A DNA stretch of 61,177 bases, counting the filler, from Hausera hauseri (taxonomy: Eukaryota): the NCBI GenBank assembly GCA_046269625.1. It is 9 parts of 9 records of this genome, joined end to end, with 100 filler letters (N's around TTAATTAATTAA, not from the genome) between each part and the next. Parts side by side here need not be neighbours in the genome. Positions count along the whole stretch, not along the records: positions 1 to 10,398 come from JBJURY010195525.1; 8 more parts are not named here. The stretch is one strand, 5' to 3'. The notes under the pieces were generated by a model. That model saw only the letters and a program-made list of their open reading frames with translations. It searched no databases and was not told the DNA's origin. Positions within the stretch are counted from its first letter, which is position 1, and each line of letters opens with the position of its first letter. The position numbers and the translations under genes are program-made. Below are positions 1-61,177 of the stretch, piece after piece.

Positions 1-1009
1 TCAATGGACTGAGACAATTACTGACTGAAAGAAATGCAGTATAGGAATAATGTACAAGTGCCATACAATTATCAAAATGCCAATTATTGAAAATTTGGCT
101 GTCCAGATAATTTTCATAGAAACACATGAAATTCTGTTCTTTAATTTTTGTTGCACTTAAGTTAGGAACGTTTTTTCTTTTATGGTTCAACCAAAGCAAT
201 GAATTTAATATGGTCTGTACTTTTGCTTGAATAATTGTTGGTTGGTACTTGTTCACTATCCCCATATTCCAGTATGGATTTTTTTGGTGTAAGAGGGCAA
301 TAGACTGACGATACGTTGAAATAAATGCGAAGAAAAGTCGAAGAGGGGGCTTTAAAAGTTGTAGAGAGGGCTTTTCCTGTATCACTTATGCAGTATCTCC
401 CCTTCAATGTTGGTATTTCACTTCCATGTCATCAACAGTAAAGGTGATGAATTTTCATGTTAAAATTGTCTGGATTCTTATAAAATATGGCAAAATGAAT
501 GCTGTACGCATATTTGAATAGTTAGTAAATCAAAAAAGCACCAAGAAGGACTCGCAGGATGATACTGCACAAGTGCCATATTTATAAAGTGGTTTTATTT
601 ACATATTATTTTATCTGTTTATTGTTTTATTTATTTATTCATTATTGGGTTAAAATAGTGCCAGTGTGCGGGTTTAGAAGTTTAGGACACGTGTGCACTT
701 TGTGTGATTCGTCACATTGATACGTATTCATTATTCGCCGTACGAGAAAATTTATGTGACTTTTTATAATTCGTTAAATTTCTTTCTAAATGTGCACCGA
801 ATCTAATTCATATCAGTGATGAGTCATCAGTGATTAGTCACCATAGTTGGAATATTTGGTTGGGGTTTTTGTTTGATTTGACGGAGGAATAACGATGCAA
901 TTGTGAATTATGTGAAATAAATTGACATGAAACGTTAACAAACGGTAAAAATTTCTTTGTTAATAATAATTCCGTACTGCGGTGGTGCTGGTGCTGATGC
1001 TGGTGGTCA

Positions 1010-1183
1010 CGGGGGGATAGTGACTAAGTACCCATAAAGTATGTGTTTGTGCTGTATAGTGCACAAGTGCCGCCGTTTTTCCATCAATTTTCCTATCGAT
1101 TGGCAATAATTATTTTTACCTGTGATTAGCCGTTGAATTACCCATTTGTCCATTTATTCGAGCACTTATACCATATCCCCCCC
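1010..1183. mobile_element. Small MITE-like element with imperfect terminal inverted repeats
   Basis: Left end CGGGGGGATAGTGACTAAGTAC is inverted relative to right end GCACTTATACCATATCCCCCCCG. It contains the TGCACAAGTGCC motif that recurs in both orientations across contig A. Confidence 0.4.
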
Positions 1184-1678
1184 GCAGGCACACACACACT
1201 GCATGCCCCGCACCAACTCCCTCCTCAATCATTATTGGTATTATTTCATTTCCATGTCATCCTAATGAAATTCCACAGTCAGTACAAATGATTGGGCATT
1301 TCATAGAATACGTTTCAGTGGGTAGTAAAATGAACAAGTTCCGAAAGGCCGATCGACGTGATACTGCACAAGTACGGAAATTAACAATTTTTATCAATTT
1401 TCCTCACATGTTTATTATTGTTACATTAACAAAATAGCGGTATTGAAAATTCATGAAATGTACGGCACTTGTGCACTTTATGGTTCCCTCATGAGTTATG
1501 AATCAGCGATTATGAGTCACAATGTACAGAATCTGTGGTCGGAGTTTGCTGCTCGATTGTACGAACGACAGACTGCTCTCATTGACAAAATTTCCGAAAT
1601 ACTTTAAAAACTATTAAAATTATTTTTGTAAATAATGGGAGATAAAGAATAAGTGTACCAAATGAGCTGTGGCACATA

Positions 1679-4600
1679 ATGCTGAAGTGCCGTTTTCCAA
1701 TTAATTTTTCTACCGTAAACGACCACCAACAATTCAGATCCGCTGAAATAATTCCCGACGACACAGACCAATCAGAAGAAAACAACAATTTACCCGTCAA
1801 AATGTCCGATGAATCACAGAAAGACGATTGCATTGTCAGTTCGGATTCGGACGACGACGTTGAAATCATTCCACCAGCTTCATTTGTCAACGACATTACG
1901 TATCGTCAGTTGAAAGTCGCTGCCGTTATGAGTAAATGTCGAGTAGTTGTCAATCGTCTGACTGACAACGAAATCGCTCGTTATACGCATAAACCACTTG
2001 GTAAAAGACCAACAACAACAGCAAAAAAATCAAAACCAAACGTGAAAAGAACGCCTAAACAAACGGAAATAAAAGAAAAGCCAAAGAGAAAGAAAGAAAC
2101 GAAGAAAAAAGAAACGACGAGAAAAACAGCTGAAGGAAAACCGATCAAATTAGAAATCATCCTGACCGATAGTGATCAAGAATCAACGGAACAAACAGAA
2201 AATCTGACAACAGTTATCAAAGAAGATTGTGAGAAAGCGGATCCGATCAGAACCAGAAGTTTAATGAAAGAAATCAATAAAGCGCGGTTATTATCGGATC
2301 AAAGTGATCGTGAAAATTCTCCGACGAAAAAAACCAAAACAGAAACAACAGAAACGTCATTAGTCTACAAATCGGAGGCAGTTGAAAACGCGGAAGAAAC
2401 TGAAGGAGACAAAAACGAAAATGGAAAAAATAAAGATTCCGACACTCCAGTCGTTGATACGATAAATCTGGATTCCGATGAGAGTCTAATCGAACCACCA
2501 ATCAAACTGCAGCTCTGGGAACCATCGAAAGACGAATCGGAATCGAAGCAAAACAAATCAAAGAACAACAAAAATGTCAAATCTAAAGATGAACAATGTT
2601 GCGTGAAAACCAAAGACGATATTTTAACAAAACTCCGGAAGAAAATGAAGAATAAAGAAAAAGAGAAATTAAACCAAACAAAAAATGATAATGGGAAAAA
2701 GAAAATGTCAGTAGAAGTGTCACGGAACCAAGATTGGGTCAAAAGCAATACAGTGAAAGATGCAAAATGTTCTTATGATATTCTGTTCTCTAAGAAAATC
2801 GACATTTTTAGTTCGGGTTTCAAAATTTCCAAGAAAAATAGTTCGAAAGTCAGAGAAAGAGACGATTTTGATGATTGGTGTACGGATAATCGGACAGAAG
2901 TGAACAAGGAGTTAATATCGAAAGAACAAACGATGGATGGTGACAACGATTCCGCTGACAGATGGATCGGAGCTGATGATGATTCGGATGGCGATGATGA
3001 TGATAATAAGATGGCCGACGTTGTTGTTTCGAAAGTTGATCAAGTGTTTGGAAAAAAGAATGGTGAATCAGGAGAGAAGAAAGTTGACGATGATGATGAT
3101 GAAGATGATGCAAATGCCTGGTATAAAAGTGATAATGGTCCTGATGATTATCCATGCAATACGGGGACTGATGTAAACGAATCATGTAATGATGTGGGGA
3201 AGGTTGGATCTCCTGCTTCAGATTGTGAGTCTGATGATTTCGGTGCTTGGAATAAGGACGTAGGAAAGAATTCTGGTGATGAAACTGACAATGGGAATAA
3301 ACAGAAACAACAAGAAGACAATCGGAATGATAGGGATAAAAACTGTTGGGTGAAGAAAAACACGGGAAATTTCAGGCGTAATAAGTCGAATGGTGCCGAG
3401 GATGAAGGATCTTGGCGGAAAGGAAAAAATAATGAGGAAAATGACAATGAAGATGAGGAAGGTTCTTGGAATAATGTAGATGGACGTGATGGTGGTGAAT
3501 GGTCAGGGTCGTGTAATAGGGATAGAAATAACGAGGATGGAGATAAGAGTTATGGTAATGGTGATTCTTGGAGTAAGAATTATGAAGAAGAAGGTTGTGG
3601 ATCGTGGGGCAATAAAGATGACAGTAAGAATGAAGGAAGGTGTTGGAGAAGAGGTAATATGGGTAGGAATAACAATAGGCGACCGCGCGGGAGAAGGGGG
3701 AATAATTATCGAATGCGCGGCAGAGGTAGAGGAGAAGAACGTGGAGAAAATTCCAGATCGTATGGATTCAGTAGAGATGGGCAGATGGATAATGAAGATG
3801 GGAATCGTCGATGTAGGAATGACGATTTGGCGGGGTTTGATGATATCGATAACGACATTGACGTTATCACGGAATTGCCGCTGCTCGATGAAGGAAAGGA
3901 AAACGATTTTGAGTTGCAAGAAATGAAATTGCGTGGACCACGGAGATGGTACATGCGTGACATTGAGAATCCGTTCATTGGCGATGAAGTTCTTGGTGAT
4001 TCGTTGGTAACGAGTGGCAATAATGGCATTGCAATGATGGACACAAAGATAAACAGCAATAATAAGCAGCTCGATAATAAACCAAACACGGATGATAGTC
4101 AATTGAAATTTGCCGATCTTGTTGAACAGAACTTAATCAAACCATCAGAAAGTATCCGAGTGACATCTCCAGATATGGAGATTTTAGAGAGTTGGGTTGA
4201 TGCTAATCCACCTATCAACAGACAGAAGACGAAACCAAAAACCAACAGTAATTTACGATCGGATTACATTCTGCCACCACAAAAGGATTGCCGATACAAT
4301 TCTCGTCTTAACATGTATTTCGCATCTCCACCAAAGAACGGACTATCGAATTACGAACATTGGACTCCACCGAAAGGCAGTTGGAAAAGTTTATTGGCGA
4401 AGAACACAGAACCAATGTACGATGGGTCAGTGGAACAAGAAATATCGGTGAATCCGTATCACATTGATCCATACTTTGAGGAGTACTATAACAACCATGG
4501 TGGATACGGAATGGTGTCAGATGATCCTGGATATCCCGGTGGATCTATGGACTTTTATTTTGATTCTGGACAGCCATACTCTGATATGGATAACTACTAT

Positions 4601-4867
4601 TGGTATGATGAATCCATGGGTCCGTATCCGTGGGTCGATAACGGATATGGATCATGTGCTGCTGCACCAGATGTCATGTTTGATCCCATGTACAACATGA
4701 CATCATTTTATTCCACCAAGGCCCCTTATTTCAACATCAGCAACGTCCCATGGACAAGCAATCATCCAATTGTCAGAAAACAAGAATCTATTCCACCAAC
4801 ACCGGCATCCCCTGATCCAGAAGGTGCAACATCCAGCAATAGTAATAATAATAATAATCCCAATTAA
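1679..4867 (+). CDS. Intronless 1062-aa low-complexity, probably disordered protein (Lys-rich, acidic, Trp/Gly-rich, RG-rich, Tyr/Pro-rich C-terminus); the start may be the Met at 1802
   Basis: A 3.2-kb uninterrupted ORF in very AT-rich DNA, with higher GC and purine bias than its flanks. No recognisable globular domain. Confidence 0.75.
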   Translation: MLKCRFPINFSTVNDHQQFRSAEIIPDDTDQSEENNNLPVKMSDESQKDDCIVSSDSDDDVEIIPPASFVNDITYRQLKVAAVMSKCRVVVNRLTDNEIARYTHKPLGKRPTTTAKKSKPNVKRTPKQTEIKEKPKRKKETKKKETTRKTAEGKPIKLEIILTDSDQESTEQTENLTTVIKEDCEKADPIRTRSLMKEINKARLLSDQSDRENSPTKKTKTETTETSLVYKSEAVENAEETEGDKNENGKNKDSDTPVVDTINLDSDESLIEPPIKLQLWEPSKDESESKQNKSKNNKNVKSKDEQCCVKTKDDILTKLRKKMKNKEKEKLNQTKNDNGKKKMSVEVSRNQDWVKSNTVKDAKCSYDILFSKKIDIFSSGFKISKKNSSKVRERDDFDDWCTDNRTEVNKELISKEQTMDGDNDSADRWIGADDDSDGDDDDNKMADVVVSKVDQVFGKKNGESGEKKVDDDDDEDDANAWYKSDNGPDDYPCNTGTDVNESCNDVGKVGSPASDCESDDFGAWNKDVGKNSGDETDNGNKQKQQEDNRNDRDKNCWVKKNTGNFRRNKSNGAEDEGSWRKGKNNEENDNEDEEGSWNNVDGRDGGEWSGSCNRDRNNEDGDKSYGNGDSWSKNYEEEGCGSWGNKDDSKNEGRCWRRGNMGRNNNRRPRGRRGNNYRMRGRGRGEERGENSRSYGFSRDGQMDNEDGNRRCRNDDLAGFDDIDNDIDVITELPLLDEGKENDFELQEMKLRGPRRWYMRDIENPFIGDEVLGDSLVTSGNNGIAMMDTKINSNNKQLDNKPNTDDSQLKFADLVEQNLIKPSESIRVTSPDMEILESWVDANPPINRQKTKPKTNSNLRSDYILPPQKDCRYNSRLNMYFASPPKNGLSNYEHWTPPKGSWKSLLAKNTEPMYDGSVEQEISVNPYHIDPYFEEYYNNHGGYGMVSDDPGYPGGSMDFYFDSGQPYSDMDNYYWYDESMGPYPWVDNGYGSCAAAPDVMFDPMYNMTSFYSTKAPYFNISNVPWTSNHPIVRKQESIPPTPASPDPEGATSSNSNNNNNPN

Positions 4868-5329
4868 TGAATCTCGGTGTTTGCATGTACATACATAATA
4901 CTGTTCCCCTTCTCGTCGTCCTCCTCATTTCGAATAATCTGATGTATATTTTTGTATATTTGGCTTAGATGTCGTATTTTATTCGTGATTCGATTTCTTT
5001 GCAGCTTCTGATGTTTTGATGTTTTTTATTCTTCTGTTTCGGGCCCTCTTTCTATCTATCTCTATCTATATATATATCTCGGGTGGCCCAACATCTAATT
5101 TATCGCTGACACGCTGATGTTTTAAATACAACTTGATTTTTTCTTTGGCTTTCATTTGTTCCCTTTTCGGATTATTTGTATTGGAATAGACCGGGTGGGT
5201 AAATTGACCATAAAACCAGCCTTATTCAAAATCCAAGTATTGAAGAACATTGTTCAAGAATTTTAAATGGAAATTAATATTCATAGCAAGCATAAATAAT
5301 TTGACGCAATTGATATTCAGTGAATCTAA

Positions 5330-6010
5330 CGAGGAAACGAATTTTATTGTAAATCTGTTTTTTTGTAACAAATAGTCAGAGAGACGTGCAAAATATAATG
5401 ATGATTAATAATATGAGAAAATTGTTGAACATTTCTTTTGTGGAATTTGTTAAAATTTATAATTCAATGAAGGTGGGGAATATTGTACAAGTACCATAAA
5501 TGAGGAATTTTACTGTAAATACGGGACATTTTTATAACAAATAGCCAAAGACACATGCAAAATATAATGATAATTATTAATATGAAAATACTTTTTGCTG
5601 AGCCTTTAAATGTAACAGCAATTGGCACTTGTTCAAATTTGCCTCACTATGTTTAGAAATTTCCAACTTTAACAACCTTTTTTTGAGTGAATGTTTTTTA
5701 ATATTCGATTTACAAAGTTTCCTTCATGTACTGACAAAATAAAAAATATCCATCGAATATAGTTCTGTGGTCAGTCATGCAATTGTGACGGAACGTCAAG
5801 AAAACATTAAAAATTGAATATTAAAAAAAACCAACTCGAGAAAAAAATTTGAACAAGTGCGAATTGTTTCTACATTTGAAGGCTTCAAATGCATTATTTT
5901 GGCTTTCTCGGCGAACATTTCCTCATATTATTAACCATCATTATATTTTGCACATCTCTCTGACTATTTCTTATAAAGAACCCAGATTTACAGTAAAATT
6001 CGTTTCATCA
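5330..6010. repeat. Fold-back / nested MITE-like inverted repeat
   Basis: Segments 5330-5420 and 5500-5640 (e.g. AAATAGTCAGAGAGACGTGCAAAATATAATGATG...GGCACTTGTTCAAATTT) match the reverse complement of 5845-6010. Confidence 0.7.
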
Positions 6011-8641
6011 TAAGCACTTTAAATATCCGTAATTTAATATAACCGTATTTGGTTTACCGTCAAAATCGCCGATCAAAGCGCTTCGATGAAAAGAGCCAAT
6101 TACATAATCACAGTGAAAAATTTAATACTATTCTTGTAATAAAATCGAAATTTGAAATGTATTTCCTGATTATTATTTCAAAATTATTTTATCGATTTTA
6201 ATAAAATGCCTGAATTTACTGAAAACGTATTTGAGCGGGGAATATCGAATAAGTACCAAAATGTCAGCAAATGTAGTTTAGCCCCCATGGACTAACACAG
6301 CATTACAACACTTGGGAAAAATTTCATGGTTGTCTATAAATTACTTTCTCGATGAAAGAGCAATGCTGACTTTTGTTGTTTGTTTTTTTACGCAATGTTC
6401 CAAACCGAATTAATGTGAGTTTTCATCAAATACGACAAGAATGTTGCATGTTTATCGAATGATCAAAGTTTCTGGTCAGATTCCACGAAAGAGAATTTTC
6501 GAAAGATTTAAAACGATGGTAGCATCGGAAATGATCATGAAGGTAAACAAATCATGTTGCATTTAGATGAGTATAGTACTTCTAAATATTGTATTTAAAA
6601 ATATTATTTCATTGCCTTTAACTGAATGTTCCAATGCTTAAATATCGCAACTGTTATGAAATCCATCTGTATCGACGTGAGACGTGAACTAATTAGGATG
6701 ACACAATCAAATATAGTCATTGTGCACTTTTACACACAAGACAAAAACAGTGATTATACAAAATATTGCAGCTGGTTTTATGACATCGATTTTTTTCTGA
6801 TTATTTATACATATAGATTTTCAGGTAAGACTAGTTATGTGGAATAAATCGGTTTTAATGAAATAAGTAGTTTATCAAAGATATATTTATTTATCGATTA
6901 TATTTTATAATGAATACAAATTATTTTAAGACCATTATTCAACTTCATTACACAAATAAGTTTTTATAAACAAAACCTGTATATAAATAATAAAAAAATC
7001 TAGGTCACGAAGTAATCTGTTATTAGGAAGGTGCAATATTTTTCATAATCAATGTAGGATCAAAATTTAAAATGATAAAATGTTAAAATTAGAAAAATAT
7101 TTATTTTTAGTAAAAAATACTTTTATTTTGTTTTCAGTAAAAAGTGACTATTATATCTTGGATAAGCAAGTTCCATAGATAAAATAAAACAATTGCACAA
7201 CTTTATTATTCAAATCACGTTTATAATTGTTTGAAATAACGTTTGGGTTTCTGAATAAACCACATATTTTACAGGAATTAACGGTTTTCTAAATAATAAA
7301 ACTAAACCATAAAAATGTTCGAATATTTGTAAAAAAACTTCAGAAAAGTAGGTTACAAAATAAATGAAACATAATCAAAGTTAAAAAAATAAAAATTCTA
7401 AACAAACATTTGCGGTTCTTTATTTTGTAACACTGAAATTAAATAATAATTAATCGATAGATAAAAATAATAATAATTACTTCGGCTTCATTAAATGATT
7501 CACAGCAGTCTTTCTAAATAAAGAAGTAAAATGAACGTTCCGTTTATATATTGGGAACTACATGCGCAATTATTACGTAATATTACATATTAAGACTAGA
7601 ATAATTATTACTTAAAAAATCCTGAGTGATTCAAGCAAGAGCACTGTGGTGCCCACATTGACTCACCCAAAAATATCAGAAAATATTTATCAATTATATA
7701 GTGATTTTCGTTCTTTGAATATTCAGCATATGTGTGGAAATTAAATAAAAACTTTTATGACTTGTAATTTTCTCGATGATAATCAAATTATTCATATTGG
7801 ATTTATTATAAATGTATTCAATGTCCAGTCAAATTCTGTCAAAAAATATTATCGAATTAACCGAAACAAATTTGGATATTTTAAAGCTTACAAAACATGA
7901 TCGAAACAAAATGACATTTTCACAAGCACCCTACTGATAATCAGGTTTATACAAGTACTGATTAATAATATGAAAAATATTTTTGTAAAGAAAGCAACGA
8001 GTATGCAATAAGACTTTCTAAATGTTACGTCCTTTTGCACTTATTCAATTGCCTCAAAACATGCAAATTTTCGTTTCTTTTTTCAATTAATATTTTACTA
8101 AAGTCAAATTTCCAGTTAGTCATTCAAAGTACAATGCATTCGTCTAATTATCAGTTACATCAGTAATATACAATATATAAAAGCCACACCAAAATAATTA
8201 AAGACTTACCGTAAAGTTGCACTGAAATAAATACAATAATCAAAAAGGTCAACTTCAATAGAAGAAAAATGCTTAATATTATGTCAAAAGTTACTTATTA
8301 ATAATACAACTAATATTCTTATGACTATGAACAAATATTTTAAAATATAAGAAAGTTTGATTCAGTACTAAAATAAAATCAATATTATAAAAATGGATTT
8401 GTATTAAATTTTATTCTTATCAGTAAAAACACTTGAGATTTTGATCACTAACTACGGCCGATAGACACACTAACACGGTGAGGTCGACAACAGCACACAA
8501 ACGCGATCGATAAGATAAACGTGAAACTTTTACGTATTGTTGATTAAATTGATCGCCTATAGTAAAACACACATAATATATCTCACGATCAATTTTCTTA
8601 CAAAGGTTATAGACGAATTAATTTATTCACAGTTACTATGC

Positions 8642-8677
8642 TATTTAAACTGCAACTTAAAATAATTTTGATCACTT
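8642..8677 (+). promoter_or_regulatory. Putative Pol II core promoter of the Rep-like gene
   Basis: TATTTAAA at 8642, an Inr-like TCACTT 30 bp downstream at 8672, and AAAATG start at 8685. Confidence 0.4.
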
Positions 8678-8684
8678 CATTAAA

Positions 8685-10072
8685 ATGGAACCATCGACAA
8701 GCAATATGAATTACGACCGAAATGCAAACAGCGACGATTTCATACAGGAATGCATTAACGAATTTAAGGCAAAACAGAAAATTAAAATGCGTGAAAAGGT
8801 AACATTAATTTTTAAATTCATTTTACATAATATTTACAGTATAAAAATAACATAACAATTTCATCCGACCCTAATGCTCCTACTATGTTTCCTACAGTCA
8901 ATGCTGAAACACAAGCTCTGCAAAATCGAACCCCCTTTGATATTTATCAACTCGCAGAACCCACAAATAACAATACTTTCAGGCATTTTGCCGGGGTAAT
9001 GAATCTTACTAATACAACCGATATTCTTGACGAAATAACACCACAAATCAGGAAACTATATGAAATTAACGCTTACGTCAGATATCAAGAAGAAATATCA
9101 CCTTCCGGCTTTAGACACCTTCATGTCTTGATATATACCCCTCAGCCAAAAAGGCTATCATCAATGAGGGAAAGAACGGGTATCCAATATCTTCTGGCAA
9201 CAAGGGCGGAAATTTTCCCCCTTTATAAATATCATTTTAAACCCAAAATGGATAATGTATTCATACTGCAAGTGGGTAAACCTCCTATAGATGTGCACAG
9301 GGAAACCTCAACGAAAAAAGCACTCTATAAGGAGTTTGACGACGCCCCGAACGCAAAGGAGGCGATGGCTATAATGAAGGAGGGTGACCGGGCGGAATAC
9401 ATAACCCGGCAACGCCTTCTAACAAATTACATTACCAAAAAATTCCAAGCCCCTATCGAAATCGACCAATCATTAACGTTCACTATTCCGAGGATCAAAT
9501 TTTGCCCCTAGCATGGGGTAAATACAGCTATATTGTTTGGGAGCAGCAATATAGGAAAAACTACGTTCGCGCTCGCCCACGGAAAAAATCCGCTTCTTCT
9601 CCACTCCGTTCACGACACCCCGAACGAGTGGAATGAGACAAATGATTTAGTGATTTACGATGACGTGGGCTTTGCCGGTGCAAGCCCTGACACATTCTTA
9701 AATATTTTGCAGGTTATTATTGTTATTATTATTATTATCAAATAATCCCTATATTAGAGCAACCACAAGCAAGACAACCGATCGATCAGAGGGTTGTACA
9801 AATCAGTCTTGATCCCCAGCAGAGTGCCAATAATCTTTACGTACAACGCCGAGCAGAATTTTTGGCCGAGAAAAATGGATATCACGCAAAAAGAGGCGTG
9901 TATTAAACGTTGTTTAATATACAATCTCGACAACTTCATGTTGTACCGGTCAACTCAGCCCAGAACAAATTTTTTGACTCAGAATATTATAAATGTGGCC
10001 GATTTGGAACTTAATGATCTTTTGCCGCATGGTAGTATTGTACATGAGGACCACATAGATATTGGCCAATAA
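8685..10072 (+). pseudogene. rep: Endogenous CRESS-DNA-virus-like Rep (HUH endonuclease + SF3 helicase); exons 8685-8798, 8840-9712, 9758-10072; one in-frame TAG at 9509-9511
   Basis: Motif II YQEEISPSGFRHLHVLI (HUH), motif III YHFK, motif I-like RHFAGVMN, Walker A GSSNIGKT, Walker B VIYDD, motif C IIFTYN, Arg-finger-like ACIKR. Two GT-AG introns (41 and 45 bp, both phase 0) restore a single reading frame. Confidence 0.85.
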
Positions 10073-10073
10073 A
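10068..10073 (+). terminator. AATAAA polyadenylation signal overlapping the Rep stop codon
   Basis: CAATAAA contains the TAA stop and is followed by T/GT-rich sequence. Confidence 0.45.
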
Positions 10074-10398
10074 CTTTTCTTACCGTGTTCTTTATTTTCA
10101 ATGGTTGTTATTTTTAGTTTATTGATTTTATATAAATGTCATCCTCAATCGAACAAACTGATATCATGCCGCCAGCTAAATGTTTCCACATAAAATTTGG
10201 TCAATCAAAAATGAATTATTACACACAAGCAATATCACAATATCTGGCAATATCACACTTAGTTTAGCTTTACAAGAATAGCTGAATGACAAACGAAAAA
10301 GAAAGCTATATTATTAAAAATATAATTTCCGTAAATGGCCTCACTAAATATATTCACTTTAATTTACTCTATATAGTTTAATATCTAATGCAAACACT

Positions 10399-10498
10399 NN
10401 NNNNNNNNNNNNNNNNNNNNNNNNNNNNNNNNNNNNNNNNNNTTAATTAATTAANNNNNNNNNNNNNNNNNNNNNNNNNNNNNNNNNNNNNNNNNNNN
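10399..10498. other. Artificial contig linker
   Basis: N44-TTAATTAATTAA-N44, with stops in all six frames. Confidence 0.97.
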
Positions 10499-10567
10499 GC
10501 CTATGGACATTATTCAATTTTATGTGAATAAATTTTTATTCCTTATTTCTCATTAAAGGGAATACCG

Positions 10568-10656
10568 CTTTGTTCTGGAGTGGGAATAGTGAAAACCAAT
10601 TGGCCCCAAAACCCTTTGTTCCGGGGTGGGAATAGTGAAACCCATTTGGCCGCAAA
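10568..10656 (+). repeat. Two-copy 46-bp tandem repeat, possibly a Polinton subterminal repeat
   Basis: CTTTGTTCnGGnGTGGGAATAGTGAAAnCCAnTTGGCCnCAAA at 10568 and 10614. Confidence 0.7.
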
Positions 10657-10867
10657 GCTCTCTGATTCGTCCTCTACTCCCATTAACTTACTTTCTTCCC
10701 CCGATGACGTGTCCTCTTCCCATTCGACAGTTTTCCTTCCCCGCGATGAAGTGTTCTCCTCCTATTGGTTTCCTTCCTTCCCTGGGGGGGTTTGGGGCAA
10801 ACTCCTCCCTTCCTACTACTGCCATGTATTTAGTTTAATTAATGCGTTAAAACAAAAGCGAATTGAA

Positions 10868-13800
10868 ACAAATCTATAAGCGAGGCAGTACGTGGTGATA
10901 TGGCAATATTGTTCATTATTTCCAAAATCACTTCAACGAATGGTGAGTTTTTAATTGCTCTCCTCAAATAATTGATTAATTATAAATGTGCAAACTTTAC
11001 AGTGAATGTTTGGCTCAAATCCACGAGCCGGAAAATTGCCACAGTTTTATGAAGAAGTACTTTGGCCATATGTACAACAGGGTTCAGTATTATATATGCC
11101 CTACATGTGAGGTAGTGTGTTAAACCAATTATGAAGATTTTTACAATGTCCATAAATAGCACTTGATTTTTTTCACAAAGTCGAAAAACAAATTTTCAGT
11201 ACCAATATGCCAATAACGACTTTCGTGCCAAAGGAAAATCAAAGATGCAATTCATATGTGTATTGCACATGTGCAATACACAACCTTCAGAATTAGCACA
11301 ATAAAATAAGGACCTATTATGGACACAAATTCAATAGGATTATCTATTATATCTGCCCAGGATGTTAGGCCGTATGTGATAGAAAATACATACAGTTTCA
11401 TAAAGATCACAAACATCATTTGACTCACTTCTATTCAAAGTCAAAGAAGATCATTTTAATGAACATAAGCCAGTTGCAGCAGCACAGAATGCAGTATCAC
11501 ACGCAGTATATGCACATGCAGGACTAAAACGCGCATCTGACACATTAGGCGCATCAGGCCCATCAGGCGCATCAGGCCCAGCGGCCCCACAACAAAGCCA
11601 AAGACAGCGGTCAGTTAATTCTGCAGCATTAAAGAGAAAAGTCCGCAAATAAGTCATTCATGTAGCTGGTCAAACAACCATCAAGGAATTCCTGGAGTAC
11701 GAAGAGGAAGAAACAAGAGGGATCCTCCAGGACAACATAGCTGAGCTCAAGGCCCTCAAGGCCTAAGTCAATGTTGATGGCGCAGAGTCCAAAAGTGCCT
11801 TCAAGACCAGAAATAGACCCATATTGGAAAACACCAGTATAGCAGAATGGATGCACAAGGCCCACGGGAAGCTGATCCACGAGGCTGAGAAGAGCCAGAA
11901 TAAGAAGTGTGGATGGACTCTGGCAACCATCAAGAGATTGCTTGTGTATGTTCACAATTACTGTCCTATGCGGGTTAGTTCATATATTCAGCTTCCGGAA
12001 TAAATCGGCAATACAAAAGCATGCATCAATGTCCTTAATAATGACAGCAAGTGTTTCATGTATGGCATTTTACCTAAACTCGTAGGGGATTAAAACATGC
12101 AGCAGATCGAGTTTGACTATGTAATGATCTGCAGTACAACTATGGCTTCCAACGTATCACATTCCCGCCATCCATAGATGAAGTCAATTAGTTCAGTCGA
12201 ATCAACATTATATCCATAAACATCATTGGATTGGATGATGAAGACAAATTCTGTCGCCTGCAGATATGTGATGCTGAATTGGAAGATCATAGGGATCTGC
12301 TCCTACTAGGCGATGGAGAAAAGAAACATTACGTATAGATAAAGAATTTTGAACGTCTAGTAATATCCAAAATTACGAATCACCATGGAAAATTTGAGAT
12401 CTGTAAGCGATGCCTGTCTCGTTTTAGCGGTGATATTGCAGTGGACAGGCTTACAGAGCATAAGATGTTCTGCAGCATCAATTACTGTATCAGTTTAGAA
12501 TTCCCCAAGTAGAACTATATTAAATTCAAGGAGTTCGAGAAGAAGCTCAAGGTCCAAATTGTCGTCTATTGCGACTTTGAAGCTATTCTCAGACCAATTC
12601 AGAGTTGCAACCCCAGTGCCCAACATAGCAAAGCAACAGCTTACCAATATCATGAACTCTCATCGTATTGCATGTACGCCAAAGGACTGGACAGTGAAAC
12701 ATATCTATTTAGAGGCCCAGGTGCAGCAGTACATTTCATGAAGAGACATGAAGACATGGCTCATAAGCTTGAAAACATGCTTCGACAGCATAACGATAAT
12801 ATGAGCATGTCGTGGAAACAAGAAGAAGAATGGCGCAATGTCGCAACATGTTACTTATGCGACAATTCCTTTACCAAGGAAAATCATAAAGTCAAGGATC
12901 ACTGCGATTTTACAGGTGCATATCGACGGTCAGCATGCAACAACTTCAATCTGCGTTGCAAAACATGCACATATGTGTCTGTAGTGTTTCACAATTTCAG
13001 TAGCTATGATACCCACTTCATTGTTCGGGAACTGGGAAAAATTAAAGGAAACATTGATGTGATCCCTAATAGTGAGGAAAAATACATCACATTTGGGAGC
13101 ATGTTGGGAAAATCAGACTTCGCTTCATAGACAACTTTTGTTTCATGTCATCTTTACTGGTCAGTTTGGTGAAGAACCTCCCTGCAGAAGAACTCAAGGA
13201 GACGAAGCGGTCCTTTCTTACTGCATTTGACCTACTAAATAGGAAAGACATGTTTTCCTATGACTACATAACTTCATGGAAAACATTGGATGAGACGTCA
13301 CTGCCGGACAAGAAGGACTTTTACAATATCCTCTCTGATTCGATATAAGTGATGCTGATTACCATCATCCTCAGAAAGTCTGGCGTGCATTCCAATGCCG
13401 AGAAATGGGGGAATACAGTGATATTTACCTCATTACGCTCGTGCTTCCTCTGACAGATGTCTTTAAGAGTTTCAGGGATGTTACAATGAAAAGCCATGCT
13501 TTAGATCCGGCTCATTTCTTTACGGCTCCATGGATAAGTTGGGAAGCAATGCTGCGTTATACTGATATTAGGCTGCAGATCATTAAGGATTACGACATGA
13601 TCCTTATGATCGAGAGAGGCATTATAGGCGGAATATGCCAGGCCAATAATAGGTATAATGACGCCAATAACAAGTTTATAGTCGAATACGACTCAACAAA
13701 GGAATCCTCATATATATCATACCTGAATGCCAACAACTTGTATGGATGGACAATGAGCGCCCCATTGCCACAAGGTAACTTCAAATGGGTCAGGAATCCT

Positions 13801-14898
13801 GAAAACATCCCTATATTGGACCTGAATCCCACTGGAGATACGGGACACATACTGGAGGTAGAAATGGAATATCCGGCGTCTATCTACATAAAGCATTAAC
13901 AGCTGCCTTTCTTCCCTGAGAGCAGGCCTCCACCCCATGGAAAGCAAAGAAAGCTGATCTGTCATCTGGGTAATAGGGAGAGGTATGTAGTTCACTACAC
14001 CAATCTCCAGCAGGCAGTTAGACATGGACTTCGTATTTCTAAGATGCATACAGCCCTGCAGTATTGAATGATGCATAGATCTCAATACGAAGCTGTGGTC
14101 TAATGCCAAGAACGACTTTGACGGAGATCAATTCAAACTATATAACAACATTGTTTTTGGCAAGACCATTGATAATATCCGTAACAGGATCAACATTGGG
14201 CTAGTATGTAACTGGAAGCGGGCAAAGAAGCTTATTGACAAGCCTATTTTCCATAGCAGCACCATATGTACTGAGAACTTGGTAGGATTCCCTATGCTGA
14301 AAACAGCATTGGTATTCAACAAGCCCATATATGTGGGTATTGCAATTCTCGACTTGTCAAAGACCCTAATGTATAAATTTCATTAAGACACCATGGTCCC
14401 CACATTCAAGTCCATGCAGCTGATGTATATGGATACTGATAGTTTTATCCATCAGATCCGTACAGATGATATTTATAAGGACTTTGCCCAGTTGGCTCAA
14501 CACATGGATACGTCTGACTATCCAAAGGATCATCCCAACTATTCAATTGCAACAAGAAAGTCCTAGAGAAATTCAAAGACGAGGTGAATGGAGCAATTAT
14601 TTCGAAATTTGTAGCTCTTAGGTCCAAAATGTATGCAACTGACGTACGTGGCCATATCAAAAAAGGAGTCAAGGGCGTTCAAAGGGCTACATTGGCCAAG
14701 AAGATCAGTTTTGAGGACTATGCGAGAGTTCTGCAGGAGCAAACTCACATCACATAGGAAATGAGAAGGATCCTATCTAGGAATCATAACATCCAAACAG
14801 TAACACTGCATAAGAAAAGCCTAGATTGGATAGATGACAAGAAGCAGATCCTGAACTCTGGAATCCATACACTACCTCACGGAAATGTGGCATTGTAA
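10868..14898 (+). pseudogene. Polinton/Maverick (adintovirus-like) protein-primed DNA polymerase B, with many stops and frameshifts; 5' boundary approximate
   Basis: GWTL..SSYIQLP..KACINV; endoVII-like KVKDHCDFTGAYR; ExoII FHNFSSYDTHFI; ERGIIGG; YLNANNLYGWTMS; KLYNNIVFGKT; YMDTDS (14426-14443); FVALRSKMY; KGV. TAA at 14896, AATAAA at about 14928. Confidence 0.9.
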
Positions 14899-15048
14899 AT
14901 ATTGTTATTCATTGTTATTCTTTGTTTAATAAATATTGTATAGAAATATCGTGTTGTTTTCTTGATCAAGTAACGTGGGTTATAGGATAAGGCCAAGTGA
15001 AACTAAGGAACTAATATACAGGTTAAGATCAACTAATTTCATAATACA

Positions 15049-15566
15049 TTTATTTAGTAATAATATAACTTTGACATAACTATAAACACTTTTATAAGCA
15101 CAATGTGAACCATATTCACGGTAAATACATGTAATGATTCTTAGTATAGCTACCAATTTGTTACATTCATATGCACATATTCGAAATTCTGGAAATTTGC
15201 TATTAAATATCTTCTTCTTTCGCCAATCAGCATGATCTTTGACGTAAAACATGGATTCATTTATATCACACATATTCCCAATATCTCGCATAAGCAATCT
15301 TTGCAAAACTGGGTATTATATTCTTTCTACGTCAGGTTATGATGGTGTTTTTCCAAATAAATTTTGTTGTTTGAACCTTGTTTGTACAACAATATATTGT
15401 AGACCTAAAATAGCATACATCACATGTACTATACTAAAATTAACTTACGCAAATACATAGTGTAGTGGCTGAAACATATTATCCACTGGCATTATACATA
15501 GCTCTTTATGATGTACCCGTTATTATTCTCCACCAATTCCTCCCAGTCAATAAATAAAAAAGACAT
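15049..15566 (-). pseudogene. Small DEDD/DnaQ-like Polinton accessory gene, decayed, with a probable 44-bp intron (15448-15405)
   Basis: Frameshift-corrected translation MSFLFIDWEELVENNNGYIIKELCIMPVDNMFQPLHYVF...YLEKHHHNLT*...FYVKD...CIYREYGSHCAYK. Convergent with pPolB and homologous to 28435-28569. Confidence 0.55.
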
Positions 15567-15587
15567 TATTTCAACAAAACATTTCTT

Positions 15588-15687
15588 NNNNNNNNNNNNN
15601 NNNNNNNNNNNNNNNNNNNNNNNNNNNNNNNTTAATTAATTAANNNNNNNNNNNNNNNNNNNNNNNNNNNNNNNNNNNNNNNNNNNN
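15588..15687. other. Artificial contig linker
   Basis: N44-TTAATTAATTAA-N44. Confidence 0.97.
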
Positions 15688-18329
15688 CTATGAATTTCTT
15701 TTGGAGTCGCTGCACACCATTTGGATTTAGAGACGTTGCGGTGAAGAGCCAAATAACCGCTGACGTTGTGGAGTGCAAACATTGTGTTTCCAGGTTTTTA
15801 TTTATTGTTGGCACTCACGAAGACAATATTGTAATTGATTTTTGTAACGTTCTCATTCCAGCTGTGACAACATTGAAGATATCAACATTGGTTCCCAAAT
15901 GGAGTCCTGAATCAGGACGTATTCTTGCAAAAGTTAAAAACAGAATTTTACCGGTTTTAGTTCTTTGTAGAAGTGACTTACTGATAATCAAAAAGTCTTT
16001 TAAAAAGATTCGTAAAGCAGGTGTTCCCCTAGGTTTAGAGGGTACAATAAAAATTCAAAATTATTTCTATGCTGTATTTTCTTAGTCTCGAGAAGAGTGT
16101 ACCTCATTAAGTTGTTATAAAAGATTTGTCTGTATCCCAATTTTATTTTTCCCTCACAACAAAATACAGACCCAAACGGCCTTTCCTTCCCGGGAAGAAT
16201 CGAAAGAACAATTTGTAATTTACGAACTGGAACTGCAAATCTTGGATTATTCGACACTGACCGATGATGGTGTGCTCTTCACTACAGCCCCTTTTATCAA
16301 TGAAAGTAATTTGCTACCGTTTACCGCGAGTAAAAAAGAAAACAATTCGCGCATTTCGACATTGGCGGTCCATATTTTTAACTAGCGCGGGTTTTCTACT
16401 TACATTCACATGAAATTTTATTGGAGTTTTGGAACTACTCTGATGAACCAACATCAATACGTGATAAAATCTACCATAGAATTGCGACCATACGAAGCTT
16501 TTGTACCAAGCCTATATCGACTGATATCGATCGAAAATGTAAAATCAAACATAAAATACCCCCCTACAACGTTGATAATCAAATTACCCCATGGCACAAT
16601 TAATAAACAGTCACTCTCCCCTAGTAAATTTAAACGCTTAATAGCAAAAGAACCAAATAAAGTGCCAACAAATTTTCACCGTGTATATTTTCATGTGGCT
16701 ACAAGCGACCATCATCATAGCATATTAAAGACAACCTAGAAACAGAACCACAAGTTTTCTCCTGTATGGCTGAATGGAAGTAATGCCCAGAAATTGTTTC
16801 GAATTGTAGATCAAAGCCACTTAACACCCGTTCAACTTAAAATTAATACAGCATCAATGAAACACTATCGACTTATGGTGAGACATGAGAAACGAGCTGC
16901 CTTTCGTTCAGAAGTTATATTTTTTCCAAGGGACACGTCTCCAACCCAACCTAGACTTTTATGTACAAATCGCACAATTTATCACAATGACTTTAAATAG
17001 CGGTATATCAAAAGTTTCGTCGACTTTGATTAATGTTCACAGTAGTTTTAGTTGCTCGTTCGTTCATAATTTCAAAACCTGTATTTTCTGCGACCTTTAA
17101 GCTTTATTGTACTTATTGCAAGTCATGATTATTTGATAAAACCTCTAAATTTTGTCTCAAAGTTTGTCATATCTTTCTTTTTGTCCAGTATTAATAATGA
17201 TGCCAGTTTGGATGACGTTTTCAACTATTCATAAATCAGTATGCCGTAACTTTAGGACTTCTTACAATTCGCCCTACACGATTCTATTCCGACATTAAAA
17301 AACTGGTGTATTCAGTGAATTTTATGACAAATTCATAATCCGATTTTGCATTTCAATCATTTTTCAATCTCTTGGACACAAGGATACCCGAATGACAATT
17401 CATATACTCAATTAAGTTGACAACAACCCGGAACAACTTGTTAAATTTATCAGTCGAACACTGAATGATATACTTTGTCCACTTGATAAACCAACTACCA
17501 CTTTGAAAAGAATGCGCACTAATCAAGATGAAAGAGAACGACGCTAATCAAGTAAAAGCAAAAACAAATAACCAACAGTTTAGAATACGATTTGATTTTG
17601 AACATTCGCAATCCACTAAACGTATTCACACATACAAAACACCCAATCAGCCCAAAATGAAAAATGTAACAGGTGAATTAAAACGACGACCGACCGAGGT
17701 TATAATTCAGTACGCAGACCATAGAAATCGTCTCAAGACATTGAAGAGGAAAAGTTCAAATAATATGACCATGTAGCATCCACACGATCTGCTGAAAATA
17801 CTTTACCAATTATCCGTAAAATCTAAATGAACTTCGTACTGCATCAGCAGCAGTAGAATCCATTTTAACATATCCCTAGACGCCGGTAGCCGGAAAATTA
17901 GCTTCCACAATGAACAAGAATGTAACAAAGCTGTCTTTCACCAAATCATTCTAGAATCATCAAATAAAACTGTCAGTGATATGTCTATTAATTTTTCTAT
18001 TGCTTGCGGAGTCGCTGTAAACCCTTTTTGCCAAATCGGTAAAGTTAGAAGTCTAAAAATAGATGGTGTAATTTCCAAGAGTAGTACGGAATCTCATTAT
18101 AGCATAAACATTCCAGTTGTTATTGTGTCACCGTTATGGCATATATATAACACATAAATACAATCCTTCAAATAAATACACTAATTTGGCTCTAATTCAG
18201 AATGGATTAATAACTCAACAGACACAGAACAATGTATCAACTGAAAACAGTATATTAGCCTCTATAACAGAGTCGAATATCGAAAGTAAAAAAAATTGCA
18301 CAAAACATGAAACAGAAAGCACTTACGAT

Positions 18330-21300
18330 TGCCGTTGTTTCTCCGGTCGAGCTCACTGAATGGGCTGTCGTCACCCCGGAATTTGTGGTCCGTCGCGATG
18401 AGATTATTCTTCCGGTCGCCAGCTTTAGGCTTGTAGGTCGGGCGGCATCGGTCCCGGGGTCTTGCGACGCACTCCTGGCTATACAGCCACACCATTTTCC
18501 CTTTTCTTTTTTCTAAATAATGAACATGTCTACACAATTAAAACATCGCACATAAACACTATAGTCATGTACAACACCATCTGTACTTTTATCTGTTCAT
18601 CCGACTTTTATATCACACACAACGGCTCTAATATACCTCTTGAACTCTAAATCTTTTCTCCACTCCATATCTGCCTTCATGTGCACTTCGCATCCGTGAC
18701 AGCATGAATTCGTCTTCAACAATAGATACCACTGACAAATTTACTAGTAAACCAGTACCTATTACTTATCTTACAAAACCAACAACTGGCATAACATCCT
18801 CCAATGCCATCACTCTTACTAGCACTCTTCCTTCAACTTTCAACATACCTTCAGCATCTTCTCAATGCACCTAATTTTTTACTGACAACTAAGGTTCCAT
18901 TAGAACATGGTTACAGTTCCACCAACTTTGACTGCAATCTTCTGGCATTACCGAGTATCTGGCTAAGGACAACAGCCTTCTCTTTCTTTTACCTGGCAAC
19001 ATCAAAATGCATATACATAACCTACTGGAGATTTTCCAACACGCTGATCCATATACACAGTTGTGCAATGCAATTTTCAAACTCACCGAACCGTCCATAG
19101 ATAAAATAATCCAACATTTCTTCAATGATAACTCTTTGGGCACCCAAACACCATCCGATTTTCTTCCTGCCCCATTGAATCACTTGAAAACTTTGGGTAT
19201 CACCACGCAGCACAACCCTGATCTTTTGAGAAGTTATTTCCTTAATGCTTTACTCAGTCAAATTAGGGCCCTGCTTATCGTCATCGAGAAATCGACAGCA
19301 GTGGATAAACTAGCCGAGCTTGCTGATAAAATTTATGAGATTTTACACCTAAACACACAAACTGTTATTTCTGCAGCGGCTACATCAAAGGACATCACAT
19401 TAGAACACCAAATACAACAGTTGCGAGCCGAAAACGCGATCCTACATACTAAAATTAATAATATTGACGATATATTAAATGAAATTTCTATGACTCAACA
19501 AAAGGTTTCTGCCACCGATTGCAACCGCTCAGTACCCAGTGGCTGGTGGTCTTGGCCTGCACGATCGTTGATCTGTTTTTACAATGATAAATTTGTTCAT
19601 AAAGCACAAAAATGTCATCTTGGGTGCAGATTTTACACCAAAAAGTATCACAATAGCAACGCTATTTGCCTCTATCATGCAAAATTTAAGAGCGATGCAC
19701 GTAAGTGTATCCCTGGCTGTGCCTTTAGAAGCAGTACACAGCATATGAACGACGGGCATGCTATTTTGTTTTATAAAATCCGTCCAAGTTCGCCTCTGAC
19801 AAATAACTAACTTCGCCGCCAGAGCTTACGGCGAATCCTGGCGAAGGCCACTCTCCACTTTCTACCAGCCGAAAACTTTCATTTGCCGTATTTACAGTAA
19901 AAGCATTAACTACGATACCAACAACTCGTCACATAGATCTACTCGTCGATACAGGTGCAGCGATTTCTTTACTCCCGCTCATCTTTCCAGTTCACCATGC
20001 TTCATTCAAAAATAAACCTCTTTTTATAGTTTTCGGACGACCGCTGCGCGGTTCCGATACATCTAGGCTTTCTTTTACCCTTCTAAAATTTACTTCAAAG
20101 TTTCACTAGACGTTTACCGTTGCAAATGTCCAGACAGCAATTTTATGGCTCGACTTTCTATCACACGATAACCTCCTTGTTAATTGCAAACAACGTTGTT
20201 TAACAAGTGGATGCAAAAAGAGCAAATCGTTCACGTTGATACCATTTCGACTGTCGTGCAGGTGAATGCCACTCGAAAACCGATATTAAAAAAACTGTTG
20301 AACAAGCCATTTATTTGAACTAATGGTAATTTGTTTTATAAATTATTGAAAAACAACATAGATGACGATCCGATATTGAACAACAATGAGCGTGATTTTG
20401 TCCCCCCTGCCAAAGCACTAGATAAAACCACAATCTACAATACCATCTTCAATACTACCATCCTACATCGACCACCAAATAAAGCCCAAATTGCAACAGT
20501 TGCTGATAAAACCGCCTCGCTTCCACAAAGCCTGTCACGATCGCCTGCAAGTGTGCAGCAATTCATTAACGTATCTTATACTCGAATAATTCAAAAAACG
20601 GGTCTTTTGCACTAGCAACTACCACTTTCACCACATTGTAACACAACATCAAAGACCTGTCCACCAAAAGTGCGTCCATTATCTCCTCGTCGTAGACAAG
20701 CCGTTGAAGACGAATTTCTAGATCTCAAACGTTTTGGCATAGTACGTCGCTCCAAATCCCCATGGTCATCGTCTTTGCATGTCGTGCAAAAAGGACGGAA
20801 CTTTTAGGCCATGTGGTGATTATCATCAGTTGAATACTTTGACCATAATGGATACATACCCGCTGCCACTCATTAAGGGTATCTTCTACCTTCTCCATTC
20901 CACCATAATTTATTCTACCATTGATTAACCAAGGCCTACCACCAAATTCCTATAGAACCTGAGGTTATCGAAAAAATAGTCGTTACTACTCCTTTTGGCC
21001 TTTGTAAATAATTATGTATGCCTTTCGGCGTACGGAACGTTGCGCAAACCTTTCAACGCCACATCGATGCTATTCTTTCTGATTTTCCATATGCTCATCC
21101 TTATATTGATGACATTTTAGATGTTCCTTCTTCAACTAAACTATACGAGGAACACCTCATATCAATCTTTACGCATTTACACCTGCATAATCTGCAGATT
21201 AATTTTGCCAAATGTCACTTTTCCAGAAGCGTATAAATTTCCTTGGGTTACATTATTTCTTTCGAAGATCTCCCGCCTCAGTCAGATCGAGTTGAAGACC

Positions 21301-22682
21301 TAAAAAACGTGCAGCAACCCCGAACAACAGCAGAAATGAGGAGCTTTTTGGGCACTTTATACATCGTTCACAAATATGTTCTGTACTTCTGTGAACTAAC
21401 GGCACCATTTGCTCACCTCAGTGGAGGTAAAAAGCACTAGCCAATACTGTGGACATCTAAACTAGTAGATAAATTCGACAAGCTAAGAGAAGATTAAAAA
21501 CCGTTGAAATATTAGCTTTCCCCAATCCTAATACCCAGTTGATCTTCACTACAGATGCATCGATCACCGCCATAAGCTCCGTACTTCATCAAATCCATAA
21601 AGGAAAAAACCAGCCTTTGGAGTTATTTTCACGTAAGTTAACACTTCCTGAAACTAAGTAATCAACTTTCGATTGAGAGCTATAGGCCATATTTCTCGCA
21701 TTAAAACATTTCTCCCGCCTACTTTCTGCTCGCCACTTTACCATACAGACCAACCACAAGCCTTTAATCAATGTAATGACAATAAAACACCCATCATTTC
21801 GGCAGGAACGACAGATCTCCTACTTGTCGACGTTCAGTTTCGAGGCCAAACACATTAACGGTGTAAATAATTTATTGGCTGACTTCCTATCAAAGCCAGT
21901 TAGCTCAATTAACTTTAAGCCCATTTTCACATAATATCAGCTGCAAGAAAACAAGCCATCTTCAGACATGGTTAAATCTTTTAGATCTTGCAAAATCATT
22001 GACGGCGTGTCATTAGACACGTCCAAATCAGGACAGTCTAAAATAATTCTACCTCCTGCTTTGCAAAAACACGCATTTAACAGCGTTCATTCACTACATT
22101 ATCTTGGTGCCAAGTCCACTTTCCGCTTACTTCACCAACAGGTCGTTTGGCCGCCAAACCGCGTGCGTTAAGGAGTGTGTGGCTTCCCGGAAATTGAAAA
22201 CCTTCAAGCATGTGAAGCCACCACTATATCATTTCCCTTGCATATCGCGTTTCCAGTCCGTGCATATGGACCTTGTTGGCTGTCTTACTCCAGACAGCGG
22301 TCATCAATTTGCTTGACCATGATGGACCGTTCCTGATGATGGACTGAAGCTGTCCCTTTGTAGAGCACTAACACGGACACAATAACCGACGTTTTCATAC
22401 ACACGTGGATCAGCAGATTTGGACCTCCTAGATTCATCATCAGGGATCAAGTTCCTCAGTGCGAATCCAACCTGTTCAAATCGCTCGCTAACCGATTGGG
22501 GATCAGCCACACATACACAACAGTCTATCATCCCCAACTGAATGGCCTTCTTGAGAGATTTCATAGAACACGGCAAACGTCGGTACGAATCCTCGCTGAA
22601 TCCAACAGTAGTTGGACAAGCTTTCTTCCGTTATTTCTGCTTGGCTGACGGAACACTCCGTCCACTTCTACAGGATGCTCAC
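18330..22682 (+). mobile_element. Decayed Ty3/Gypsy LTR retrotransposon, CsRn1-like (gag about 18704-19810, pol about 19930-22682), truncated by the contig end
   Basis: Gag CHCC fingers CFYNDKFVHKAQKCHLGC and CLYHAKFKSDARKCIPGC; protease LVDTGA; RT SKSPWSSSLHVV, MPFGVRN, YIDD; RNase H TTDAS; integrase VHMDLVG and YHPQLNGLLERFHR. Confidence 0.92.
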
Positions 22683-22782
22683 NNNNNNNNNNNNNNNNNN
22701 NNNNNNNNNNNNNNNNNNNNNNNNNNTTAATTAATTAANNNNNNNNNNNNNNNNNNNNNNNNNNNNNNNNNNNNNNNNNNNN
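22683..22782. other. Artificial contig linker
   Basis: N44-TTAATTAATTAA-N44. Confidence 0.97.
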
Positions 22783-22881
22783 TAACAAGTTGTACCAGTC
22801 GTTCGATGCCTTGTGTATGACATGTATATTGAAGAAATTAGGTTGGTTTTGTTTTGAACTGAGGTAATGATTCATCACTTG

Positions 22882-24203
22882 CAGTACTGGAAAAATTAAT
22901 TTGTCTACAACCATTTTACTTAGTAAATTTCATTAAACTGAAATGAATCTAAGTAAAGTGCACAAAATATTGATTTTTCTGTGCTAGTAATAGATTATTT
23001 GTGTTCAAGTGTTGTAGTTTTTGTTATTCTTGCTATGCTTGTGACAAATGGACACTTCTGTTGGAAAACTATCTGAAATCAAAGCATTACATCAATTTTG
23101 ATGGACTGGATGTGACATTTCCAGACGGTTGTCTGTTCCCAAAGCAACAGTGACAAGGTTAATAGCCAAATTCAAAAATAAAGGCACAATCGTTTCAGGT
23201 AGAAGAGCGACATGTGGTCGTAAGGAAAAACTCAGTGGGCGTGACGAAATAATAATAACGAGGAAAAGCAAAATGAATCCACATTTGGCTTCCACCTAGT
23301 CGCCCCAAAGTTACAACAAGAACAATACGCAATATTTTGCGCTAAAATAACCGACCAGCTAGACGTACTGTCAGAAAGCAGCTGTTAACTCGAACGCATA
23401 TCAGCAAACGAAAAAATTGGGCCACGGAATATTCAACATTTTAGCATTGGAGACAAGCCATCTTCACTGATGAAACCTGTACTGAATTGTCAGCTAGTGC
23501 CCCACATTTTGTCAGAAGGTTCCTGGGTGAAAAACTAACCACTATCCATATGTTTCAAACAATTAAACACCCTTTAAAAGTTGTTTTTGGGGCTGCATTT
23601 GGAGGCAGGACCTGGGACGAATTCATACGTGTTAAAGGTCCATAAATTTGGACCTTTATTGCAACGTTATTAGGTATAGAATAGTTCCGAAAGCTGAAGA
23701 TTGGTTTTGTAATGGTGATTCATGGTATCTACGGCAAGATGGCGCACCATGCCATGTATCAGAGGTTTCCATGGAGTTGTTTCGGGATTTGCGTATCAAT
23801 GTTATCAAATGGACGAGTTCATCATCCGATATGAACCCGATAGAAAATGTATGGGCCGTGTTAAAAAGCAAAGTTGCTCAAGTGAAACCCTCTACTAAGC
23901 AACAACTGATCGCTGACGCCATAGAAGTTTAGAATTATGATGCCCCTATAAAAAATTTGTGCAAAAAACTTGTGGATGGAATGCCTGATCGTATTGAGCA
24001 ACTTAGGATCAACCAAGGTGGTCATACCAAGTATTAGAGTAAGCGATTCCTGTTACATCATTTAACTGAAAACAATTTGTGAAAATGTAATAGCTTGAAT
24101 TGTAAATAATGATAATGAGTTTTTTCTTTAATTCAAAAAACCTTGTGTTTCAATTACTTTTTTGTTCAAAATGGTTGTGGCTCAATTAATTTTCGCAGTA
24201 CTG
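22882..24203 (+). mobile_element. Full-length decayed Tc1-family (DD34E) transposon; transposase pseudogene 23048-24037
   Basis: TIR CAGTACTGGAAAAATTAATTTGTCTACAACCATTTT matches the reverse complement of the right end; TA on the right flank. Motifs IFTDET, QDGAPCH-34 aa-NPIENVW and GGHTKY*. Confidence 0.92.
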
Positions 24204-24299
24204 TATATCTTGCTTCAGTGGAGCTTCAGTTACAGTTGTTTTTTTTCCAATCAATGAGGATGTATATCTGTAGCTGAAAAATTGATTTGCGGAATTGTA

Positions 24300-26183
24300 A
24301 ATATTCTCTCTGTCTTACTATAGTTGAATGCGCTTTCTACATTTTAAGATTACATTTACAGCAAAGCTTCTCATCTCTTTGTTGCTGATAGCAAGTACTG
24401 CTGTGAAGATGTTTTCTGGGTGAGTAAAGAAAGAATTTCTCTGTAGTACAGGTTTGATTACATTGAAGTCTTCTTTAGGTAGCTTTGATGCTAACTTCAG
24501 TACGTTCTTTGCTCCATCAGTGGCAGTTGGATATGTTTAAATACACAACCAACACCGAACGTATATGTTAAGAATAAAGAAAACCACACGCGACAGTTGT
24601 TGATCACGATCCGGTGTGGTCACGTACAACCTCATAAATCTGTTTTTAAAGTTAGATGTCTTGCGTGGTCCAGTTTTCCTGGATTTCTGCTTACCAGACT
24701 AATAGGTAAACAACCTCGCTTTACGGCTATACATTTCTCATAGAGGGATTTCTGGTCAGTGCTGAGCAACTTGACAACGTCACGTTGTATTTCCAAAACC
24801 GAAATTGAGATTTGTTTAAATTTTGCAATAGGCAAGCACTGATATCGTCTGACGCAGCTTTGCCAAGAGGATAGGAAAATGCATTAAGTTCGCTGTTTTT
24901 ACCATCAACTGTTTCAAAACATCGGCTTAAATATAACTCATTTCCATGAAAATTACATACAAACCAGTGTATATTTTTCTGCAAGCGCATCTCAATGATA
25001 TGATTTATACCACCACGACAGTCAACATTATTAACAGTTTCGTCATGTCCAATAACTTTTAAGTTACAATTAAAAGTTCTGTATTCATAAAGAATTTCTT
25101 TTGCAACGTCGTCTGCCTTACTTGTATTAGGTGTCACGTGACTGACATATTGACTACCAGGTTCCTAAATAATTACATAACGATTCTCACTACATTTAGA
25201 TTCTCTAACAGGCCCCTCTTTTGACATCATGAATATAGTCCAGTCAATTCTGCCATCAAAGTACAGAGATGTGACTTGTTCTTCTACCAACACCTCTTGC
25301 TGATGACCGATTGCTGCTTGTTTATCATCCTGATTGTTTAACATGCAGATGTTTATCATCCTGTTATGAAGCCAAGTTCTCTCAAAGCAGTATTAACAAT
25401 GGCTACACCAGCACGTTTACTGATCTGATAGCGATCACACTCAGTTGTCATTTGAGGGAGAGAAGATCTCATCTAAGATGAAATAACACGTGAGCATTTC
25501 TCCGTAGCATCTTCATTATCGGTGGACGCATCACTTCTGCAAGTGTCCTCTTCCTCACTATTTATTGTACTTTTTTGTGCTGATGATTCCATTCTTAATT
25601 TCTCCTTCATCACTTGTTTCTCAAATGTTTGACTTTTTCTACTTTTGGTCTGAATATTTGATGTTGTCATCACATCAATTCCCCCAATAGTCATTTTGCG
25701 ACTAGTCCTCTGATCAAGCATGAAAGGAATTTCAATAGCTGGAATTTTACGTGACTTGGGATCGCAGCACTTCTCACTAGATGCAAGATTACACCTACAG
25801 TTTGCAATGTCAGACAATGAATCGAAACTGTCAGTTTCTATAGTTTCACATTGTTTTTAATAGGAACTTTCCAAAATGATTTGGCTTTCATCTGAACACT
25901 TCAGATAACCTTTACACAAGGCTTTGTGAGATATTGTGGGAATGGACTCTCGATTCCATATCTCCTTTACATCTGTTGCCACACGATCAGAAATATCAGA
26001 CTTGGTTGGATTAGACGAACTGTCGCATTTCAGCTCATCCTTGATTGCTTGACAATGACAATATATGTCCTTTTTAGTCGGCAGTTGTGCTTGATTGAAT
26101 TTGGCAGGATAGCCAAAAGCATAATGTTTACCTTGATGTCTGGTTTGCTTTAATTTAGAAGCACTTCACTTAGTTTTCGACAT
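24300..26183 (-). mobile_element. hAT superfamily (hATm-like) transposase pseudogene; 3' boundary approximate
   Basis: QLPTKKDI, IPFMLDQRTSRKMTIGGID, SLYFDGR, WFVCNFHGNEL and PGKLDHARHLT; ATG at 26183. Confidence 0.8.
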
Positions 26184-26310
26184 ACTGAACACTATATGAT
26201 TTACGTCAGTGCAAAGTATATGAATCTAAAGACAACAACATGGAAAATCACAAATATAGCAGTAAATCAACAAAATATAATGTAAGCTTACTACTGTGGA
26301 AAAAAAGGTA

Positions 26311-27327
26311 ATGAGACTGTATTGATAAAAAGTACGCGTGTTGAATATCGATGTGCATATTTATTTGATAGGATGGTATGACTGTTGTGAATAGTTGACA
26401 GAAATTTCATGACATTTGCTTTGTTATGTTAAAAATTACAGCGTCTTTTGTGTTTGAATATAATTGTTCTCAGCGATTTTTTTAATATGGATAAATATGT
26501 GGAACAAAGAATTTATATGAAATTTTGTCTAATAAATGAAATTTCTTGTTCTGATGCATTGAAAATATTACAAAATTGTTACGGCTATGAATGCTTTTCA
26601 AGATCACAAGTTTTGAAGAGATACAAATTAGTTGTTGAGGATCGTGAAGCGGTCAAAGATAAATCTCCTTCAGAAAGGCTATCAACCTCAACTAATGATG
26701 AAAACATGAACTAAATCATGGAGCTTGTACTTTCCAATCGTCGACTGATTCAAAGAGACTTCCTGAATAGTGTTGGTACATAAAAAGATCAATTCAAACA
26801 ATTTCAAAGACGATATAGAATTGACTAGTGTGTCTTCCCGTATTGTTCCAAAAGCTTTAAATGTGTTTGAAAAAAATGTCGTGTTCAAGTGGCCGAAGAG
26901 ATGCTTTCTATGATTGACTATGATCGGAAATATATAATTACTGGCGATAAGACCTTCATCTATGCTCATGATTTGGAAATAGTTTAACAGACCTGTAAAT
27001 ATCGTGTTGCAGATGAAACAAACTGAAAAAACCACGTCTCAGCAGTCAGAAATCAAGGTAATGTTGATTGTTTGCTTCGAATACCGTGATTTTTTTCAAA
27101 AAGAGTTCCATCCAACCTGAAAAACAGTCAGGAAAGAATATTATTTAGGCCTTTGCGTCATTTGCGTAAGTCAGTTCGTAAAAAAGCGACAAAAATTATG
27201 AAGAAATAATTTAGAGTTCCAGCACCATGGTACAGCGCTATCTCATTAATGCCTAATTATTTGACAGTATTTCATAAAAATCAAGTGAATGTCGTAACAC
27301 AAGCACCGTATTCACCAGATATCGCCC
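26311..27327 (+). mobile_element. Mariner transposon relic, 3' truncated
   Basis: ATG at 26487 giving MDKYVEQRIYMKFC...SRSQV; IITGDKT; HHGTALSH (cf. HHDNAPAH); APYSPDIA (cf. PPYSPDLA). Confidence 0.85.
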
Positions 27328-27427
27328 NNNNNNNNNNNNNNNNNNNNNNNNNNNNNNNNNNNNNNNNNNNNTTAATTAATTAANNNNNNNNNNNNNNNNN
27401 NNNNNNNNNNNNNNNNNNNNNNNNNNN
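27328..27427. other. Artificial contig linker
   Basis: N44-TTAATTAATTAA-N44. Confidence 0.97.
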
Positions 27428-27791
27428 AAATGCATTTTCTGCAAACGCCCGTACTGATTTCATTAAATGATCCTGTGTCTCTATGTGCACCCAAGTACAA
27501 CTTTCATGTAAAACGGCTTTCGGGTAAAAATTGGAATAAACTTTCTGATTCTCTAAATCAATTAAACGTTGATTTAAAGTTAAACAAAACGACTGTGGAA
27601 CAACAATCTGTCGATGTACCAGCGCAGAATACGAAATGTTTGATTGTATCGGTCGCGAAATATCTTATGTATCCGATGGCGATGATGGTTTAAAATGTCG
27701 ACTGAATATTGAGTTGCAAGGATGCAAGGAAAAAGCCGGTATTAAAAGCCTAATTTGGCGTATAGCTGAAGTACATTTTAATTATCAATAA
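27428..27791 (+). pseudogene. 3' part of an unknown frameshifted gene (Cys pairs; C-terminus LKCRLNIELQGCKEKAGIKSLIWRIAEVHFNYQ*)
   Basis: Coding-like frames; the stop overlaps AATAAA. Compact virus-like spacing to the next TATA box and the dUTPase. Confidence 0.35.
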
Positions 27792-27882
27792 AGTTTGTTG
27801 TTGTTTTACCGTCCTTCTTCTTTCATTAACCCAATTAACGAGTATAAATATACGTGTAATTTTAAAAATAGTCATAAGAATA

Positions 27883-28352
27883 ATGATAATAAATGAGGTA
27901 AAGATTTTCTTAACAGTCGAAAGTGCCTTTGTACCGAGACGTGTTACATCAAACAGTGCAGGCTATGATGTGTTTTCCAATGTCAATACGACAATTTCGG
28001 ACAACACAATCAAACGTATAACAACTGGAATTCGATTGGCGATTCCACCAGGTTACTACGGTCAACTTTTATCGAAAAGCGGATTGGCAAAGTTTGGACT
28101 GACGGTTGTGGGCGGCGTTACTGACTCCTATTTTTGTGGTGAAATTAAGGTGTTGCTAAAAACCAATCCGAGGAACCGTATGCTTTTTCCAAAGGCAATG
28201 CAATCGCACAAATCGTTTCTCTTCGCTGTGAAGAGGCGGAATTCAGTGTAATGTCACCGGAACAATGGGAACTGTTTTGTGTCAATAAATCAACCCGAAC
28301 TGAACGCAAAGAATTAGGTTTTAATGATATGGACAAAACCATCTATGTTTAA
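27883..28352 (+). pseudogene. dut: Trimeric dUTPase with one frameshift at about 28160
   Basis: Motifs I SAGYD, II SKSG, III GGVTDSYFCGEI, IV KGNAIAQI and V-like ERKELGF. TATAAATA at 27844. Intronless. Confidence 0.88.
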
Positions 28353-28434
28353 TTGTTGTGATGATAATAATAATAATAGTTAATTGTTTTGTTTGTGTTA
28401 TAAACAAAAAATGATTTTGTACCAGAGATAAGTA

Positions 28435-28569
28435 ATGGCGACAGGATTTATAGATATTAAAGCTTCCAAAGATGATAATGCCCGGTACCTGATAAAGGAA
28501 TTATGTATTATGGACGTCGGTAACATTTTCAAACCGCTTCTGCACATATTCAAGCCCGGTTTGTGTTGA
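28435..28569 (+). pseudogene. N-terminal fragment of a small DEDD-like Polinton accessory gene
   Basis: MATGFIDIKASKDDNARYLIKELCIMDVGNIFKPLLHIFKP aligns with the minus-strand gene starting at 15566. TATAAA at 28399. Confidence 0.6.
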
Positions 28570-29599
28570 AAGTACCACTGGATCAGCTGAAAAACGTCGA
28601 CAAACACAATCATACTGTGGACAGATTGCAAAAGCCCTAATCATCTAACTCCCACAACAAGGTCACTATTGTAAGGATCATTCTAACAACACATAATCCG
28701 GAACCAAAGCTATTTGATGAAACGCCCAAGCATATAACTACAGATTCCAAACACTTATCCCGAAATTTCTTTTCAATATCGGACGGTTTCGAAATCTTTC
28801 TTGCTGCCAGCCGCATCAATTTACTAAACCCCTTACAAGATTTCATTAGACTCTCAATTAGATTACCTGAAAGGTCTAAACACTGTTTTGAAATCCTTTT
28901 CATTAAACCAAACCGTACAGTTCTCCACAAACATGGGAAACTATGTTTCTACAGAACCATGGCTTTGTTAAAAACCCTCATATCTTTAAGTGAGACTATA
29001 ATTCAAAACTGTCGACTGATACACAATGCTATTGAAGAATTAAATCTGAACTATATTGCAATGATAAAAAGTATAATAGTTGCAAACAAACCCACATCAC
29101 CATCAGAAATTTGTTGGAACACTCTATTACCTGTATGTTCAGATCTCAGTTTTAACTTGCAAGTTGCGAGAAACGAGACAAACAAATTATTGCCACCGTT
29201 CTACAGTGCCATATCTCAAGTTTTGGAAACATTAACTCTTAACACAAAATAACCGACAGGTCACGGTAATACCAAACGAATGATGAAACTACGACATATT
29301 TGTGACAATATTGTTTGGAGTACGATCAAAAATTCAGAAACCAAAACCCTGAAAACATCTGACTACGAAACTATCCCAATAAAAAATTTGGCTCACAAAT
29401 GTCAAATTGCGTATGTCAAATATTATATTCGACAAATATGTCATCAACTCGAAGCTGCAACTACAGCAGTCGAACTTAATTGACAATCAAATATCTTTGC
29501 AAACAATGTCAATTCTAAACCAGTTTTCGTATCAACGGCCGAACTCTGATGGACATTTCTGCTGCTCGGCATCGCTGTGCCGTCCTTGCGGGGTAGCGC

Positions 29600-32500
29600 G
29601 CTCGGTCGTTTGTTTCGGGGCTGTGGGTCACGTGCCATGCAGCACGGGATTATGACGTCACGCCTCTGGCTCCAGCCAGCCCACTTTTTCCATTTTCATT
29701 TATAGATACAACACACATCTATACACATACCGCAAATCACAATACTTTAGGAAAAAAACCTACATACTTCAATCTTATACGCCACCGACATATTTGACTA
29801 CTTTGTTTTTCAATTGCTTCATTATCCGTCTACATGATCGTCTGTACAGCTTTCTTTTGCATCCCTCTTCATCCAACTCTGACGAGATTAAGAAGTCACC
29901 TAACATATCCTTGGTGTCGCCAGTTCCTTCTTCTTTTTTACACCTTCAGTGCGTTGACTTCTTCCTTGATGGTCAGAATTCCATTAGAACATGGCTAGAC
30001 TTCCACACAAAGTTGCTAGCCTCACATAAAATTACTGATTCCTTTCTGCCGCCCAACATAAAATTCTTCATTACTAATCTACCTGACATTTTTAATCATT
30101 CTGATCTCTATAAATCTCTATTGGACGCTGAGATTAAAGTAACTGAGCTCTCTCTGGACTCCATAATTCAAAAATATTTCATTGAGAACGCTCTTGGGCA
30201 GCAAAATCTACTAAATTCCTGGGCACTTCACTATCACAATTGAATTCTTTGGGAGTAAATCAACAAAATAACGCCGATCTTTTCCGACGTTACTTCCTTT
30301 CAGATCTGTCAATCCCAATACACGTACACCTCACTGTACTTGAGGATTCTACGTCGCTCGATAAACTGGCACAACTTGTGGGCAAAATTTACGAAAATTT
30401 TCATAACAATAATACATATAAAACCATTTCAGCTTTACAAACAACACAATCATCAACAATAGTCGCAACAATTCAAAATCTGCAAGCCGAAAATGCGGCC
30501 CTACATCAAGCCATATCGGCCACCTCTATCAAAATTGACGTTTTGTCCCTACCGCGTCGCGCTCGCTTTATCGAGGATCAAAGCAGACAGTCGTCTGCAA
30601 ACTTTAGGCACGGCAAGTCACCTTCACGACAAATAATGTGCTATTATCACACCAAATTCAATCGAAACGCCAAAAATGCTGTATATACTGCAGGTTCTAT
30701 ACGCAGCGTTTCCAATCACACGATCCGGTCTGCATCTATCACAGCAAGTTTAAAGACAATGCAGAACGCCGTTTAACTGGGTGTAAGTTTTACATGCAGA
30801 AAACTCCAACATCTTCATATATTCAAAATCGGATAAAGCCGCCAGAAACTACGGCAATCTGTGCCAAAGGCCATTTTTCATCACTCAATCGCCGTACCAA
30901 AGCTGTTTTTCTTTTAGACGCTGCAGTGACATCTTTCCCACACCGCACCAAATTTTTGATTGACTCGGGTGCAGTCGTCTTATTGCTTCCTTCCTTCTTC
31001 AACTCCTTAAAAATACTCCCCATGTCTGCCAGACTTTTCACTTCCACTGGGCAAGCTTTACGCATTTCCGGTACTGCAGAACTTTCTTTTATTTTAGCAC
31101 ATTCCTTTGAAGTCTTCCGAAGGACATTCATATTCGCTGAGATCAAAACTCCTATCTTAGGTCCTGATTTTCTATCACATCACAATTTACTTGTCGACTG
31201 CAGACAGCATCATGTCATCAAAAATACAATCCATAATACAAAATCACAAAGCCGTACACAAATTGTCGCGAATCCTGCTGCGATGCCGAAATCAATATAA
31301 AAAAAAATCGGTAATAAAACTAAATGAATTGAGTGTTGACAATTCCGATTGTGACGATTCTATTCAGACAATCACTAAAAACAACTATTAATACAAACAT
31401 AATTTCTCAGCCTTCATCTCCATACTTACAACTAGATTTAGCTCTTCTCAATTACGTAACAATTTCTTGTGCCAGAATATTAAAGAGAGACCCCAACGTT
31501 AAACCTGCTTCTACAACATACCATCACATCGTCACTGAACACCAAAGGCCAAATAAACAAAACCTTAGGCCACTTTCGCCCAGTAGACGCAAAGCAGTAG
31601 AGTGTGAATTTAATGAAATAGAAAAGGCAGGAATTATAATAAAATCAAAGTCACCTTGGGCCTCACCTACACACGTAGTGCCCAAGAAGGATGGAACTTT
31701 CAGGCCCTGTGGCGTTTACCGCCAATTGAACACCATTACGGTACTGGATGCATATCTATTACCGCTAATCAATGATATCCTACGCAGACTCAATGGCAAC
31801 ACCATATTTTCATCCATCGATCTTCATAAAGCCTACCATCAGATTCCTGTCTCACCGACTATCATATCGAAAACGGCTGTACCAACACCTTTCGGCCTTT
31901 TCGAGTATGTTTTCATGCCATTTGAACTTCGTAGTGCCTCACAAACATTTCAAAATCACATAGATACAGTGCTCGCCGGTCTAAACTTTGCGTTCCCATA
32001 TGTAGGTGATACCCTCATCATTTCGTCGTCTCCCAAACAACATTCTGAGCATTTACGCATAGTCTTTCAGGGCCTCCACCAAAGCTATCTTGAAGTTAAC
32101 TTCGCTAAATGCTCCTTTTTTCAAGAGAAAATCAACTTTCTTGATCATGTAATCAGAAAATCTGGCCATTCTCCTCAACAAGATCGCATAACTCAGCTTA
32201 AAATCATTCAACTGCCACGTACAATGACTGAAATGCGCTCTTTTCTTGGTACACTCCACTTTGTTCATTAATACGTGCCACACTGCTCCAAATTAACCGC
32301 ACCCTTTGCATTTCTATCGTCTGCAAAAAAGAAACAGTTTATTCACTGGACGCCTGAATTTGTAAACCAATTCGACCATTTACTTGAGGGTTTAGAAACC
32401 GTTGAAAGTTTAGCATACCCCAAGCCTGACGCAAAGCTGATATTAACCACAGGTGCCTCTACCACAGCAGTCGGCGCAATACTGCATCAAATTTCTAATG

Positions 32501-32951
32501 GCGTCAACGAGCCTATGGAATTTTATTCTCGGAAACTTACACACTAGAAAGTTGTTATTCAACTTTCGACAGAGAGCTCTTAGCTATAGTATTAGCTTTA
32601 AAACACTTCTCGCATTTGTTAATTGTCAGGTCTTTTACGATCCAAACAGATCACAAACCTCTGATTACCATTATGGACATGAAAGCCCTTTCACCCCGAC
32701 AGGAACGTCACATATCGTACCTGTCAACATTCTGTTTCAAAATGGTACATATTTTAGGCACTAACAATCTAGTTGCGATTTTTTACCAAGATCAGTTAAC
32801 ATCATGGGAGTCACGCCGATTTTTTCATAAGCTGTGCTTCAGCAAAACGTGACAATGCAGGGTATTCTTAAATCCTTTAAATCACACCAAATTATTGACA
32901 GCGTTGCCTATGACACTTCTAGACCCAGCAATCATAAACCTATACCATATA
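29600..32951 (+). mobile_element. Decayed CsRn1-like Gypsy LTR retrotransposon related to the contig C element, 3' truncated
   Basis: Gag SIRTWLDF..., CYYHTKF and CIYHSKF fingers; protease LIDSGA and ILGPDFL; RT SKSPWASPTHVVPKKDGTFRPCG; YVGD (YxDD mutated); RNase H with TDHKPL. Confidence 0.92.
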
Positions 32952-33051
32952 NNNNNNNNNNNNNNNNNNNNNNNNNNNNNNNNNNNNNNNNNNNNTTAAT
33001 TAATTAANNNNNNNNNNNNNNNNNNNNNNNNNNNNNNNNNNNNNNNNNNNN
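32952..33051. other. Artificial contig linker
   Basis: N44-TTAATTAATTAA-N44. Confidence 0.97.
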
Positions 33052-33397
33052 ATAGACCTGAGTGTTGAGTTTGAAGGTGACGCTTCAGCTTGTTTGGCTT
33101 CATTAACTGCTTCGACAGCATGGCGTCAAAAATGACACACTGAGATTTCCCATCGACAATAGGGAAATCAAAGTCCAGAAATACTTCATTATAACTATGT
33201 TTACGCGTTTTCGATAAGTCAATGAAGTAAGAATAGAAATGTATCAATATTTAGTTATTGATTAATGGATAAACCCCCAGTCAATTGTTTCATCAAATTG
33301 GATCTCTGATATCAAATCTTTTTCATCCCTTCGTGACCTCTCAGAAAACACAGCGCGACACCAAATGGGATCAAGAACTATAAGTTGAGAAACACTG
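33052..33397 (-). mobile_element. 5' end of a Buster/Charlie-type hAT transposon
   Basis: TIR CAGTGTTTCTCAAC (33397-33384) and a BED-finger relic SQCVIF..LS..MKPNKLKRHLQTQH. Confidence 0.8.
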
Positions 33398-33857
33398 CAG
33401 TTGACGACACATTTTGTCATTGCTATAAATTCGCATATAGGTCTCTTATCTAATCAATAACTTTGACTCCTACTCAGACTATATTATTTAAAGTGAATCC
33501 AGGAAGAATGGAAATGACAGAAACGAAGTCATGATTCTTGATGCGGAAACGAAAAACGACATGGGTATTTCATTAATGATATTATAAATCAAGAAAAATT
33601 TTGATGTGTAATCTTTATTAACGTAAATAATAACCGCTCTTTTTCAAGTTCGTACTATATTTGTTGGGTGAATAAAGATTTTTAATTACATTTGACAAAA
33701 TTTCATAATGTTACCATTGTCACGTAAATGAAAGTTATGGAGAGAAAATTGATAAATTCATTAATATCATTTTGTTAGCATTTCGTGTATAAAATTTTAG
33801 GGCAGCTTGTGCCGAAGCATTATGGGTGAAAGATTCGAGAAGAGATTTGAGTAAAAT

Positions 33858-34060
33858 CCTCCACTTGGTAGTATGCAATCCCTAGGTCGATTGACGTGAA
33901 AAACGTGGTCCCGTATAACCTGTCCAATATCTCTACTACGTTAGGCATGGGGAAGGCCTGTCATTTTCGTTATAAGATTTAGCTGTCTGAAGTCCAGGCA
34001 TATTCTGACATCGTTTTTGTCTTTCTTCCATACGCATATCATTGGTGTATTCCACGCCGT
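33858..34060 (-). mobile_element. Isolated Gypsy reverse transcriptase fragment
   Basis: WNTPMICVWKKDKNDVRICLDFRQLN...FPMPNVVEILDRL..FFTSIDLGIAYYQV. Confidence 0.8.
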
Positions 34061-34317
34061 CCACGTCATCGCCCAGCTTGGGTAGGGTTGGAAAATACCC
34101 ACCCTCTGGTATGTCTGCTGAATCAGAATTGGATCATTTGAAATTACTCATTGAAAAATAAACACCAGTTGTAGAAAATTTTTACTGTAATCCAAAATAT
34201 TTATTTGGAAACAAAAATTCTAAATTCAAATTATACTTTTAATATTACATTTCTAAATTAAATTTAAAATTTAAAAATGTTTCTAACTTAAATTTAGAAT
34301 TTCTGTTCTGGATTATA

Positions 34318-34609
34318 TCCTCACACCACCCTTAATCATCCTCCTTACTCACTAGATCTCGCCCCCCTGCGACTTTTTTCTTTTCCCGAAATGCAAAATG
34401 GTGATGAGGGGACAGCATTGGGAAAATGTGGAAACAATAAAACGAGGAAGGTCGAGGAAACTAAAAAGCCTAACTTCCGAGGACTTCCAGGAGTACTTTG
34501 AATAATGAAAACGAAAACGGGAGAAGTACATAGCAAGGAATGGAGAGTATTTTGGAGGGGTAAAATTGATTATGACCTTAGTTCGCTTATTTATTGGACA
34601 GACCACTTA
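34318..34609 (+). mobile_element. Mariner 3' fragment with terminal repeat
   Basis: YSLDLAPCDFFLFPK...EDFQEYFE**K...YIARNGEYF, and a TIR-like TTATTGGACAGACCACTTA. Confidence 0.8.
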
Positions 34610-34684
34610 TGTATATATATTTTTAACTTTGTGCAAAAACATTCCCCCCATGGAACGAATGATTTAGTACCGTATTTTCATGTA

Positions 34685-35660
34685 CACTGGTGTCCAAAAG
34701 TCTTTGAACAAAACATATTAGAGTGTAAAATGCAAATTTTATTACAAAATATACAATAATTGAATGCAATGAACATATTCAGGACAGTCTAACAACAGAT
34801 GAAAGTTAATAAATGATAACATTACAGTTAATTAATATTTTATATGGTAACTTTTGATTTTTAAAACGAGGTCAATTCTATGGGTCAGTGAATTGATCAA
34901 CTTGGCACACAGTTCATTAAGAATATGAAGGCACCACGCTGATTTGATTATGCGTTTAAGATCATCTCAACTTTTCGGTCTTCTCAGAATTGACCACAAG
35001 TTTTCTATCCGGTTACGATCTGAGCTGTTACCTGGCCAGTATATTAATGTATGCTTCAGCATTTATGGTGGTCCCCTTTGGAAAAACCATAATGGCCCCT
35101 ACCAAATGCAGAGAAGGCACCCTATACCATACAAGATTGAGAGTTCTTAGCAGCAGGTGCCACATACTTCATGTTATATCGCTGTCCAGAAGGCCTCCTC
35201 ACAAGTCTTTGGTATGTGAAACACATGAAACTTCGATTCATCGGAAACATCACTGAACTCCAGTCTTCTGGAGTCCAATGACGACATTTTTTACAAAATG
35301 TGAAACGGTCACGGATTTTTTTCAGACAGGAGTTTTCTGGCAGCCTTTCGAGATTTTAATTTGAAATTTTCATGTAATCTAAGCCTAATTGTACGAACAC
35401 TTACTGTTCAAAAAAGTAATTCATCTGTAATCTCAAATGATTAATGAAATGGATTAGATGAACTTAATCTTTGTATTGCAATGTCATCACGTGTGGATGT
35501 CTTCTTTGATCTTCCAAATCGAGGAAGTGTTGGCACAGTGCCGTCACAAAAGTGTAACTACACCAATTCTGTCGATCATCTGAGCCCATTTTTCAATGCT
35601 AATGACAAGTTTTTGCCCCATAAATGGCAACTAATAATTTTTGAAATGCGCTAATTCATC
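34685..35660 (-). mobile_element. Tc1-like transposon relic
   Basis: TA followed by TIR CACTGGTGTCCAAAAGTCTTTGAACA; minus-strand PRFGRSKKT, WSSVMF/SDESKF and WPGNSSDRNRIENLW. Confidence 0.8.
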
Positions 35661-35989
35661 AAGTTAATAAATTTGGTTAATTAAAACAAACATTTAATAA
35701 TTATTTTACATATTTGCCGCGTTGTTGATATAATTACATTAAAAATATCAACTTTGTTGAGGTCCATAGTCATAGACGTTTAATAACCGCTGTTATGCCG
35801 ACATTTATGGAATTCTGTCTTTTACAATAAGTAATGATTACTATCACAGTATCGATTTAGTTTTGGAAATTGTCAACTAGTAGAACCAATATAAAATTAA
35901 AATACTTATTTGTTTATGACTTGGATAATTCGTTTGAAGAATTTTTTTTGATCCACGATAATTATTTATGTCTATTATGTTTGTTGAAG

Positions 35990-37321
35990 ACGTGCGATCA
36001 ACCGCAAACGGTAAAACCTACCAGGCAGGCGGCTCCTTTGCATGTAGAAGAAGAGTATTTATGGTTATATCTTGATCCGCGCAACAACGTACAAGGGCCA
36101 TTCCATGACAGTCAGATGTTCCAGTGGTGGTCACAGGGCATCTATTTCCAAAATTCTCTGCTCATGAAGCGGAAGTGTGACGCAGATTTTTCCACATTAC
36201 GTAAAATCATTAACGTTCCAAGACATACCTAATTGAACACTTACACAGAGGATTACAGTAAGCGGTTTAACGGCGTTCCCTTTAACCGGAAAGACATTCG
36301 GGTACCGCCGCTTACCGAATCATTATCCACTGTATCCCCCACTGGATTCGTACGGCCGAGTGTGTACAGCTGCGCAGTTCCTTTTACACCACAAACGAGT
36401 TTGGCTCAGGCACCAATGACTGACAACACCGGGATGCTGATGCAGCTATTGTCTGGTCAGCAGGCTAAGTCACCGGAGGAGTTAGCCAAACTCCTGCGAA
36501 AAATGTCTGTACAGAACAGGTCATCCGAACAGCAGCCACATAACATCGGCACTCAAATGCAAAATGGTGTCGACCTTTATGCCCACAATCCAGTCTCGAG
36601 CAGTCTTTCAACGTTTGTAAAACCGAACTACAGTAGCCATCAGCAGCCGCCGCCGATGTACATTTCAGATTCAAAGGCGTCGAATCGGCTGCCGAACATT
36701 GTAAAGTCCGACCGGTACAGTCGTCCTTCATGGGATTTGCCATCGTCTTCACAAGGAGGACTTGTTGACAGTGTGTGGACGAACAGCAGCAGTAGTAAGG
36801 AACATATGATGTGCGTTCGTGGTGTTGTCGGTGGCGGCCTTGATAGTGTTTCCTGCAACAGGAATACATCAGTATGGTCACGCAGTACGTCTGATCCATC
36901 CGTGGCAATGCCGGTGAACAGCAGTGCTGTCATTCTCTCATCGATGTTGCACAGTAGCGGCTGTCAAAAACAGCAGTTATCCACCGATATGCATCAGTGC
37001 AACCCACTGCAGGATACGTGGGACAGTCTCGATCCAGCCATTATCAAGGTGATACCACCAGGGAATCAACATGAACACAAGGATCGGAAATTGTCTGACG
37101 ATAGGGACTTAATGTCTCCTCGATCTGCAGGTACTGATGCCGCCAGTCGTTCTCATTCCGATAACGCTAAACATCCGTGGGCTGACCTTGTTAGGAAAAA
37201 CAGCAGTTCCAATGGCCAGAGGTCCAAATCTAGCCGCAGCAGCGACCATGAAATCACCACCAATCATTCGACATCTCCGAATCAGACGAAACTCTCTGTC
37301 ACATCAAACAGCAGTGATGAG
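35990..37321 (+). CDS. Internal exons of a GYF-domain protein (GIGYF/PERQ-like); exons about 35990-36200 and 36249-37321
   Basis: GYF consensus WLYLDPRNNVQGPFHDSQMFQWWSQGIYF..L.MKR. A 48-bp GT-AG intron (36201-36248) gives FSTLQDYSKRFNGVPF, followed by a Ser/Pro/Gln-rich tail; GT donor at 37322. Confidence 0.8.
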
Positions 37322-37639
37322 GTTGGTTTACGTTGATAATTGCGTTTATTTTTCTATCTAAATTGACATGATGATTACAACTTTCTTAAACTGTTATTTT
37401 TTATAAATTTCACTTGACAAATATATATATATATATCTTGTTCGGAAAAAAACTACGCTCAGACTGATTAAAATGAAAAGTATTTCATTGGCTGAATAAT
37501 GTTTCGATAAATGCACCAATGTTTGTGACAAATAAATGTAAAGCGCTGTTAGTGAATTGCCATTTATTTTACGCTTTAATTGAAAGTTAACTGCTTGTAA
37601 CATGGGAAAGCATTTCAGTGAATATGTTCGTGGTGCCAT

Positions 37640-38029
37640 TTGTGGTGACAATAGCCGTAACAGTTAAATTTGTGCAAAGCTTATCCAGAGGAACCCGTGG
37701 ACAATAATAACGTCCATTGGTGGTTTCTGCAGTATCGAGGTGGTCGAATATCTTTAGACAGCATAGAAGGATCAGACAGACTATCAGCTGGTGCTAAACA
37801 GCGCAGCAGAAAGTTTCAAAATTGATCTAGGCTAACCCTTTCATTACTGTTAGAGAAATTTCTAGTAGAATTCCTATTGTTACGATTCACAAAATTGTTC
37901 ATACTTTGGGATTTCAAAAAATAACACGATGCAATCCCAGGCGTTTAACTGCAGCACAGGCTGCTGCTAAAGAAAATCTTCGTCTCCTTGAAAGTGGCGA
38001 GTTGGACATTAGAAATATTATAAACCTTG
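37640..38029 (+). mobile_element. Mariner 5' transposase relic
   Basis: LCKAY...VHWWF..YRGGRISL, ANPFITVREI, IHKIV..LGFQK..NPRRLT (cf. WVPRxLT). Confidence 0.65.
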
Positions 38030-38129
38030 NNNNNNNNNNNNNNNNNNNNNNNNNNNNNNNNNNNNNNNNNNNNTTAATTAATTAANNNNNNNNNNNNNNN
38101 NNNNNNNNNNNNNNNNNNNNNNNNNNNNN
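38030..38129. other. Artificial contig linker
   Basis: N44-TTAATTAATTAA-N44. Confidence 0.97.

Positions 38130-61177: not shown

What the first reader, a model, noticed from the sequence alone, without database searches (positions are those of the whole stretch)
8685..10072. CRESS-virus Rep gene built like a host gene, with two mini-introns, TATA/Inr and polyA signal
Seen: HUH and SF3 helicase motifs in three exons joined by phase-0 GT-AG introns of 41 bp (8799-8839) and 45 bp (9713-9757, containing a stop). Splicing gives 433 codons, with an N-terminal extension of about 85 aa before motif I. No capsid ORF or stem-loop origin is visible nearby. Established: mastre- and genomovirus Reps can carry one intron, but most CRESS Reps have none. 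Inference: either a domesticated Rep or a capsid-less rolling-circle element distinct from Helitrons, which use a PIF1/SF1 helicase. Intron sizes match the 48-bp intron in the host GYF gene.
Basis: partly seen in the sequence, partly recalled or inferred. Interest (0 to 1): 0.78.

Follow-up and report, generated by a model that had tools for sequence, protein, structure and literature searches.

The report
Broken two-intron viral Rep gene fossil
An animal chromosome carries a virus-type DNA-replication (Rep) gene that is split by two short, likely spliced introns and cut by a premature stop codon; it is most likely a dead copy left by an undescribed small circular-DNA virus, a known kind of genomic fossil, rather than a gene the host has adopted.

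Summary
A contig from a public run carries the same stop.

The protein is a CRESS-type HUH + SF3 Rep with all catalytic motifs present. It is only 25-35% identical to most of its best relatives and sits on a long branch. Intron 2 is confirmed by homology; exon 1 and intron 1 rest on composition and a chance control.

'Built like a host gene' does not discriminate. A free circular relative fetched here (L042) also has two short GT-AG introns in Rep, and spliced Reps are published. Diverged Rep-like contigs and a second, truncated form of the 5' end exist in the runs. No capsid, origin or element ends were found, but the contig ends 326 nt downstream.

Best reading (0.6): a broken endogenous viral Rep of an undescribed lineage. 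Unexplained: 5 of 7 differences between the two copies are synonymous, which keeps a capsid-less element or an adopted gene open. Interest 0.35.

The parts
8413..8684 (+). Upstream region; its left edge (8413-8421) is a junction where contigs of both public runs leave or enter the window sequence
   Evidence: Loose ends at 8412 (X2) and 8413 (X1), table 7
8642..8649 (+). TATA-like word, 30 nt before an Inr-like word at 8672-8677
   Evidence: TATA-like words occur 3.3 times per kb in the flank, so not significant alone
8685..8798 (+). Predicted exon 1 (38 codons, no homology to Reps)
   Evidence: Open, ATG start, GC 0.36; chance control 0 of 56; no profile match
8799..8839 (+). Predicted intron 1, 41 nt, GT-AG, phase 0
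   Evidence: GC 0.15; canonical donor and acceptor; no RNA support available
8840..9712 (+). Exon 2: HUH endonuclease, oligomerisation domain, Walker A and B; interrupted by a stop
   Evidence: model from alignment A1 has pLDDT 64-94 per block over residues 41-290
8893..8898 (+). Junction: contigs of both runs follow the window to 8898 and then continue with the same unrelated sequence (a truncated second form of the 5' part)
   Evidence: tables 7 and 8
8981..8998 (+). Motif I (RHFAGV)
9116..9124 (+). Motif II (HLH)
   Evidence: H93 invariant in 24 of 24 rows
9230..9241 (+). Motif III (YxxK), catalytic tyrosine
   Evidence: Y131 invariant in 24 of 24 rows
9509..9511 (+). In-frame premature stop (TAG), codon 262 of the model, 10 codons before Walker A
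   Evidence: not among the 5 differences of X1's contig over the gene
9539..9562 (+). Walker A (GSSNIGKT)
9659..9664 (+). Walker B (DD)
9713..9757 (+). Intron 2, 45 nt, GT-AG, phase 0, two in-frame stops if unspliced
   Evidence: Gap in 23 of 23 homologues; spacing test; score test
9758..10072 (+). Exon 3: motif C (Asn at 9845-9847), Arg finger (9908-9910), C-terminal tail
   Evidence: exon alone matches profile positions 246-305, E 4e-16 in that small search
10068..10073 (+). AATAAA overlapping the terminal stop
   Evidence: 3.9 per kb in the flank, not significant alone

Best explanation
This is a CRESS-type Rep gene with two short introns and a premature stop, most likely a dead chromosomal copy left by an undescribed small circular ssDNA virus that infected this animal's lineage. 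Inferred mechanism: the virus was transcribed and spliced by the host, so its Rep carried host-sized introns, a TATA box and a polyA signal; pieces of its genome entered the germ line more than once, leaving several diverged Rep-like copies; this copy then acquired the stop. If transcribed and spliced, it would give a 261-residue nuclease-plus-oligomerisation fragment without helicase, or be removed by nonsense-mediated decay (the stop lies 201 nt before intron 2), so it would not drive rolling-circle replication. Shown: Rep identity, motifs, intron 2, the stop in two copies, diverged look-alikes in run X1. Inferred: intron 1, viral origin of the introns, repeated integration, lack of function.
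For: (1) 171 representatives match at E <= 0.001, best E 4e-17 at 30% identity. The cluster of P0004 holds a named CRESS-DNA-virus Rep. 17 of the top 30 hits carry Viral_Rep or Gemini_AL1_M at E <= 0.01. Best fold matches are CRESS Reps (the model was built on that alignment, so this is not independent). (2) Of 18 viral contigs fetched with the profile, 14 have terminal repeats and 9 a stem-loop nonanucleotide; 4 of 12 second ORFs tested match a capsid family. (3) L042 is circular, has a stem-loop, and its Rep has two GT-AG introns of 83 and 57 nt with motif III in the middle exon, so two-intron Reps exist in free circles. Spliced Reps are published for 36 cruciviruses (PMC7468197) and for arthropod-associated CRESS genomes (PMC6186406). 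(4) The stop is shared by the window and X1. (5) 21 of 39 records laid from X1 are under 90% alike; four loose ends on the Rep read in frame as diverged Rep with mostly silent changes, one of them a base out of frame (read by hand). Families of circovirus-like fossils with stops are published for an isopod (20 copies, PMC4231630) and many eukaryotes (PMC3198968). (6) Both runs hold a form truncated at 8898, as expected of dispensable DNA.
Against: No close viral relative: none at E <= 1e-30 among 1.84 billion representatives, terminal branch 1.48 substitutions per site, so no virus with these introns is shown. L042's introns are at other positions and L042 is distant. No origin stem-loop or capsid remnant on the 3.8 kb upstream. 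5 of 7 differences between the window and X1 in coding sequence are synonymous, against 21-27% expected (P 0.006-0.019; one test, chosen after seeing the data, 7 sites). A fossil dead since insertion should not show this. Only one lesion in 1302 coding bases, with every catalytic motif intact. The diverged X1 records could be other host loci or free viruses in the sample; this was not resolved.
Confidence: 0.6

Rival explanations
1. A broken copy of a capsid-less, host-resident mobile element family mobilised by an HUH + SF3 Rep (a helicase-keeping counterpart of Replitrons), with a left end near 8413-8421 and a truncated derivative sharing that end.
For: X2's contig follows the flank to 8412 and goes on into other DNA (could be an empty site), X1 has a contig entering at 8413 from other DNA, and 8413-8898 occurs with a second right-hand neighbour in both runs. 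Diverged look-alikes keep the protein sequence. Long branch and no close virus. Intact motifs. No capsid on the available contig.
Against: No terminal direct or inverted repeat longer than 9 nt between the two ends, and no 60-nt window near either end folds better than z -1.8. The only long near-identical record listed over the gene in X1 is one contig (33 rows not shown), so no recent burst is seen. The junctions fit a disrupted allele equally well. The right end may lie beyond the gap at 10399.
Confidence: 0.2
2. An adopted (domesticated) Rep gene or small gene family, with this copy recently lost, read through, or working as a truncated 261-residue DNA-nicking and binding protein.
For: Synonymous excess between two copies that share the same flanks (5 of 7). 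Well-spaced promoter words, an extra 5' exon beyond chance, intron sizes like the host GYF intron. X2's truncated copy has 4 listed differences in 116 nt upstream and none listed in exon 1 or intron 1 (one of its 7 differences is not listed). Conserved, expressed endogenous Reps are published (PMC3198968).
Against: The premature stop is in both copies. No RNA structure around the stop beats shuffles (z -0.35 to -1.7). A truncated form occurs in both runs. Neither half alone shows significant constraint (3 of 5 and 2 of 2 synonymous). Non-synonymous divergence (2 in about 900 sites) is not clearly below that of the non-coding flanks.
Confidence: 0.17
3. Assembly artefact or a free virus joined into the host contig.
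For: The scaffold is heavily gapped and the gene lies 326 nt from a contig end.
Against: X1's contigs overlap in series from the repeat-rich flank into the gene (8140-8450, 8421-8898, 8869-10181), and X2 holds the flank and the 5' part.
Confidence: 0.03

Closest known systems
Endogenous CRESS-DNA viral elements of invertebrates (Armadillidium circovirus-like EVEs, PMC4231630; survey in PMC3198968)
   Same: Rep-like sequence in animal chromosomal DNA, several diverged look-alikes, in-frame stop, no capsid beside it.
   Different: Two short introns and an extra 5' exon; only 25-35% identity to most relatives against 46-78% similarity reported for the isopod EVEs. The word 'intron' does not occur in the main text of either paper.
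Unclassified CRESS and crucivirus Reps with the GKTxFALxH Walker A (Periparus ater CRESS-DNA-virus sp. QTE03536.1; giant-panda- and red-panda-associated Reps)
   Same: Domain order, all catalytic motifs, fold, spacing from motif III to Walker A (109 against 102-122).
   Different: Mean 25% identity in the core, long branch, three extra residues between Walker B and motif C; the fetched relatives are mostly small circles with a stem-loop and a second large ORF.
Intron-bearing Reps of mastre-, genomo- and cruciviruses, and contig L042
   Same: Short AT-rich GT-AG introns in Rep; L042 has two.
   Different: Intron positions differ: here one in the N-terminal extension and one between Walker B and motif C; in L042 both flank motif III. 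The mastre- and genomovirus intron position is recalled, not tested.
Replitrons (PMC10288648)
   Same: Eukaryotic chromosomal Y1 HUH gene related to CRESS Reps; the truncated product here would have the same nuclease-plus-oligomerisation layout.
   Different: Replitrons have HUQ and no helicase, short direct repeats at the ends, and occur in plants, algae and protists. This gene has HUH, a full SF3 half, and no such ends were found.
Helitrons
   Same: Chromosomal HUH-encoding gene in a eukaryote.
   Different: Helitrons have a Y2 Rep fused to an SF1B helicase (PMC10288648); this has Y1 and SF3.
Planarian PEVE/PIVE and the Tuber melanosporum geminivirus-like transposon (as described in PMC3198968)
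   Same: Capsid-poor ssDNA-virus-like elements with Rep-like genes, integrated in many copies.
   Different: They have terminal inverted repeats and further ORFs (a second helicase or transposases); none seen here. No sequence comparison with them could be run.

Membership tests
CRESS-type Rep protein | HUH endonuclease with motifs I-III and one catalytic Tyr | tested here: met
   nuclease domain matches Vientovirus and circovirus Rep structures (TMt 0.65-0.69)
CRESS-type Rep protein | Fused SF3 helicase with Walker A, Walker B, motif C and Arg finger | tested here: met
   (sequence present, but downstream of the stop)
CRESS-type Rep protein | One open reading frame after splicing | tested here: not met
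   TAG at 9509-9511
Complete CRESS-DNA virus genome | Capsid gene | tested here: inconclusive
   No ORF over 82 codons other than Rep in 4900-10398, but the contig ends 326 nt after Rep
Complete CRESS-DNA virus genome | Nonanucleotide in a stem-loop origin | tested here: not met
   12 nonamer-like words below 16 kb, longest stem 4 bp; no strong hairpin. DNA beyond the gap was not seen.
A named Cressdnaviricota family | Rep phylogeny inside a family clade | tested here: inconclusive
   Long branch, weak placement (support 0.65), no named reference set in the tree
Endogenous viral element | Viral gene contiguous with host chromosomal DNA | tested here: met
   Overlapping contigs from flank to gene in X1; flank and 5' part in X2
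Endogenous viral element | Exogenous virus from which it descends | tested here: inconclusive
   Only distant viral relatives found
Replitrons | HUQ motif and no helicase | tested here: not met
   HLH and SF3 half present; definition
Replitrons | Short direct repeats at or near the termini | tested here: inconclusive
   None over 9 nt between 8381-8700 and 10061-10398; right end unknown
Helitrons | Y2 Rep fused to an SF1B (PIF1) helicase | tested here: not met
   Y1 and SF3 motifs; no Helitron or PIF1 Pfam hit
Domesticated viral gene | Fixed, intact orthologue under purifying selection | tested here: inconclusive
   Stop in both copies and a truncated form against; 5 of 7 synonymous differences for
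Domesticated viral gene | Spliced expression in host tissue | not testable with these tools
   Only contig runs were available

The most novel reading that the evidence does not exclude
An animal genome harbours a long-resident, capsid-less family of intron-bearing HUH + SF3 Rep genes with no close viral relative: either a third kind of eukaryotic rolling-circle transposon (neither Helitron nor Replitron) or a host-adopted nuclease/helicase family, of which this locus is a recently broken or truncated member still showing purifying selection.
Probability: 0.3. Interest if true: 0.7.

Novelty: new member of a known kind. Interest (0 to 1): 0.35.

Why it matters
On the best reading it extends the fossil record of CRESS viruses: a deeply divergent Rep lineage in an animal, with two introns at positions not seen in the relatives fetched here. 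It also warns that introns, TATA and polyA signals in a Rep are not signs of domestication. If the family is instead capsid-less and mobile, it would be a eukaryotic transposon run by a complete CRESS-type Rep, a link between ssDNA viruses and Replitrons; I did not find such an element in the listings of searches. If adopted, it would be a rare host gene derived from a catalytically intact Rep.

Tried and rejected
No whole genome is held for this window, so copy number, shared ends and orthologous sites could not be computed.

Searches that found nothing useful: Pfam and PHROGs give the gene no Rep hit (AAA_24 E 0.06). Word-index protein search found 0 hits with the gene and 1 with the alignment. 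PDB sequences 0, plasmids 0. Viral contigs gave 0 with the gene, 5 Walker-A-only matches that I set aside, and 0 with a family-specific DNA pattern. The metagenome scan used a pattern ending in HF, which the window's own Walker A region does not fit, so it could not find the closest kin. The single-sequence fold was useless (pLDDT 33). The Atlas gave no result for the window's protein; the result for homologue P0153 (Cressdnaviricota Rep clusters) is that homologue's.

Runs: no RNA holder was listed; this says nothing about expression. X2 has no listed contig on 8899-10356, and X1's contig depths step from about 29 to 15 at 8898; neither is used as evidence, since holes and depths in contig runs prove nothing. 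No joint skipping either intron was listed, but 9709-9748 was skipped as a repeat.

Rejected: an alternative genetic code; a hidden intron over the stop; a read-through structure; assembly error at the stop; linkage to the polymerase fragments at 12-15 kb or the GYF gene, which lie beyond gaps. The tree left out the 20 hits under 280 residues and held no named family references, so no family is assigned. Of 43 fetched relatives only L042 was examined base by base for introns; L030 and L034 match the helicase half only and were not examined. The PEVE paper is not held; what I say of it comes from PMC3198968.

Full report
SETTING. The window is a gapped scaffold of short contigs. The gene lies on the first contig (1-10398), 326 nt from its end. 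The host is an animal by its content: a GYF-domain gene, gypsy-type retroelements and a dUTPase, standard genetic code. No call named its group. No whole genome is held.

OBSERVATION. Exons 8685-8798, 8840-9712 and 9758-10072 and introns of 41 and 45 nt are as described; the introns are sharp AT-rich dips (GC 0.15 against 0.36-0.42). The codon count of 433 is right, but codon 262 (9509-9511) is TAG, ten codons before Walker A. A 1313-nt contig of public run X1 spans the gene with five differences, none at the stop, so the stop exists in a second copy. TAG is not a sense codon in four long ORFs of the window, and the ten frame-keeping introns that could span the stop are all exon-like in composition. 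No RNA structure around the stop beats shuffles. TATA, Inr-like and polyA words are present and sensibly spaced, but common in this DNA.

IDENTITY. Pfam does not recognise the protein. A full HMMER scan of 1.84 billion representatives gave 171 hits at E <= 0.001, 18 at E <= 1e-10 and none at 1e-30; the best is 30% identical. Aligned with 23 of them, motifs I-III, Walker A and B, motif C and the Arg finger all fall in place. One hit's cluster holds a named CRESS-DNA-virus Rep, and 17 of the top 30 carry Viral_Rep or Gemini_AL1_M. A model built on that alignment (mean pLDDT 73) matches Vientovirus and circovirus Rep structures and predicted CRESS and crucivirus Reps. In a tree of 132 sequences (20 hits under 280 residues left out) the gene sits on a terminal branch of 1.48 substitutions per site with weak placement. 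It is a CRESS-type Rep with no close relative on record; no family can be assigned.

INTRONS. Intron 2 is an insertion relative to all 23 aligned homologues. The Walker B to motif C spacing is 43 in 118 of 122 scorable homologues, 61 unspliced and 46 spliced here, and a profile built without the gene scores it 186 bits without the intron against 177 with it. Gene callers miss intron-split genes, so the protein hits are biased towards intronless ones. Exon 1 has no homology but passes a chance control (0 of 56). The 85-residue extension is at the top of the range in homologues (1-80).

DO INTRONS MEAN DOMESTICATION? No. Of 18 viral contigs fetched with the profile, 14 have terminal repeats and 9 a stem-loop nonanucleotide; 4 of 12 second ORFs tested match capsid families. 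Among 25 metagenome loci, L042 is a 2.67-kb circle with a TAGTATTAC stem-loop whose Rep is split by two GT-AG introns of 83 and 57 nt, with motif III in the middle exon; its second ORF has no Pfam hit. Published: 36 crucivirus genomes with putatively spliced Reps (PMC7468197, passages) and intron-interrupted Reps in arthropod-associated CRESS genomes (PMC6186406, passages). That such viruses use TATA boxes and polyA signals is recalled knowledge.

OTHER COPIES. Of 39 X1 records laid on 8230-10398, 21 are under 90% alike. Loose ends at 9356 and 9358 (three contigs each), 9860 and 9913 read by hand as in-frame, diverged Rep sequence with mostly silent changes; the one at 9860 is a base out of frame. 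These may be other chromosomal copies or free viruses in the sample. Both runs hold a contig that follows the window to 8898 and continues with the same unrelated sequence. X2's flank contig leaves the window sequence at 8412 and an X1 contig enters it at 8413. This fits either a disrupted allele or an element with a left end near 8413 plus a truncated second copy. No terminal repeats, hairpins or origin were found.

AGAINST THE FOSSIL READING. Five of seven coding differences between the window and X1 are synonymous; 21-27% would be expected (P 0.006-0.019). The test is post hoc and rests on seven sites, and neither side of the stop is significant alone. Still, two copies that share flanks and a stop should diverge neutrally, and I cannot explain the excess; older variation reshuffled by recombination, a useful truncated product or read-through would each do so. 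There is also only one lesion in 1302 coding bases, and no origin or capsid remnant upstream.

HOW IT MOST LIKELY WORKS. An intact Rep of this kind nicks a stem-loop origin with its tyrosine and unwinds DNA as a hexameric SF3 helicase (PMC8780604, passages). A virus adapted to this host's spliceosome would carry host-sized introns. Its DNA likely entered the germ line more than once, as with the 20 circovirus-like copies in an isopod (PMC4231630, passages) and the many degraded Reps in eukaryotes (PMC3198968, passages and supplement search hits). This copy would give at most a 261-residue nuclease-plus-oligomerisation fragment, or be degraded by nonsense-mediated decay (rule recalled). Odds: viral fossil 0.60, capsid-less mobile element 0.20, adopted gene 0.17, artefact 0.03.

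COMPARISON. It is not a Helitron (Y2 + SF1B) or a Replitron (HUQ, no helicase), by the definitions in PMC10288648 (passages). It works like a CRESS Rep but fails membership as a complete virus (no open frame, no origin, capsid not seen). Nine paper searches (listings only except where stated) showed no report of a two-intron endogenous Rep in an animal or of an HUH + SF3 eukaryotic transposon without a second transposase; the library lacks most subscription papers and Repbase, and only one paper's supplements were searched. Earlier unchecked notes of this scan on other genomes describe intron-bearing endogenous Reps; none matched this sequence and I did not test them.

VERDICT. Observation partly confirmed; interpretation partly supported. 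A new, deeply divergent member of a known kind. Interest 0.35; the most novel open reading (resident capsid-less or adopted Rep family) has probability 0.3 and would deserve 0.7.

Noticed in passing
L042:302-1494: Free circular CRESS-like genome (2.67 kb, TAGTATTAC stem-loop) whose Rep has two GT-AG introns, 568-650 and 785-841, flanking motif III.
   Followed up: yes
L035:912-3283: Two convergent Rep-family ORFs at the end of a 58-kb AT-rich contig; both lack the HUH histidines and no capsid-sized ORF lies in the 5.8 kb held. Looks like another chromosomal, inactivated Rep pair.
   Followed up: partly
window 8893-8898: The unrelated sequence that both runs show after 8898 follows a TA-CAGT string, which resembles a Tc1/mariner end at its TA target (recalled motif).
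   Followed up: no
window 11980-14900: Decayed DNA polymerase B-like gene resembling that of Maverick/Polinton elements (motifs recalled; Pfam gave only Endonuclease_7 at E 0.02), on the next contig.
   Followed up: no
window 1646-4867: 1073-codon intronless ORF of low complexity (acidic, Gly/Arg-rich and Tyr/Pro-rich tracts) with no Pfam or PHROG hit; nearest gene upstream of the Rep.
   Followed up: partly
window 5326-6014 and 7617-8204: Nested inverted repeats (up to 64 nt, 91%) and very high-copy repeat fragments, MITE-like, between that ORF and the Rep.
   Followed up: no
window 27766-28350: dUTPase gene with a frameshift among short ORFs of unknown kind, possibly a remnant of a large DNA virus or element.
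   Followed up: no
window 36011-37339: Host GYF-domain gene with a 48-nt intron; homologue P0162 is 88% identical in the domain and 40% elsewhere.
   Followed up: yes
window 55651-61019: Gypsy-type pol with one in-frame stop, followed by extra ORFs, including a 484-codon ORF without a Pfam hit that looks exonuclease-like by recalled motifs.
   Followed up: no
window 38130-52400: About 14 kb of TTCG/TTC-type simple repeat, which accounts for the many long spurious ORFs there.
   Followed up: no
L030 and L034: GC-rich loci where the profile matches only the helicase half of Rep; may be further intron-split Reps.
   Followed up: no
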